The translations under genes were made by a program, and so were the position numbers. 30,931 nt of DNA from a virus (taxonomy: Duplodnaviria; Heunggongvirae; Uroviricota; Caudoviricetes). Location: IMG/VR virus record IMGVR_UViG_2651869725_000007; one strand, given 5' to 3'. Of the stretch, positions 1 to 30,931 are shown in pieces. Every line of letters starts with the position of its first letter. Positions within the stretch are counted from its first letter, which is position 1. Under the pieces are notes generated by a model. It saw only the letters and a list, made by a program, of their open reading frames with translations. It ran no database searches and had not been told where the DNA came from.

Positions 1-181
1 TGGGATACGGCTGATACTGTCGCCCCTGCCAGGTGACCGGCTCACCTTTTTCGTTCTGCTCATTACAGAAAAAATAACGTTCTCCACCGACCTCTGTCAG
101 ATCGATTTCCCAGAGCACCACGCTGGCCGACTGCTCCGCACGGGTGCATTCATTCAGTGTTTCCTGCCGGATATCCTGCAT
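1..181 (-). CDS. L: minor tail protein L, N-terminal part only (gene runs off the window start)
   Basis: Minus-strand translation from the ATG at 179-181 gives MQDIRQETLNECTRAEQSASVVLWEIDLTEVGGERYF, matching the lambda gpL N-terminus as recalled. Confidence 0.85.
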   Translation of the reverse strand, partial: MQDIRQETLNECTRAEQSASVVLWEIDLTEVGGERYFFCNEQNEKGEPVTWQGRQYQPYP

Positions 182-214
182 CAGTTCACCACCTGTTCAA
201 ACTCTGCGCTGAAC

Positions 215-511
215 TCAACACGCAACATACTGACCCGCAACGACCATTTTGCGCAGGTCACCTTTATCTGCCTGCAACTCATAAGGCGGCGTCCACAGAA
301 AGGACTTCCAGCCCCCGTGCTCAGCCAGAAACGACTCAAGCGCCGTGGCCTCCCAACGGGAAACAGAAAGCGTCACGCTGTACGTTTTCAGGTCAGCATT
401 CAGCCCGGCAGGCGCACGCTGGGAATAGCCATCACCAAAGCGCACCTCCCTGACGGAAGGAGCCGAAGCCACATCCATACCGGGTTTCACTTTCCAGCGG
501 AAGGTTTTCAT
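215..511 (-). CDS. M: minor tail protein M, apparently frameshifted near its 3' end
   Basis: 98-aa ORF matches lambda gpM up to ...FLWTPPYE; the conserved C-terminus continues in another frame down to a stop at 181-183. Confidence 0.7.
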   Translation of the reverse strand: MKTFRWKVKPGMDVASAPSVREVRFGDGYSQRAPAGLNADLKTYSVTLSVSRWEATALESFLAEHGGWKSFLWTPPYELQADKGDLRKMVVAGQYVAC

Positions 512-3069
512 CGTCCACCTCCGGAGAACAGACCACCATCGCGCATCTGCCCGGTCACAACATCCATTGCCGCCTTACGGGCTACGTCATAAACCGCCTT
601 CAGTGCCTGTGGCCCTATCTGACCGTTCGTGCCGTCGTTGTTAATCACCACATGGTTATTCTGCTCAAACGTCCCGGACGCCTGCGACCGGCTGTCCACC
701 ATGCTGCCCGGTGTACCGACATAACCGCCGGTGGCATAGCCGCGCATCAGCCGGTAAAGATTCCCCACGCCAATCCGGCTGGTTGCCTCCTTCGTGAAGA
801 CAAACTCACCACGGTGAACAATCCCCGCTGGCTCATATTTGCCGCCGGTTCCCGTAAACCCTCCGGCCGCAAAATGGAATTTCGCCGCAGCGGCCTGAAT
901 GGCTGTACCGCCTGACGCGGATGCGCCGCCACCAACAGCCCCGCCAATGGCGCTGCCGATACTCCCGACAATCCCCACCATTGCCTGCTTAAGCAGAATT
1001 TCTGTCATCATGGACAGCACGGAACGGGTGAAGCTGCGCCAGTTCTGCTCACTGCCGGTCAGCATCGCCGCCATATTCTGTGCAATACCATCAAAGGTCT
1101 GCGTGGCAGCACTTTTAACCTGCGACATACTGTCCGTGGCGCTCTCTTCCCACTCACTCCAGCCGGACCTCAGGCCTGCCATCCAGCTCCCGCGAAGCTG
1201 GTCTTCAGCCGCCCAGGTCTTTTTCTGCTCTGACATGACGTTATTCAGCGCCAGAGGATTATCGCCATACTGTTCCTTCAGGCGCTGTTCCGTGGCTTCC
1301 CGCGCTGCCTGCCGGTCAGTCAGCCCCCGGCTTTTCGCATCAATGGCGGCCCGTTTTGCCCGTTGCTGCTGTGCGAATTTATCCGCCTGCTGCGCCAGCG
1401 CATTCAGACGCTCCTGATACGTGACCTTATCGCCAAGTACAGCCAGCTGGCGTTTGTACTCCAGCGTCTCATCTTTATGCGCCAGCAGGGATTTCTCCTG
1501 TGCGGACAGCTGGCGACGTTGTGCCGCCTCCTCCAGTACCGCGAACTGACTCTCCGCCTTCCACAAATCCCGGCGCTGCTGGCTGATTTTCTCATTCGCT
1601 CCGGCATGCTTCTCCAGCATCCGGAGTTCAGCCTGAAGCGTCAGCAGGGCAGCATGAGCACTGTCTTCCTGACGATCGCCCGCAGACACCTTCACGCCGG
1701 ACTGTTTCGGCTTTTTCAGCGTCGCTTCATAATCCTTTTTCGCCGCCGCCATCAGCGTGTTGTAATCCGCCTGCAGGATTTTCCCGTCTTTCAGTGCCTT
1801 ATTCAGTTCTTCCTGACGGGCGGTATATTTCTCCAGCGGCGTCTGCAGACGTTCGTAAGCCTTCTGCGCCTCTTCGGTATATTTCAGCCGTGACGCTTCG
1901 GTATCGCTCTGCTGCTGCGCATTTTTGTCCTGTTGAGTCTGCTGCTCAGCCTTCTTTCGGGCGGCTTCAAGCGCAAGACGGGCCTTTTCACGATCATCCC
2001 AGTAACGCGCCCGCGCTTCATCGTTAACAAAATAATCATCCTTGCGCAGATTCCAGATATCGTCCGCTTTCTTAAACGCGGCCTCTGCCTTAATCAGCAT
2101 CTCCTGCGCGGTATCAGGACGACCAATATCCAGCACCGCATCCCACATGGATTTGAAGGCCCGCGCTGTCCTGTCTGCCCAGGTCTCCAGCGTGCCCATG
2201 TTCTCTTTCAGGCGGCGGGTCTGGTCATCAAACCCTTTCGTCGCGGCCTCGTTCGCCGCCTGCAATGCCCCGGCTTCATCGCCGGAACGCTGCAACTGAG
2301 CAACATACGCAATCTGCTCCGCCGTCACGTTATGGAACTGGCGCGCCATCGCTGTCAGCCCCGACGTCGGGTCAGTGGTCAGCTTCCCGAAGGCTTCAGC
2401 GACCTTGTCCACCTCCACGCCGGATGCAGAGGAGAAACGCGCCACACTCTGGCTGATGGACGCAATCTGAGCCTCACCGCTTACCCCCGCCTTAACCAGT
2501 GCGCTGAGTGACTCGCTGGTCTGGTTAAACGTCAGCCCTGCCGCCAGCCCGGCTCTGGACAGGACCAGCATACGATCTGCCGTCAGACCCGACTGATTGC
2601 CGGAAAGGACCAGCGTTTTGTTGAAATCGGACAGGGTTGAGTTGCCCTGATACCAGGCATACGCCAGCGCACCGGTCGCCACCGCCAGCGAGGTGGCCCC
2701 CACCATCGGCAGGGTGATCGCACCGGCAAGCCCCCTGAACATGGGGATAATCCCGCCGAAGGAGTCCTTCACCTGACCACCCTGTTGCAGCAGGATCAGC
2801 CACGGACTTTGCCCGCCTGCAAGCTGCGTGACCACGTCAGTGAACTGCGCAGGCAGCATACGCATGGCAGCTTTATACTGCCCGACGGAAATCCCCGCTT
2901 TCTGTGCAGCCAGCGCCTGCCGGCTCAGCGACTGTTCAACGACTGCCGCTGTTTTTTTCGCATCACTTTCCGTACCGGAAAAATGACGCCTGACTCTGGC
3001 CATCTGCTCGTCAAATCTGGCCGCATCCAGACTTAAATCAACGACCAGATCGCCTACCGGTTCAGCCAT
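508..3069 (-). CDS. H: tail tape measure protein
   Basis: 853-aa ORF, same length as lambda gpH; coiled-coil-rich middle and Gly-rich C-terminus; sits after G/T. Confidence 0.93.
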   Translation of the reverse strand: MAEPVGDLVVDLSLDAARFDEQMARVRRHFSGTESDAKKTAAVVEQSLSRQALAAQKAGISVGQYKAAMRMLPAQFTDVVTQLAGGQSPWLILLQQGGQVKDSFGGIIPMFRGLAGAITLPMVGATSLAVATGALAYAWYQGNSTLSDFNKTLVLSGNQSGLTADRMLVLSRAGLAAGLTFNQTSESLSALVKAGVSGEAQIASISQSVARFSSASGVEVDKVAEAFGKLTTDPTSGLTAMARQFHNVTAEQIAYVAQLQRSGDEAGALQAANEAATKGFDDQTRRLKENMGTLETWADRTARAFKSMWDAVLDIGRPDTAQEMLIKAEAAFKKADDIWNLRKDDYFVNDEARARYWDDREKARLALEAARKKAEQQTQQDKNAQQQSDTEASRLKYTEEAQKAYERLQTPLEKYTARQEELNKALKDGKILQADYNTLMAAAKKDYEATLKKPKQSGVKVSAGDRQEDSAHAALLTLQAELRMLEKHAGANEKISQQRRDLWKAESQFAVLEEAAQRRQLSAQEKSLLAHKDETLEYKRQLAVLGDKVTYQERLNALAQQADKFAQQQRAKRAAIDAKSRGLTDRQAAREATEQRLKEQYGDNPLALNNVMSEQKKTWAAEDQLRGSWMAGLRSGWSEWEESATDSMSQVKSAATQTFDGIAQNMAAMLTGSEQNWRSFTRSVLSMMTEILLKQAMVGIVGSIGSAIGGAVGGGASASGGTAIQAAAAKFHFAAGGFTGTGGKYEPAGIVHRGEFVFTKEATSRIGVGNLYRLMRGYATGGYVGTPGSMVDSRSQASGTFEQNNHVVINNDGTNGQIGPQALKAVYDVARKAAMDVVTGQMRDGGLFSGGGR

Positions 3070-3900
3070 ACCGGATTCCTCCTGCGATCCCTTCTGATAC
3101 TGTCATCAGCATTACGTCATCCTCCGTCATGTCCGCCACATCCGGGGAAACGGGGATAACTTCATTCCCGTCCGGACCAAAACGAACGCCTCCGGCAAGC
3201 CCTGCCGCTTTCTGCATCAGCACATCATCTTCAGGCTCTTCGTCAGCCTCACGCCGGTTCAGCAGACTGAAATCCAGCGGATGCATATCCGGATCGCTGA
3301 AAAACAGGCTGAGCACGGTGTACGTCAGCCCGGAAAAGTGCATATCCAGCAGAACATCATGAAAATAATGGGTACTGTAAAAGCGGTGCCAGTCGGCATA
3401 CTCCGTGGATGACATCCCGGCAAGCATGGCACGCCAGTCGGGTCGCCCCATCTCACGCGCCAGTTTCAGGGCAAAACTCAGCTCACCGTCGAACACTTTC
3501 CCGCAGAAACAGGCTCTGCAGGCCCGGCGTCCTCTGCCTGTTCAGGGGCATCATTCACCACAAACTCATACATACCAGACAGCCGGTACACCACGTTTTC
3601 AGCATGAGAAATTGCCTCCGCGGGCCAGGTGGTAAGCACTTCCTGCTCAATCTGTTTAACGGCTTCATTCATGGACGGCATCTGCGTCTTCTGCGGATGG
3701 TTATGCCACAGGGACATCGCCACCACAAAAGCGCCGGTTCTGATGGCGTCTTCCACAGTAAACTTCCGGTTGCTGTCTGACTCCGCCTGTTCTGCCTGCC
3801 GTTTCATCAGGGCGAGATGCTCAATACGCTGCAGGGCTGACAGTTCAGAAAGCGTGACGGTCACACCGTTATGTTCAAATGATTCGGTTTTCAGGAACAT
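3062..3900 (-). CDS. T: tail assembly chaperone G-T fusion made by programmed -1 frameshift
   Basis: T-frame ORF 3062-3496 overlaps the end of G; the slippery heptamer GGGAAAG lies at the junction (3496-3502 on the minus strand), as in lambda. Confidence 0.8.
3478..3900 (-). CDS. G: tail assembly chaperone G
   Basis: 140-aa ORF matching lambda gpG in length and sequence as recalled; directly upstream of the T frame. Confidence 0.9.
   Translation of the reverse strand: MFLKTESFEHNGVTVTLSELSALQRIEHLALMKRQAEQAESDSNRKFTVEDAIRTGAFVVAMSLWHNHPQKTQMPSMNEAVKQIEQEVLTTWPAEAISHAENVVYRLSGMYEFVVNDAPEQAEDAGPAEPVSAGKCSTVS
3496..3502 (-). other. G-T slippery heptamer (GGGAAAG) for the -1 ribosomal frameshift
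   Basis: The plus strand reads CTTTCCC at 3496-3502, at the overlap of the G and T reading frames. Confidence 0.8.
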
Positions 3901-3915
3901 CGCTGACTCTCCGGA

Positions 3916-4656
3916 TTAACTGGCGGTGACGGTAATTTCTGCAACCGCAGCAAACTCACCATTACCGGATACAACCGGAATGTTGACCTTGCCTGCAGCA
4001 ACACCGTTCACGGTGATGGTCATACCACTGACCGACACGGTGGCTTTTGTTTTATCCGCAGACACCGCACGAAAGCTCTTGTCGGTTACGCCCTCCGGCT
4101 GGAAGGCCACGGTCAGCGTCGTGCTCTGCCCTTTCACCACCGAGGTGCTGGCAGGCGTCACGGTCATGCCGGTTGCCGCTGTTACCGTGCTGCGATCTTC
4201 TGCCATCGACGGACGTCCCACATTGGTGACTTTCACCGTGCGGGTGATCACTTCCTTCGCCGTCACCGCCTTACCGATACTGCTGACCCAGCCACGGAAC
4301 ACATCGACCGTGCCGTTCGGGAAGCGGATTTTATAGGCACGGGTATCACCTTCATTAAACCACGCCAGCAGCGCCTGCTGCCCCTGCTCTCCGGGCATCC
4401 ACGCCAGCGTGAAGCTGGTATCTCCAGCAGATTTCTGCCCCTGCCCGGTCGCAGCCCAGTCCGCATCTTCATCATCGAGATAACTGTCGTCATAGGACTC
4501 AGCGGTCAGTTCGCCGGGCGTCAGGTCTTTAACCTTTGCCAGACGCGACCAGTCAACGTCTGAAAGCGGATTCGCATAAGGGTCACCGCTCCCCTTATAA
4601 ACCCACAGGGTGGTCCCGGCACCTTTCACCGGCACCAGAGGATTTGGTACAGGCAT
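3916..4656 (-). CDS. V: major tail protein V, with C-terminal Ig-like domain
   Basis: Matches lambda gpV from MPVPNP...; the start is placed at the internal ATG (4654-4656) that corresponds to the lambda start. Confidence 0.92.
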
Positions 4657-4663
4657 AGCGTCC

Positions 4664-5059
4664 TCACATTTCATAGGTAATGACATAAGTCAGATCGGCT
4701 GAACTCCACAGGCCCGCATCATCGTCGCGCCGGTAGTCATAGCCACTGGCCACCATACTGGTGATCAAATCTGACAGTGCCGGGATATCGCTCATCACCG
4801 GATAAATCCGGGACTCCATCCACGCATCCAGCTCTGAATCCGGCACCTGAGCAGGCAGGAAAACTTCGATATGCAGCTCCGCCTGCCAGGTATCGCTGTC
4901 CAGCTCTTCGCCCGTGTATTCAGCGCCGGTGAGATAAACGGCAACTGCCGGAAAATCCGCCTCATCAAAAACAGCGGGGCGACCATCAAAAAACGTCGCC
5001 CCGGTGTCATGCTTCTCCAGTGCATCCAGTACGGCTGCACGGAGTTCAGTATGTTTCAT
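4664..5059 (-). CDS. U: tail terminator protein U
   Basis: 131-aa ORF, same length and sequence pattern as lambda gpU ([28 protein letters not shown]...). Confidence 0.93.
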
Positions 5060-5634
5060 CGCTTTATTACCATCCTCAGTTGATGCTGCAGCGCATAGCC
5101 CAGCTCTTTCGGAAGACGTTCACGCCGTATCCGCTCAATATTTTGTTTAAACGCCGTGGTCAGCGGCACCGCCATCGGGATTTTCACTACATCAATGGGG
5201 TAACGGTTTTTCCCGGCCACACGCTGCATGACATGCCACCGGCCATTTTTCAGTTGCTGAATAAACGCGCCGGGAATACGACGGTTACCCACCACAAGCA
5301 CGCTGCCGCCACCTTTCAGGGATGAACGCTGCCCCTTTTTACGACGCCTGCGGCGCGAAAGGACAACCCGCGCATTACCCAGCTTGATTACGGGCAAATC
5401 CCCCCGGTTAACCTTGATTCTGGCCTGCGGATTTTTGACCGTGGCCCTTTTCAGCCTGGCCCTTTCCTTTACCAGTTTCCGGCGTACCTTTGTCTCACGG
5501 GCAACCTGTGACGCCGACTGCGATATCGCGGATGAAGCAACGCGGTTAATAGCCATTGCGGCGGCACCAGGCACCGCCGTTCTGCTGATACGGCTGAGGT
5601 TTTCAACGGCCTGCTCAAGACCTTTTATGGCCAT
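5056..5634 (-). CDS. Z: tail completion protein Z
   Basis: 192-aa ORF matching lambda gpZ; overlaps the U start by 4 nt. Confidence 0.92.
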   Translation of the reverse strand: MAIKGLEQAVENLSRISRTAVPGAAAMAINRVASSAISQSASQVARETKVRRKLVKERARLKRATVKNPQARIKVNRGDLPVIKLGNARVVLSRRRRRKKGQRSSLKGGGSVLVVGNRRIPGAFIQQLKNGRWHVMQRVAGKNRYPIDVVKIPMAVPLTTAFKQNIERIRRERLPKELGYALQHQLRMVIKR

Positions 5635-5645
5635 ACATCCCCCTT

Positions 5646-5999
5646 TCAGCGGCGACGGTTAACGGCAGGCGGTACGCCCCGCCCAAGCCAGAGATGACAG
5701 CTTCCACCATCATCCGGCGAAACCCGGTCTATCCAGAAGTTTTCCTCACCGATGGTCAGCGTGTCGCCACGCCGCAGCTGCCGCACATCATCAGTCCGGA
5801 CAAACAGGGACGGGCTGGAGCCTTCAACGCGCACGCCCTGTCCGGCATAGCTGATATTTTCAGGGTCATCAAAAACACCACGTATTACTGCGCCGGACTG
5901 CTCACCGGATGTCATGGTGGCTGACGTTCCCATGTACCCGCGTATCGTTTCATCGGCGCGGACAATGGCAGCATCGAACAGGTTATCGAAATCAGCCAC
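5646..5999 (-). CDS. FII: head-tail joining protein FII
   Basis: 117-aa ORF matching lambda gpFII (MADFDNLFDAAI...). Confidence 0.92.
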   Translation of the reverse strand: MADFDNLFDAAIVRADETIRGYMGTSATMTSGEQSGAVIRGVFDDPENISYAGQGVRVEGSSPSLFVRTDDVRQLRRGDTLTIGEENFWIDRVSPDDGGSCHLWLGRGVPPAVNRRR

Positions 6000-6010
6000 A
6001 GCGCCTCCCG

Positions 6011-6409
6011 TTATTGCATTCTGGCCAGGCCACGCTCTGTCATTTCGGCTGCCACACCGGCAGAGACAAGAAACGCCGTTCCCGGCAGCACAAATGCCAC
6101 AGGTTCATCCCGCGTGGCGTGAAGTGCATCAGTATGCAGCGTCACCAGTGCCACAACCGTGACCAGAGCAGACGTATCCAGAATCACGGTATCCGGCTGC
6201 GCTGATACCACCTCATTTTCATGTCCGGTCAGCACATTTTCCCGGCTGACAGACGAGTCCTGACCGGCACCGTCATCCGTGTCATCAAGCTCCTCTTCCA
6301 GCTCTGCCACACGGAGCGCCAGTTCTTCTTTCGTCCCCGTCAGGCTGACATCACGGTTCAGTTGCTCACCCAGCGACCGGAGACGGGCAATCAGTTCATC
6401 TTTCGTCAT
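6011..6409 (-). CDS. FI: DNA packaging protein FI
   Basis: Matches lambda gpFI from MTKDELIARLRSLGEQL; the ATG at 6407-6409 is preceded by a GGAGGA ribosome-binding site. Confidence 0.9.
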   Translation of the reverse strand: MTKDELIARLRSLGEQLNRDVSLTGTKEELALRVAELEEELDDTDDGAGQDSSVSRENVLTGHENEVVSAQPDTVILDTSALVTVVALVTLHTDALHATRDEPVAFVLPGTAFLVSAGVAAEMTERGLARMQ

Positions 6410-6450
6410 GGACTCCTCCACAGAGAAAAAATGGCCCCGAAGGGCCATGA

Positions 6451-7476
6451 TTACGCCAGTTGAACGGACACGAACTCATCAGGATCAGCCAGCAGCATCA
6501 GCGGTGCTGACTGAATCATGGTGAACTCACGCGCCGGATCGCCGGAGGTCACCCAGTTTTTCGGATAACGGGCAGACGCATTAATACCCTCACGCAATGC
6601 ATCCGCATCCTGAATACAGCCATAGGTGCGCAGACCGCGTGCATGAGTGTTACCCAGCACCATCGTGTTGTCCGGCAGGAAGTTCTTTTTGACGCCGTTT
6701 TCCACGTACTGTCCGGAATACACGACGATGGCCACATCGCCATACATCCCCTTATAAGACACCGCTTTGCCCAGGTCTTTCACCGCTGTCTCCAGCTCGG
6801 AATGAGAGCCACGACGGGTATCCAGCTTCTCCCTGACGGCTTTGAAGGAACGGAACAGCGCCCAGCCTTTCGGATCAAACACGATGATATTCACCACGCC
6901 GCTGGCGTTCAGCGCGTAGGCTTCGATATCGTCGGTCGGGTCATACGTGGACTTGTCACGCTTGCTCCACTCCGTGCCGCCGGACTGCGTGATGTTATTC
7001 GCCGCACTGCGGCCCATATCCACCTCAACCGGATCGAAGGCTTCACCGGTCATGGTGTATTTGCCCTTAAGCACGGCAGAAACTGCCTGCATCTCTTCGA
7101 CCTGAGCAATGGCCAGCTCTTCGTCACGCATGTTCTGCATGATGATGCGACGGCGGCGGTAAGCCGGGTCCGCCAGATTCTGCGGATCTTCATCCGGCAG
7201 GCGACGCAGGGTCATCTGCGGATTCACTTCATGCTTCGGCTTGACATATCCCGGCGTAAATTCAGAGGTGGAGCCGCCACGGGAACGGATAACCTCACCG
7301 GAAACAATCGGCGAAACGTACAGCGCCATGTTTACCAGTCCCGGAATTTGTGAGAGATAGACTTTCTCCGTAGTGAAGGGATAGCTCTCACGGAAAAAGA
7401 GACGCAGAAACAGCGGATCAAACTTAAATTTCTGCTCATTTGCCGCCAGCAGCTGGGCGGTTGTGTACATCGACAT
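6451..7476 (-). CDS. E: major capsid protein E
   Basis: Matches lambda gpE from MSMYTTAQLLAAN...; start placed at the internal ATG (7474-7476) rather than the longest ORF. Confidence 0.95.
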   Translation of the reverse strand: MSMYTTAQLLAANEQKFKFDPLFLRLFFRESYPFTTEKVYLSQIPGLVNMALYVSPIVSGEVIRSRGGSTSEFTPGYVKPKHEVNPQMTLRRLPDEDPQNLADPAYRRRRIIMQNMRDEELAIAQVEEMQAVSAVLKGKYTMTGEAFDPVEVDMGRSAANNITQSGGTEWSKRDKSTYDPTDDIEAYALNASGVVNIIVFDPKGWALFRSFKAVREKLDTRRGSHSELETAVKDLGKAVSYKGMYGDVAIVVYSGQYVENGVKKNFLPDNTMVLGNTHARGLRTYGCIQDADALREGINASARYPKNWVTSGDPAREFTMIQSAPLMLLADPDEFVSVQLA

Positions 7477-7531
7477 AAAAAAATCCCGTAAAAAAAGCCG
7501 CACAGGCGGCCTTTAGTGATGAAGGGTAAGG

Positions 7532-7864
7532 TTAAACGATGCTGATTGCCGTTCCGGCAAACGCGGTCCGTTTTTTCGTCTCATCGCTGGCAGCCTCCGG
7601 CCAGAGCACATCCTCATAACGGAACGTGCCGGACTTGTAGAACGTCAGCGTGGTGCTGGTCTGGTCAGCAGCAACCGCCAGAATGCCAACGGCAGCACCG
7701 TCGGTGGTGCCATCCCACGCAACCAGCTTACGGGTGGAGGTGTCCAGCATCAGCGGGGTCATTGCAGGCGCTTTCGCACTCAATCCGCCGGGCGCGGTTG
7801 CGGTATGAGCCGGGTCACTGTTGCCCAGCGGCTGGTAATGGGTAAAGGTTTCTTTGCTCGTCAT
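7532..7864 (-). CDS. D: capsid decoration protein D
   Basis: Matches lambda gpD from [12 protein letters not shown]...; an AAGGGA ribosome-binding site precedes the chosen ATG. Confidence 0.93.
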
Positions 7865-7873
7865 AAACATCCC

Positions 7874-8479
7874 TTACACTGGTGTGTTCAGCAAATCGTT
7901 AACGGCATCAGATGCCGGGTTACCTGCAGCCAGCGGTGCCGGTGCCCCCTGCATCAGACGATCCAGCGCAGTGTCACTGCGCGCCTGTGCACTCTGTGGT
8001 GCTGCGGCCAGAATGCGGCGGGCCGTTTCCACGGTCATTCCGGGGGTTTCTGCCAGCACGCGTGCCTGTTCTTCGCGTCCGTGAGCCTCCTCACAGTTGA
8101 GGATCCCCATAATGCGGCTGTTTTCTGCCGCAACCGCTGCGGTGATCTGCGCGTTCACGTCCGGCTGCGCCGCGCTGGCGTTTTCGCCCTCCGTCGCTGA
8201 CACCACGTCAGTAACATCAGCCTGCGAAGCAGTGGCTGAAACAGTTGTTGATTGAGTCTCTTTGGTCATTCGCCCTCCTGAGAGACGGGGTTTACGTGCA
8301 TCCAGTGCATCACGCATGACGGTGATCGCATCGGTGCTGTTAACAAGTTCATCAGCCAGTCCGGCATCAATGGCCTCCTGACCGCTGTACACTGCAGCCT
8401 CTGTATCCAGCACAGCCTGCACGGACAGGCCGGTATATGCCGACACCTTCTGCGCAAACATCTGGCGGGTTGCATCCAT
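7874..8479 (-). CDS. nu3: scaffolding protein Nu3, in-frame C-terminal part of C
   Basis: An internal in-frame ATG at 8477-8479 (MDATRQMFAQKV...) gives the about 201-aa product known from lambda. Confidence 0.6.
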   Translation of the reverse strand: MDATRQMFAQKVSAYTGLSVQAVLDTEAAVYSGQEAIDAGLADELVNSTDAITVMRDALDARKPRLSGGRMTKETQSTTVSATASQADVTDVVSATEGENASAAQPDVNAQITAAVAAENSRIMGILNCEEAHGREEQARVLAETPGMTVETARRILAAAPQSAQARSDTALDRLMQGAPAPLAAGNPASDAVNDLLNTPV

Positions 8480-9173
8480 CCGGGACTGCAGTGTCTCCCG
8501 GACGTCATCCGGAAGATGGCTGTAGGGATTGCCATCCACCTTATGGCTGCCGCTGTAAATCAGCGTGATTTCCACGCCCTGTTTCTCCAGCGCAGCACCG
8601 TAATTACTGTGAGCCATCATGACGCCGATGGAGCCTGTCCGGGCGGTCTGCGTGACCAGACGCCGGGAGGCGGCACTGGCAAGCAGCTGACCTGCACTGC
8701 AGTTCATGTCGTTGGCCAGCGCCCATACCGGTTTTATGTCACGCACACGGGCGATGATGTCAGCGCAGTCAAATGCCCCCGCCACCATCCCGCCGGGCGT
8801 GTCCATATCGAGCAGAATGCCGTCCACCATCGGATCGCTGGCAGCCTGTTGCAGACGGGCGATAATGCCGTTGTAACCGGTCATCCCCGAATACGGCTGC
8901 AGCGCCCGCGTCCGGCTGACCAGCGTGCCGGACACCGGCAGCACGGCGATGCCGTTCATGACCTGATAACTGCGGGCCTGTCGTGGTCCGTCATCATCAC
9001 CGGATAACGCCAGCGTCGCGGGTGCCTCTCCGGCAGCCAGGCTGTCACCGGACACCGCATCTGTCAGGCGGCTGATCCCAAGCTGGCCTGCAAGCGCACA
9101 AAAGAAAACCCGCGCATAGGCGGGTTCAAGCATCAGCGGCTCATTAAAGGCCATGCTGGCAATATGCGGGAGA

Positions 9174-9193
<20 letters not shown>
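7874..9193 (-). CDS. C: head maturation protease / scaffold protein C
   Basis: Matches lambda gpC (439 aa) beginning at a GTG (plus-strand CAC at 9191-9193), giving VTAELRNLPHIASMAFNEPLMLEP... Confidence 0.9.
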
Positions 9194-12874
<3,681 letters not shown>

Positions 12875-12900
<26 letters not shown>

Positions 12901-13420
12901 TCAGCAACCCCGGTATCAGTTCATCCAGCGCGGCTGCTTTGTTCATGGCTTTGATGATATCCCGTTTCAGAAAATCAACATGTCGGTTTTCCAGTTCCGG
13001 AAAACGCCGCTGCACCGACAGGAGGATCCCGTCGAGAATACTGGCAATTTCACCTGCGATCCGCGACAGCACGAAAGTACAGAATGCGGTTTCCACCACT
13101 TCAGCGGAGTCTCTGGCATTTTTCAGCTCCTGTGCGTCGGCCTGCGCACGCGTAAGTCGATGGCGTTCGTACTCAATAGTCCCTGGCTGGAGATCTGTCT
13201 CGCTAGCCTGCCGCAGTTCTTCAACTTCCCGGCGCAGCTTTTCGTTCTCAATTTCAGCATCCCTTTCGGCATACCATTTTATGACGGCGGCAGAGTCATA
13301 AAGCACCTCATTACCCTTGCCACCGCCTCGCAGAACGGGCATTCCCTGTTCCTGCCAGTTCTGAATGGTACGGATACTCGCACCGAAAATGTCAGCCAGC
13401 TGCTTTTTGTTGACTTCCAT
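12875..13420 (-). CDS. nu1: terminase small subunit Nu1
   Basis: 181-aa ORF matching lambda Nu1 (MEVNKKQLADIFGASIRTIQNWQEQGMPVLRGGGKGNEVLYD...). Confidence 0.95.
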
Positions 13421-13439
13421 TGTTCATTCCACGGACAAA

Positions 13440-13640
13440 AACAGAGAAAGGAAACGACAGAGGCCAAAAAGCTCGCTTTCAGCACCTGTCGTTTCCTTTC
13501 TTTTCAGAGGGTATTTTAAATAAAAACATTAAGTTATGACGAAGAAGAACGGAAACGCCTTAAACCGGAAAATTTTCATAAATAGCGAAAACCCGCGAGG
13601 TCGCCGCCCCGTAGCCTGCCGGATCGCCGGAAAGGACCCG
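13440..13640. promoter_or_regulatory. cos: cos region: cosB between cosN and Nu1, cosQ on the far side
   Basis: Reverse complement of the lambda left end and right end as recalled (…CGGTTTAAGGCGTTTCCGTTCTTCTTCGTCATAACTTAATG…). Confidence 0.85.
13598..13609. promoter_or_regulatory. cosN: cosN, the 12-nt cohesive-end sequence
   Basis: AGGTCGCCGCCC on the plus strand is the reverse complement of the lambda cohesive end GGGCGGCGACCT. Confidence 0.85.
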
Positions 13641-13808
13641 CAAAATGATAATAATTATCATCTACATGTCACAACGTGCATCTACGCCATCAAACCACGT
13701 CAAATAATCAATTATGACGCAGGTATCGTATTAATTGATCTGCATCAACTTAACGTAAAAACAACTTCAGACAATACAAATCAGCGACACTGAATACGGG
13801 GCAACCTC

Positions 13809-14033
13809 ATGTCAACGAAGAACAGAACCCGCAGAACAACAACCCGCAACATCCGCTTTCCTAACCAAATGATTGAACAAATTAACATCGCTCTTGATCA
13901 GAAAGGTTCAGGTAATTTTTCAGCGTGGGTTATTGAAGCCTGCAGAAGAAGATTAATTAATGAAAAACATGCTCAATTTGTACCCAACAAAGACAAACAC
14001 GACCAGAGCACCTGTTCAGACAGGTTTACTTAA
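13809..14033 (+). CDS. small ribbon-helix-helix-like protein, YlcI/DUF3950-like
   Basis: 74-aa ORF on the strand opposite to late genes, just past cos; Arg/Thr-rich N-terminus then IRFPNQMIEQINIALDQKGSGNFSAWVIEACRRRL. Family assigned from memory. Confidence 0.45.
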   Translation: MSTKNRTRRTTTRNIRFPNQMIEQINIALDQKGSGNFSAWVIEACRRRLINEKHAQFVPNKDKHDQSTCSDRFT

Positions 14034-14051
14034 ACGACTTATATATGACAC

Positions 14052-14080
14052 AAAAAGCGACCACTAAAGTCGCTTTTTCT
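14052..14080. terminator. bidirectional intrinsic terminator between convergent genes
   Basis: Hairpin AAAAGCGAC-CACTAA-GTCGCTTTTT with an A-run upstream and a T-run downstream. Confidence 0.5.
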
Positions 14081-14114
14081 TATGGTAACAGGCAATAACG
14101 CTCTCAGATATTTT

Positions 14115-14429
14115 TTAGCATTTTTTTGACCGCGCGTTTCCGGACGTATTCTGTTCTCCTGTCCCTTTATATCGTCGGAATACCCGCCGCTCTTCAAATC
14201 CCATTCCCAACTCAGAATGTAGTCTGTTGACCGCTTGTTTTATTTCGGTCAGGTTCACCGGTGAAACCGAAGTCCGGCGCGCCTTACGCAAACACTCTGC
14301 TCGTTTCTGTGCTGCCACTTTTCTTTTCTGGTCATCACTTAGCTGTACCATCACTTTTGCCCATCGTTCAGCTGCTCTCCGGTACAGTCCTTTTTTCTCC
14401 AGACATTCTGCCACGTGATCATGTAGCAT
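14115..14429 (-). CDS. PerC/Pch-family transcriptional activator-like protein
   Basis: 104-aa ORF with a motif ...LEKKGLYRRAAERWAKVM... resembling the PerC family signature as I recall it; assigned from memory. Confidence 0.4.
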   Translation of the reverse strand: MLHDHVAECLEKKGLYRRAAERWAKVMVQLSDDQKRKVAAQKRAECLRKARRTSVSPVNLTEIKQAVNRLHSELGMGFEERRVFRRYKGTGEQNTSGNARSKKC

Positions 14430-14893
14430 AAGTGACCTCCGATTATCTACAGACTGCCATCATGAATTTACCTTCCCTTAATGAAATAACAATAAAAAAT
14501 AAATCACAGAAAAACAATAAAACAACACACAAAAAACTAAATAATAAACAAAAATAATCACCTTATTTTATTATTTTTTGAGGGAGCGATTACTGAACAA
14601 AAAACGCTGACTATATACTCAAAACCAAACAACTATTCTGTCAATCAGGTATCATGGCAACACACGGAATTACCGTGTTTTTGCCTTCTCTGCCCATACA
14701 ATACGGGCATATACTTAATACTCTATTGTAATATTTCTATCCATGCGCCCCACTCCATTTACCTGTAAATAATATTCAAAATATTTATCACAGAAATCGT
14801 TTTTGGCCATGAACTGAGCACACTATAAAGTCCGGAACTGACTTTTTGTTAAATTACCTTAACGTTACCAGTAACACTTTTCATAACAAAACA

Positions 14894-15373
14894 TCACGGT
14901 ATACACTGGGTACGGATATATTCCTGTGCTCCTTCCAGTTGCTTTTGCATTGTCATCAGCCGTTCTCTGAGGGTGAAATAATCCCGTTCAGCGGTGTCTG
15001 CCAGTCGGGGGGCGGCTGCATTACCCACGCCGGGGGCGGCGGTGGCTTCACGTCCGGCCTGACAGACTGCTCTGATGCGCAACCGACGACGACCAGCGGC
15101 AATATCATCACGCAGAGCATCATTTTCAGCTTTTGCATCAGCTAACTCCCTTGAGTATTTTTCATCCAGTGCAGCAACATCGCGCTGACGCTGCTGCATG
15201 TCAGTAATGGTGGCGTTCGCCTTGCTGAGTTTTTCCTTCGCTTTATCGAGCTGGTCTTTGTAGGCGATGGCGTTATCACGATAATAATTGACTGCCCATG
15301 ACAGGCAGACGATGATGCAAATAACCAGAGCATAAATAATCGCGGCGACTCTGCTCACTGATCTATCCCCCAA
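14894..15373 (-). CDS. Rz: i-spanin Rz
   Basis: Matches lambda Rz (…[26 protein letters not shown]…[11 protein letters not shown]…); overlaps the end of R. Confidence 0.88.
14956..15138 (-). CDS. Rz1: o-spanin Rz1, lipoprotein embedded in Rz
   Basis: 60-aa ORF nested in another frame of Rz: [22 protein letters not shown]…[27 protein letters not shown]; lipobox and Pro-rich core as in lambda Rz1. Confidence 0.85.
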
Positions 15374-15888
15374 CAGGCTAATGCGCTTTCCTGGTCACGA
15401 CGAATAACCTGTCCATAGCAGTTATTTGAACGTATGCGGCAATCGCGCCCACCATCTTTTATCCACCAGCGAATCGCCTCGCATGCACCCTTACGATCAC
15501 CGGCATTCAGCCGCTTATAAAACGTCGACGGGAAACACTTACCGGGGCCAATGTTATAGGGACAAAATGACGCGATACCCGCTTTCTGTGGTTCAGTCAG
15601 TGGTACTTTAATATTGCGCTCCACCCATGCCAGCGCCTTATCACGTTCAATGGCGTTAACCAGGTCGCATTTTTCCTTCGACAGTTTCATACCGGGAAAA
15701 ACGGGTTTTCCATCCACCACCGTGGCCCCCCGACAGATGGTCCATATGCCGGAACCATCGCAGTATGCCGCTGTGTGGTTACCTTCTTTTTCGTCCAGAA
15801 ACTGGTCGAGTATTTGAGGAGCAGACGCGCCTGCAGCAATCAGCGCCAGAACGGCTGCTGACAGGCCGTATTTGATATTAGCATTCAT
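15355..15888 (-). CDS. R: SAR endolysin (GH24 lysozyme with N-terminal signal-anchor-release segment)
   Basis: 177-aa ORF with a hydrophobic N-terminus ([15 protein letters not shown]) followed by a catalytic E…D…T pattern typical of T4-type lysozymes. Confidence 0.85.
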
Positions 15889-16015
15889 GGATATTTATCA
15901 GGATTTATCAGTTTCTAATCTCTAGATATGTTAAGCACTCAGCCCGTCAGTGGTGGATACTGGCGTATGTAATAAAGGCGGGATGGCTGATTACCTCTGA
16001 TAAGGGAATGTAACT

Positions 16016-16312
16016 ATGAACGGTATAGATCCATTCAAACCAATCAGTAAGCAACTTGATGTGGTATTACCACAACTGACAAAACACAACGACCTTCTGG
16101 ATAAAGTGTTGCCTTTTTATATTGCTGTTACCGCAAAATTATCAGGTAAAACTCGAGAAGAGGTTCTCAAATATAACATGCTGGCTTTAGAAACAATTTT
16201 TGGCTCAGAAAAAGCGGGAAAATCACCCAAAGAGCTGGCAGAATCTCAATTTGCTTATATGACAAATATAAGAGTATCCGAAATCTTTGATAAGCTACCA
16301 GACATTGAATAA
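16016..16312 (+). CDS. hypothetical protein, antisense to the late operon
   Basis: 98-aa ORF with an AAGGGA ribosome-binding site and its own downstream terminator; no family recognised. Confidence 0.5.
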   Translation: MNGIDPFKPISKQLDVVLPQLTKHNDLLDKVLPFYIAVTAKLSGKTREEVLKYNMLALETIFGSEKAGKSPKELAESQFAYMTNIRVSEIFDKLPDIE

Positions 16313-16318
16313 TTTCTA

Positions 16319-16347
16319 AGCGGCAGTAATGCCGCTTTATATTTTTT
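16319..16347 (+). terminator. intrinsic terminator for the 98-aa plus-strand gene
   Basis: Hairpin AGCGGCA-GTAA-TGCCGCT followed by TTATATTTTTT. Confidence 0.5.
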
Positions 16348-16555
16348 CAGCCAAATCTCTCAAGAACTGTTTGGCATGTTTTACCGCAGTAACTTCATAA
16401 TAATCCAAACCAGCTCCTTCAAGTCGCTCAAGGTTGATGTTCAGATCAAAAATTTCACCGGCAAAACGTTCTTTGTCCTGTAACGTTAAGATTACCGTAA
16501 CTTTATTCTCAAAATTGCGGGTCCCTTTCACAATCAGTTCATAGTTTTTAGTCAT
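16337..16555 (-). CDS. hypothetical protein coupled to the holin, possibly YdfR/DUF1327-like
   Basis: 72-aa ORF whose GAGGAG ribosome-binding site lies in the holin 3' end and whose ATG is 4 nt after the holin stop. Family resemblance is from memory. Confidence 0.5.
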   Translation of the reverse strand: MTKNYELIVKGTRNFENKVTVILTLQDKERFAGEIFDLNINLERLEGAGLDYYEVTAVKHAKQFLRDLAEKI

Positions 16556-16559
16556 TGTC

Positions 16560-16775
16560 TTACTCTCCTCTCGCAGCCTTACGCCTGTCTTCTTTAATTT
16601 TGAAATAAAGGTTTGTCAGGTACGTCAGCAAGCCAAACACCAGGCTACCCAATACACCTATTGCCACCCACTGGGATGGGGAGACTTTGTCCAGCAACTG
16701 CAGTAGCCAGTATCCCGTCCCCACCGCTGAAGTGGTGTATGACACACCTGTTGTGATTTTTTCCATCTGGTACAT
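16560..16775 (-). CDS. S: class II holin / pinholin (phage 21 S-type) with dual start motif
   Basis: …[71 protein letters not shown] matches phage 21 S pattern; two Met codons 3 residues apart. Confidence 0.85.
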
Positions 16776-17184
16776 ACCCCGTCTCCCGTTATCCGGAAGC
16801 TGACAACAATAAAAAGCCACCAGTTAATTCCTGATGTCCCTGAGGCATAAACGTCATAATACCTGACTGTTATGATTGACAATAATGATAATGTTTATAT
16901 AGAAAGGTTCCCGATATGTGTTACATATCATTTCTCCACGGGGAATATCCCCACGCCAGCGCAGACTCTTTTACCCGTTCTCTTCTGCGCTGGCTCTTTT
17001 TTTATTATGCTGCTGCATTTACCTCTGGCACCAGGCTTTTTATCTCAACACCATACGTGGTACTTCGTGTAACCAATATCATAACGATTAATCGACATCG
17101 AATTTCTCCCGTGTACAGGAACAGAGTTAAAAAGCCGGAACCGGAATCAAATCACAGGATGACCATCTGCCAGTGGCTGGTCGT

Positions 17185-17212
17185 AAAAAAAAGGCCGCGC
17201 CATGCGCAGCCG
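17185..17212 (-). terminator. strong intrinsic terminator downstream of the TerB-like cassette
   Basis: On the minus strand: GGCTGCGC-ATG-GCGCGGCC followed by nine T. Confidence 0.55.
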
Positions 17213-17426
17213 GAAATAAAGGGATAACGATGATAGTTTGAGAAAAACAGAAATAACACTTTTGTGGCAAAGCATGGTGCCGGGTGCCTCCCGGTGAATT
17301 CAGCCGGTGTCACTGAACCCGCGTCGGCTTGCCTATAACATAATAAATGCTACCTACACCAGTCGCCCCTCCGCACAGGGGGATTCACCATGCAGAAGTG
17401 TTTTTAATAAACAGTAAACAAAAAAA

Positions 17427-17594
17427 TCAAGCATTATGCAGGCTGTTTCTTTTTATCACCGGCCACAGCAATACCACAATGCCGCAGACCAGCACCCCAT
17501 CCGCCAGCACCGACATGATTCTGCTGGTGAAATCCACCATCACCACCAGAAACAGCAGGAGTGCAGCCACAGTCAGGCGCAGTTTTACCGTCAC
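17427..17594 (-). CDS. putative small membrane protein (55 aa), GTG start overlapping the TerB-like stop
   Basis: Not in the ORF track. GTGA start/stop overlap and a GGAGA ribosome-binding site; product VTVKLRLTVAALLLFLVVMVDFTSRIMSVLADGVLVCGIVVLLWPVIKRNSLHNA has two hydrophobic segments. Confidence 0.4.
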   Translation of the reverse strand: MTVKLRLTVAALLLFLVVMVDFTSRIMSVLADGVLVCGIVVLLWPVIKRNSLHNA

Positions 17595-18052
17595 AGGTGA
17601 TTCTCCAGACGAAGACCCAGAACACCGGCAATCTCTTCCAGCACCTTGCGCTCTTCCGGCTCAATTTCGCCGTCTGCCTCCGCAATGGCCACCGCCACAT
17701 CCAGCACATCTTCCGCTTCACGCGTATCGTGTTTCACATCCTCGATCTCACGTAACGCCGCACGACGACCAATTTTAAAGTTCGTATCCAGCTGACCGAT
17801 AATGGTTGCGCTCATCGCATTAATTTCTGACGTAAACGCGGACAGCGCTGGCTGATTACGCAGTACCTGTTCGATCTTCGCTTTCTCGGAAGCCTCACAT
17901 TCACCATCTGCACAGGCCACCAGGTATGCGGCGTTAATCACCGCCTGTGCCAGATCGCGTTTTTCAAACTTTTTAATTTCCGTTGCCGCTCTGCGGGCTT
18001 TTTTTACCAAAAATACCAAACATCGTGACGTTCCTTTGGGTGGGTGAGCCAA
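17591..18052 (-). CDS. TerB-domain (tellurite-resistance TerB-like) protein
   Basis: 153-aa ORF with two TerB-type repeats: …AAYLVACADGECEASEKAKIEQVL… and …VAVAIAEADGEIEPEERKVLEEIAGVLGL…. Confidence 0.55.
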   Translation of the reverse strand: MAHPPKGTSRCLVFLVKKARRAATEIKKFEKRDLAQAVINAAYLVACADGECEASEKAKIEQVLRNQPALSAFTSEINAMSATIIGQLDTNFKIGRRAALREIEDVKHDTREAEDVLDVAVAIAEADGEIEPEERKVLEEIAGVLGLRLENHL

Positions 18053-18192
18053 CGCCCGGGAGCGATCTGCCCACAGAGAAAGTCACACTGACCACTCCAT
18101 AAGCTCCCCCCGAAAGGCTCTGTGGTTGGTATGCGCCGGGCGTGGTGCGGATACAAAAAAGGTCCGCAAAAGCGAGCGAGGGAAAATAAGTG

Positions 18193-18269
18193 TGGTGCGT
18201 TGTACTGGGTTCGAACCAGTGACCGATTGCTTAGAAGGCAATTGCTCTGTCCGGCTGAGCTAACAACGC
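18193..18269 (-). tRNA. tRNA-Arg (anticodon UCU)
   Basis: Hand-folded cloverleaf on the minus strand: 7-bp acceptor stem, anticodon loop CTTCTAA, T-loop TTCGAAC, 3' CCA encoded. Confidence 0.88.
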
Positions 18270-18282
18270 AGAATACCGATAA

Positions 18283-18359
18283 TGGACCGCCATCGGAGAC
18301 TCGAACCCCGCGAAACCAGCTTCGAAGGCTGGCGTTCTATCCCGATGAGCTAATGGCGG
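18283..18359 (-). tRNA. tRNA-Arg (anticodon UCG)
   Basis: Cloverleaf on the minus strand with anticodon loop CTTCGAA, T-loop TTCGAGT, 3' CCA; one mismatch in the D stem. Confidence 0.82.
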
Positions 18360-18360
18360 T

Positions 18361-18436
18361 TGGTGGCCCTTGCTGGATTTGAACCAGCGACCTGGCGATT
18401 ATGAGTCGCTCGCTCTCACCACTGAGCTAAAGGGCC
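18361..18436 (-). tRNA. tRNA-Ile2 (anticodon CAU), ileX/ileZ-like
   Basis: Minus-strand sequence GGCCCTTTAGCTCAGTGG…CTCATAATCGCC…GGTTCAAATCC…GGGCCACCA closely follows E. coli ileX as recalled. Confidence 0.85.
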
Positions 18437-18476
18437 GGGAGCAGAATAATAACGGTGCATAATTAATTCTTCAATA

Positions 18477-19535
18477 TCATCCGTTCTGGCTGACTAAATC
18501 CTGTACTTCCCGAACCGTCTGCTCAAAACGTTCAGTCTCCAGTTCAACACCAGTTGCACGACGTCCCAGCGCCATCGCTGCTTTGACTGTCGAACCCGAC
18601 CCCATGAAGAAATCTGCAACCAGGTCTCCCGGACGACTGCTTGCGCTGATTATCTGCTGCAACATTTCTGCCGGTTTTTCGCACGGATGTTTCCCGGGAT
18701 AGTAATGCATCGGTTTATGCGTCCACACATCGGTGTACGGCACCTGCACCGTCACACCGAAATACCGCCGCAGATGCTTATATTCACTCTGCAGTTCCGT
18801 ATACTGCCGGTTCAGTTCACTGTATGTGCTGACCAGCTGGTGGTGTGGCTTTTCCAGTTCACAGCGTTGATGTTTTTCTGCTGCAACACGCGCAAACAAC
18901 GCCTGTAATTTCAGATAATCGCCTTCGTTCGGCAACTGCCACTGACTGATACCAAACCAGTGCGAAACCATGTTTTTCTTTCCGGTGGCTTCCGCTATCT
19001 GTTTTGACGTTATTCCCAGTGATTCACGCGCATCACGAAAGTAAGAAATCAGCGGGGCCATGACGTGCTGTTTTAGCTCGCGCCCCTTTGCCGCATAGCC
19101 GTCATTTTTGGGCTGGTATGGCCCCTGATAATGTTCTGCAAACAGAATGCGTTCTGTTGCCGGGAAATACGCCCGCAGGCTTTCCTTGTTGCATCCGTTC
19201 CAGCGTCCGGACGGCTTCGCCCAGATAATGTGGTTCAGCACATTAAAGCGTTCACGCATCATGATTTCGGTATCAGATGCCAGACGATGACCACAGAACA
19301 GGTAAAGACTTCCGGCAGGTTTTAATACCCGCCAGAACTGCGCAAGGCACTGGTCCAGCCATTTCAGGTAATCAGCGTCCCCCTTCCACTGGTTATCCCA
19401 GCCTTCGGGTTTCACTTTAAAGTATGGCGGGTCTGTGACTATCAGATCGACAGAGTTTTCCGGTAAGGTCTGGATAAATTTCAGGCAATCAGCGTTGATT
19501 AACTCACAGCTGGATATTTTTACAGTGTTAGTCAT
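18477..19535 (-). CDS. orphan DNA methyltransferase, beta-class (N6-adenine or N4-cytosine)
   Basis: 352-aa ORF with motif IV TDPPY near the N-terminus and motif I FFMGSGST near the C-terminus; no restriction enzyme gene nearby. Confidence 0.85.
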   Translation of the reverse strand: MTNTVKISSCELINADCLKFIQTLPENSVDLIVTDPPYFKVKPEGWDNQWKGDADYLKWLDQCLAQFWRVLKPAGSLYLFCGHRLASDTEIMMRERFNVLNHIIWAKPSGRWNGCNKESLRAYFPATERILFAEHYQGPYQPKNDGYAAKGRELKQHVMAPLISYFRDARESLGITSKQIAEATGKKNMVSHWFGISQWQLPNEGDYLKLQALFARVAAEKHQRCELEKPHHQLVSTYSELNRQYTELQSEYKHLRRYFGVTVQVPYTDVWTHKPMHYYPGKHPCEKPAEMLQQIISASSRPGDLVADFFMGSGSTVKAAMALGRRATGVELETERFEQTVREVQDLVSQNG

Positions 19536-19671
19536 AGATCAATAAGCACTTCTCTGATAGGCTCATTCTGCTTTTGCGCAAAGCAGATGGGCCTGAGGTT
19601 TGCTTGTGACCCCAACGCATGAGCAGATGGCTGGCAGGTGCCGCTAACACCCACCAGCCGCCCATTACCAC

Positions 19672-19699
19672 AAATAAAAAAGCCTTCAGGGCTGAAGGC
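19672..19699 (-). terminator. intrinsic terminator at the 3' end of the 65-aa gene
   Basis: On the minus strand: GCCTTCAG-CC-CTGAAGGC followed by TTTTTTATTT; the hairpin includes the stop codon. Confidence 0.45.
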
Positions 19700-19883
19700 G
19701 TCTGTAACAACCGAACTGATAATCTGCCAGACCCGCCATAACAAGCTGGGTCAGTATTAACTGGCAGCGTTCGCGTGAAAGGTAAGTATTCTGCGCAATC
19801 TCCCCGACTGTCGCCGGGTCGGTAACGCTTAATTCATTAAACACCACTCTGGCGGTTTCTGTCATATCCTGCTGTTTTAGCAT
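19686..19883 (-). CDS. small hypothetical protein with a possible helix-turn-helix
   Basis: 65-aa ORF between tR' and the methyltransferase; segment TVGEIAQNTYLSRERCQLILTQLVMAGL looks like a winged-helix. No family assigned. Confidence 0.4.
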   Translation of the reverse strand: MLKQQDMTETARVVFNELSVTDPATVGEIAQNTYLSRERCQLILTQLVMAGLADYQFGCYRRLQP

Positions 19884-20003
19884 GTCTTTTTTCCCTTTTG
19901 GTTAACGTGACATACCAATAACTCTTGTCGAAAAAGCCAGCAAGTTGAAAGACCGGTATTCGCAACCACCAGCGCGTTTAACGTCCTGTGCCGTTTTTCA
20001 GGC

Positions 20004-20030
20004 AATAAAAAACCCGCTCGGTGGCGGGTT
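20004..20030 (-). terminator. candidate tR', terminator of a short pR' transcript
   Basis: On the minus strand: AACCCGC-CACCGA-GCGGGTT followed by TTTTATTGCC, about 80-110 nt below the Q-like stop. Confidence 0.5.
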
Positions 20031-20077
20031 GTAAAAATTCTTCTAACGTCAGGCATAAAACGCCCATCATCAGGGTG

Positions 20078-20105
20078 AATTTACCACAGATTCGGGAAAA
20101 ATCAA
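20078..20105 (-). promoter_or_regulatory. candidate late promoter pR'
   Basis: On the minus strand just after the Q-like stop: -35 TTGATT, 16-nt spacer, extended -10 TGGTAAATT. Confidence 0.4.
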
Positions 20106-20110
20106 CAACA

Positions 20111-20932
20111 CTATCGCGTTACCCTCTTTAACTGCCGCTCCGCCCATGCCTCTTCAATGTCAAACCGAACCACCAACGTATCGTAAAAGCGTTTCACTGA
20201 TTTTTTCCATGTATCAAGCGTGATAGCACTCGTCACTTTGCATATGGCATTAAATGCCTCCGTTGATGGCAGTCTTTCATAGCCACGACCGCCACAACAC
20301 CGGCAGTCCCTGATAACAGGCATACCCCGTTTTTCTGACTCTTCACGATGAATGGCAACACCACGCCCACGGCAGTCTTTACAGGCAGTGGAGATCTCTC
20401 CCTTCCCTTTACATTCTGGACAGGAAACTTTCACCACCTCCCGGATTTTTTTCCATTCTTCCCAATAAGACGGATACACGCCTTTTGTGCACTTTGCCCA
20501 TACTGGCGGCTTACCATCCGGATACTGAACCTTGTTTGTAAAAACTTCGCTTTCAATAAATTTTTCCCCACGGCAACAAGAACACTGCTTTTTACTCGCT
20601 GCACTGCGGGCATAATCCTCAAAAGCATACGAAGCCATAATGCGCATCACTGCCGGTTTTATTTCTGCCGGAAGTTTTCTTAACGCCGCCACGCGATCGC
20701 ACTGACTTAATGCATAATCTGCCAGTAATTCTGTTGCCCGCACCCTGTCGTTCATACTAATGCCCATTTTCCCCAGGAACGCAGAAAATCCCATCTCAGC
20801 CCGGTTCTGTGTCATGCCCTGTGCAGCCATCACATCAGTGATACTCAGTGCATCTTTTGATGTCGAGGCGGATGCATCAGTCAGGCCTGGCGATTTCGGG
20901 GAATAGTATTTCGGTAAATCTTCCAGTTTCAT
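20111..20932 (-). CDS. Q-like late antiterminator with multiple Cys-x-x-Cys zinc-finger motifs
   Basis: 273-aa ORF after rusA and before a promoter/terminator pair; CSCCRGEKF, CPECKGKGE, CKDCRGRG, CRCCGGRG. Assigned by position and motifs. Confidence 0.6.
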   Translation of the reverse strand: MKLEDLPKYYSPKSPGLTDASASTSKDALSITDVMAAQGMTQNRAEMGFSAFLGKMGISMNDRVRATELLADYALSQCDRVAALRKLPAEIKPAVMRIMASYAFEDYARSAASKKQCSCCRGEKFIESEVFTNKVQYPDGKPPVWAKCTKGVYPSYWEEWKKIREVVKVSCPECKGKGEISTACKDCRGRGVAIHREESEKRGMPVIRDCRCCGGRGYERLPSTEAFNAICKVTSAITLDTWKKSVKRFYDTLVVRFDIEEAWAERQLKRVTR

Positions 20933-21303
20933 TTTTTGACCTGCCCGTCATGCATTATTTCGTAAATTTTCACGCCCAACCGACCACCAGGAACAGGCAG
21001 ACCGCGCACAATATTAATTTCATCAAACTGCTCGTCGTCTATGAGTAGTCCGGCATGCGTCAGCGCATCCAGTGGTGCTTTCAGGATATTGTCCAGGTCA
21101 CGACGGCGCTTATCCGGTGGCTCTGCAATAATCTTTATCGCCAGCCTTCCGGACAGGTTTAATTTCAACCGCTTCTGGCGAACAATGAGCGCCACATCAC
21201 GGCGATAACGCTCACCGGATTTTGATACAAAATATGTGCTGCCACGACGTCGCCAGTAGGTGTTCACCGTCGGCGGGTAAGGCAAAACAAACTCTATACG
21301 CAT
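20929..21303 (-). CDS. rusA: Holliday junction resolvase RusA
   Basis: 124-aa ORF with the RusA core …PPDKRRRDLDNILKAPLDALTHAGLLIDDEQ…. Confidence 0.85.
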   Translation of the reverse strand: MRIEFVLPYPPTVNTYWRRRGSTYFVSKSGERYRRDVALIVRQKRLKLNLSGRLAIKIIAEPPDKRRRDLDNILKAPLDALTHAGLLIDDEQFDEINIVRGLPVPGGRLGVKIYEIMHDGQVKK

Positions 21304-21315
21304 CAGTAACCTCTT

Positions 21316-22362
21316 TTACCCGAGCACGCCGGTTGCAAAGGCGTGATCAAGAAAACGAAAAATTAAATCAACCTGGGAACCATGCTTTTCTTCGAACGCC
21401 AGCAGATCCGCATGAAGTTCATTGTGATGTTCCCGGCACAACGGTAGCGTGAAAATATCGTGGGATTTTGTTCCCATTCCGCCCTGACCATGACCAATCA
21501 GGTGATGGGGATCGTCGGCTGGCTTACCACAACACGCACACGGCTGTGTCTTTACCCAGCGCGTGTATTTCTCGTTAACCCAGCGGCGACGTTTAGGTCG
21601 TTTCATGAAAGATTCCGGTGACTCCGGATCAACGGCAATGCTGACCACCGTCTTTTCCTGTGGCGGGTTTTGCTGGTGGGCGTGAGGCAGCGGCGCAAGA
21701 TTTTTTGTGCGCTGTTTCAGTATGCTGGTGGCGGTCTGCTCTCCCGGTACGATGTCGCTTTCGCGGTACACCGAGCGGATTTTTTCCGCACGTAACCCCA
21801 GAGAACGACGTAATACTGCCTCTGGAAGCGCGTCCGCCACTTGATTGCAGACCGCCCACCAGGATAATTCAGCCAGCGATAATTCCCGCTCCTGCGTGCC
21901 ATTCATTGCATGGCGTATGACGTCAATCACCCATGCTGACAAGTTTTGGTGAGCAAGTTGCTCGAGTGATTCGGAGGTCTGGTCACGCAACTGGTTGTCG
22001 CAGTGCCAGCACAACACCATCGCGCCGGTACCATAACGATGTATGACGATTTCACTGTGATGATAGTCACCATGAGGCCACTGGCAGGATTTGACATGAC
22101 GCAACAGCCAGTCAGACAGTGCACCAGCGCCGCCAGCAGCACGAATCACACGCTCATTGCTGAAAAATGGCAGTAATGATTTATCCTCCGCCAGCGGCTG
22201 GAGAACGGCAGGAACGACCCCGGACGGCAGATTACGCATCCTTTTCGGTTCAGGCTCCACCAGCACTCGAAGGTTATGAAATACCTGCATGGATTCACGG
22301 CCTGGCTTAAGGACCACCAGCCCGAGTTCTGGCACCAGAACAGGTCTAAGTAATACCCGCAC
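21316..22362 (-). CDS. DUF968-family protein (YdfU-like) with C-terminal Cys/His nuclease-like motif
   Basis: 348-aa ORF; C-terminus …CACCGKPADDPHHLIGHGQGGMGTKSHDIFTLPLCREHHNELH. Family from memory; start uncertain. Confidence 0.55.
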   Translation of the reverse strand: MRVLLRPVLVPELGLVVLKPGRESMQVFHNLRVLVEPEPKRMRNLPSGVVPAVLQPLAEDKSLLPFFSNERVIRAAGGAGALSDWLLRHVKSCQWPHGDYHHSEIVIHRYGTGAMVLCWHCDNQLRDQTSESLEQLAHQNLSAWVIDVIRHAMNGTQERELSLAELSWWAVCNQVADALPEAVLRRSLGLRAEKIRSVYRESDIVPGEQTATSILKQRTKNLAPLPHAHQQNPPQEKTVVSIAVDPESPESFMKRPKRRRWVNEKYTRWVKTQPCACCGKPADDPHHLIGHGQGGMGTKSHDIFTLPLCREHHNELHADLLAFEEKHGSQVDLIFRFLDHAFATGVLG

Positions 22363-22363
22363 G

Positions 22364-22642
22364 TTACCTCCAGATCCGTTGCTGGTATGTGCGGGATGAA
22401 CGCGGTGGGCGTTCGGAGTAAGGAAGCCTGACGGAGATTATCCAGTGTCGGGAGTCAAGGCTGAGGTCTTTCTGAAACTCGTAACCACGTCTGCGGTAGT
22501 TCTGAATCAGCCATTCGGCCTGTTCTTCAGTGCATGGGTCATGCTGGAACCAGTCAGATTTGAAAGTGCGGGAGCGCCGCCCGTGCCAGCTGGCAAAGAC
22601 GGCAGAATCATCAGAATTGTGTAATTTGGTATCGTGCGCCAT
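22364..22642 (-). CDS. hypothetical protein
   Basis: 92-aa ORF abutting the DUF968 gene on the same strand; no family recognised. Confidence 0.4.
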   Translation of the reverse strand: MAHDTKLHNSDDSAVFASWHGRRSRTFKSDWFQHDPCTEEQAEWLIQNYRRRGYEFQKDLSLDSRHWIISVRLPYSERPPRSSRTYQQRIWR

Positions 22643-22708
22643 CGGCTTTCTCCGGTGGCACAGTGTTACTCAACAGGGGTTCAGCCCTGCGCTAAATTGT
22701 AGATGAAT

Positions 22709-22972
22709 TCACTCATCTTCAAAAGCAGAAAAACCAGCCTTAAGCTCAGCTTCTTTCAGAGACGGCAATGATGTGACAAATTCATTTTCACGCAGAATAA
22801 AACCACCCGTCACAAGCCCATCCACAAAATGAATTAACGCAGCTCCACTCTTCCTTTGTTGAGACTGTAAACATTTAATACGGCAGTGGCTGACAATAGC
22901 GCCATTCTCAACGCGCACAGTATAGAGGCCATCTTCACTAAAAATTTCACGTAATTCTTCGATTTTCATCAA
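22709..22972 (-). CDS. hypothetical protein, possibly Rem-like by position
   Basis: 87-aa ORF between the DUF968 gene and hok, where Qin carries rem; sequence not recognised. Confidence 0.35.
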   Translation of the reverse strand: MMKIEELREIFSEDGLYTVRVENGAIVSHCRIKCLQSQQRKSGAALIHFVDGLVTGGFILRENEFVTSLPSLKEAELKAGFSAFEDE

Positions 22973-23088
22973 CAGAATCCTTCCAGATAAATAGCACTCC
23001 CCTGTTCGGGGTCCATCCCTCTTCTCCCTGCGCGCTACTTAAGTATTTTTGATTCTATTCCGGCGCCGTCCGGAACTTCAAACGCGTT

Positions 23089-23121
23089 GAAAATAAAAAC
23101 AAAAACCCGCCGAAGCGGGTT
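23089..23121 (-). terminator. intrinsic terminator downstream of hok
   Basis: On the minus strand: AACCCGC-TTCG-GCGGGTT followed by TTTTGTTTTTATTTTC. Confidence 0.55.
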
Positions 23122-23189
23122 AAGTGCGGGTGCGTTGAGGATGCCTGACACATCAGAGGTGGCGAGGGATTTCTCCCCCGCCTGGTCTC

Positions 23190-23345
23190 TTACTCCTCAG
23201 GTTCGTAAGCTGTGAAGACAGCGACCTCCGTCTGGCCGGTTCGGATTCGTACCTCGCAGAGGTCTTTCCTCGTTACCAGTGCCGTCACTATGACGGTTAA
23301 ACAGATGACGATCAGGGCGATTAACATCGCCTTTTGCTGCTTCAT
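23190..23345 (-). CDS. hokD: Hok/Gef-family membrane toxin (HokD/RelF-like)
   Basis: 51-aa product MKQQKAMLIALIVICLTVIVTALVTRKDLCEVRIRTGQTEVAVFTAYEPEE matches HokD as recalled; start at an internal ATG of the longer ORF. Confidence 0.85.
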   Translation of the reverse strand: MKQQKAMLIALIVICLTVIVTALVTRKDLCEVRIRTGQTEVAVFTAYEPEE

Positions 23346-23536
23346 AGCCTGCTTCTCCTTGACCTTTCGGTCCGTAAGAGGCAATCTATATGTGACGAGC
23401 ATATAGGGGCCTCACTTCGATTTATAGTCGGGTGGGGCTTTTATCTATCTGCCGTTGGTGTTCATGCCCAAGGCAGATAGCCTCAAGCACCCGCAGCAAT
23501 TCTACTTAACTCTGCCGTTACAGCAAGCCGTTTTCG

Positions 23537-23562
23537 TCCGATATGGGAATTCCCATATCGGA
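23537..23562. repeat. perfect 26-bp palindrome TCCGATATGGGAATTCCCATATCGGA
   Basis: Read directly from the sequence; lies in the non-coding gap between the ModA-like gene and hok. Confidence 0.8.
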
Positions 23563-23645
23563 ATGAATTCAGTTCACCTGGCGAGGCTTAGCGTACAATT
23601 TTTTCCGTTTTGTGAGCTGCCCCTACATGCCGCTGGCGCGGCATC

Positions 23646-23677
23646 CGGAAAAAGAATCCACGTTCTGAAGGACGTGG
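23646..23677 (-). terminator. intrinsic terminator downstream of the ModA-like gene
   Basis: On the minus strand: CCACG-loop-CGTGG followed by ATTCTTTTTCC; a second hairpin (ATGCCGC…GCGGCAT) follows. Confidence 0.4.
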
Positions 23678-23683
23678 AGGATG

Positions 23684-24442
23684 TCAAGTGCCTTTCCTGG
23701 TCCAGCCATATTTTTTGAATGCAGGCGCCGCTTCATCGGTTTGTAGCCATTCTGCAAATCGACGGGTTTCATCATTTGCATCCTGACGTACTGTAATGTT
23801 CATATCACGCCATATCACGTAGTCTGGCGCTATTTCCACGACATCACCAATTTCTGGATTACTGGCTGCCCAGTCAGCCCAGGTTATCCAGACATCTGCT
23901 TCAGGCTGATTCTCAAGAGCCTTACGTGCAGTTCCGCTATTGGGCGCATATAAAATAATATTTTTTCGGATTGCGGCGACAGTTTCTATATTCCCTTTAC
24001 GTCCGGCAATATCTTCCCAGACGCCAGTGCCTGATGTATTACTGGTACCACCACCATCATTAACAATTACGCCAATCCCGGGTCTGGTCAGGTCGTCAAT
24101 ACTCCGGATATTTTTAGGATTACCTTTCTTTACCAGTAAAATACTTTTTCGCAGATAAAGAGGCTGAATATCTTTTTCACTGAAGCTGTCTTTATGGTCC
24201 CGAATGATAGCCAGAGCAGATTGTTCTGATGCGCCAAACAAGATATCTGCATTTTTTTTGGCATCTTCATTCCATTTGTTCTGTGGGCCGTAATGAACGT
24301 TCACTATAATACCTGTTTTTTCGGCATAAAGTTTGGCTGCATCAAGCAAGGCTGTATGCGGGCCACCAGGACCATACAGATTGATATCAGCATAAGCAGC
24401 AGAAGACAGGAATATTAAAAAACCTGCCATTATGTTCCTCAT
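23684..24442 (-). CDS. ModA/TupA-like periplasmic solute-binding protein with signal peptide
   Basis: 252-aa ORF: signal peptide MRNIMAGFLIFLSSAAYA, then ADILFGASEQSA, KKGNPKNIRSIDDL and C-terminal FKKYGWT resembling E. coli ModA as recalled. No transporter partners nearby. Confidence 0.55.
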   Translation of the reverse strand: MRNIMAGFLIFLSSAAYADINLYGPGGPHTALLDAAKLYAEKTGIIVNVHYGPQNKWNEDAKKNADILFGASEQSALAIIRDHKDSFSEKDIQPLYLRKSILLVKKGNPKNIRSIDDLTRPGIGVIVNDGGGTSNTSGTGVWEDIAGRKGNIETVAAIRKNIILYAPNSGTARKALENQPEADVWITWADWAASNPEIGDVVEIAPDYVIWRDMNITVRQDANDETRRFAEWLQTDEAAPAFKKYGWTRKGT

Positions 24443-24606
24443 AAAAAACTCCTTTTATTGGTTATCATGAAATAAAGTTATAAACACTACAAATAATATA
24501 TATTACATCCAGATAAACTTATCCGACTTTACCTCGTGCATAGCTTGTTATTTAAAGTTAACAAAATAAGGAAAATTATACGCATATTGAAGAGTATAAA
24601 CCTTAC

Positions 24607-24634
24607 ATGTTGATTACATTTTTGTAATCAACAT
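24607..24634. repeat. 12-bp inverted repeat with 4-nt spacer (ATGTTGATTACA-TTTT-TGTAATCAACAT)
   Basis: Read directly from the sequence, inside an 850-bp stretch of low coding density upstream of the ModA-like gene. Confidence 0.75.
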
Positions 24635-25301
24635 CCTGTTTGGAATAGCCAGCCTTTAATGGATAACTATTTCTGACAATGCAATGAGTATAATCAAGTC
24701 CATCTTCCACTGAGAATTAGAGGCGGCATGCTTTTTCCGGCTCTTGCCGGATATCCGTAATTGTCCATAATCTGCAGATTTATACCTTCAGCATGACCTG
24801 CCAGCGAAAATTTGTCCGGTGTTTCTACGGAAATAACATCAAAAGTTACACGCACTCGCGTTACCGTGTAGACCTACTTTCCTGCACTTGCAAGATCACA
24901 GTGGTGTAACCGTAACAGGAATTTATTCTCTGGACCGGCAGTAAATCCCTGAGTGGCGTGGTTCCCATATCAATTTCCAGCCAGGCAGCCTCCATTGCCA
25001 GCGTACTGGCTGGAGCCATGACCTGCCCTTTAAATCTGGCCCGACCATCCCACCGGACGTGTTCTTCTCCCCTGAACTTAGGTACAGTCATCTCCAGTGG
25101 CACAAAAGTGTCAGCGCCATGATTTTTGACCGTTATCGCGCTACGGATATTTTGTTGACTGGTGAAAATTACCCCGCAGAATCAGGCTTATTCCCTTAAC
25201 TCGGGCTTTCATCCTGACCGCCGCCTCACTACGACCAATCAGACTGCCGATGCATTTTACCTTCATTGTTAGTATCATAATTTCAGGCCTGCACCATCCG
25301 C

Positions 25302-26048
25302 TCATTGCCCGGACTTCCGACAAATCCCGGCAACCATATCTCGGTGCTTGTTCAGCTCCCGCAGCGCGGCGCAGACTCGCTCCCACTTCTGGACATGACT
25401 TTTCGCCCGACGCAATTCGCGGTTTGCCATATGCAGCGATGGTAAAACCAGGTCATCCGCTCGCGTTTCAGTAAACGATGGCAACGATTGCACAATATCA
25501 GCCACAGTTTCTGTTTTAATATCTTCCTGTGTTGCAGCTTCCTGTACTGGTAACGCAACACCTGCTGGCTGAGGAAAGGCTTTACCATCATTTTCCGTTA
25601 CCGGCACGGATTTCGGCTCTGCTGGTAACTTATCGCCCGGCATGCAGTAACGAAATTTACCGTTCTGGTTTACACGAATCAGACGACCTTTGCTGATTGC
25701 CATTGCCAGCGTTGAAGCCACTTTGCGTGATGTTGTACCGAACAACGTAGCCAGCTCATCAGCCGTTTGTGGTCCGCGTTGTTCAACCGTCGCAGTTAAA
25801 TCGCACTCCGAAATTTTAGCGACTGTTGCCGTGGTGGTTTCTTCCGACAGTTCTGCCGGCGCTGGCTGTTCCTGCTGAACGTTGTTATAAGCCACACGCC
25901 AGGTGTATACGCTTTTATCAACGAAGCCAGCCTTTCTCAGTTCCCACAGCTCGTTCAGCACTTCTTCACGACTGATATCAAGTCGCGCAGCCAGCTCTAC
26001 CGACGTGGCTTTTCCCATCGCTTTCAGTGCGTCAAAAACAGTCTCCAT
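25302..26048 (-). CDS. hypothetical phage protein with N-terminal winged-helix-like segment (possibly DUF1627)
   Basis: 248-aa ORF downstream of the replication genes; N-terminus …[30 protein letters not shown]…. Confidence 0.45.
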
Positions 26049-26080
26049 AAATTTCCTCCCGGTAAAAATTACTTCTCAAA

Positions 26081-26746
26081 TCAGACAAACCCAGCCGCTT
26101 TCCGGCGTTCATATTCCTGTTTCAGCAACTCAATTGGCGTTGGTCCCGCAGGACGTTTGGGTGCTGCCAGTTGTCGCCGGACAGGCGGAACACTCAGGCC
26201 GTTGCTAACATGCTTTGCCCATTTCGTCAGCTGCCGTTCTGCAAGCCGTTTTAACTCCCCTTCGGTCATCTGGCGTTCAATCCCCTTTGAACGCATCTCG
26301 AGGCAAATGTGATACAGCACAGGCTGAGACCACGGGTACTTATCACTTCCGTCGTATCGCCAGGACTCATTGCGCCAGCGGCGGTACTCCTCCATCACAG
26401 CATCCACCGTCAGACCAAATGGATTGGCCCCGCTTTCCGAAATCAGCGCCACAAACTCAGCCAGGTCCGGAGGCCATGTTTCACCCGCCCGGCAGCAGTC
26501 CATGCACTGGCGGCAGACCTGCCGGATTTGCTGCTCAGTCATCGCGCCAATCTGTGCAATCCAGAGCTTCGAAGGTGCGGCCCCGTTCTTCTGGGTCCAG
26601 CGGTTCGAATAAACCTCCCCCATGAGCTCCCACAGCTTCCAGGTCGTTTCCGTCGCTGATAAATCCGTTTTCACGTTCCCACTGCTCACGTGCTGCCCGA
26701 ATTTCCTGAACTGCCCGTGATGCGGTTCCACCTGGTGCTGCTGCAT
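26081..26746 (-). CDS. replication protein P-like (helicase loader); start uncertain
   Basis: C-terminal two-thirds resemble lambda P (…YPWSQPVLYHICLEM…TEGELKRLAERQL…). The longest ORF overlaps the O-like gene by 212 nt; the Met at 26542 would cut this to 8 nt. Confidence 0.65.
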   Translation of the reverse strand: MQQHQVEPHHGQFRKFGQHVSSGNVKTDLSATETTWKLWELMGEVYSNRWTQKNGAAPSKLWIAQIGAMTEQQIRQVCRQCMDCCRAGETWPPDLAEFVALISESGANPFGLTVDAVMEEYRRWRNESWRYDGSDKYPWSQPVLYHICLEMRSKGIERQMTEGELKRLAERQLTKWAKHVSNGLSVPPVRRQLAAPKRPAGPTPIELLKQEYERRKAAGFV

Positions 26747-27575
26747 GGTTTACCCCCTTGCTGACTGGTTTAACCTGCGCCCTGACGTGATTTACGTGAC
26801 GGGCGAATTTCTGCTCCCACTGAACCTGCGTAAACACTTTCCCCTCCGCTGCCCAGTAGTCCCGGAATGCGGCAAGTTCAGCAGGTGTGAATTCTGTCTC
26901 CGGCAAAGCCATCCCCCACAACGCAGCCCGTCGTCGAAAATCCCGTGACGGATACCAGTTATCGGTCATCGGAAATTTTCCGATGGGTTCGCTCAGGCCA
27001 TCCAGGAATACAGGGGGGACTGCCTGTAACGACAAAACTTCCTGCTCACTGGTCGGAGCACTCTCGCGTGCGTTATGTGTGGGGTTTAAATCTTTGGGTT
27101 CCTTTGGGTTCCGTGATCCGTTTTTGGGTGTCTTTGATGGAAAATTTGGGTGTCTTTGGTTATTTTCCATGCAGCAAAGAGTTCCGTTTTTGGGGCTGTT
27201 TTGTGCTGAAACATAACCGTTTTCGGTTCTGTTTTTATTAACAGTACCAATTTTACCTACCTTTAAAGACTCCCGTTTTTGGGTGTATTCATCCTCGGTA
27301 ACACTTTCTTCAACACCGATAAGTCGGTACACCACAATTTGTTTTGTCCGGCCTTTTCTCTCACCGGTATCAACAATTAACCCAATCTCCATCAGGTGTC
27401 GTAAGCTGTCCTGCACAGTCTTTTTGTTCAGTTCCGTTACTTCTGCCAGTGCAGATACAGACGGGTATGCACACAAATCGGCACCGCACATATCAGCAAG
27501 CCAGGTCAATACTGACTTACTGGATGAACTGCCGGTTTTCACCTTTTTAGCCCATCGTAGCGCATCGATACTCAT
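26535..27575 (-). CDS. replication initiator, O-like (N-terminal HTH, repeat-rich linker, DnaT-like C-terminus)
   Basis: Start taken at MSIDALRWAKK…; the iteron repeats lie within the middle of the gene, as lambda ori lies within O. Confidence 0.6.
   Translation of the reverse strand: MSIDALRWAKKVKTGSSSSKSVLTWLADMCGADLCAYPSVSALAEVTELNKKTVQDSLRHLMEIGLIVDTGERKGRTKQIVVYRLIGVEESVTEDEYTQKRESLKVGKIGTVNKNRTENGYVSAQNSPKNGTLCCMENNQRHPNFPSKTPKNGSRNPKEPKDLNPTHNARESAPTSEQEVLSLQAVPPVFLDGLSEPIGKFPMTDNWYPSRDFRRRAALWGMALPETEFTPAELAAFRDYWAAEGKVFTQVQWEQKFARHVNHVRAQVKPVSKGVNHAAAPGGTASRAVQEIRAAREQWERENGFISDGNDLEAVGAHGGGLFEPLDPEERGRTFEALDCTDWRDD
27090..27300. promoter_or_regulatory. candidate replication origin: iteron cluster plus AT-rich segment inside the O-like gene
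   Basis: Repeated TTTGGGT(T/G) motifs, including a tandem CTTTGGGTTC pair and two near-identical 20-mers, followed by AT-rich DNA. Confidence 0.55.
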
Positions 27576-28098
27576 ACGAACCCCAGACAGATATTTGTTT
27601 ATCTGCAAAGTAATGTTGGTATTGCTGACGATACGCACGCTTGAAAGCAATAGCTTTTTCTATAAGTTCGTCAGTCTCACGTTCCACAACAGCTGGATCC
27701 GCAAAAAGTAGCCCTGACTCCACCACATCGCCATATTCTTTGTTTAACCCGGCGATCATGTACGTAATGCTTTTTCCGTCAGTAATTTCACGATACAACC
27801 TGAAATCACTGATCCGGATAGCCGCCATAATTGCCGGAATCAGCGCCGTGAATTTTTCCCGCTTATCCCTGGTGTCGATAGATTTCCAGCGTTCGAATAT
27901 CTTCACCCGGTTAACGCCCAGCGCCCGTTGATCAACCGCGCCATCATCAAACGTGACGCGTTGAACATCGATGTTCGGGCGTTCTTTCAGAGCCCAGAAT
28001 GCTTCCGTGATTAATATCGTCGCCTGCTCCTGTGTCATTCCTGGTCGGCATACCCAGGCATCCAGAGCCTCACAAACCTGTTCAGGGGTGATTTTCAT
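27547..28098 (-). CDS. YdaT-family protein in the cII position
   Basis: 183-aa ORF between the cro-like gene and the O-like gene; segment …IFERWKSIDTRDKREKFTALIPAI… resembles Rac YdaT as recalled. Confidence 0.5.
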   Translation of the reverse strand: MKITPEQVCEALDAWVCRPGMTQEQATILITEAFWALKERPNIDVQRVTFDDGAVDQRALGVNRVKIFERWKSIDTRDKREKFTALIPAIMAAIRISDFRLYREITDGKSITYMIAGLNKEYGDVVESGLLFADPAVVERETDELIEKAIAFKRAYRQQYQHYFADKQISVWGSYEYRCATMG

Positions 28099-28309
28099 TG
28101 TTCAACCGCCCCGCCCGCTTTGCCTTACGATATTCGTCATAAACTTTGGGGTCGTACTGAAGTTCCCCGCCGGATGCCTCTTGCAGGCGCATCGCGCGAC
28201 CTTCAGGAACCAGTTCCCCCCATGCAGCAATGCTTGCCAACCTAACTCCTGCGGCATTGGCAAGCTTTGTTTTGCTGCCAAAAAACGCTATAGCATCAAT
28301 TTTCAACAT
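28082..28309 (-). CDS. dicC: Cro-like repressor DicC
   Basis: 75-aa ORF MLKIDAIAFFGSKTKLANAAGVRLASIAAWGELVPEGRAMRLQEASGGELQYDPKVYDEYRKAKRAGRLNNENHP closely matching K-12 DicC as recalled. Confidence 0.8.
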   Translation of the reverse strand: MLKIDAIAFFGSKTKLANAAGVRLASIAAWGELVPEGRAMRLQEASGGELQYDPKVYDEYRKAKRAGRLNNENHP

Positions 28310-28385
28310 ATCGATCTCCTTAGATTTTCCTAAGGAAACCAGATCGTAGAGAAACCTAAGTCAAGAAAAATTAGAATTCCCTAAT
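28310..28385. promoter_or_regulatory. divergent promoter/operator region between dicC and dicA
   Basis: 76-bp gap between divergent repressor genes; contains the inverted repeat TCCTTAG-ATTTTC-CTAAGGA (28317-28336). Confidence 0.55.
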
Positions 28386-28793
28386 ATGAAAAACGAAACC
28401 TTCGGTGCTCGCCTCTTACATAGGCGTAAAAAATTAAAACTGTCTCAGGCCGCATTAGGTAAGCTGGTCAAAGTGGCTCACGTAACAATTTCTCAATGGG
28501 AAAGAGATGAAACACAGCCGGCGGGGAAAAGATTATTCGCACTGAGCCAAGCGCTTCAGTGCTCACCGACTTGGCTTCTTTTTGGGGATGAAGATAAACA
28601 ACCAGGCGAACCGATCCCGAATAATCAGCCAGCCATTCTGACAGAAGATCAAAAAGAGTTACTTCAACTGTTCGACGCACTGCCTGACTCAGAGCAAAAG
28701 GCCCTGTTGTCAGAGATGCGTGCTCGAGTTGAAAATTTCAACAAACTTTTTGAAGAACTACTTAAAGCTCGCAAAAGAAGCGCAAACAAATAA
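28386..28793 (+). CDS. dicA: CI-like repressor DicA (XRE-family HTH)
   Basis: 135-aa ORF, same length as K-12 DicA; …LFALSQALQCSPTWLLFGDEDKQP…MRARVENFNKLFEELLKAR matches DicA as recalled. Confidence 0.85.
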   Translation: MKNETFGARLLHRRKKLKLSQAALGKLVKVAHVTISQWERDETQPAGKRLFALSQALQCSPTWLLFGDEDKQPGEPIPNNQPAILTEDQKELLQLFDALPDSEQKALLSEMRARVENFNKLFEELLKARKRSANK

Positions 28794-28994
28794 CCCCTTT
28801 TTTCTCCACACCCTGTAATAAAAAGCACAAACTTTCAAACACTTGTGTTTTTTACACCAAAAAACTTAGGTTTTTCTACATAAAAATCTTGACCATATGC
28901 CTTAGGTTATTCTAAATTTCACTCATCAAGACACCGCACGGTGTTCTCAGCAAACAGTTCCGCTACTCCGGCGTTAAGGGGAAATGAGGTCAAC

Positions 28995-29150
28995 ATGGAT
29001 ACTATCGGTCTTGGCAACAACGAATCTCTGGTGTACGGCGTGTTTCCCAACCAGGACGGCACATTCACCGCGATGACGTATACCAAAAGCAAAACGTTTA
29101 AAACCGAAAATGGTGCCCGTCGCTGGCTGGAAAGAAACTCAGGTGAGTGA
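28995..29150 (+). CDS. ydfA: YdfA-like small protein
   Basis: 51-aa product MDTIGLGNNESLVYGVFPNQDGTFTAMTYTKSKTFKTENGARRWLERNSGE from the internal ATG with a GAGG ribosome-binding site. Confidence 0.7.
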   Translation: MDTIGLGNNESLVYGVFPNQDGTFTAMTYTKSKTFKTENGARRWLERNSGE

Positions 29151-29151
29151 T

Positions 29152-29280
29152 ATGGATTTCGACACAATCATGGAAAAGGCTTACGAAGAATACTTCGAAG
29201 GCCTTGCCGAAGGCGAAGAAGCTCTCAGCTTCAGTGAGTTTAAACAGGCGCTTTCCAGCTCGGCAAAATCTAACGGCTGA
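29152..29280 (+). CDS. ydfB: YdfB-like small protein (42 aa, below the ORF-track cut-off)
   Basis: ATG 1 nt after the ydfA stop; translates to MDFDTIMEKAYEEYFEGLAEGEEALSFSEFKQALSSSAKSNG. Confidence 0.6.
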   Translation: MDFDTIMEKAYEEYFEGLAEGEEALSFSEFKQALSSSAKSNG

Positions 29281-29309
29281 TAAGCGAAGCAGCACCGCGA
29301 GGAATCAGT

Positions 29310-29528
29310 ATGCAGAAACGAGAACCCGTCATCATCGCGCCAGACTATACCGATGATGAACTTTATGAGTGGATGCGCCAGAAAATTAATGCAGCGCAGG
29401 ATCTGAAATGGGCCAATGAAGCCAGGGCTAAGCAGGCTGAAAATCTGTCCGCTCTGGAGCAGGGTATCGCCAATCTGGAAAAAGCAGCGGCATTAAGCAT
29501 TGCCAGAATGATTACATACCCACGTTAA
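29310..29528 (+). CDS. ydfC: YdfC-like small protein
   Basis: 72-aa ORF in the expected order after ydfA and ydfB. Confidence 0.6.
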   Translation: MQKREPVIIAPDYTDDELYEWMRQKINAAQDLKWANEARAKQAENLSALEQGIANLEKAAALSIARMITYPR

Positions 29529-29550
29529 TAGCTAACCAACGAGGCTAATA

Positions 29551-29871
29551 ATGGAATTTAAAGATTTACCAATGCAATTCCAGGAAATGGCAGCGAATAT
29601 AGTTCGTTCCCAACTGGCGACTCTTGACCTGAGTACCGTAGAAAAAGAAACCATCGATACTATATCCGGTAACGTGCGTCGTGCCTTTATCGGTCTGTAC
29701 GAAGAGAAGCAGCTCTCTGATAACCAGGATTTACATGAAAAATACTTCCTGGATCTAATGGACATCATTGATAAGGGGCTTGGCTTGTTAATGAAAAAGA
29801 AAGGAATTCGAATAGAACCCCTTGAAAATTACTTTTCAACAAAAAGCATTAATTCTTTTGATTCAAAATAA
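29551..29871 (+). CDS. hypothetical protein in an insertion between ydfC and dicF
   Basis: 106-aa ORF with a GAGG ribosome-binding site; AT-rich 3' half; no family recognised. Confidence 0.5.
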   Translation: MEFKDLPMQFQEMAANIVRSQLATLDLSTVEKETIDTISGNVRRAFIGLYEEKQLSDNQDLHEKYFLDLMDIIDKGLGLLMKKKGIRIEPLENYFSTKSINSFDSK

Positions 29872-30124
29872 GAGAATTAATTACAGACTTAACATGCTCT
29901 TTCTCATGATTGAAGCTCTCATGATTGAAAGTGCCAGGTTGAAGCGAGTCGATATAATCAACAAGACTCTGTCGTACGACTTCATTTTTATCCATAACAG
30001 ATGCAAGAAATGAAATTGCTAAAAGAGTTATATCACTACGCGCCGCAGCATGCTGCAATGCTTTATCAAAATTATTAATCTGGCGTATCAGGGAGTTAAT
30101 GATTTCATCATTTTCAGTCGACAT
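29849..30124 (-). CDS. hypothetical protein, convergent with and antisense to the dicB operon
   Basis: 91-aa product from the ATG at 30122-30124 with a strong GGAGGG ribosome-binding site; 3' end overlaps the 106-aa gene by about 23 nt. Confidence 0.5.
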   Translation of the reverse strand: MSTENDEIINSLIRQINNFDKALQHAAARSDITLLAISFLASVMDKNEVVRQSLVDYIDSLQPGTFNHESFNHEKEHVKSVINSLILNQKN

Positions 30125-30458
30125 TTCACCCTCCTGAGGGTTGGTGATTAAGGAGTTCTCCACGGGTGAGGTGGAGTGCGTGCGCCGGACACGGGTGAGC
30201 ATCCGGCACTGACAGTTTACTGAAAGGATATTTCTCTGAAAAGTCAGAGCATAACGCGAAAGCGCACGGCGAGGTTGCTGGTTCATAGATAGCCTGTCGT
30301 TAAATTTTCGTCGACCGTGCGCTTCCGGTTGTGGCACTCCGCGAAATGGCGCGGCGGTAAGTATGGCGGGGTTATTCCTTCACCGTTGAGGACACCGGGT
30401 TGTCAGGTTGACCATACGCTTAAGTGATAACCCCGCTGCAACGCCCTCTGTTATCAAT

Positions 30459-30511
30459 TTTCTGGTGACGTTTGGCGGTATCAGTTTTACTCCGTGACTG
30501 CTCTGCCGCCC
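30459..30511 (+). ncRNA. dicF: DicF small regulatory RNA
   Basis: 53 nt TTTCTGGTGACGTTTGGCGGTATCAGTTTTACTCCGTGACTGCTCTGCCGCCC followed by TTTTT; matches K-12 DicF as recalled; about 175 nt upstream of dicB. Confidence 0.8.
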
Positions 30512-30685
30512 TTTTTAAAGTGAATTTTGTGATGCGGTGAATGCGGCTAAGCGCACGCGGAACAGTTAAAACCAAAAACAGTGTTATGGGTGGATTCTCT
30601 GTATCCGGCGTTAATTGTTAACTGGTTAACGTCACCTGGAGGCACCAGGCACCGCATCACAAAATTCATTGTTGAGGACGCGATA

Positions 30686-30874
30686 ATGGAAACGTTATTA
30701 CCAAACGTTAATACGTCTGAAGGTTGTTTTGAAATTGGTGTCACTATCAGTAACCCTGTATTTACTGAAGATGCCATTAACAAGAGAAAACACGAACGGG
30801 AGCTATTAAATAAAATATGCATTCTTTCAATGTTGGCCCGTTTACGTCCGATACAAAAAGGATGCTGGCAATGA
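30686..30874 (+). CDS. dicB: cell-division inhibitor DicB
   Basis: 62-aa product METLLPNVNTSEGCFEIGVTISNPVFTEDAINKRKHERELLNKICILSMLARLRPIQKGCWQ from the internal ATG of the track ORF. Confidence 0.85.
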   Translation: METLLPNVNTSEGCFEIGVTISNPVFTEDAINKRKHERELLNKICILSMLARLRPIQKGCWQ

Positions 30875-30931
30875 ATACAGCATTTGCACTTGTTCTGACA
30901 GTTTTTCTTGTTTCCGGAGAGCCAGTTGATA
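30871..30931 (+). CDS. ydfD: YdfD-like protein, N-terminal 20 aa only (runs off the window end)
   Basis: ATG overlapping the dicB stop (ATGA); MNTAFALVLTVFLVSGEPVD…. Confidence 0.5.
   Translation, partial: MNTAFALVLTVFLVSGEPVD

Follow-up and report, generated by a model that had tools for sequence, protein, structure and literature searches.

A group 1 pch cassette, recognized by its sequence, in the Rz-cos slot of a lambda-like prophage

Introduction

What does a lambda-like prophage hold in the slot between its last lysis gene and cos, and may the gene found there tie the virulence regulation of the host to the prophage? The question is raised by a stretch of viral DNA of 30,931 nucleotides (IMG/VR record IMGVR_UViG_2651869725_000007; Caudoviricetes), here called the window, which is prophage DNA from end to end and has the late genes of the phage on its minus strand. 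In this slot lies an open reading frame (ORF) for a protein of 104 amino acids (aa) that resembles the Pch proteins. These head the LEE virulence cascade in EHEC, atypical EPEC, and Escherichia albertii, and prophage-borne Pch is a classic case of phage regulators rewiring host virulence. Published work describes Pch as needed for full LEE expression and as binding AT-rich DNA, for the most part where H-NS is bound as well; by breaking up the silencing complex of H-NS, StpA, and Hha it turns on LEE1/ler, and it is without a recognizable DNA-binding motif (PMC4764244, PMC4456613). For the group 1 Pch proteins of strain Sakai (E. coli O157:H7), activation of LEE1/ler transcription and of adherence is established (PMC4764244, PMC4456613). 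LrhA directly activates pchA and pchB (PMC4456613), and Lrp/LeuO with butyrate, as well as NtrC/sigmaS, act upstream of pch (PMC4456613, PMC13012123, PMC10714755). [quoted passage not shown]

Layout of the Rz-cos region

The lysis genes identified by profile matches are holin (16560 to 16820, minus strand) and endolysin (15355 to 15888, minus), followed by the i-spanin gene Rz (14894 to 15373, minus; PF03245, E = 4.7e-49), which is 86% identical to Rz of lambda and 434 and has Rz1 (14956 to 15138, minus) nested inside it. Rz is the final lysis gene and the upstream neighbor of the segment under study, which comprises an AT-rich spacer or leader without a convincing gene (14430 to 14893, minus), the 104-aa ORF (14115 to 14429, minus), an intergenic stretch of 81 bp with a hairpin (14034 to 14114), and, converging with the 104-aa ORF and antisense to the late operon, a gene for a 74-aa protein of the DUF3950 or YlcI/YnfO type (13809 to 14033, plus). 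Beyond it lies the 12-nucleotide cohesive end cosN (13598 to 13609, minus), which was read directly as the reverse complement of the left end of lambda, GGGCGGCGACCT, and which parts the right from the left phage arm; in BLAST comparisons with lambda and 434, homology to their right ends begins at 13610. Nu1 (12875 to 13420, minus; PF07471, E = 1e-99) and the large terminase subunit (10975 to 12900, minus; named after the annotation in close relatives) follow. The best whole-window match among complete E. coli genomes covered 88% of the query (positions 1 to 25000) at 97.3% identity. Among complete RefSeq E. coli genomes, no full-length match to region 13400 to 15400 exceeded 94.5% identity; two assemblies, GCA_047445445.1 and GCA_028622195.1 (CP117562.1), are 100% identical to the window over 13601 to 15000. 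A search of the leader and the surroundings of cos against the Rfam families gave no match better than chance, even with E values up to 1 admitted. The sole Rfam matches near cos were microRNA models at a long palindrome (13439 to 13506), with scores far under the gathering scores.

When region 13400 to 15400 was compared with lambda and 434 by BLAST, homology was confined to 13610 to 13956 (93 to 95% identity) and 14916 to 15360 (86%). Between these blocks stands a cassette of 959 bp (13957 to 14915, minus), consisting of the tail of the DUF3950 gene, a putative terminator, the 104-aa ORF, and the leader, in place of the bor segment of lambda and 434 and with identical junctions, the left one lying inside the DUF3950 gene after codon 49. 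The initial annotation had equated this slot with that of bor in lambda, and the position of bor in lambda and 434 together with the matching flanks bears this out. The cassette has the properties of a moron: it is a discrete replacement between conserved backbone genes, its base composition is deviant (38.8% GC, compared to 51.7% for the window), and it appears to have a terminator of its own. The latter is a terminator-like hairpin of 27 nucleotides at 14052 to 14078, AAAAAGCGAC-cactaaa-GTCGCTTTTT, in which A5-GCGAC and GTCGC-T5 flank a 7-nucleotide loop. It is predicted to fold stably on both strands (centroids of -11.9 and -14.1 kcal/mol; z scores of -2.9 and -2.2), and the 81-bp intergenic stretch has one variable column across eight haplotypes (the window, Sakai pchA, pchB, and pchC, and four others). 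The hairpin agrees with the bidirectional terminator that had been proposed between the convergent genes; a simple terminator scan missed it because the A and T runs were counted as stem.

The pch cassette thus shares slot and flanks, namely Rz and codons 1 to 49 of the DUF3950 gene, with bor, which is likewise an accessory gene, expressed in the lysogen and benefiting the host. The two differ in that bor encodes an outer membrane lipoprotein and is transcribed against the late operon, whereas pch encodes a regulator and is transcribed with it. Another parallel considered, the anti-sRNA moron site of Tree et al. (2014), was rejected, as that site lies downstream of PR', outside the Rz-cos slot.

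The 104-aa protein and its family

The 104-aa protein matched the PerC profile PF06069 with 146.3 bits (E = 3.3e-43; profile positions 1 to 89 of 90), far above the curated gathering cutoff of 22.6 bits, so that its assignment to the PerC family on account of the motif GLYRRAAERW was correct. The family is small: HMMER, run exhaustively over 1.84 billion cluster representatives, retrieved only 81 of its members. When 50 of these were aligned, GLYRRAAERW proved to be the most conserved block of the family, R17, R18, A19, and W23 were invariant, and A7, L10, E11, G14, A20, R22, and C46 were conserved in at least 90%; the window protein carries every one of these residues. It also has the N-terminal block A-E-x-L-E-x-x-G-L-Y-R-R-A-A-x-R-W that characterizes these small proteins of about 90 to 105 aa. 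The AlphaFold2 model (pLDDT 80) has helices at residues 5 to 13, 16 to 29, 33 to 50, and 61 to 73. No significant match in the PDB was obtained for it, either by fold or by sequence; several of the nonsignificant matches are TPR proteins.

Within the family, the protein is nearly identical to PchA of Sakai (ECs_1091), with 103 of 104 residues in common and P54S as the single difference; residue 54 sits in the linker between the predicted helices 33 to 50 and 61 to 73, outside the invariant motif. The nucleotide identity of the coding sequence to its Sakai counterparts amounts to 99.4% for pchA, 99.0% for pchB, and 98.4% for pchC. Pch proteins of groups 2 and 3 (pchD and pchE) differ in sequence and size (PMC6265319). 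The near identity to PchA, PchB, and PchC, the length of 104 aa, and the context in a lambdoid prophage, downstream of holin, endolysin, and Rz/Rz1 and followed by cos, Nu1, and terminase, all identify the ORF, as judged by sequence, as a group 1 pch gene of the pchA/B/C type. The exact sequence is recorded as [quoted passage not shown] in E. coli and E. albertii, on 256 contigs, and is indexed in 366 blocks of an assembly collection.

The closest known systems are the three Sakai loci themselves, PchA, PchB, and PchC (ECs_1091, ECs_2182, and ECs_2737), which are located in prophages Sp4, Sp11, and Sp14, respectively. These have the same order of Rz, an AT-rich spacer of 463 to 465 bp, pch, hairpin, DUF3950 gene, cos, Nu1, and terminase, an identical terminator, and a Pch protein of 104 aa. 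In Sp4 the block is rearranged by IS elements; Sp14 also contains dicB, and its layout of tRNA, hok/sok, and Q resembles that of the window. The window differs from the Sakai loci in the P54S substitution, which results from a C>U change at +160 of the mRNA, in a leader that is some 3 to 5% diverged from those of pchA and pchC and, in its proximal part, 22% from that of pchB, and in the truncation of a small leader ORF. PerC of the EPEC plasmid pEAF (perABC) is a further relative that shares the PF06069 family, the conserved N-terminal motif, and the LEE1/ler promoter as target (PMC4456613, PMC4764244). It is, however, plasmid borne and occupies the third place in an operon governed by PerA, a regulator of the AraC type, whereas the window pch is a single-gene prophage cassette with a long AT-rich upstream region. 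More distant members of the PerC family are only about 30 to 45% identical to the window Pch.

The AT-rich leader

About 460 bp of A/T-rich noncoding DNA had been noted in front of pch. The leader measures 464 bp and has 32.1% GC; no other stretch of that length in the 30.9-kb sequence is as low (mean of all 464-bp segments, 51.8%; standard deviation, 6.4). It contains the Shine-Dalgarno (SD) sequence GGAGG of pch at 14436 to 14440. It is 95 to 97% identical to the leaders of Sakai pchA and pchC. In the proximal 170 bp, identity is high to pchA (96.5%) and pchC (94.7%) but drops to 77.6% for pchB, and this divergence fits the published differential regulation of pchA versus pchB by LrhA (cited in PMC4456613 and PMC13012123). 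Across the eight haplotypes, 1.9% of the columns vary in the coding sequence, 1.2% in the 3' untranslated region and terminator, and 15% in the leader. Judged by this variation, the coding sequence and the terminator are under strong constraint, and the leader is under looser constraint.

The AT-rich region presumably holds the promoter of pch itself as well as binding sites for regulators and for H-NS. A candidate sigma-70-like promoter, TTGCCA-17-AATAGT (9 of 12 consensus positions), lies at 14632 to 14660 on the minus strand and is the only match of this type on the sense strand of the leader; in a consensus scan, promoter-like matches in the leader region did not exceed the expectation from shuffled sequences. 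A transcription start site of pch was not found in the published work on pch regulation that was consulted. The terminator scan detected no terminator-like site on the sense strand from Rz to pch.

Proposed mode of action

Taken together, these data make it highly probable that the region is a group 1 pch cassette in the Rz-cos slot of a lambda-like prophage, acting as the Pch proteins of Sakai do. A sequence of events can be proposed on this basis. (i) In the lysogen, pch would be transcribed from its own promoter within the AT-rich region, which is probably bound by H-NS and activated by LrhA and upstream signals. (ii) The transcript would end at the hairpin at 14052 to 14078, so that cos and the packaging genes stay silent. 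(iii) The SD region would pair with part of the coding sequence and so restrain translation until DicF releases it. (iv) By analogy with Sakai, Pch would then disrupt H-NS/StpA/Hha at the LEE1 (ler) promoter and at other horizontally acquired loci and thereby switch on the type III secretion regulon. (v) After SOS induction, Q-antiterminated late transcription may read through pch as well. Such read-through is expected since pch runs in the direction of the late operon and the scan showed no terminator-like site on the sense strand between Rz and pch, and it fits the reported SOS induction of group 1 pch genes.

The proposal that a prophage copy of such a gene could link host virulence regulation to the prophage thus describes the published function of pchA, pchB, and pchC (PMC4456613, PMC4764244, PMC6265319); the window protein is 99% identical to the experimentally characterized PchA, and the link has long been known. 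The feature is a known, annotated, and experimentally studied gene cassette in its canonical position and contains nothing new. The window adds one more, slightly diverged copy of pch, and current understanding is unchanged. Its modest value lies in details, namely, the junction inside the DUF3950 gene, the co-orientation with the late operon, the constraint on coding sequence and terminator as opposed to the leader, and the presence of dicF on the same prophage.

Distribution of the cassette and of the PerC family

The 959-bp cassette was found in 673 of 5,426 complete E. coli genomes. It was always whole (at least 80% covered), carrier genomes had one to five copies each (median, 3), and the best place was 95 to 99% identical in 670 of 688 matching records. 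The carriers, among the matches listed, belong largely to the EHEC/STEC serotypes O157:H7, O55:H7, O26, O111, O103, O121, and O145. Among 50,697 deposited phage records, in contrast, the leader had one match, on a 3.1-kb fragment from the O157:H7 strain ATCC 43895, and this near absence indicates that the cassette is essentially a feature of resident prophages. The PerC family as a whole is spread more widely, with genes at 56 loci across the Enterobacterales (GTDB, one genome per species), including Klebsiella, Enterobacter, Citrobacter, Pantoea, and Erwinia. A tblastn search of the 3 kb around each of these 56 loci found no Rz, lysozyme, Nu1, or DUF3950 at any of them, and the copy in the E. 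albertii type strain is situated near fliE.

Since genes of the PerC family occur in many Enterobacterales without a LEE, activation of the LEE is not the ancestral role of the family. This distribution raises the possibility that pch is chiefly a general antisilencing factor of a mobile element, relieving H-NS on prophage and island genes, and that LEE activation is a lineage-specific addition. Most of the genera that account for the 56 loci are not known LEE carriers, the 81 cluster representatives extend across the family, and the binding sites of Pch are for the most part in AT-rich DNA occupied by H-NS, all over the chromosome and not in the LEE alone (PMC4764244). Nevertheless, we consider this reading rather unlikely for the group 1 gene of the window. 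Cassettes at least 90% identical to it are, among the matches listed, largely found in EHEC/STEC serotypes; pch-like genes of at least 76% identity occur, in the species-representative genomes, only in E. albertii and one Escherichia sp.; and the deletion of pchA and pchB phenocopies the loss of ler in EHEC (PMC13012123).

DicF and the S54 allele

The gene for the small RNA DicF is present on the window prophage itself, at 30460 to 30511 on the plus strand, in the early-left operon; it matched Rfam family RF00039 over its full length with 76.7 bits (gathering score, 48) and is followed downstream by the dicB ORF (30581 to 30874). A DicF-complementary site, ACCAGAAA, lies within the pch coding sequence at 14325 to 14332 (minus), corresponding to +98 to +105 of the pch mRNA, and is a perfect 8-nucleotide complement of the 5' end of DicF. 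It overlaps GUGAUGACC (+92 to +100), the segment with which the SD region is mainly predicted to pair. The segment from +92 to +105, whose position was assigned here by folding, would thus correspond to the anti-SD/DicF site of pch.

Folding also predicts an effect of the allele. Sakai pchA and pchC have a second segment that is predicted to pair with the SD, CUCCGGU (+158 to +164), and the C>U change at +160 abolishes it in the window. The ensemble gives the predicted helix between the SD and +158 to +164 a probability of about 0.3 to 0.6 in these two Sakai genes and of about 0 in the window, and the predicted unpaired probability of the first two guanines of the SD rises from about 0.07 to 0.25 to 0.4 in the window allele. 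The SD is therefore predicted to be modestly more accessible in the window allele. It is tempting to go further and to view the prophage as a self-contained Pch module, in which pch, its activator dicF, and late read-through are combined with a widespread S54 allele that has lost one of two SD-sequestering helices; we regard this as distinctly unlikely. If it were true, translation of the S54 allele, which E. coli and E. albertii have in common, would be closer to constitutive and less dependent on DicF and low oxygen.

Small features of the leader

The leader contains two small features that bear on whether it serves pch, as proposed above, or is an independent gene, either for a 46-aa protein or for an antisense RNA running from a plus-strand promoter-like site (14545 to 14574) to a hairpin and T-run (14662 to 14685). 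The ORF, at 14715 to 14810 on the minus strand, is intact, at 46 aa, in all three Sakai loci, and some genomes list it as a hypothetical protein. In the window lineage, however, it is cut to 31 aa by a GAA>TAA change at 14717, and in E. albertii it is also truncated and has varied independently. It has no SD upstream, the differences between paralogues are almost all nonsynonymous (about 9, versus 1 or 2 synonymous), and database matches were limited to hypothetical proteins of its own type, with no homologues beyond these. The ORF is thus probably not a gene and was rejected as a candidate. The antisense RNA is suggested by the promoter-like match and by a terminator-like hairpin on the same strand. 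The latter, at 14662 to 14678 about midway along the leader, is conserved and GC rich, with a stem of 6 bp. It folds on both strands, with z scores of -3.5 (plus) and -2.3 (minus); a T-run comes after it on the plus, or antisense, strand only. Against the antisense RNA, both the promoter-like and the terminator-like matches are at the level expected by chance for the region, the substitutions in the hairpins of pchB and pchC show no consistent covariation, and the Rfam search mentioned above yielded no family. An independent gene in the leader is consequently very improbable.

It is still less probable, to the point of being hardly credible, that the pch copy of the window is inert, either like pchD and pchE, which do not activate the LEE, or because it is unexpressed in a dead prophage: the protein does carry one substitution relative to PchA, and the restriction of the leader among phage records to the ATCC 43895 fragment suggests mostly cryptic carriers, but coding sequence, SD, terminator, and leader are intact and 95 to 100% identical to the functional Sakai copies, the exact protein recurs in the many contigs and index blocks given above, the substituted residue lies in an interhelix linker, and a viable prophage is unnecessary for a protein that acts in trans.

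The convergent DUF3950 gene

The 74-aa protein encoded convergently to pch matched PF13132 (DUF3950) with 70.6 bits (cutoff, 25; E = 9.7e-20) and the NCBIfam family NF041551 (YlcI/YnfO) with 35.6 bits (cutoff, 30). The profile searches that the initial annotation had put forward as a check, against PF06069 and DUF3950, hence both passed the curated thresholds. Its description of the 74-aa protein as RHH-like holds in part: the convergent orientation and the DUF3950 membership are clear, and the ribbon-helix-helix (RHH) fold is a plausible guess. The AlphaFold2 monomer is a poor model (pLDDT 63), with helices at residues 19 to 32 and 34 to 55 and no strand. A Foldseek search of this model against the PDB gave nonsignificant matches (best E value, 6.7), at the top of which were 7vp4/7vp5, a transcription factor-DNA complex, and the antitoxin ParD2, all of which we take to be RHH-type folds. 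A profile search of the family against PDB sequences retrieved nothing. An alignment with Arc by hhalign placed residues 12 to 33 on Arc residues 9 to 30, in the expected register, at a weak E value of 0.03 and a probability of 1.7%. The protein is possibly an Arc-like RHH DNA binder.

The origin of the gene can be stated more firmly. An alignment of 28 homologues showed that residues 1 to 49 are nearly invariant and that the tails are unrelated in sequence and length. The gene also adjoins bor in lambda, 434, and lambda-like phages, and the presence of its N-terminal part beside bor, together with the left cassette junction after codon 49, assigns it to the lambda backbone: codons 1 to 49 belong to the backbone and codons 50 to 74 form a tail specific to the pch cassette. 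On this sequence comparison, it is a conserved lambda-backbone gene and not a partner imported with pch, with which it merely shares a terminator. YlcI and YnfO of the E. coli K-12 cryptic prophages DLP12 and Qin belong to the same family according to both Pfam and NCBIfam and are located, like the window gene, beside cos and a Nu1 homologue. Their C-terminal tails are unlike that of the window protein because the recombination junction of the accessory slot falls inside the gene, after codon 49.

DicF and Pch encoded on the same prophage

A full-length match to the dicF small RNA gene (Rfam, 76.7 bits) was found at 30460-30511 on the plus strand, followed by dicB (30581-30874, plus strand). 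Both genes form part of the early-left operon of the prophage that also carries pch, the gene of a PerC-family regulator. Since DicF was shown to activate the translation of pchA (PMC7769764, PMC9438474, PMC7873438), the activator and its target are thus encoded on a single element. Similarly, prophage Sp14 of E. coli O157:H7 Sakai contains dicB as well as pchC.

The pch allele of the window differs by a C>U change at position 14270 (pch +160), which results in the P54S substitution and also weakens a second segment predicted to pair with the Shine-Dalgarno (SD) sequence, CUCCGGU at +158 to +164 in Sakai pchA and pchC. According to the folding ensemble, the predicted pairing probability of this segment drops from about 0.3-0.6 to about 0. 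Serine at position 54 is also found in a Pch protein of Escherichia albertii.

Distribution of pch and its leader

Whereas 673 complete E. coli genomes contained the AT-rich pch leader (14430-14893), a single one of 50,697 deposited phage records did, namely, a 3.1-kb fragment. Lambdoid phages carrying pch therefore seem to be known almost exclusively as resident prophages. Outside the position behind Rz, a Pch-like gene with 90% identity is located at 2971-3279 of locus L016 of the E. albertii type strain NBRC 107761, about 1.7 kb from an ORF that, recognized by eye from its sequence, we take to be fliE. Species-representative genomes contained 56 PerC-family loci, and no Rz, Nu1, or DUF3950 gene lay within 3 kb of any of them.

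The leader itself contains a small ORF (14715-14810, minus strand), annotated as hypothetical in some genomes, which encodes 46 amino acids in the leaders of Sakai pchA, pchB, and pchC, whereas a stop codon shortens it to 31 amino acids in the window and in E. albertii. This ORF is not preceded by an SD sequence, and its variation is mostly nonsynonymous. On the opposite, plus strand, a GC-rich hairpin followed by TTTTT (14662-14685; z = -3.5) lies about 100 nucleotides downstream of a weak promoter-like site (14545-14574). Together, these two elements could mark a short RNA running antisense to the region upstream of pch; evidence for such an RNA was sought, and none was found.

Elements flanking cos and the lysis genes

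The sigma-70-like match with the highest score in the region, GTGACA-16-TATCAT (13645-13672, minus strand; 10 of 12 positions), is situated between cos and the DUF3950 gene and is directed toward cos and Nu1. Between cos and the start of Nu1 there is a long palindrome (13439-13506), presumably equivalent to the lambda inverted repeat near positions 100-170 from the left end; its weak matches to microRNA models in Rfam are far below their gathering scores.

Further RNA genes include (i) a full-length match to the STnc100 small RNA family (17239-17419, minus strand; Rfam, 116.8 bits) in the interval separating the tRNA/Q block from the holin gene, the expected place of the late promoter; (ii) three tRNA genes between Q and the lysis genes (18196-18436, minus strand), whose counterparts in Sakai Sp14 and strain EC12, both close relatives, are annotated as Arg, Arg, and Ile; and (iii) the sok antitoxin RNA of a hok/sok module in the early region (23343-23492, minus strand; Rfam, 104.6 bits). 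Antisense to the late operon, a 98-amino-acid ORF (16016-16312, plus strand) is located in a 36% GC patch flanked by the endolysin and DUF1327 genes. It had no match in Pfam or NCBIfam, has a gene call in every close relative, and is possibly another accessory cassette.

What the first reader, a model, noticed from the sequence alone, without database searches (positions are those of the whole stretch)
16016..16555. Two-gene insertion between pinholin and SAR endolysin, one gene antisense to the late operon
Holin and endolysin genes are normally adjacent in lambdoid lysis cassettes. Here about 670 bp separates the holin stop (16560) from the endolysin start (15888). The gap holds a 72-aa ORF translationally coupled to the holin and a convergent 98-aa ORF on the opposite strand with its own ribosome-binding site and terminator (16319-16347). 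Neither looks like a holin, antiholin, endolysin or spanin. A self-contained gene antisense to late transcription could be expressed in the lysogen, which would fit superinfection exclusion, defence or lysis timing. A 9-bp direct repeat (ATTTATCAG twice, 15893-15911) sits just upstream of the endolysin start.
Basis: partly seen in the sequence, partly recalled or inferred. Interest (0 to 1): 0.6.

Follow-up and report, generated by a model that had tools for sequence, protein, structure and literature searches.

The report
Convergent moron pair with shared leader
The gap between the holin and endolysin genes holds a mobile two-gene accessory module (a "moron" pair, as annotated in phages HK022 and ES18) of unknown function, and its antisense gene has a promoter and a folded RNA leader that many unrelated small prophage genes share.

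Summary
A 671-bp gap (15889-16559) separates an S21-type holin from a SAR endolysin and holds a 72-aa ORF on the late strand and a convergent 98-aa ORF with its own RBS and terminator.

The 72-aa ORF ("B") is not novel. It is the N-terminal domain of DUF1327/YdfR, a gene that often sits between S and R in lambdoid phages. The 98-aa ORF ("A") belongs to a tiny orphan family under strong purifying selection.

A and a small late-strand partner travel together. In 16 of 17 distinct contexts A is convergent with a 72-99 aa ORF, at many late-operon junctions in both lysis and tail modules. That argues against a lysis-specific role.

This is the moron architecture already annotated in HK022 (gp22/gp23) and ES18 (gp24/gp25). 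Its function is unknown.

One thing appears to be undescribed. A's promoter and about 77-nt 5' leader are conserved upstream of at least 22 unrelated small ORF families in at least 120 viral contigs. The leader is a covarying stem-loop with a possible pseudoknot beside the Shine-Dalgarno sequence, and Rfam has no match to it.

Expression in the lysogen and the biochemical function remain inferences.

The parts
16560..16775 (-). S21-type class II holin (pinholin) with an MYQM dual start; upstream neighbour of the module, given for context
   Evidence: Pfam PF04971, 113 bits; PHROG holin
16337..16555 (-). Gene B: 72-aa protein consisting only of the DUF1327/YdfR N-terminal domain. It lies on the late strand, 4 nt after the holin stop. 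It is mosaic: nt 1-120 resemble E. coli ydfR and the 3' end resembles the short cassette-type B
   Evidence: Pfam PF07041, 92.3 bits, profile positions 1-72 of 93; alignments; sliding identity; AF2 model with three strands and a helix, pLDDT 81.6; dN/dS 0.15
16318..16347 (+). Intrinsic terminator of gene A (stem AAGCGGCA/TGCCGCTT followed by a T-run). It overlaps the stop codon and last codons of gene B
   Evidence: Terminator scan; conserved with the Cronobacter copy
16016..16312 (+). Gene A: 98-aa, four-helix cytoplasmic protein of an orphan family, antisense to the late operon
   Evidence: phrog_25324 only; 16 clusters among 5.8 billion proteins; 4 representatives among 1.84 billion; AF2 pLDDT 87.8; no fold match in PDB or BFVD; dN/dS 0.08
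15939..16015 (+). Conserved structured 5' leader of gene A. P1 pairs 15939-15944 (TCAGCC) with 15985-15990 (GGCTGA). P2 is the hairpin 15945-15952 with 15958-15965. The conserved block GGGATGGCTGATTACCTCTG spans 15980-15999. The SD (AAGGG) is at 16003-16007
   Evidence: Alignments; RNAalifold predicts P1+P2; pair counts; covariance model finds one copy per locus; no Rfam match
15905..15932 (+). Putative sigma-70 promoter of gene A: -35 TTATCA (15905-15910), 16-nt spacer, -10 TATGTT (15927-15932). The predicted transcription start lies at about 15937-15941, at the foot of P1
   Evidence: Across 83 distinct leaders, T/A/T at -12/-11/-7 relative to the T of TCAGCC are 94/96/92% conserved. The generic promoter scan did not call this site
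15893..15911 (+). ATTTATCAG direct repeat, which is the left junction and -35 block of the cassette. The first copy also lies upstream of the endolysin start in cassette-free mEp460
   Evidence: the same block with one mismatch occurs in Perceval before a different cargo; it is related to the class-wide block AATATCAGGATGT
15355..15888 (-). SAR endolysin; downstream neighbour of the module, given for context
   Evidence: Pfam PF00959, 81 bits

Best explanation
The gap holds a mobile two-gene moron module.

Gene B is the YdfR/DUF1327 N-terminal domain on its own. It is read with the lysis genes from the Q-dependent late transcript and is closely coupled to the holin.

Gene A is an autonomous transcription unit on the opposite strand. 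It consists of a sigma-70 promoter, a structured 5' leader that starts at the transcription start, an SD, a 98-aa ORF and an intrinsic terminator that ends inside the last codons of B.

The module entered an S21-ydfR-R21 lysis cassette by recombination. The right joint lies inside ydfR, at about codons 35-45. The left joint lies in the short TATCAGGAT block just upstream of the endolysin start. It replaced the ydfR C-terminal tail and the spacer.

Inferred, not shown:
- A is made in the lysogen, independently of Q.
- A is shut down when antiterminated late transcription runs through it head-on, while B is made only late.
- Neither protein is part of the lysis machinery.
- A is an accessory (lysogenic-conversion or host/phage-interference) protein.
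- B acts on RNA metabolism. The YdfR N-terminal 72 residues are reported to bind the RNase E catalytic half and to co-purify RNA.
- The conserved leader gives A, and many other cargo genes, a common post-transcriptional control or mRNA-stabilising 5' end.
For: Identity of the parts:
- Pfam and PHROG assignments.
- mEp460 and PhiR47_1 have holin-ydfR(104 aa)-endolysin with no plus-strand gene.
- B is mosaic: 90-97% identical to mEp460 ydfR over nt 1-120, then 50-60%, while the 3' end and terminator match the Cronobacter short B.
- The cassette is 35-38% GC against about 50% in the flanks.

The pair moves as a unit:
- A 609-bp block is shared with Cronobacter in another context.
- In 16 of 17 distinct A contexts a 72-99 aa late-strand ORF ends 2-29 bp from the A stop. 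The junctions are S|R, after Rz, Q|holin, TMP|M, M|L and I|J.

A is autonomous:
- Terminator.
- Conserved -10 element placed so that transcription starts at the foot of P1.
- Leader helices with compensatory changes and plus-strand G.U pairs.
- About 100 of 119 leader cassettes are antisense to their large neighbours.

The kind is already annotated: HK022 gp22/gp23 'moron gene product', and ES18 gp24 (DUF1327) with gp25 'possible moron', each with an annotated terminator.

B biochemistry: PMC13232886 reports that YdfR residues 1-72 suffice for a BACTH interaction with the RNase E N-terminal half and RNase G, that Rne1-598 co-purifies, and that RNA co-purifies.

Both genes are under purifying selection.
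Against: - There are no expression data, so the promoter and transcription start are sequence inferences. The generic promoter scan did not call the site in the window.
- The window copy lacks the minus-strand terminator found upstream of most cassettes of the class. One P3 position is mismatched in it.
- Single-sequence folding energy of the window leader is no better than shuffles (z = -0.01). The structure therefore rests on covariation alone.
- A has no homologue or fold match of known function, so its role is a guess.
- One A locus (L048) has no B partner. Close A relatives pair with two B types that show no detectable homology to each other. Any A-B functional coupling is therefore uncertain.
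- YdfR overproduction changed few transcripts in the cited paper.
Confidence: 0.7

Rival explanations
1. A and B form a toxin-antitoxin-like or abortive-infection pair. A is made in the lysogen and neutralises or guards B, a late-expressed effector that binds RNase E. The balance flips on induction or superinfection.
For: - Tight convergent pairing in 16 of 17 contexts, down to 38% A identity.
- All A-linked DUF1327 genes are the short 71-73 aa form.
- The opposite-strand layout predicts reciprocal expression.
- B's family binds an essential RNase.
Against: - No hit to any PADLOC model or TA family.
- Long YdfR forms occur without A in many phages.
- Near-identical leaders and close A relatives pair with either B1 or B2, which show no detectable homology.
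- L048 has A alone.
- About half of the leader cassettes of the wider class have no small partner.
- The cited paper highlights growth arrest only for YegJ, not for YdfR.
Confidence: 0.12
2. The pair regulates lysis. For example, B or A tunes pinholin triggering or SAR-endolysin release and so sets lysis timing.
For: The pair lies between S21 and R21, and B is closely coupled to the holin. DUF1327 genes recur between S and R in lambdoid phages.
Against: - Neither protein has a transmembrane segment or resembles a holin, antiholin, endolysin or spanin.
- The same A family, with DUF1327-type or B2-type partners, sits between tail genes (TMP|M, M|L, I|J) in Serratia, Escherichia and other prophages and in ES18.
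- A is on the wrong strand to be co-expressed with lysis genes.
Confidence: 0.05
3. The working product is antisense transcription or RNA rather than protein A. A promoter firing against the late operon insulates the endolysin and spanin genes from leaky read-through in the lysogen, or the transcript acts as an antisense RNA on the 3' end of B.
For: - The layout is convergent, and the terminator overlaps the end of B.
- Cassettes of the class usually also carry a minus-strand terminator.
- The leader is more conserved than the cargo.
Against: - A is under strong purifying selection: dN/dS is 0.08, and in distant pairs synonymous sites are saturated while pN is about 0.2.
- Every cassette keeps an SD and an intact ORF of 63-100 aa.
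- This rival could hold alongside the main explanation.
Confidence: 0.08

Closest known systems
HK022 gp22/gp23 ('srb protein') moron pair between gpI and gpJ, as annotated in NC_002166
   Same: A small antisense gene is preceded by the same leader (87.8 bits to model R1). It is convergent with, and overlaps, a small late-strand ORF inside the late operon, and it is annotated 'moron gene product'.
   Different: The cargo protein belongs to another family. hhalign of A against the gp23-type alignment gives no homology. The partner is not DUF1327, and the location is the tail module rather than the lysis cassette. No function for it turned up in the papers searched.
ES18 gp24 (DUF1327) / gp25 'possible moron' pair between gpM and gpL (NC_006949)
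   Same: A DUF1327 gene on the late strand is convergent with an antisense small gene carrying the same leader (76.2 bits). Terminators are annotated for both genes.
   Different: gp25 is a different cargo family (95 aa), gp24 is 86 aa, and the pair sits in the tail module. In ES18 the terminator annotated for gp24 lies beyond gp25, whereas the window copy has no such minus-strand terminator.
YdfR of the Qin prophage, and ydfR genes of mEp460, PhiR47_1 and Perceval (Pfam DUF1327)
   Same: B aligns with the N-terminal 72 residues at 60-97% identity and occupies the same slot after the holin. The 72-residue N-terminal part is the fragment reported to bind RNase E and RNase G.
   Different: B lacks the variable 12-46 aa C-terminal tail seen in the 84-118 aa relatives. 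RNase E binding has not been shown for this protein.
Classical lysogen-expressed morons: HK97 gp15, and lambda bor, which lies antisense next to the lysis genes
   Same: Extra DNA absent from relatives, with its own promoter and terminator and atypical GC content, inside or beside the late operon (PMC3594210; a Bor homologue is annotated antisense beside Rz in Perceval).
   Different: Those products are membrane proteins or lipoproteins with known exclusion or serum-resistance phenotypes (established knowledge). A is a soluble helical protein with no known function, and those genes were not examined here for the shared leader.

Membership tests
Moron (Juhala et al. 2000, as summarised in PMC3594210) | Extra DNA absent at the same position in related phages | tested here: met
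   mEp460 and PhiR47_1 have holin-ydfR-endolysin with no plus-strand gene. The cassette is in 62 of 5426 E. coli genomes and 1 phage record.
Moron (Juhala et al. 2000, as summarised in PMC3594210) | Own promoter | tested here: inconclusive
   A -10 element is conserved across the class, with T/A/T at 94/96/92%. The window has TATGTT at 15927-15932 with TTATCA 16 nt upstream. The generic consensus scan did not call it, and there are no transcription data.
Moron (Juhala et al. 2000, as summarised in PMC3594210) | Own terminator | tested here: met
   An 8-bp stem with 5 GC pairs followed by TATATTTTTT at 16318-16347.
Moron (Juhala et al. 2000, as summarised in PMC3594210) | GC content differing from the surrounding genes | tested here: met
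   GC is 35.5-38% across 16000-16500, against 50-52% in the endolysin and holin.
Moron (Juhala et al. 2000, as summarised in PMC3594210) | Expressed from the repressed prophage | not testable with these tools
   This needs strand-specific RNA-seq or a reporter in a lysogen.
DUF1327 / YdfR (PF07041), for gene B | Score above the Pfam gathering threshold | tested here: met
   92.3 bits against a cut-off of 25, E = 2.2e-26.
DUF1327 / YdfR (PF07041), for gene B | Full-length architecture: N-domain plus C-terminal tail, 84-118 aa | tested here: not met
   B covers profile positions 1-72 of 93 only. All seven distinct A-linked DUF1327 partners are 71-73 aa.
DUF1327 / YdfR (PF07041), for gene B | Binds the RNase E N-terminal half and co-purifies RNA | not testable with these tools
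   Reported for K-12 YdfR residues 1-72 (PMC13232886). Not shown for this protein.
HK022 gp23-type cargo family, for gene A | Detectable sequence homology | tested here: not met
   hhalign probability is 0.7%. Against the ES18 gp25-type and C4 alignment it is 0.5%.
Known anti-phage defence or toxin-antitoxin proteins | Match to a PADLOC or Pfam model of a defence or TA component | tested here: not met
   PADLOC gives no family for A or B. Pfam gives none for A.
Lysis proteins (holin, antiholin, endolysin, spanin) | Family match, or transmembrane, SAR or lipobox features | tested here: not met
   No lysis-family hit. The models are a soluble four-helix protein and a small protein of three strands and a helix.
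Any curated RNA family (Rfam 15), for the leader | Covariance-model match | tested here: not met
   No match at E <= 1 over window 15500-17500, nor in nine other leader-carrying loci.

The most novel reading that the evidence does not exclude
The roughly 77-nt leader is an undescribed class of cis-regulatory RNA. It has an invariant P1, a covarying P2 and a probable P3 pseudoknot that contains an anti-SD-like GAUUACCUCU next to the true SD, and it begins at the transcription start. With its promoter it forms a standard expression platform that puts a large, fast-turning-over pool of unrelated small prophage proteins under one common signal. That signal could be a host RNA-binding protein such as CsrA (three GGA motifs), a ligand, or RNase E-dependent decay. 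At least 22 cargo families are involved, and nearly all are antisense inside late operons. Gene A and the YdfR-type partner are then one instance of a general antisense-cargo and late-strand-partner design.
Probability: 0.4. Interest if true: 0.75.

Novelty: new member of a known kind. Interest (0 to 1): 0.5.

Why it matters
As submitted, the finding is an ordinary if rare moron pair and does not change how phage 21-type lysis is understood.

Its value is as an entry point.
- The promoter and leader of the antisense gene give a sequence handle (covariance model R1, or the pattern TCAGCC...ATGGCTGATNAMCTCT). It finds many uncharacterised, often unannotated small prophage genes, such as a 79-aa ORF in LF82 phage Perceval.
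- Nearly all of these genes lie antisense within late operons. They are candidates for lysogen-expressed interference, defence or host-modulation factors.
- A shared structured leader implies a shared regulatory input, which can be tested with reporters and compensatory mutants.
- The recurrent pairing with a YdfR-type domain, reported to bind RNase E, offers a concrete route to the function of DUF1327.

Tried and rejected
1. A as a helix-turn-helix regulator, suggested by the AKLSGKTREEV motif. The AF2 four-helix model has no PDB or BFVD match (best E = 1.2 and 2.0). The profile search of PDB sequences gave only E = 0.098 to Reg576. Dropped.
2. B2-type partners (93-99 aa, weak phrog_11851 hits) as distant DUF1327 relatives. 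hhalign probability was 0.2% and 11.8%, in inconsistent registers. Not supported.
3. Helical cargo families, including A, as one superfamily sharing a 'phi-phi-AKL-x4-R-x2-phi-phi' motif seen by eye. hhalign of A against C0, A against C4/C7, and C0 against C4/C7 all gave under 1%. Not supported.
4. The conserved block upstream of the promoter (ACTGTTTGAATATCAGG) as a LexA box. Read by eye, the CTG...CAG spacing is 9 nt, not 10. Rejected.
5. Thermodynamic support for the leader fold. z-scores ranged from -0.01 to -2.26, which is unremarkable.
6. Perceval as a decayed relic of the cassette. This was corrected: it has a divergent but intact leader (23.5 bits) and an unannotated 79-aa ORF related to HK022 gp23.
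7. tblastn of a B2 protein against the phage collection found no match.
8. A looser pattern scan for unbiased P3 variants returned mostly chance hits. Only 6 of 48 new loci passed the covariance model.
9. The afdb50 fold library was unavailable. The ES18 genome paper was not held under the PMC id I tried, and the meaning of 'srb' in HK022 was not found.

Full report
**Observation.** The lysis cassette lies on the minus strand. It comprises an S21-type holin (16560-16775, 71 aa with an MYQM dual start; PF04971, 113 bits), a SAR endolysin (15355-15888; PF00959), Rz (14894-15373; PF03245) and an embedded Rz1 ORF. The holin stop and the endolysin start are 671 bp apart. The gap holds a 72-aa minus-strand ORF (16337-16555, here 'B') that starts 4 nt after the holin stop behind a GAGGAG. 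It also holds a convergent 98-aa plus-strand ORF (16016-16312, here 'A') with AAGGG 8 nt upstream and a hairpin plus T-run at 16318-16347. The ATTTATCAG repeat at 15893-15911 is real and non-random. The window is 99.3% identical to phage Evi (LR597642), where both ORFs are annotated 'hypothetical protein'.

**What the two genes are.** B is a DUF1327/YdfR-family protein (PF07041, 92.3 bits, E = 2e-26), but it covers only profile positions 1-72 of 93. Relatives are mostly 84-118 aa, with a conserved 70-aa N-domain and variable C-terminal tails. A ydfR gene between S and R is common in lambdoid phages such as mEp460, PhiR47_1, Tritos and Perceval.

- The AF2 model of B has three strands and a C-terminal helix (pLDDT 81.6). 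It gives only weak fold matches (E >= 0.24).
- A 2026 paper reports that the first 72 residues of K-12 YdfR suffice for a two-hybrid interaction with the RNase E N-terminal half and with RNase G. It also reports that Rne1-598 co-purifies with YdfR, that RNA co-purifies, and that overproduction changes few transcripts (PMC13232886).
- A has no Pfam or PADLOC hit and matches only phrog_25324, of unknown function.
- The A family is tiny: 16 clusters among 5.8 billion proteins and 4 representatives among 1.84 billion, all from Enterobacterales (Escherichia, Cronobacter, Serratia, Buttiauxella, Pantoea) or metagenomes.
- A models as a confident four-helix protein (pLDDT 87.8) with no match in PDB or BFVD.
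- Both genes are under purifying selection, with dN/dS of 0.08 for A and 0.15 for B.

**How it got there.** mEp460 and PhiR47_1 have holin-ydfR(104 aa)-endolysin with no plus-strand gene. Along B, identity to mEp460 ydfR is 90-97% over nt 1-120 and then falls to 50-60%. The 3' end and the terminator instead match the short B of a Cronobacter prophage. The window shares a 609-bp block (15939-16547, 79% identity) with that prophage. The block runs from A's leader through almost all of B, in a different neighbourhood downstream of an Rz fragment. Homology to mEp460 resumes at ATCCTGATAAATATCC-ATG in front of the endolysin. The event was therefore a replacement by recombination, with one joint inside ydfR and the other in a short shared block. 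The cassette is 35-38% GC against about 50% in the flanks. It occurs in 62 of 5426 complete E. coli genomes, nearly all at 99% identity or more, and in one phage record.

**The pair is a mobile unit and is not specific to lysis.** I examined 17 distinct A-family contexts. In every one, A is antisense to its neighbours. In 16 of them a small late-strand ORF ends 2-29 bp from A's stop.

- Seven partners are 71-73 aa proteins consisting of the DUF1327 N-domain alone. Their identity to the window's B falls as low as 31%.
- Nine partners belong to a second family of about 93-99 aa (one copy is cut by a contig end), with weak phrog_11851 hits and no detectable homology to DUF1327.
- The pair sits at S|R, after Rz, Q|holin, TerB|holin, TMP|M, M|L and I|J.
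- One locus (L048) has A alone, next to gpI.
- Close A relatives with near-identical leaders pair with either partner type, so the modules reshuffle.

Presence in tail clusters argues against a lysis-specific function.

**A conserved promoter and leader shared by many cargo genes.** Upstream of A, sequence is conserved even where A identity is only 38%. The leader has these parts.

- P1 (TCAGCC/GGCTGA) is essentially invariant.
- P2 is an 8-bp hairpin in which six pairs show compensatory changes among the 18 A-linked leaders. RNAalifold predicts P1+P2 on its own.
- After P2 come a conserved block GGGATGGCTGATTACCTCTG, the SD and the ATG.
- A covariance model finds exactly one copy per A locus and none in cassette-free relatives.
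- Rfam 15 has no match.

Downstream of these leaders lie at least 22 BLAST clusters of ORFs, mostly 63-100 aa, and only about 4 of 119 are A. About 100 of the 119 are antisense to the large neighbouring ORFs. Roughly half have a convergent small partner, some of them DUF1327-like or B2-like. None has a known function, and only DUF1883 is a named family.

On 83 distinct leaders, 97.8% of cells pair and all eight P2 pairs show double-sided changes. One position is U-G in 40 sequences, which pairs only in the plus-strand RNA. This alignment was fitted to the model, and P1 was fixed by my search pattern, so the covariation in P2 is the informative part.

A further helix, P3 (AGAGG/CCUCU), would enclose the 3' strand of P1 and so form a pseudoknot. 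Support for it is mixed.

- Compensatory variants occur in L018/L037 (GAGAG/CUCUC), L009/L017 (CCGA/UCGG), L177/L198, L217 and Perceval (UGGGG/CCCCA).
- Mismatches occur in L180, L201 and the window.

A -10 element lies at -12 to -7 relative to the T of TCAGCC, with T 94%, A 96% and T 92%. That places the transcription start at the foot of P1. Most cassettes also carry a conserved block (ACTGTTTGAATATCAGGATGT) and a minus-strand terminator further upstream. The window copy lacks that terminator.

**Known examples.** The same leader precedes HK022 gp23 ('srb protein; moron gene product'), which is convergent with gp22 between gpI and gpJ. It also precedes ES18 gp25 ('possible moron'), which is convergent with gp24, a DUF1327 protein, between gpM and gpL. 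It precedes HK633 gp65 as well. An STEC prophage has holin, a 213-aa gene, DUF1327 (75 aa), an antisense 95-aa gene, then lysozyme. Phage Perceval of LF82 has the window's promoter and junction block, including the repeat with one mismatch. There it lies in front of a divergent leader and an unannotated 79-aa ORF related to HK022 gp23, convergent with a long ydfR. The 9-bp repeat is therefore part of a shared promoter and junction block, not a fresh target duplication. In E. coli genomes, blastn finds the leader in about 124 of 5426.

**Mechanism: shown and inferred.**

Shown:
- the gene content and boundaries of the module
- its mosaic origin
- its mobility as a pair
- selection on both ORFs
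- a conserved promoter-like element, a covarying leader structure and a terminator

Inferred:
- A is transcribed from its own promoter in the lysogen and silenced by head-on late transcription.
- B is made late, with the holin.
- The 5'-terminal stem-loop stabilises or regulates the mRNA.
- B acts through RNase E or RNA.
- A is an accessory or interference factor.

The leader contains three GGA motifs: in the P2 loop, in GGGAUGG and in the SD. It also contains a GAUUACCUCU stretch that resembles the 16S anti-SD. Both are leads from my reading of the sequence and were not tested.

**Rival explanations.** Three rivals remain.

- A TA-like or Abi-like A-B pair has a probability of 0.12. The pairing favours it. 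Against it are partner swapping, A-less ydfR genes, one B-less A locus and the lack of any TA or defence hit.
- A lysis-timing role has a probability of 0.05. The tail-module locations and A's strand contradict it.
- An RNA-only function for the antisense unit has a probability of 0.08. The dN/dS of 0.08 contradicts it, although it could coexist with the main explanation.

**Verdict.** The finding is a real but ordinary instance of a known kind. It is a moron pair carrying a new, rare cargo family. The shared structured leader is the part worth following up.

Noticed in passing
window 17239-17419 (-): Strong Rfam match to the sRNA STnc100 (RF02076): 116.8 bits against a gathering score of 47, covering the full model. 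It lies upstream of the holin in the Q-to-S interval.
   Followed up: no
window 17591-18052 (-): A 153-aa TerB-domain protein (PF05099, 55.8 bits) is encoded between Q and the holin. A similar TerB ORF lies just upstream of the B2-A pair in Buttiauxella locus L017 (5330-5761).
   Followed up: partly
L176 (phage Perceval OV696612) 2507-2833, plus strand of the locus: An unannotated 79-aa ORF (MQKEVFINITADCSS...) lies behind a divergent copy of the leader, between ydfR and the endolysin of an LF82 prophage. It is distantly related to HK022 gp23. Published LF82 RNA-seq could show whether it is expressed in the lysogen.
   Followed up: partly
L009 about 3851-3880; also L008, L013, L031; class-wide at -73 to -55 relative to TCAGCC: Most cassettes carry a minus-strand hairpin (GCCACC-TTCG-GGTGGC) plus T7, lying directly in front of the next late gene's ATG (gpM). 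This is a terminator inside the late operon that only antiterminated transcription should pass. It is absent from the window copy.
   Followed up: partly
L120 (314-374 and 4438-4499) and L060 (3173-3256 and 12155-12233): Two leader cassettes with different cargo genes lie in one viral contig, so a single prophage can carry several members of the class.
   Followed up: no
window 16915-17005 (+) and L172 4621-4709 (+): Weak sub-threshold Rfam hits to the EHEC sRNA Esr41 (28 and 31.9 bits against a gathering score of 102). They lie at equivalent positions upstream of the holin in two unrelated prophages. This may be a diverged relative or chance.
   Followed up: no
L055, L060, L077 and about 30 other leader loci (partner cluster P0): A family of small coiled-coil ORFs starting MTLEQRV..LE (51-90 aa) lies on the late strand. 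Their 3' ends overlap the antisense cargo genes by about 8-29 nt. It is the commonest partner type in the wider class (phrog_38241, unknown function).
   Followed up: partly

Follow-up and report, generated by a model that had tools for sequence, protein, structure and literature searches.

The closest described relatives of the locus analyzed here are the tci genes of phage P1, in which the names tciA and tciB were first given, and the terB/upf69.4/upf69.6 genes of P7. In both phages, a gene for a TerB-family protein (~141–143 aa, 41–52% identical to the TciA described below) is directly followed by a gene for a DUF3927 protein (~54 aa, 50% identical to the TciB described below), and tRNA genes adjoin the pair. 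Judged by its sequence matches, the cassette in the window (the whole stretch of 30,931 nucleotides of Caudoviricetes DNA that we analyzed) is this already known pair; the two products belong to PHROGs 632 and 1470, and both genes are named by PGAP. P1, like P7, has a third small gene, tciC (35 aa in P1), the P1 product of which has no Pfam match; the window carries no counterpart, and no minus-strand ORF of at least 30 aa starts between its tciB and the STnc100 element downstream. P1 tciA and tciB were non-essential in a CRISPRi screen (PMC10695390), and our search of the literature on tciA/tciB, DUF3927, and phage TerB found no functional study.

Two further groups of systems contain TerB. 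The TerB protein of the terZABCDE(F) operons (K. pneumoniae, PDB 2JXU) is homologous to TciA over almost its whole length and is alike in predicted fold class and paired acidic motifs; however, ter operons have TerC, TerD, TerE, and TerZ as partners, whereas the partner of TciA is a 55-aa DUF3927 protein encoded in a phage late operon. Shango (SngA), Bunzi (BnzA), and Dionysus (DinB), like tciAB with its predicted membrane partner, combine a TerB-type domain with membrane-associated partners; in Dionysus, a TerB-like protein is paired with transmembrane proteins, and TerB domains have been discussed as amphitropic membrane-surveillance modules in these three systems (bioRxiv 10.1101/2025.09.30.679545). 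The tciAB cassette differs from all three in that it lacks a partner helicase, ATPase, or pore-forming toxin and is borne by phages, virulent ones included.

With respect to position, the cassette occupies a slot that is a well-known moron site of Stx phages. The original prediction had read the order Q, pR'/tR', three tRNAs, cargo, and lysis genes, and had placed the cargo where Stx phages carry stxAB. All of these elements are present on the minus strand, but tR' is separated from the tRNAs by a methylase gene and a 65-aa ORF, so that the full order is Q, candidate pR', tR', 65-aa ORF, methylase, tRNA-Ile2/Arg/Arg, tciA, tciB, STnc100, terminator, holin, lysozyme, and Rz, as follows.

20111..20932, minus strand: late antiterminator Q, 273 aa (Pfam Antiterm PF03589, E=3.3e-48)
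20078..20105, minus strand: candidate late promoter pR', recognized by reading the letters by hand (TTGATT, 16-nt spacer, TGgTAAATT)
20005..20030, minus strand: tR'-like intrinsic terminator (7-bp stem AACCCGC...GCGGGTT, then a T-run)
19686..19883, minus strand: 65-aa ORF (PHROG 331, E=1.5e-37), conserved in the Stx2a phage
19682–19699, minus strand: second terminator, 3' of the 65-aa ORF (terminator scan)
18477..19535, minus strand: N6/N4 DNA methyltransferase, 352 aa (Pfam PF01555, E=5e-43; PADLOC MTase_II, E=9e-159)
18193..18436, minus strand: tRNA array, the left flank of the cargo slot (ARAGORN and Rfam tRNA)
18361–18436, minus strand: ileZ-like tRNA, anticodon CAT (called Met by ARAGORN)
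18283–18359, minus strand: tRNA-Arg (UCG) (ARAGORN)
18193–18269, minus strand: tRNA-Arg (UCU) (ARAGORN)
17591..18019, minus strand: tciA, TerB-family protein, probably 142 aa from TTG 18019 (Pfam, PHROG, and PDB matches)
17427..17594, minus strand: tciB, DUF3927 micro-protein, 55 aa (Pfam DUF3927, E=3.3e-17; PHROG 1470, E=5.6e-30)
17239..17419, minus strand: sRNA element of the STnc100 family, flanking the cargo slot on the right (Rfam RF02076)
17185..17211, minus strand: strong intrinsic terminator ending the cargo/sRNA unit (GGCTGCGC-ATG-GCGCGGCC, 8 pairs, 7 of them GC, then T8)
16560..16820, minus strand: class II holin of the phage 21 type, which opens the lysis cassette (Pfam Phage_holin_2_1, E=1.2e-32)
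16337–16555, minus strand: DUF1327 gene, past the holin
15355–15888, minus strand: lysozyme
14894–15373, minus strand: Rz

In the closely related, 98.6%-identical EC12 locus, PGAP names the Q homologue "antitermination protein" and calls the counterpart of the CAT-anticodon tRNA a tRNA-Ile; the Stx2a-phage annotation gives its own counterpart as ileZ. We infer pR' at 20078..20105 from its letters, which match 8 of the 12 consensus positions and add an extended −10; a match at this level is also why the promoter scan did not flag the site. The tR'-like terminator lies ~80 nt past the Q stop, and homology to the Stx2a phage begins there.

Comparison with phage Stx2a_WGPS2 bears out the shared slot. 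Window positions 18144–20030 (tRNAs, methylase, and small ORF) are 89.4% identical to its ileZ/argN/argO block, and positions 17273–17411 (STnc100) share 81% identity with the sequence that follows stx2B. The slot lies between Q and the lysis genes in both phages; the homologous methylase and ileZ-argN-argO form its upstream border and STnc100 its downstream border, and between the two homologous flanks only the cargo differs, with tciAB in the window and stx2AB in Stx2a_WGPS2. The two cargoes are unrelated, one being an AB5 toxin and the other a predicted cytoplasmic TerB-fold protein with a micro-membrane protein; in addition, Stx2a_WGPS2 has a nanS-p esterase gene and two small genes before the holin that the window lacks. 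The slot is empty in phage PhiR49_2, where the tRNA-Arg hairpin and T-run are joined directly to the region upstream of STnc100. The gene order seen around this slot in the window recurs in most of 80 related prophage loci, and tciAB repeatedly fills the slot. Collectively, these alignments support the view that the window cassette is cargo in an exchangeable slot, lying between the tRNA array and STnc100, of a lambdoid late operon; as drawn from the aligned alleles, exchange is bounded by the hairpin and T-run that follow tRNA-Arg and, at the other end, by STnc100.

The STnc100 element, in the stretch between tciB and the terminator, had been overlooked in the original prediction. It matches RF02076 over the full length of the model (positions 1–206 of 206) with 116.8 bits (gathering score 47); the call rests on the Rfam model because the fold of 17180–17430 alone is not significant relative to shuffled sequences (z = −1.1). 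The full-length match likens it to the STnc100/EcOnc27 (sRNA103)/PasD prophage sRNAs, and it occupies the same place as the Hfq-binding sRNA downstream of stx2B in Stx phages (PMC12711010, PMC12370729), although it lies 8 nt past tciB in the window vs ~75 nt past stxB in Stx phages. The strong terminator predicted downstream of the cargo is present as an 8-bp stem with 7 GC pairs at 17211–17193, followed by the T-run, and was recovered in the minimum-free-energy fold too. On the plus strand, there are an antisense ORF at 17347–17778, an ORF at 16916–17227 that corresponds to a flagged frameshifted fragment in EC12, and an Esr41-like element.

We then consider the cargo itself, which had been described as a TerB-type protein with two repeats, followed by a coupled small membrane ORF; both descriptions hold. 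The ORF at 17591–18052 matches Pfam PF05099 with E=6.8e-15 and 55.8 bits (cut-off 24.4 bits), whereby residues 36–148 align with profile positions 2–109 of 118. It also matches PHROG 632 (E=1.8e-66; residues 13–153 of the 153-aa ORF on profile positions 3–143 of 143) and, at nearly full length, the solved TerB structure 2JXU (E=2.8e-8; query 13–136 on chain 20–144). The two ADGE...E...L motifs are legible in its translation (ACADGECEASEKAKIEQVL and AEADGEIEPEERKVLEEIAGVL), and D38/E45 and D116/G117/E123 are invariant or nearly so in 24 homologues. The predicted fold is all-helical, the same class as TerB, and the charge is distributed unevenly, with +5 in the N-terminal 22 residues and −12 in the remainder. 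Together, these features show TciA as a predicted cytoplasmic, acidic, all-helical TerB-fold protein with a short N-terminus that is hydrophobic and then basic. The gene is under strong purifying selection (pN/pS 0.029 across 31 alleles).

The tciB gene overlaps the tciA stop by 4 nt (GTGA). According to hydropathy and charge analysis, its product has two hydrophobic segments and positively charged ends with +2 tails; it could be aligned with the partner proteins of P1, Pollock, and ChrisDB, and its exact sequence is present on 997 contigs. The overlap predicts that translation of the 55-aa TciB is coupled to that of TciA, and the hydropathy profile gives TciB its two hydrophobic segments.

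Among 5426 complete E. coli genomes, the tciAB cassette was found in 840 (~15%), and the median copy number in these positive genomes is 6; EHEC genomes have 6–10 copies (median 6). A TerB gene followed by DUF3927 or another small hydrophobic ORF occurs in P1, P7, the N4-like phage Pollock, the jumbo Erwinia phage ChrisDB, the lambdoid phage Fostie, Klebsiella phage 5, and Pseudomonas phage AF; no small membrane partner is present beside the TerB gene in phages PMBT3 and Vibrio K479. These neighborhoods show that tciA and tciB, as identified by homology, travel together across unrelated phage types. The genes are adjoined by tRNA genes in the window type, JLK-2012, Evi, P1/P7, ChrisDB, and Klebsiella phage 5. 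A universal linkage to tRNAs was rejected, as there is no tRNA in the flanks (2–3 kb on each side) of the Fostie, Pollock, PMBT3, and AF TerB genes; in Vibrio K479, the nearest tRNA is 2 kb from the TerB gene.

Our best explanation of the whole, with a probability of roughly 0.55, is that the window carries a copy of a widespread phage accessory ("moron") cassette, tciA-tciB, as cargo in a lambdoid late operon, with Q/pR' on the upstream side of the slot and the holin on its downstream side. Our best guess is that tciAB is an inner-membrane-associated accessory module. Judging from its position, Q-modified RNA polymerase would read past both tR' and the second terminator as well as the one at 17193–17211, and TciA and TciB would then be produced in large amounts upon induction, immediately ahead of the lysis genes; a promoter near the tRNAs might also allow some expression in the lysogen. 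A tentative mechanism, which we regard as possible but doubtful as a whole, is that TciB tethers TciA to the cytoplasmic membrane on its inner face, and that the TciA-TciB complex would buffer or sense membrane or ion stress in infection and would protect the membrane energization of the infected cell against superinfecting phages, pore-forming colicins, and membrane-acting abortive-infection effectors. This protective role is proposed as a parallel to ter operons, which show phage inhibition and colicin resistance. Expression timing differs by phage: the window cassette is in a Q-dependent late operon, whereas the P1 tci genes are in the C1-controlled early ban operon, and the tciAB-type genes of Pollock are in an apparent early/replication part, judged from neighboring genes; therefore, the link of the cassette to lysis may be coincidental.

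The defense-linked contexts invoked for TerB in the original prediction were overstated, although the TerB domain itself is real. A PADLOC scan gave PDC-S48 as the best match of TciA (E=0.0032, no passing stretch) and nothing for TciB (the PADLOC copy predates Dionysus), and among the window ORFs no helicase, ATPase, or pore-toxin gene adjoins the cassette. Membership in known defense systems was rejected because the scan gave no convincing match. An unlikely alternative to an accessory membrane module is that TciA is a counter-defense decoy, which mimics host TerB-type sensors (the phage-inhibition function of the ter operon, Shango, Bunzi, and Dionysus) and, by titrating or poisoning them, would let the phage evade immunity based on membrane surveillance. 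It would fit the alignment of TciA along the full length of ter-operon TerB, the specific action of the TerB-containing Dionysus on jumbo phages (bioRxiv 10.1101/2025.09.30.679545), and the occurrence of TerB homologues with a small partner in the strictly virulent N4-like Pollock and jumbo Erwinia phages, for which lysogenic conversion is irrelevant. However, the PADLOC models detect no similarity of TciA to TerB proteins of defense systems, and carriage by virulent phages does not separate a decoy from an exclusion function because virulent phages also use superinfection exclusion.

Equally improbable in our judgment is a defense by lysogenic conversion, in which a promoter of the cassette itself or that of the tRNAs would drive its expression in the lysogen, with transcription stopping at the 17193–17211 terminator, and the cassette would exclude superinfecting phages or colicins for the benefit of the host. 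The moron-like anatomy with a strong downstream terminator is consistent with this, as are the transcription of STnc100 copies, the neighbors of this cargo, in uninduced EDL933 (PMC5331693), and the origin of the tci name in P1, which refers to the resistance to colicins and the inhibition of phages shown by ter clusters. A candidate promoter upstream of the tRNAs (18474–18446) also points this way, but the scan that found it performed at chance level (4 sites found vs 4.6 expected) and gave no promoter-like site between the tRNAs and tciA, and the claim of an own promoter for tciAB was dropped. Furthermore, PADLOC gives no defense-family match, and the median of 6 copies in EHEC is above what a defense function would need.

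The original prediction gave a 153-aa cargo protein, an overcall from the first TTG after a stop that was ruled out by homologue alignment and the PGAP call. Homologues have 143 aa and begin with MFGIFGKK at an ATG behind a good Shine-Dalgarno sequence; in the window, this canonical ATG (18023–18021) is out of frame because a run of seven A residues (A7, 17999–18005) stands in place of the A6 of homologous alleles. A sequencing error is unlikely because the same allele is present in the complete EC12 genome and the exact protein is present on 184 public contigs. The window copy could be read as a decaying pseudogene carried passively by slot recombination: from the canonical ATG, the window gives MFGIFGKKSPQSGNGN and then a stop, and numerous truncated or fused variants are present in public data. 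We consider this very unlikely. A TTG at 18019, four bases past the ATG and served by the same upstream Shine-Dalgarno sequence, restores the frame and gives 142 aa (MVFLVKKARR...) with a similar hydrophobic-basic N-terminus (hydrophobic moment 0.55 vs 0.58); PGAP picks the same TTG in EC12 and calls the homologue intact, the contigs with the exact 142-aa TciA are joined by several diverged MVFLVKK variants, and the remainder of the gene is intact in a family under strong purifying selection. The likely product of the window tciA is the 142-aa protein, although its TTG start would have been created by a frameshift and expression may be reduced or lost. Tellurite resistance, which the database name and TerB homology suggest, is highly improbable and not expected from tciAB alone, as such resistance, so far as is known, requires several ter genes together, terC, terD, terE, and terZ are absent from a neighborhood in which all flanking genes are phage genes, and in the P1 annotation the name was assigned solely "by homology".

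As a sequence feature, the accessory cassette is ordinary, its genes being named and annotated in thousands of genomes; its residual value lies partly in the strong selection on tciA and in a pair shared with virulent phages. We give little weight to the broader idea of a pan-phage membrane-level counter-defense or exclusion module, spanning lambdoid prophages, P1, and the N4-like and jumbo phages, in which a TerB mimic held at the membrane by a micro-membrane protein would neutralize TerB-based membrane surveillance (phage inhibition by the ter operon, or Dionysus-type systems) or would keep the membrane energized until the holin fires. If it were true, the repeated phage-tRNA linkage would mark a mobile "infection-support" module, and the 6–10 EHEC copies would represent a dosage effect. 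Within the related E. coli prophages examined, tciAB is a cargo repeatedly met in the stx-equivalent slot, and the three-way comparison of tciAB, stx, and empty alleles defines the exchange boundaries, which is useful for understanding stx gain and loss.

In the late region of the window, the TerB-family gene tciA and the DUF3927 gene tciB (names from phage P1) lie between a tRNA cluster and the lysis genes, in the following 5′ to 3′ order.

Features of the late region of the window
20929-21303, minus: RusA, upstream of Q
20111-20932, minus: Q (PF03589, E = 3.3e-48)
20105-20078, minus: candidate promoter, read by hand (8 of 12 consensus positions plus an extended −10)
20030-20011, minus: terminator, tR′ candidate
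downstream of the tR′ candidate, minus: 65-aa ORF (PHROG 331)
19699-19682, minus: second terminator, with the 65-aa ORF
18477-19535, minus: N6/N4 methylase
18361-18436, minus: tRNA, anticodon CAT (ARAGORN)
18283-18359, minus: tRNA Arg-UCG (ARAGORN)
18193-18269, minus: tRNA Arg-UCU (ARAGORN)
17591-18052, minus: TerB ORF, mechanical call of 153 aa (Pfam PF05099)
17427-17594, minus: tciB, 55-aa ORF (DUF3927, E = 3.3e-17)
17239-17419, minus: STnc100 (RF02076), full length (Rfam, 116.8 bits; gathering score 47)
17211-17193, minus: terminator hairpin, 8 bp, 7 GC, then a T-run
16560-16820, minus: phage-21-type holin
between holin and lysozyme, minus: DUF1327 gene
15355-15888, minus: lysozyme
14894-15373, minus: Rz

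The original prediction had this sequence of elements right but left out the methylase and the 65-aa ORF. The counterpart of the CAT tRNA is called tRNA-Ile by PGAP in EC12, an E. coli genome with a closely related locus, and ileZ in the Stx2a phage annotation. A promoter scan of the window did not flag the 20105-20078 candidate. Elsewhere in the prophage, Rfam identified a sok antitoxin RNA (23343-23492, minus; 104.6 bits) and a DicF sRNA (30460-30511, plus; 76.7 bits).

The TerB domain proposed from the sequence was recovered by profile search (PF05099, E = 6.8e-15, 55.8 bits), well above the cut-off of 24.4 bits, and both predicted ADGE...E...L motifs are readable in the translation. The coupled small membrane ORF was likewise found: the two genes overlap by 4 nt at the tciA stop codon, and the TciB protein contains two hydrophobic segments and carries a charge of +2 at either end, which would fit an in-in hairpin. 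Given the two profile matches, the motifs, the tRNAs and the terminator, the observation is genuine and does not reflect a chance ORF. The invariant or near-invariant residues of TciA include D38, E45, D116, G117, and E123, which form its two acidic motifs; its first 22 residues carry a net charge of +5 and its body −12. Neither protein convincingly matched a PADLOC defence model. Public databases also hold TerB-DUF3927 fusion proteins of 170–197 aa (P0014, P0063), one named ‘zinc-finger family protein’, apparently the result of read-through or a frameshift at the GTGA overlap.

The predicted length of 153 aa was not retained, since it depends on an upstream TTG chosen by a mechanical rule without a ribosome-binding site, and the PHROG 632 alignment begins only at residue 13; the likely product has 142 aa. 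Homologues in phages Evi and JLK-2012 have 143 aa and an MFGIFGKK N-terminus, and their ATG start lies behind a good Shine-Dalgarno sequence. The A-run at 17999-18005 has seven A's in the window versus six in JLK-2012, and therefore the ATG at 18023-18021 meets a stop after 16 codons. An in-frame TTG at 18019, four bases past this ATG, gives the 142-aa protein (MVFLVKKARR...). The allele might accordingly be a pseudogene, and we give its impairment a minority probability; we treat the allele as live because PGAP makes the same TTG-start call in EC12 (98.6% identical, same A7 run), the exact 142-aa protein occurs in 184 public contigs, several diverged MVFLVKK variants exist in public data, and both N-termini run from a hydrophobic tip into a basic stretch and differ little in hydrophobic moment. 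The identifier of one UniRef entry for this allele points to Escherichia albertii.

The claim that the cassette sits where Stx phages carry their toxin genes was supported by comparing cargo among related prophages. By blastn, 18144-20030 (tRNAs, methylase, small ORF, and tR′) is 89.4% identical to the stx2AB-carrying phage Stx2a_WGPS2, and 17273-17411 is 81% identical to the stretch just past its stx2B. Between these homologous blocks lie tciAB (~730 nt) in the window and stx2AB (~1370 nt) in Stx2a_WGPS2. In a three-way alignment the slot is empty in phage PhiR49_2, where the hairpin and T-run lying 3′ of tRNA-Arg are joined straight to sequence upstream of the downstream block. The order tRNAs, tciA, tciB, STnc100, terminator, holin recurs in most of 80 related IMG/VR prophage loci. 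JLK-2012 has the same tciAB-sRNA unit, but a different Q and different tRNAs precede it; the nanS-p esterase follows it there, as it follows stx in Stx phages. Taken together, these alignments and gene orders support the placement of tciAB in the stx slot at base-pair resolution.

STnc100, absent from the original prediction, starts 8 nt past the tciB stop. In Stx phages this element lies behind stx2B, at a reported distance of 75 nt (PMC12370729), so it constitutes a conserved boundary on the right side of the slot and is backbone rather than cargo. The predicted terminator after the small ORF was confirmed, and with STnc100 ahead of it, it is most simply the 3′ end of an sRNA/cargo unit. STnc100 overlaps the Hfq-binding sRNA EcOnc27/sRNA103 (PMC12711010); in EDL933, all eleven annotated copies had RNA-seq reads in uninduced cells, and a Northern blot verified one of them (PMC5331693). 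Between the terminator and the holin lies an Esr41-like element (16915-17005, plus) with its own GC-rich terminator and T-run and a promoter-like site at 16863-16892; its 28 bits (E = 0.008) fall short of the 102-bit gathering score. Possibly it is the counterpart of the prophage sRNAs PasA and PasC, which are holin-adjacent, with TerB and RusA genes typically ≤10 kb away (2026 preprint).

Of 5426 complete E. coli genomes, 840 carry tciAB (median 6, maximum 10 copies per positive genome); in EHEC/STEC strains, for example O157:H7, O111, and O145, this apparently amounts to about one copy for each lambdoid prophage. Across 31 distinct alleles, tciA is under strong purifying selection (pS 0.25, pN 0.007, pN/pS 0.029); nine closely related tciB alleles gave a pN/pS of 0.43. 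By tblastn, TciA relatives occur in 131 phage records, including P1/P7/D6, jumbo Erwinia and Salmonella, N4-like, Pseudomonas, Vibrio, Pantoea, and Klebsiella phages. A small partner lies directly 3′ of TciA in P1, P7, Pollock, ChrisDB, Fostie, and Klebsiella phage 5. DUF3927 is the profile hit for the partners in P1 and Pollock; the one in ChrisDB is TciB-like by annotation (31% identity, no Pfam match), and the other three were assigned by annotation or sequence similarity. In Fostie and Klebsiella phage 5 (TciA only ~43% identical), the pair also lies between Q and the lysis genes. Pseudomonas phage AF has an unannotated 73-aa ORF (L090 3432-3653) with one strong hydrophobic segment and a 4-nt overlap with the TerB stop, a different, single-pass partner in the same coupled arrangement; PMBT3 and Vibrio K479 lack a small membrane partner of the TerB gene.

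tRNA genes adjoin tciAB in several unrelated backbones, namely P1 (L004), P7 (L088), ChrisDB (L006), Klebsiella phage 5 (L092), loci L001 and L002, and the window (18193-18436). All three P1 tRNAs lie ≤1.6 kb from tciABC, Klebsiella phage 5 has a tRNA-Thr ahead of tciA, and a jumbo Erwinia phage embeds tciAB within a tRNA array. The linkage is absent from the examined flanks (2–3 kb each side) of Fostie, Pollock, PMBT3, and AF, and it may reflect only shared moron hot-spots.

tciAB pairs an acidic protein of TerB fold with a micro-membrane protein; the pair is conserved and lies in a late operon predicted to be transcribed by read-through. By an analogy with stx that draws on established lambdoid biology, it would be mass-expressed in a Q-dependent manner after induction. 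We favor a membrane mechanism because of the ter-operon phenotypes behind the P1 gene names and because the TerB domains of Shango, Bunzi, and Dionysus are currently seen as amphitropic membrane sensors (bioRxiv 10.1101/2025.09.30.679545). TciB would tether TciA at the inner membrane, and the complex would stabilise or monitor membrane/ion status during infection, protecting from superinfection, pore-forming colicins, or membrane-acting abortive infection; we give this reading a probability of roughly 30%. A counter-defence decoy is an attractive alternative, in line with carriage of the gene by virulent and jumbo phages, and an exclusion system expressed in the lysogen is a second alternative. 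Literal tellurite resistance, although PGAP names tciA ‘tellurite resistance TerB family protein’ (tciB is ‘DUF3927 family protein’), is very unlikely since the other ter genes are missing at the locus.

The original prediction correctly reads a cassette that is known but uncharacterised, because P1 tciA/tciB/tciC and P7 terB were annotated two decades ago, citing O157:H7 CP-933R/CP-933P cryptic-prophage homologues, both families are already in PHROGs, Pfam, and PGAP, and a CRISPRi screen found the P1 tci genes non-essential (PMC10695390). The literature searched yielded no paper with a functional test of tciAB. The present analysis fixes the slot boundaries exactly, from alleles that hold tciAB, the toxin genes or nothing; it also adds STnc100, the allele with the A7 run and TTG start, and the finding that EHEC genomes carry very many copies.

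Follow-up and report, generated by a model that had tools for sequence, protein, structure and literature searches.

A 55-codon frame on the minus strand of the 30,931-nucleotide stretch of viral DNA analysed here (the window, meaning the stretch at its full length) is almost certainly a real gene, tciB, whose predicted product is a small membrane protein of the DUF3927 family and whose start codon overlaps the stop codon of tciA, a gene of the TerB family. The pairing of a TerB gene with a small membrane ORF recurs in lambdoid prophages, P1, N4-like phages, jumbo phages and one apparent bacterial chromosome. This recurrence across unrelated phage types supports the proposal, made in the original prediction, that a TerB-like protein and a small membrane protein together make up a two-component membrane module. 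By analogy with known membrane-linked TerB proteins, we lean slightly towards TciB being the membrane partner of TciA. In the window, the two genes (tciAB) lie in the Q-dependent late region as a cargo alternative to Shiga toxin, whose slot they occupy.

Table 1 Features of the tciAB locus and its surroundings. Positions are those of the window, except in the last row, where they are those of the named records.
Feature	Position	Strand	Evidence or remark
DNA methyltransferase	19535-18477	-	
Three tRNA genes, ileZ/argN/argO-type	18436-18193	-	
16-codon stub MFGIFGKKSPQSGNGN in the ancestral ATG frame of tciA	17973..18023	-	Translation; stop at 17973
tciA	17591..18019	-	TerB-family gene, 142 aa from the TTG start used by RefSeq
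A7 homopolymer in tciA	17999..18005	-	Alignment and translations compared with A6 alleles
GGAGA, Shine-Dalgarno-like	17602..17606	-	Read from the sequence; falls in the final TerB codons (L-E-N-H-L)
GTGA overlap of tciA stop and tciB start	17591..17594	-	TGA 17593-17591, GTG 17594-17592
tciB	17427..17594	-	55-aa DUF3927 small membrane protein; GTG start, TGA stop
STnc100-family sRNA	17239-17419	-	Rfam 116.8 bits, gathering score 47; starts 8 nt after the tciB stop
Terminator-like hairpin near the STnc100 sRNA	17211-17193		
Holin	16820-16560	-	
Lysozyme	15888-15355	-	
sok antitoxin RNA	23343-23492	-	Rfam 104.6 bits; implies a hok/sok-type locus
DicF	30460-30511	+	Rfam 76.7 bits
434-type DUF3927 locus	L006 (phage 434) 2638-3625; L004 2138-3125		TTG start, 85-nt gap

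The 55-codon frame and its product

The elements named in the original prediction are all borne out on the minus strand: a GTG start overlaps the TGA stop of the TerB-like gene as GTGA, a GGAGA at 17606-17602 lies 7 nt before the GTG, and the frame runs for 55 codons to a TGA at 17429-17427. The strand reads ...CTGGAGAATCACCTGTGACGGTAAAA... across the junction of the two genes, and the encoded product is MTVKLRLTVAALLLFLVVMVDFTSRIMSVLADGVLVCGIVVLLWPVIKRNSLHNA. This peptide is very hydrophobic (GRAVY +1.39), and the two hydrophobic segments that had been proposed appear as hydropathy peaks at residues ~7-20 and ~33-47, separated by the polar segment DFTSRIMSVLADG. Lys or Arg residues are found at both ends, and the positive-inside rule, applied to the sequence, suggests a topology in which both ends are cytoplasmic. 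An AlphaFold2 model of the monomer, based on a 13-sequence alignment, consists of one unbroken helix over residues 2-54 (pLDDT 89) without a hairpin turn. In the TciB alignments A2 and A3, residues K4, D21, F22, S24, L30, D32, G33, P45 and K48 are invariant; homologues keep a length of ~50-55 aa, the two hydrophobic segments and a core of D-F-(T/S)-S ... (A/S)-D-G ... P..K.

TciB belongs to a family that is already catalogued. It matches Pfam PF13064 (DUF3927) with 62.6 bits against a cutoff of 25 (E = 3e-17; residues 3-51 of 55) and, over its full length, PHROG 1470, 'TciB-like' (E = 5.6e-30); no NCBIfam model matched TciB, and that library gave nothing useful for TciA. A near-identical tciB is annotated in RefSeq as the DUF3927 family protein WP_000216636.1, and the pair is labelled 'TerB family protein' and 'DUF3927 family protein' in hundreds of Escherichia coli genomes there. 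The names tciA and tciB in phage records come from phage P1, which supplied the founding members. The frame had been described as unlisted, which holds for an ORF track restricted to ATG starts and at least 60 aa but not for RefSeq, where it is listed as DUF3927. With the ORF present in Pfam, PHROGs and RefSeq and known as P1 TciB, tciB alters nothing as a gene call.

The region is rich in short ORFs, with 60 of 30 aa or longer overlapping the 4.5-kb stretch around tciB, so that the ORF taken alone is within chance and the case for a gene rests on comparative evidence. This abundance, together with the GTG start, is what speaks for the view that the 55-codon frame is a chance ORF and that the true product is the 95-aa ORF at 17434-17721, or none. 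The strong PF13064 and PHROG 1470 matches stand against that view, and so do the substitution patterns. In a comparison of the window with ten homologues, differences in the tciB frame were skewed towards the third codon position (positions 1/2/3: 20/8/38 against Pollock, 13/9/24 against Fostie and 9/5/18 against the allele L002); the reading frame is conserved in homologues across phages, and tciB is under purifying selection. Read in the 95-aa frame, the differences from Pollock are 42 nonsynonymous and 0 synonymous, nearly all substitutions are nonsynonymous against the other homologues too, and most of the more distant homologues, 434, Fostie, P1 and Pollock among them, have stops in this frame. 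A family search with the 95-aa ORF gave no match, and the suspicion that it is spurious has thus been substantiated. Codon usage, scored with a model trained on the long genes of the window, also favours the 55-codon frame (+0.24 bits per codon, against -1.02 and -0.12 for the other two frames). Finally, the codon aligned with the GTG is an ATG in P1, Pollock, a Pantoea prophage and several metagenomic contigs, which supports the assignment of the start and again argues against a chance ORF. Given this body of sequence evidence, a chance origin of the frame is very improbable.

Distribution of the TerB–DUF3927 pair

Across unrelated phage types, the tciB start and the TerB stop overlap or adjoin. 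The 4-nt GTGA overlap of the window is shared by JLK-2012, Fostie and Klebsiella phage 5, all of which are lambdoid; the overlap is 1 nt in P1, L012 and the Pantoea prophage, ATGA in L016 and L019, and 11 nt in L021, and the TerB gene and tciB abut in the N4-like phage Pollock. At the position of GGAGA, P1, Fostie and Pollock have GGA, which stems from codons for a conserved C-terminal L-E/D of TerB. In the Klebsiella phage 5 LV-2017 record (L011), the tciB at 2441-2596, with its GTG start and GTGA overlap, is unannotated in GenBank.

Conservation of the coupled pair, which the original prediction had offered as a check, was upheld in both directions. An exhaustive profile search for DUF3927 yielded 143 clusters at 50% identity, nearly all of 20-90 aa, and six distant members were looked up (P0137, P0166, P0210, P0141, P0239 and P0202). 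The complete upstream gene is TerB in four of them (P0137, P0166, P0210 and P0141, with overlaps of 1, 4, 4 and 11 nt), that is, in all four of the informative members; P0239 has a cut TerB-like C terminus 3 nt upstream of DUF3927, and the P0202 contig starts too near the gene for its upstream flank to be informative. In the reverse direction, TciA-type TerB genes from two jumbo phages, one N4-like contig and the Pantoea prophage were each followed by a membrane ORF of 50-72 aa (4 of 4 tested). The order in the Pantoea prophage is Q-TerB-DUF3927-holin. The jumbo-phage ORF is a divergent DUF3927 in which the conserved Asp residues are missing, and in the N4-like contig an unrelated single-TM protein takes the place of DUF3927.

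Among the long matches of the profile search, no natural TerB-DUF3927 fusion was found: P0175, P0191, P0272 and P0321 are frameshift read-throughs, partly translated out of frame, and P0127 and P0177, in which the N-terminal sequence ahead of DUF3927 is unrelated, look chimeric. A third gene conserved in the manner of P1 tciC was also rejected, because the ORFs downstream of tciB differ by lineage and an sRNA follows in the window. One pair (L016, 2558-3162) lies on a metagenomic 2-Mb contig that looks bacterial-chromosomal, where it is flanked by an AIPR abortive-infection protein and, at its opposite end, by an SbcCD-like set of an SMC_N/AAA_23 ATPase and a metallophosphatase; the setting resembles a defence island.

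Within E. coli, tciAB is a very common prophage cassette, which in EHEC-type prophages sits in the slot of the stx genes. A megablast search with region 17300-18100 found it in 1,293 of 5,426 complete E. coli genomes, and tciB-like DNA occurs in 1,342 of the 5,426, often in several copies per genome. The tciB-like places (~4,545) are more numerous than the tciA-like places (~3,199). Some solitary tciB copies are truncated remnants. TerB is absent beside DUF3927 in phage 434 and a large subset of E. coli prophages; in the 434-type arrangement (Table 1) the gene ahead of DUF3927 encodes an unrelated membrane protein of 247 aa with multiple passes (PHROG 1521), and the nucleotide sequence resembles the window only from ~35 nt into tciB onwards, a pattern that points to a recombination junction within tciB.

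The genomic slot and the A7 run of tciA

The window belongs to a lambdoid E. coli prophage, and its minus strand carries in order the methyltransferase, the tRNA genes, tciA, tciB, the STnc100 sRNA, the holin and the lysozyme. The first tRNA gene is called Met (CAT) by ARAGORN and Ile in RefSeq. In an Stx2a phage, the same methylase and ileZ-argN-argO genes are followed by stxA-stxB and then by sequence that matches the window just downstream of tciB; the Stx phages in the collection match the window only downstream of tciB. The two loci are thus alike in their flanks (methyltransferase, ileZ-argN-argO, cargo, STnc100 region, esterase and holin, with the esterase missing in the window) and differ in their cargo, which in the window is tciA-tciB and not Shiga toxin. 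It is these flanks, shared with the Stx2a phage, that place tciAB in the stx slot. In related prophages, the esterase is nanS-p, a sialate esterase of the SASA family (~1.85 kb) located between tciB and the holin; it is absent from the window, where homology to L001, L005, L006 and L007 ends at 17074 and resumes at the holin (~16843). A 2026 preprint relates STnc100 to PasD prophage sRNAs and reports TerB near PasA/PasC loci. A promoter or terminator specific to the cassette did not emerge, as consensus sites were not enriched over shuffles.

In P1 and JLK-2012, tRNA genes flank tciAB too, with Asn and Thr upstream in both. The presence of tRNA genes beside tciAB in the window and in these two phages suggests a mobile tRNA-plus-tciAB cassette. 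Elsewhere the cassette is found in early regions: the P1 copy belongs to the ban operon, which the C1 repressor controls, that of L019 comes after a Cro-like gene and that of L021 before a primase, and in Pollock the surrounding genes carry annotations for replication and nucleotide metabolism. The module is therefore not tied to the timing of lysis.

The partner gene tciA encodes a soluble-looking TerB-fold product with a hydrophobic-polybasic N terminus and acidic ADGE repeats. It matches Pfam PF05099 (TerB; 55.8 bits, cutoff 24.4), PHROG 632 and the structure of Klebsiella pneumoniae TerB, 2JXU (E = 1e-7, query residues 14-137). TciA-type TerB partners form a distinct subfamily in which the N-terminal M-(F/L)-G-x-(F/L)-x-K-K is invariant; further marks are the motif E-(N/K)-(R/K)-D and conserved acidic positions.

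Near the 5′ end of tciA, the window has a run of seven A residues (A7) where other alleles have six. The A7 version, compared with A6, puts the ancestral ATG (18023-18021) out of frame and leaves a 16-codon stub (Table 1). From this ATG, L002 (A6) and L003 read MFGIFGKKARRAA, and alleles with A6 (L002) or other sequence at this place (L003 and JLK-2012) share the reading MFGIF(G/K)KK.... RefSeq, in records with an identical 5′ region, starts tciA at the TTG at 18019-18017, 4 nt downstream of the first base of the ATG, which gives MVFLVKKARR.... The A7 allele recurs in O157:H7 and other genomes, with at least five exact records; for the A6 version in the same 99-nt background, three exact records were found among the ranked matches, with A7 in those ranked next, and a 1-nt gap in this 100-nt query still falls within the band of at least 99% identity. 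Translation of TciA in the window may be impaired by the frameshift, and a +1 slip on the A7 run would restore ancestral TciA exactly. The tciB gene keeps its own GGAGA and an intact frame. It is conceivable, if doubtful, that the A7 run works as a slippage or phase switch through which TciA is adjusted relative to TciB.

Candidate roles and known systems

Ribosomes that finish tciA, or that bind the GGAGA in its last codons, would start at the GTG, so that both proteins would be made together. TciB would insert in the inner membrane with both ends in the cytoplasm, according to the positive-inside rule, and serve there as the membrane partner of cytoplasmic TciA; the two proteins could in this way recreate in trans the 'membrane helix plus TerB domain' layout of DjlA and the pairing of TerB with TerC. 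We infer the translational coupling and a physical TciA–TciB complex from the architecture of the genes, and the partnership itself from analogy, namely with the DjlA layout and the TerB–TerC interaction and from the weak matches of TciA to DjlA and DUF533. As to function, the pair might protect or sense the energised inner membrane during phage development, a guess that fits the colicin and phage-exclusion phenotypes linked to ter operons; we give such a specific membrane-protection role little credence. In P1, tciA, tciB and tciC were nonessential in a CRISPRi screen (PMC10695390), and tciB is transcribed during infection (PMC8201110).

Several observations count against a partnership, among them the lack of a natural TerB-DUF3927 fusion in the long matches and the possible impairment of TciA translation in the window. 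If the hairpin topology is right, the most conserved segment of TciB would face the periplasm, away from TciA; the single unbroken helix of the AlphaFold2 model argues against a simple anchor; and the jumbo-phage versions lack the conserved Asp residues, with an unrelated single-TM protein in one N4-like phage. The persistence of DUF3927 without TerB in 434 and many E. coli prophages, behind the 247-aa multi-pass protein, and the excess of tciB-like over tciA-like places also weigh against it, and they favour a different reading, in which TciB is an effector on its own: a membrane-active peptide, acting in superinfection exclusion, as a modulator of holin timing or as an ion leak, with the TerB protein as its regulator, its antidote or an unrelated co-cargo. 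The frequent position of tciB just upstream of the holin in lambdoid phages and the invariant Asp-Gly within its second hydrophobic segment would suit such a peptide. However, wherever a distant DUF3927 gene had an informative upstream flank, a TerB gene was tightly joined to it; the TerB partners make up a subfamily of their own with a conserved N terminus, and truncated genes and obvious remnants are among the copies that lack TerB. Moreover, TciB is found far from the lysis genes in P1 and N4-like phages, and the window has a separate holin. We consider it unlikely that TciB acts alone.

A further alternative concerns this prophage in particular, in which the cassette could be decaying cargo, with tciA inactivated by the A7 frameshift and tciB carried along without function. 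The 16-codon stub left by the out-of-frame ancestral ATG speaks for this, as do other observations: the neighbouring nanS-p of related prophages is missing here, with a homology break at 17074, of the five differences from L001 that lie in tciA and tciB four alter an amino acid, and pseudogenised and truncated copies occur elsewhere. Yet what remains of tciA is an intact 142-codon frame from the TTG, a start that again yields a hydrophobic-polybasic N terminus, and tciB, itself intact, has copies of 100% identity in many O157:H7 genomes. The A7 allele itself is found in many genomes, its exact records (at least five) standing against three for A6, and slippage on the run would offer a way back to the ancestral protein. 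Decay is thus a less likely account still than a solitary effector.

Returning to TciB as the membrane partner of TciA, the reading that we prefer, it is possible, although doubtful at this level of detail, that the pair forms a self-contained and widely mobile phage module in which a 55-aa peptide tethers or gates a TerB-fold sensor and which keeps the membrane energised or excludes competitors. If so, one module would serve lambdoid, P1-like, N4-like and jumbo phages, with pore-forming colicins, superinfecting phages and abortive-infection triggers as the competitors, and in EHEC-type prophages it would be an alternative to Shiga toxin in the same slot.

Among known systems, the closest is that of P1. 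Its TciB is 50% identical over 54 aa, with the core VDFTS...LSDG...WP..K, and is likewise encoded directly behind a TerB homologue with an overlapping start; tRNA genes adjoin the cassette in both. P1 differs in having a third gene, tciC (35 aa), which is absent from the window, in an ATG start with a 1-nt overlap in place of GTG with a 4-nt overlap, and in the location of the cassette in the C1-controlled ban operon, whereas that of the window lies in the Q-dependent late region.

The class II holins and pinholins of lambdoid phages resemble TciB in their small size and their pair of hydrophobic segments, and they too are encoded close to the lysis genes of the late region. TciB has no sequence relationship to them and is also encoded in early regions far from lysis genes. 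TciB was rejected as a holin, as it has no holin-family match and a distinct holin ORF lies upstream of the lysozyme gene. In a search of the PADLOC defence models, TciB had no match and TciA a marginal one of 15.2 bits.

The TerB protein of ter operons interacts with the membrane protein TerC, according to work cited in PMC11003894. The likeness to this pair would lie in the combination of a soluble TerB-fold protein with a partner integral to the inner membrane; TciA matches 2JXU over almost its entire length. The membrane components differ, however, TciB being a 55-aa peptide with no detectable similarity to the multi-pass TerC, and TciA differs from ter-operon TerB in its distinct N-terminal M-F-G-x-F-x-K-K. 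None of terZ, terA, terC, terD and terE is annotated within ~3 kb of near-identical loci in RefSeq, and the locus was rejected as a terZABCDE operon, its neighbours being tRNA genes, a DNA methylase, an sRNA, a holin and a lysozyme.

In DjlA, a transmembrane helix is followed by a cytoplasmic TerB-like domain (PMC11451591). TciA matches the DjlA model PRK09430 of NCBIfam with 28 bits (E = 1.5e-6) against a cutoff of 162, in the TerB-like stretch only, and DUF533 with 23.5 bits, below the cutoff of 29.6; with both scores below their cutoffs, the relation is one of architectural analogy and not of membership. A role for TciA as a DjlA co-chaperone was rejected, given the low score and the absence of a full-length match. 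Unlike in DjlA, there is no J-domain here and the membrane element and the TerB domain are encoded by separate genes. A minimal two-gene TerB system of about 143 aa and 55 aa would offer a far simpler experimental handle on the function of TerB than the ter operons, with their 6-7 genes, or DjlA.

Follow-up and report, generated by a model that had tools for sequence, protein, structure and literature searches.

What is the DNA that separates ydfC from the small RNA gene dicF in this prophage, and do the two small genes that it carries belong together? In the window (the whole 30,931-nt stretch analyzed here), ydfA and ydfC, DicF, and DicB lie in the same order as in E. coli K-12, as judged by alignment with MG1655 and by Pfam, which identifies the region as a dicBF-type early-left operon of lambdoid prophages (Table 1). 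YdfA matches PF07151 (DUF1391; E = 2.4e-27), ydfC is nearly identical to its K-12 counterpart and also matches phrog_1744, and the DicF small RNA is detected downstream of ydfC. The end of ydfC and the start of DicF are 931 nt apart, in agreement with the approximately 930 nt given in a preliminary description of this DNA, whereas the corresponding gap in MG1655 is 340 nt (ydfC end, 1649041; dicF start, 1649382) rather than the 120 nt or so given there for K-12 Qin.

Extent of the block and its operon context

Pairwise alignment with MG1655 (1648823 to 1649624) places the indel exactly at 29549 to 30138, i.e., 590 bp, with its left limit 2 nt before the ATG of the forward gene and its right limit at the ribosome-binding site of the reverse gene. 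The block is shorter than the insertion of roughly 0.8 kb proposed earlier, in which the whole of 29551 to 30458 was counted as extra DNA; about 320 nt of this (30139 to 30459) is the dicF leader, which is approximately 97% identical in K-12. Neither the spacing nor either of the two genes is found in K-12 Qin.

Over the only stretch aligned, which extends from ydfC into the beginning of dicB, the window is approximately 97 to 99% identical to the K-12 Qin dicBF operon (ydfABC-dicF-dicB-ydfD), and ydfA, ydfB, ydfC, the leader, DicF, and dicB follow one another in the same order. On the other hand, the window has the 590-bp cassette between ydfC and the leader, and its DicF is no longer located in the ydfC 3' UTR but lies downstream of another open reading frame and an antisense gene. 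The prophage is also not Qin; it has a full set of structural genes. Its repressor is only 61% identical to K-12 DicA and thus of a different immunity type. A promoter-like site upstream of ydfA is a candidate for the dicB-type operon promoter, its position being assigned by analogy with the K-12 dicB operon.

The G+C content is 31 to 37% over 29725 to 30099, compared with 45 to 57% in the flanks. The AT-rich DNA that had been noted in the 3' half of the insert is therefore present, but it coincides with the reverse gene together with the final third of the forward gene. A repeat search at 29549 and 30138 found no terminal inverted repeats or target-site duplication of the kind expected for an IS or MITE insertion. 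A deletion between 11-nt repeats situated 591 nt apart (29507 and 30098) was rejected because the repeats miss the junctions.

Table 1. Positions of the block, its genes, and the surrounding operon in the window
Positions	Strand	Feature	Basis
28386..28793	+	DicA-like repressor gene, 135 aa	ORF; 61% identity to K-12 DicA over 131 aa
28889..28918	+	Candidate operon promoter upstream of ydfA, TTGACC-18-TAAATT	Consensus scan, 9/12 matches
28995..29528	+	ydfA (28995-29150), ydfB (29152-29280), ydfC (29310-29528)	ydfA, PF07151; ydfC, alignment
29549..30138	.	Cassette type a, 590-bp block missing from K-12 Qin	Pairwise alignment with MG1655
29551..29871	+	Forward gene of 106 aa; phrog_6937 family (124 aa), truncated allele	phrog_6937, E 1.9e-68
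29551..29709	+	Conserved N-terminal domain (~53 aa) of the forward gene; left homology arm of the hotspot	Profile families, clusters
29838..29881	-	AT-rich hairpin where both ORFs end, then GCTTTTTGTT on the minus strand; candidate terminator of the reverse gene	
29849..30124	-	Reverse gene, 91 aa, acidic protein with predicted helices, probable remote phrog_18692 member	ORF; GGAGGGTGAA before ATG
29870..30124	.	DNA unique to cassette type a, low G+C, encoding reverse residues 1-85	Homology limit, specific probe
29902..29929	-	15-nt tandem repeat inside the reverse gene, encoding HESFN	Direct repeat D1
30125..30138	-	Ribosome-binding region of the reverse gene, right cassette edge; GGAGGG at 30129-30134	Identical in types a, b, and c
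30139..30459	.	Conserved leader: dicF precursor (+ strand), 5' flank of the reverse gene (- strand); right homology arm	Alignments
30460..30511	+	DicF small RNA	Rfam RF00039, 76.7 bits (gathering score 48), E 1.7e-15
30686..30874	+	dicB, 62 aa	PF05358 (DicB), E 1.7e-37

Alternative cassettes at a recombination hotspot

Several alleles occur at this site, which is a recombination hotspot in the dicB-type early-left operon of lambdoid prophages from E. coli and Salmonella, and the block is one of them. They comprise at least five cassette types, one form with the forward gene only, and the empty K-12 state. All types have the same edges, namely the first 53 or so codons of the forward gene on the left and the ribosome-binding site, start codon, and 5' leader of the reverse gene on the right. 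Besides the cassette of the window (type a), there are cassettes encoding proteins of 124 and 73 aa (loci L003 to L006), 133 and 92 aa (L007 to L010), 135 and 77 aa (a PPompW prophage, L092), and 201 and 63 aa, and the forward-only form encodes 124 aa alone (L039). The ribosome-binding region is one base shorter in type e than in types a, b, and c, and alignment of the right flanks shows unrelated reverse genes with an identical ribosome-binding site, ATG position, and leader. An exact 19-mer spanning the right junction occurs in at least 120 IMG/VR contigs, and the 120 loci with this 19-mer are distributed over five reverse types (42, 39, 21, 14, and 4 loci). Among 5,426 complete E. coli genomes, the junction is empty in 2,854 (53%), forward N-terminal DNA is present in 1,431, and a probe specific for the reverse gene matches 198. 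E. coli SCU-123 (NZ_CP051711) and STEC388 (NZ_CP041425) are examples of lysogens with the cassette. The view that the extra DNA arrived from a foreign source by a single insertion is not supported; the block is one allele of this hotspot, and most of its forward gene belongs to the widespread phrog_6937 family and is neither foreign nor AT-rich.

The forward gene

The 106-aa open reading frame in operon orientation and the opposite 91-aa frame with its GGAGGG site are as first described, and their 3' ends overlap by 23 nt (29849 to 29871). The forward protein aligns with residues 1 to 106 of the 124-position profile of phrog_6937, a family annotated as "unknown function," and is without the last 18 residues of this family. 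Two thirds of the gene has an ordinary G+C content and belongs to a common prophage family; 235 homologues of the gene were retrieved. It is coding, with a dN/dS of 0.15 to 0.41, the lowest value among the reading frames tested, and the AF2 model of the protein takes the form of three helices (pLDDT = 64.5).

The N-terminal domain is common to phrog_6937, 1363, 2151, 9419, and 33007 and is near-invariant (dN of 0 to 0.016, compared with dS of 0.13 to 0.16). The domain alone accounts for 35 clusters at 50% identity, in which it always occupies residues 1 to 5x and is followed by unrelated C-termini. Types b and d have a 124-aa gene, to which the gene in the window is homologous as far as approximately 29868, and it is 3 codons shorter than a 109-aa allele (CAA to TAA at 29869). 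Its last 18 or so codons were replaced when the DNA unique to type a was joined to the gene. Frameshifted and truncated versions are present in databases. In Stx phages, proteins with the N-domain occur without a convergent partner, and among deposited phage genomes the forward protein is represented by its N-domain only, in Stx and PPompW phages; the reverse protein was not found in these deposited genomes.

The reverse gene

The reverse gene has its ATG at 30124 and its stop codon at 29849, and its last six or seven codons are antisense to forward-gene sequence. It is likewise coding: for two alleles differing at 16% of bases, dN/dS is 0.28, the lowest of the six frames, and the 91-aa sequence is intact in most of the 198 genomes and in 21 IMG/VR loci. 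The 86-, 91-, and 96-aa alleles contain one, two, and three copies of the HESFN repeat, respectively, and these length variants are in frame. A 145-aa PGAP model of the gene, starting at 30286, was rejected because the DNA of the extension is noncoding leader sequence in K-12, type c does not have this ATG, and indels occur in the region.

The reverse protein shares 28% identity over 86 aa with the 92-aa protein of type c (BLASTP; E = 9e-6), which is a member of phrog_18692. Direct hmmscan against phrog_18692 gave only E = 0.022, and a joint profile retrieves both groups. The protein is thus probably a remote relative of phrog_18692, which is annotated as "unknown function," and a profile search recovers a family from E. 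coli and Salmonella, the Salmonella homologues being distant. The AF2 model is that of a soluble helical protein with three helices (pLDDT = 66.8), and no membrane segment was found, the highest 19-residue Kyte-Doolittle mean being 1.43, i.e., below the usual 1.6.

The hairpin at the end of both frames corresponds to the inverted repeat I3, which has 12-nt arms that are 92% complementary, a 10-nt loop, and a weak stem; the T-run that follows it was read from the sequence. Within 330 nt upstream of the reverse gene, a consensus scan gave no sigma-70-like promoter with a score of 9/12 or higher. Only a weak TTTTCA-17-TAAACT was recognized by eye, and a single 9/12 match is located farther off, between dicF and dicB. 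The preliminary description had placed the added cargo under the control of DicA. By analogy with K-12, this may apply to the forward gene, with a DicA-type repressor, but not to the reverse gene, which is antisense to the operon and has its own conserved leader and ribosome-binding site.

No match above noise was obtained from Pfam, NCBIfam, or PADLOC for the forward and reverse proteins or for the proteins of the other cassette types. In PADLOC-DB 2.0, the best match of the reverse protein was BrxA (E = 0.014, 12.7 bits), and there was none for the forward protein. PHROGs gave matches only to families of unknown function, sequence-profile searches of the PDB gave no usable match, and Foldseek searches of BFVD with both AF2 models, which are of low confidence (pLDDT of 65 to 67), gave no match with E < 0.3. 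No characterized family was matched by the profile searches, and in this respect, as in the lack of both genes from K-12 Qin, the preliminary description holds. In the papers searched by locus, protein accession, or PHROG id, no account of the site was found.

Assortment of the two genes

The forward C-terminal region and the reverse gene assort independently of each other; this is evidence against an obligate pair of the toxin-antitoxin kind. One forward C-terminal type (phrog_6937 type) is accompanied by the 91-aa gene, by an unrelated 73-aa gene, by no reverse gene (L039), or by a different 148-aa gene (L040). The homologous reverse proteins of types a and c are paired with unrelated forward C-termini; the forward C-terminal regions of these two types were tested as remote homologues, like their reverse genes, and proved not to be so. 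The partner of a 92/93-aa reverse homologue is of the same 71-aa type in both E. coli and Salmonella, and this constancy hints that some pairs may be functional units.

Comparison with Rac and with lambdoid morons

In the Rac prophage of E. coli K-12, the order is ydaF (DUF1391), the convergent sieB, the KilS small RNA, and kilR. As in the window, the last small gene of the repressor-controlled early-left operon is overlapped by a convergent gene of reverse orientation, which lies just upstream of a DicF-type small RNA and a cell-division inhibitor gene, and the leader core and the 3' part of the small RNA are homologous to those of the window. However, the reverse protein of the window consists of 91 aa, compared with 162 aa for SieB, and has neither a membrane segment nor a SieB domain (PF14163), although the same Pfam model detects Rac SieB with E = 1.5e-31. 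The ribosome-binding region of sieB also differs from that of the reverse gene in the window. The 148-aa reverse protein of L040 was considered as a SieB and was dropped because it has no SieB domain.

Morons, or mosaic accessory-gene slots, are an established concept in lambdoid phages, with bor and lom of lambda as examples. The reverse gene resembles them in being a small gene of opposite orientation inside a repressed operon, with a G+C content below that of its flanks, and in its presence and identity, which vary among otherwise collinear prophages. It differs in that a single ribosome-binding site, start codon, and leader are fixed for all of the alternative genes and in that the left crossover is inside a coding region, which results in in-frame fusions of the 53-aa N-domain to unrelated C-termini.

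Proposed explanation and alternatives

We consider it reasonably probable that the block is a recombination-hotspot cassette in which an operon-borne accessory gene is combined with an independently expressed prophage "moron." The conserved edges would serve as homology arms, so that the DNA between them would be exchanged as a cassette. The forward gene would be read together with ydfABC-dicF-dicB from the repressor-controlled operon promoter and hence would be made only on derepression; its co-transcription with the operon appears likely. The 91-aa protein, soluble and helical by prediction, would be translated from the conserved strong ribosome-binding site and its gene transcribed against the operon, and these two features would make it an independently expressed accessory gene in the slot that sieB occupies in Rac. 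Tentatively, the reverse gene may be expressed in the lysogen and benefit the prophage or the host, e.g., by excluding other phages via protein binding, while antisense transcription may dampen read-through into the toxic dicF-dicB; we place this at somewhat below an even chance. Because there is no SieB domain, membrane segment, or defense-model match, it is the position of the gene that suggests a role in exclusion.

The two proteins might instead form a cognate module (toxin-antitoxin-like, toxin-immunity-like, or a sensor-effector defense pair), in which the reverse protein would fit the variable C-terminus of its forward partner and convergent overlapping transcription would couple their expression. 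A convergent pair with overlapping 3' ends is indeed found in all filled cassette types but one, each reverse type is associated with one forward length class in the 120 IMG/VR loci, and the 92/93-aa homologue and its 71-aa-type partner overlap by 41 nt both in E. coli and in two contexts of the Salmonella type. A conserved N-terminus with a variable C-terminus and a variable neighboring gene also resembles polymorphic toxin loci. Nevertheless, we regard such a module as unlikely, since co-occurrence within a type is expected anyway for genes that physically overlap, and between types both the phrog_6937-type C-terminus and the homologous reverse proteins of types a and c change partners. The arrangement also departs from type II toxin-antitoxin systems, whose classical pairs are co-directional in one operon and occur strictly together, whereas here the genes are convergent, one forward type is found with three different reverse genes or none, and neither partner has a homologous toxin, antitoxin, or defense family in Pfam, NCBIfam, or PADLOC. 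Speculatively, and with a small probability, the cassettes could be an allelic series of two-gene phage-conflict modules (defense or counter-defense), in which the N-domain would dock on a common partner and specificity would reside in the variable C-terminus and the convergent protein. Convergent transcription would link the balance of the two to the derepressed state of the division-inhibitor operon dicF-dicB, and the fixed ribosome-binding site and leader would form an expression socket for rapidly exchanged cargo.

The reverse unit might also act mainly as RNA, with antisense transcription or double-stranded RNA gating read-through into dicF and dicB and the 91-aa product being secondary. 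The unit is directly upstream of dicF, inside the so-called ydfC 3' UTR, from which DicF is released by RNase E and RNase III processing (PMC9438474, PMC5069750); both dicF and dicB are toxic when expressed (PMC5069750), and the leader folds better than shuffled sequences (z = -2.8), with a hairpin over the ribosome-binding site. This explanation seems quite improbable, however, in view of the protein-level purifying selection on the reverse frame, the unrelated frames of 63 to 92 aa that start at the same strong ribosome-binding site, which points to selection for protein output, and the half of the genomes that handle dicF-dicB with an empty site. Purifying selection, here in both frames, similarly makes it highly improbable that the block is a decaying remnant without present function, with a forward pseudogene that has been truncated and a reverse frame that is open in AT-rich DNA by chance. 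The missing last 18 codons of the 124-aa form, the end 3 codons before that of the 109-aa allele, the disrupted database versions, and the antisense position of the last reverse codons would fit such decay, but the intact 91-aa sequence in most carriers, the in-frame length variants, and the distant Salmonella homologues do not. A single insertion of foreign DNA by a mobile element, with a dicB operon like that of K-12 as its target, would account for the low G+C content over 29725 to 30099 and for the lack of the block in K-12. It is almost certainly incorrect: the site is multi-allelic, with alternative cassettes between the same edges, the element-type repeats are missing at both ends, and for two thirds of its length the forward gene has an ordinary G+C content and is that of a common prophage family.

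About a quarter of the complete E. coli genomes have at least one prophage with another gene in the ydfC 3' "UTR," usually together with an antisense gene. The cassette could alter the amounts of DicF and DicB in strains carrying it. DicF is linked to virulence regulation in EHEC, and an effect on DicF could matter there if the cassette is situated in an expressed copy. The site is a compact natural system, in which unrelated small open reading frames are plugged into one fixed translation start, and is useful for studying the exchange of prophage accessory genes; its approximately ten uncharacterized small proteins are putative candidates for screening for phage exclusion or host effects.

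The leader is conserved across the cassette types, and its core is also present in Rac and in Salmonella prophages. Its role as the DicF precursor on the other strand may be the sole explanation for this conservation. Two of the leader hairpins carry CACGGGTGAG.

Position and extent of the two-gene cassette

A dicB-type early-left operon, with 931 nt between ydfC and DicF, occupies the right end of the window. The MG1655 coordinates (ydfC end, 1649041; dicF start, 1649382) leave a gap of 340 nt and not the approximately 120 nt that the preliminary description had given for K-12. In the pairwise alignment with K-12, the window contains one clean indel of 590 bp (29549 to 30138), the left edge of which is 2 nt upstream of the forward ATG and the right edge of which is at the reverse ribosome-binding site. 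The insert is thus smaller than the proposed 0.8 kb, and one third of the previously described interval, 29551 to 30458, lies outside it; i.e., the 320 nt at 30139 to 30459 are approximately 97% identical to the K-12 dicF leader. ORF calls, a reading of the sequence, and the GC profile bear out the remaining features: both ORFs, the overlap of their 3' ends (23 nt), the ribosome-binding site, and the AT-richness, with GC contents down to 31-37% across 29725 to 30099.

Features of the early-left operon and its cassette (window positions)
Feature	Position	Strand	Remarks
DicA-like repressor gene	28386-28793		
ydfA	28995-29150		DUF1391
ydfB	29152-29280		
ydfC	29310-29528		
Forward ORF	29551-29871	+	106 aa
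Reverse ORF	ATG 30124 to stop 29849	-	91 aa; preceded by GGAGGGTGAA
DicF	30460-30511		Rfam RF00039, 76.7 bits
dicB	30686-30874		PF05358, E 1.7e-37

The repressor has just 61% identity to K-12 DicA, whereas ydfC, the leader, and DicF have 97-99%; the early-left operon and the immunity region differ in their histories.

Alternative cassettes at one site

The block had been described as an insertion into the operon, but it is no isolated event: other prophages have alternative cassettes at the same site. It is a real 590-bp two-gene cassette, and the recombination hotspot to which it belongs, located between ydfC and the leader of DicF, has at least five alleles. The same approximately 53 residues (N-domain) open the forward protein in every filled type, and the reverse genes of the filled types share the ATG position, the GGAGGG motif, and the leader, despite unrelated reverse coding sequences. 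Among 5,426 complete E. coli genomes, the empty K-12-type junction occurs in 2,854, the forward N-terminal DNA in 1,431, and the type-a 91-aa reverse gene in 198. A repeat scan around the 590-bp block revealed neither flanking inverted repeats nor target duplications. The simplest reading of these sequences is an exchange of cassettes through homologous recombination, with a conserved arm on either side.

Cassette types, with counts among 120 IMG/VR contigs carrying an exact 19-mer that spans the right junction (L numbers, comparison loci from other prophages or genomes)
Type	Forward protein	Reverse protein	Loci	Count
a (window)	106/109 aa	91 aa		21/120
b	124 aa	73 aa (phrog_7249)	L003-L006	14/120
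c	133 aa	92 aa (phrog_18692)	L007-L010	39/120
d	124 aa	none	L039	uncounted in IMG/VR (without probe motif)
e	135 aa	77 aa (phrog_10348)	PPompW prophage, L092	42/120
f	201 aa	63 aa	IMG/VR loci	4/120

Some prophages carry a different reverse-oriented gene inserted approximately 70 nt further right, within the leader (locus L040, approximately 3470 to 3900), at a second insertion point of the same region. Its 148-aa product (phrog_6315) is a two-helix membrane protein with a strongly hydrophobic segment and a weak SLATT-like PADLOC match (E 0.025).

The forward and reverse genes

A phrog_6937 match spans the whole forward ORF (E 1.9e-68), and 235 relatives of the protein were found in a large protein collection. 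The first 53 codons are near-invariant as protein (dN 0-0.016 versus dS 0.13-0.16). The N-domain is present in 35 protein clusters (50% identity), N-terminal every time, and precedes unrelated C-termini of 30-155 residues; in Stx phages, e.g., PA2 gp25, it occurs without a convergent partner. Homology of type a to the 124-aa gene extends to approximately 29868, the final 18 or so codons being lost, and a CAA-to-TAA change at 29869 in the window shortens the forward gene from 109 to 106 aa. The DNA unique to type a is 29870 to 30124, so that the final 6-7 codons of the reverse ORF run antisense to former forward-gene sequence.

Purifying selection acts on both genes: the dN/dS of the forward gene between alleles is 0.15-0.41, the lowest among three frames, and that of the reverse gene, from two alleles differing at 16% of bases, is 0.28, the lowest among six frames. 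All close relatives found for the reverse protein are from E. coli. Its length variants of 86, 91, and 96 aa are whole-copy changes of a 15-nt tandem repeat (29902 to 29929), which encodes HESFN and is present in 1, 2, or 3 copies, respectively, in IMG/VR prophages. The RefSeq/PGAP model of the gene (WP_001351093.1, 29849 to 30286, minus strand) is 145 aa long. Its extra 54 codons lie in conserved dicF leader DNA that is non-coding in K-12 and show no conservation as a reading frame, its ATG is absent from other cassette types, and the extension region contains indels; the PGAP start is probably over-extended, and the credible gene is the 91-aa form, with its strong ribosome-binding site.

Neither protein has a match in Pfam, NCBIfam, PADLOC, or PDB searches. 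AF2 gave low-confidence three-helix models (pLDDT 66.8 for the reverse and 64.5 for the forward protein), and a Foldseek search of these against viral models returned nothing meaningful. The reverse protein is acidic (pI 5.4).

One case speaks against independent assortment of the two genes: the type-c reverse gene keeps its forward partner in E. coli and in Salmonella-type prophages, where this partner is a free-standing 71-aa gene lacking the N-domain. However, the phrog_6937-type forward gene is accompanied by the 91-aa gene or the 73-aa gene, stands by itself, or lies upstream of the 148-aa gene of L040. Furthermore, the 91-aa and type-c 92-aa reverse proteins are remote homologues (28% identity over 86 aa, E 9e-6; their joint profile also retrieves Salmonella members), whereas the forward C-termini of types a and c have no similarity, profile-versus-profile comparison included. 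On balance, the forward and reverse parts assort independently, which argues against an obligate cognate pair in the window's cassette, a less likely though possible reading.

Expression signals and the parallel with Rac

The papers searched treat the ydfC-DicF stretch as an untranslated ydfC 3' UTR that yields DicF (PMC9438474, PMC5069750), and no description of the cassette site was found in them. The site is a mosaic accessory slot of a kind familiar in lambdoid prophages, holding an uncharacterised cassette, with the twist of a shared translation start.

The Rac prophage of K-12 has a homologous layout of ydaF (DUF1391, the ydfA family), convergent overlapping sieB, the KilS sRNA, and the division inhibitor kilR, and its leader core and sRNA 3' part align with the window and Salmonella loci. 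The reverse gene of the window therefore occupies the sieB-equivalent slot, although its product is not SieB-like, having no PF14163 domain and being negative in a membrane-segment check; it would presumably act through binding to some target, possibly to exclude phages. The 3' part of DicF, GGCGG.A.CAGTTT...CCGCCCTTTTTAAAG, is shared, together with the leader core, by K-12 Rac (L097, 4906 to 5003, kilS) and an unannotated Salmonella element (L093, approximately 3740 to 3800). By sequence, DicF, KilS, and the Salmonella element resemble members of a single sRNA family, with different division-inhibitor or ydaE genes downstream.

A gene reversed within a repressed operon is the usual sign of expression from the prophage, as in morons. 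We infer that transcription of the DicA-type-controlled operon includes the forward gene. Because a consensus scan of the 330 nt upstream of the reverse gene revealed no convincing sigma-70 promoter (the sole 9/12 match is between dicF and dicB), independent expression of this putative accessory gene is likewise inferred; through antisense transcription, it may dampen dicF-dicB. An AT-rich hairpin, followed by a T-run, is located just past the reverse stop codon.

Three hairpins are predicted in the minus-strand leader (111 nt; z = -2.8). Within 30105 to 30175 (minus strand), the last of them pairs UCACC..CC with GG..GGUGA, the ribosome-binding site of the reverse gene, and translation may be structurally gated. 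A 10-nt direct repeat, CACGGGTGAG, is in the loops of two neighbouring hairpins of the conserved leader (30161 to 30170 and 30190 to 30199). Both hairpins, just upstream of dicF, are retained in Salmonella prophages and could be recognised by a protein or an RNA, as nut- or put-like elements that affect read-through of the DicF terminator.

Remainder of the prophage

The region 6000 to 30931 as a whole is held by none of the 5,426 complete E. coli genomes, and its best match there is to O157-type prophages (84% coverage, 94.7% identity); the window is a mosaic unrepresented in this collection. Rfam matches on the minus strand are the sRNA STnc100 (17239 to 17419), three consecutive tRNA genes (18196 to 18436), and a sok antitoxin RNA of a hok/sok-type module (23343 to 23492).
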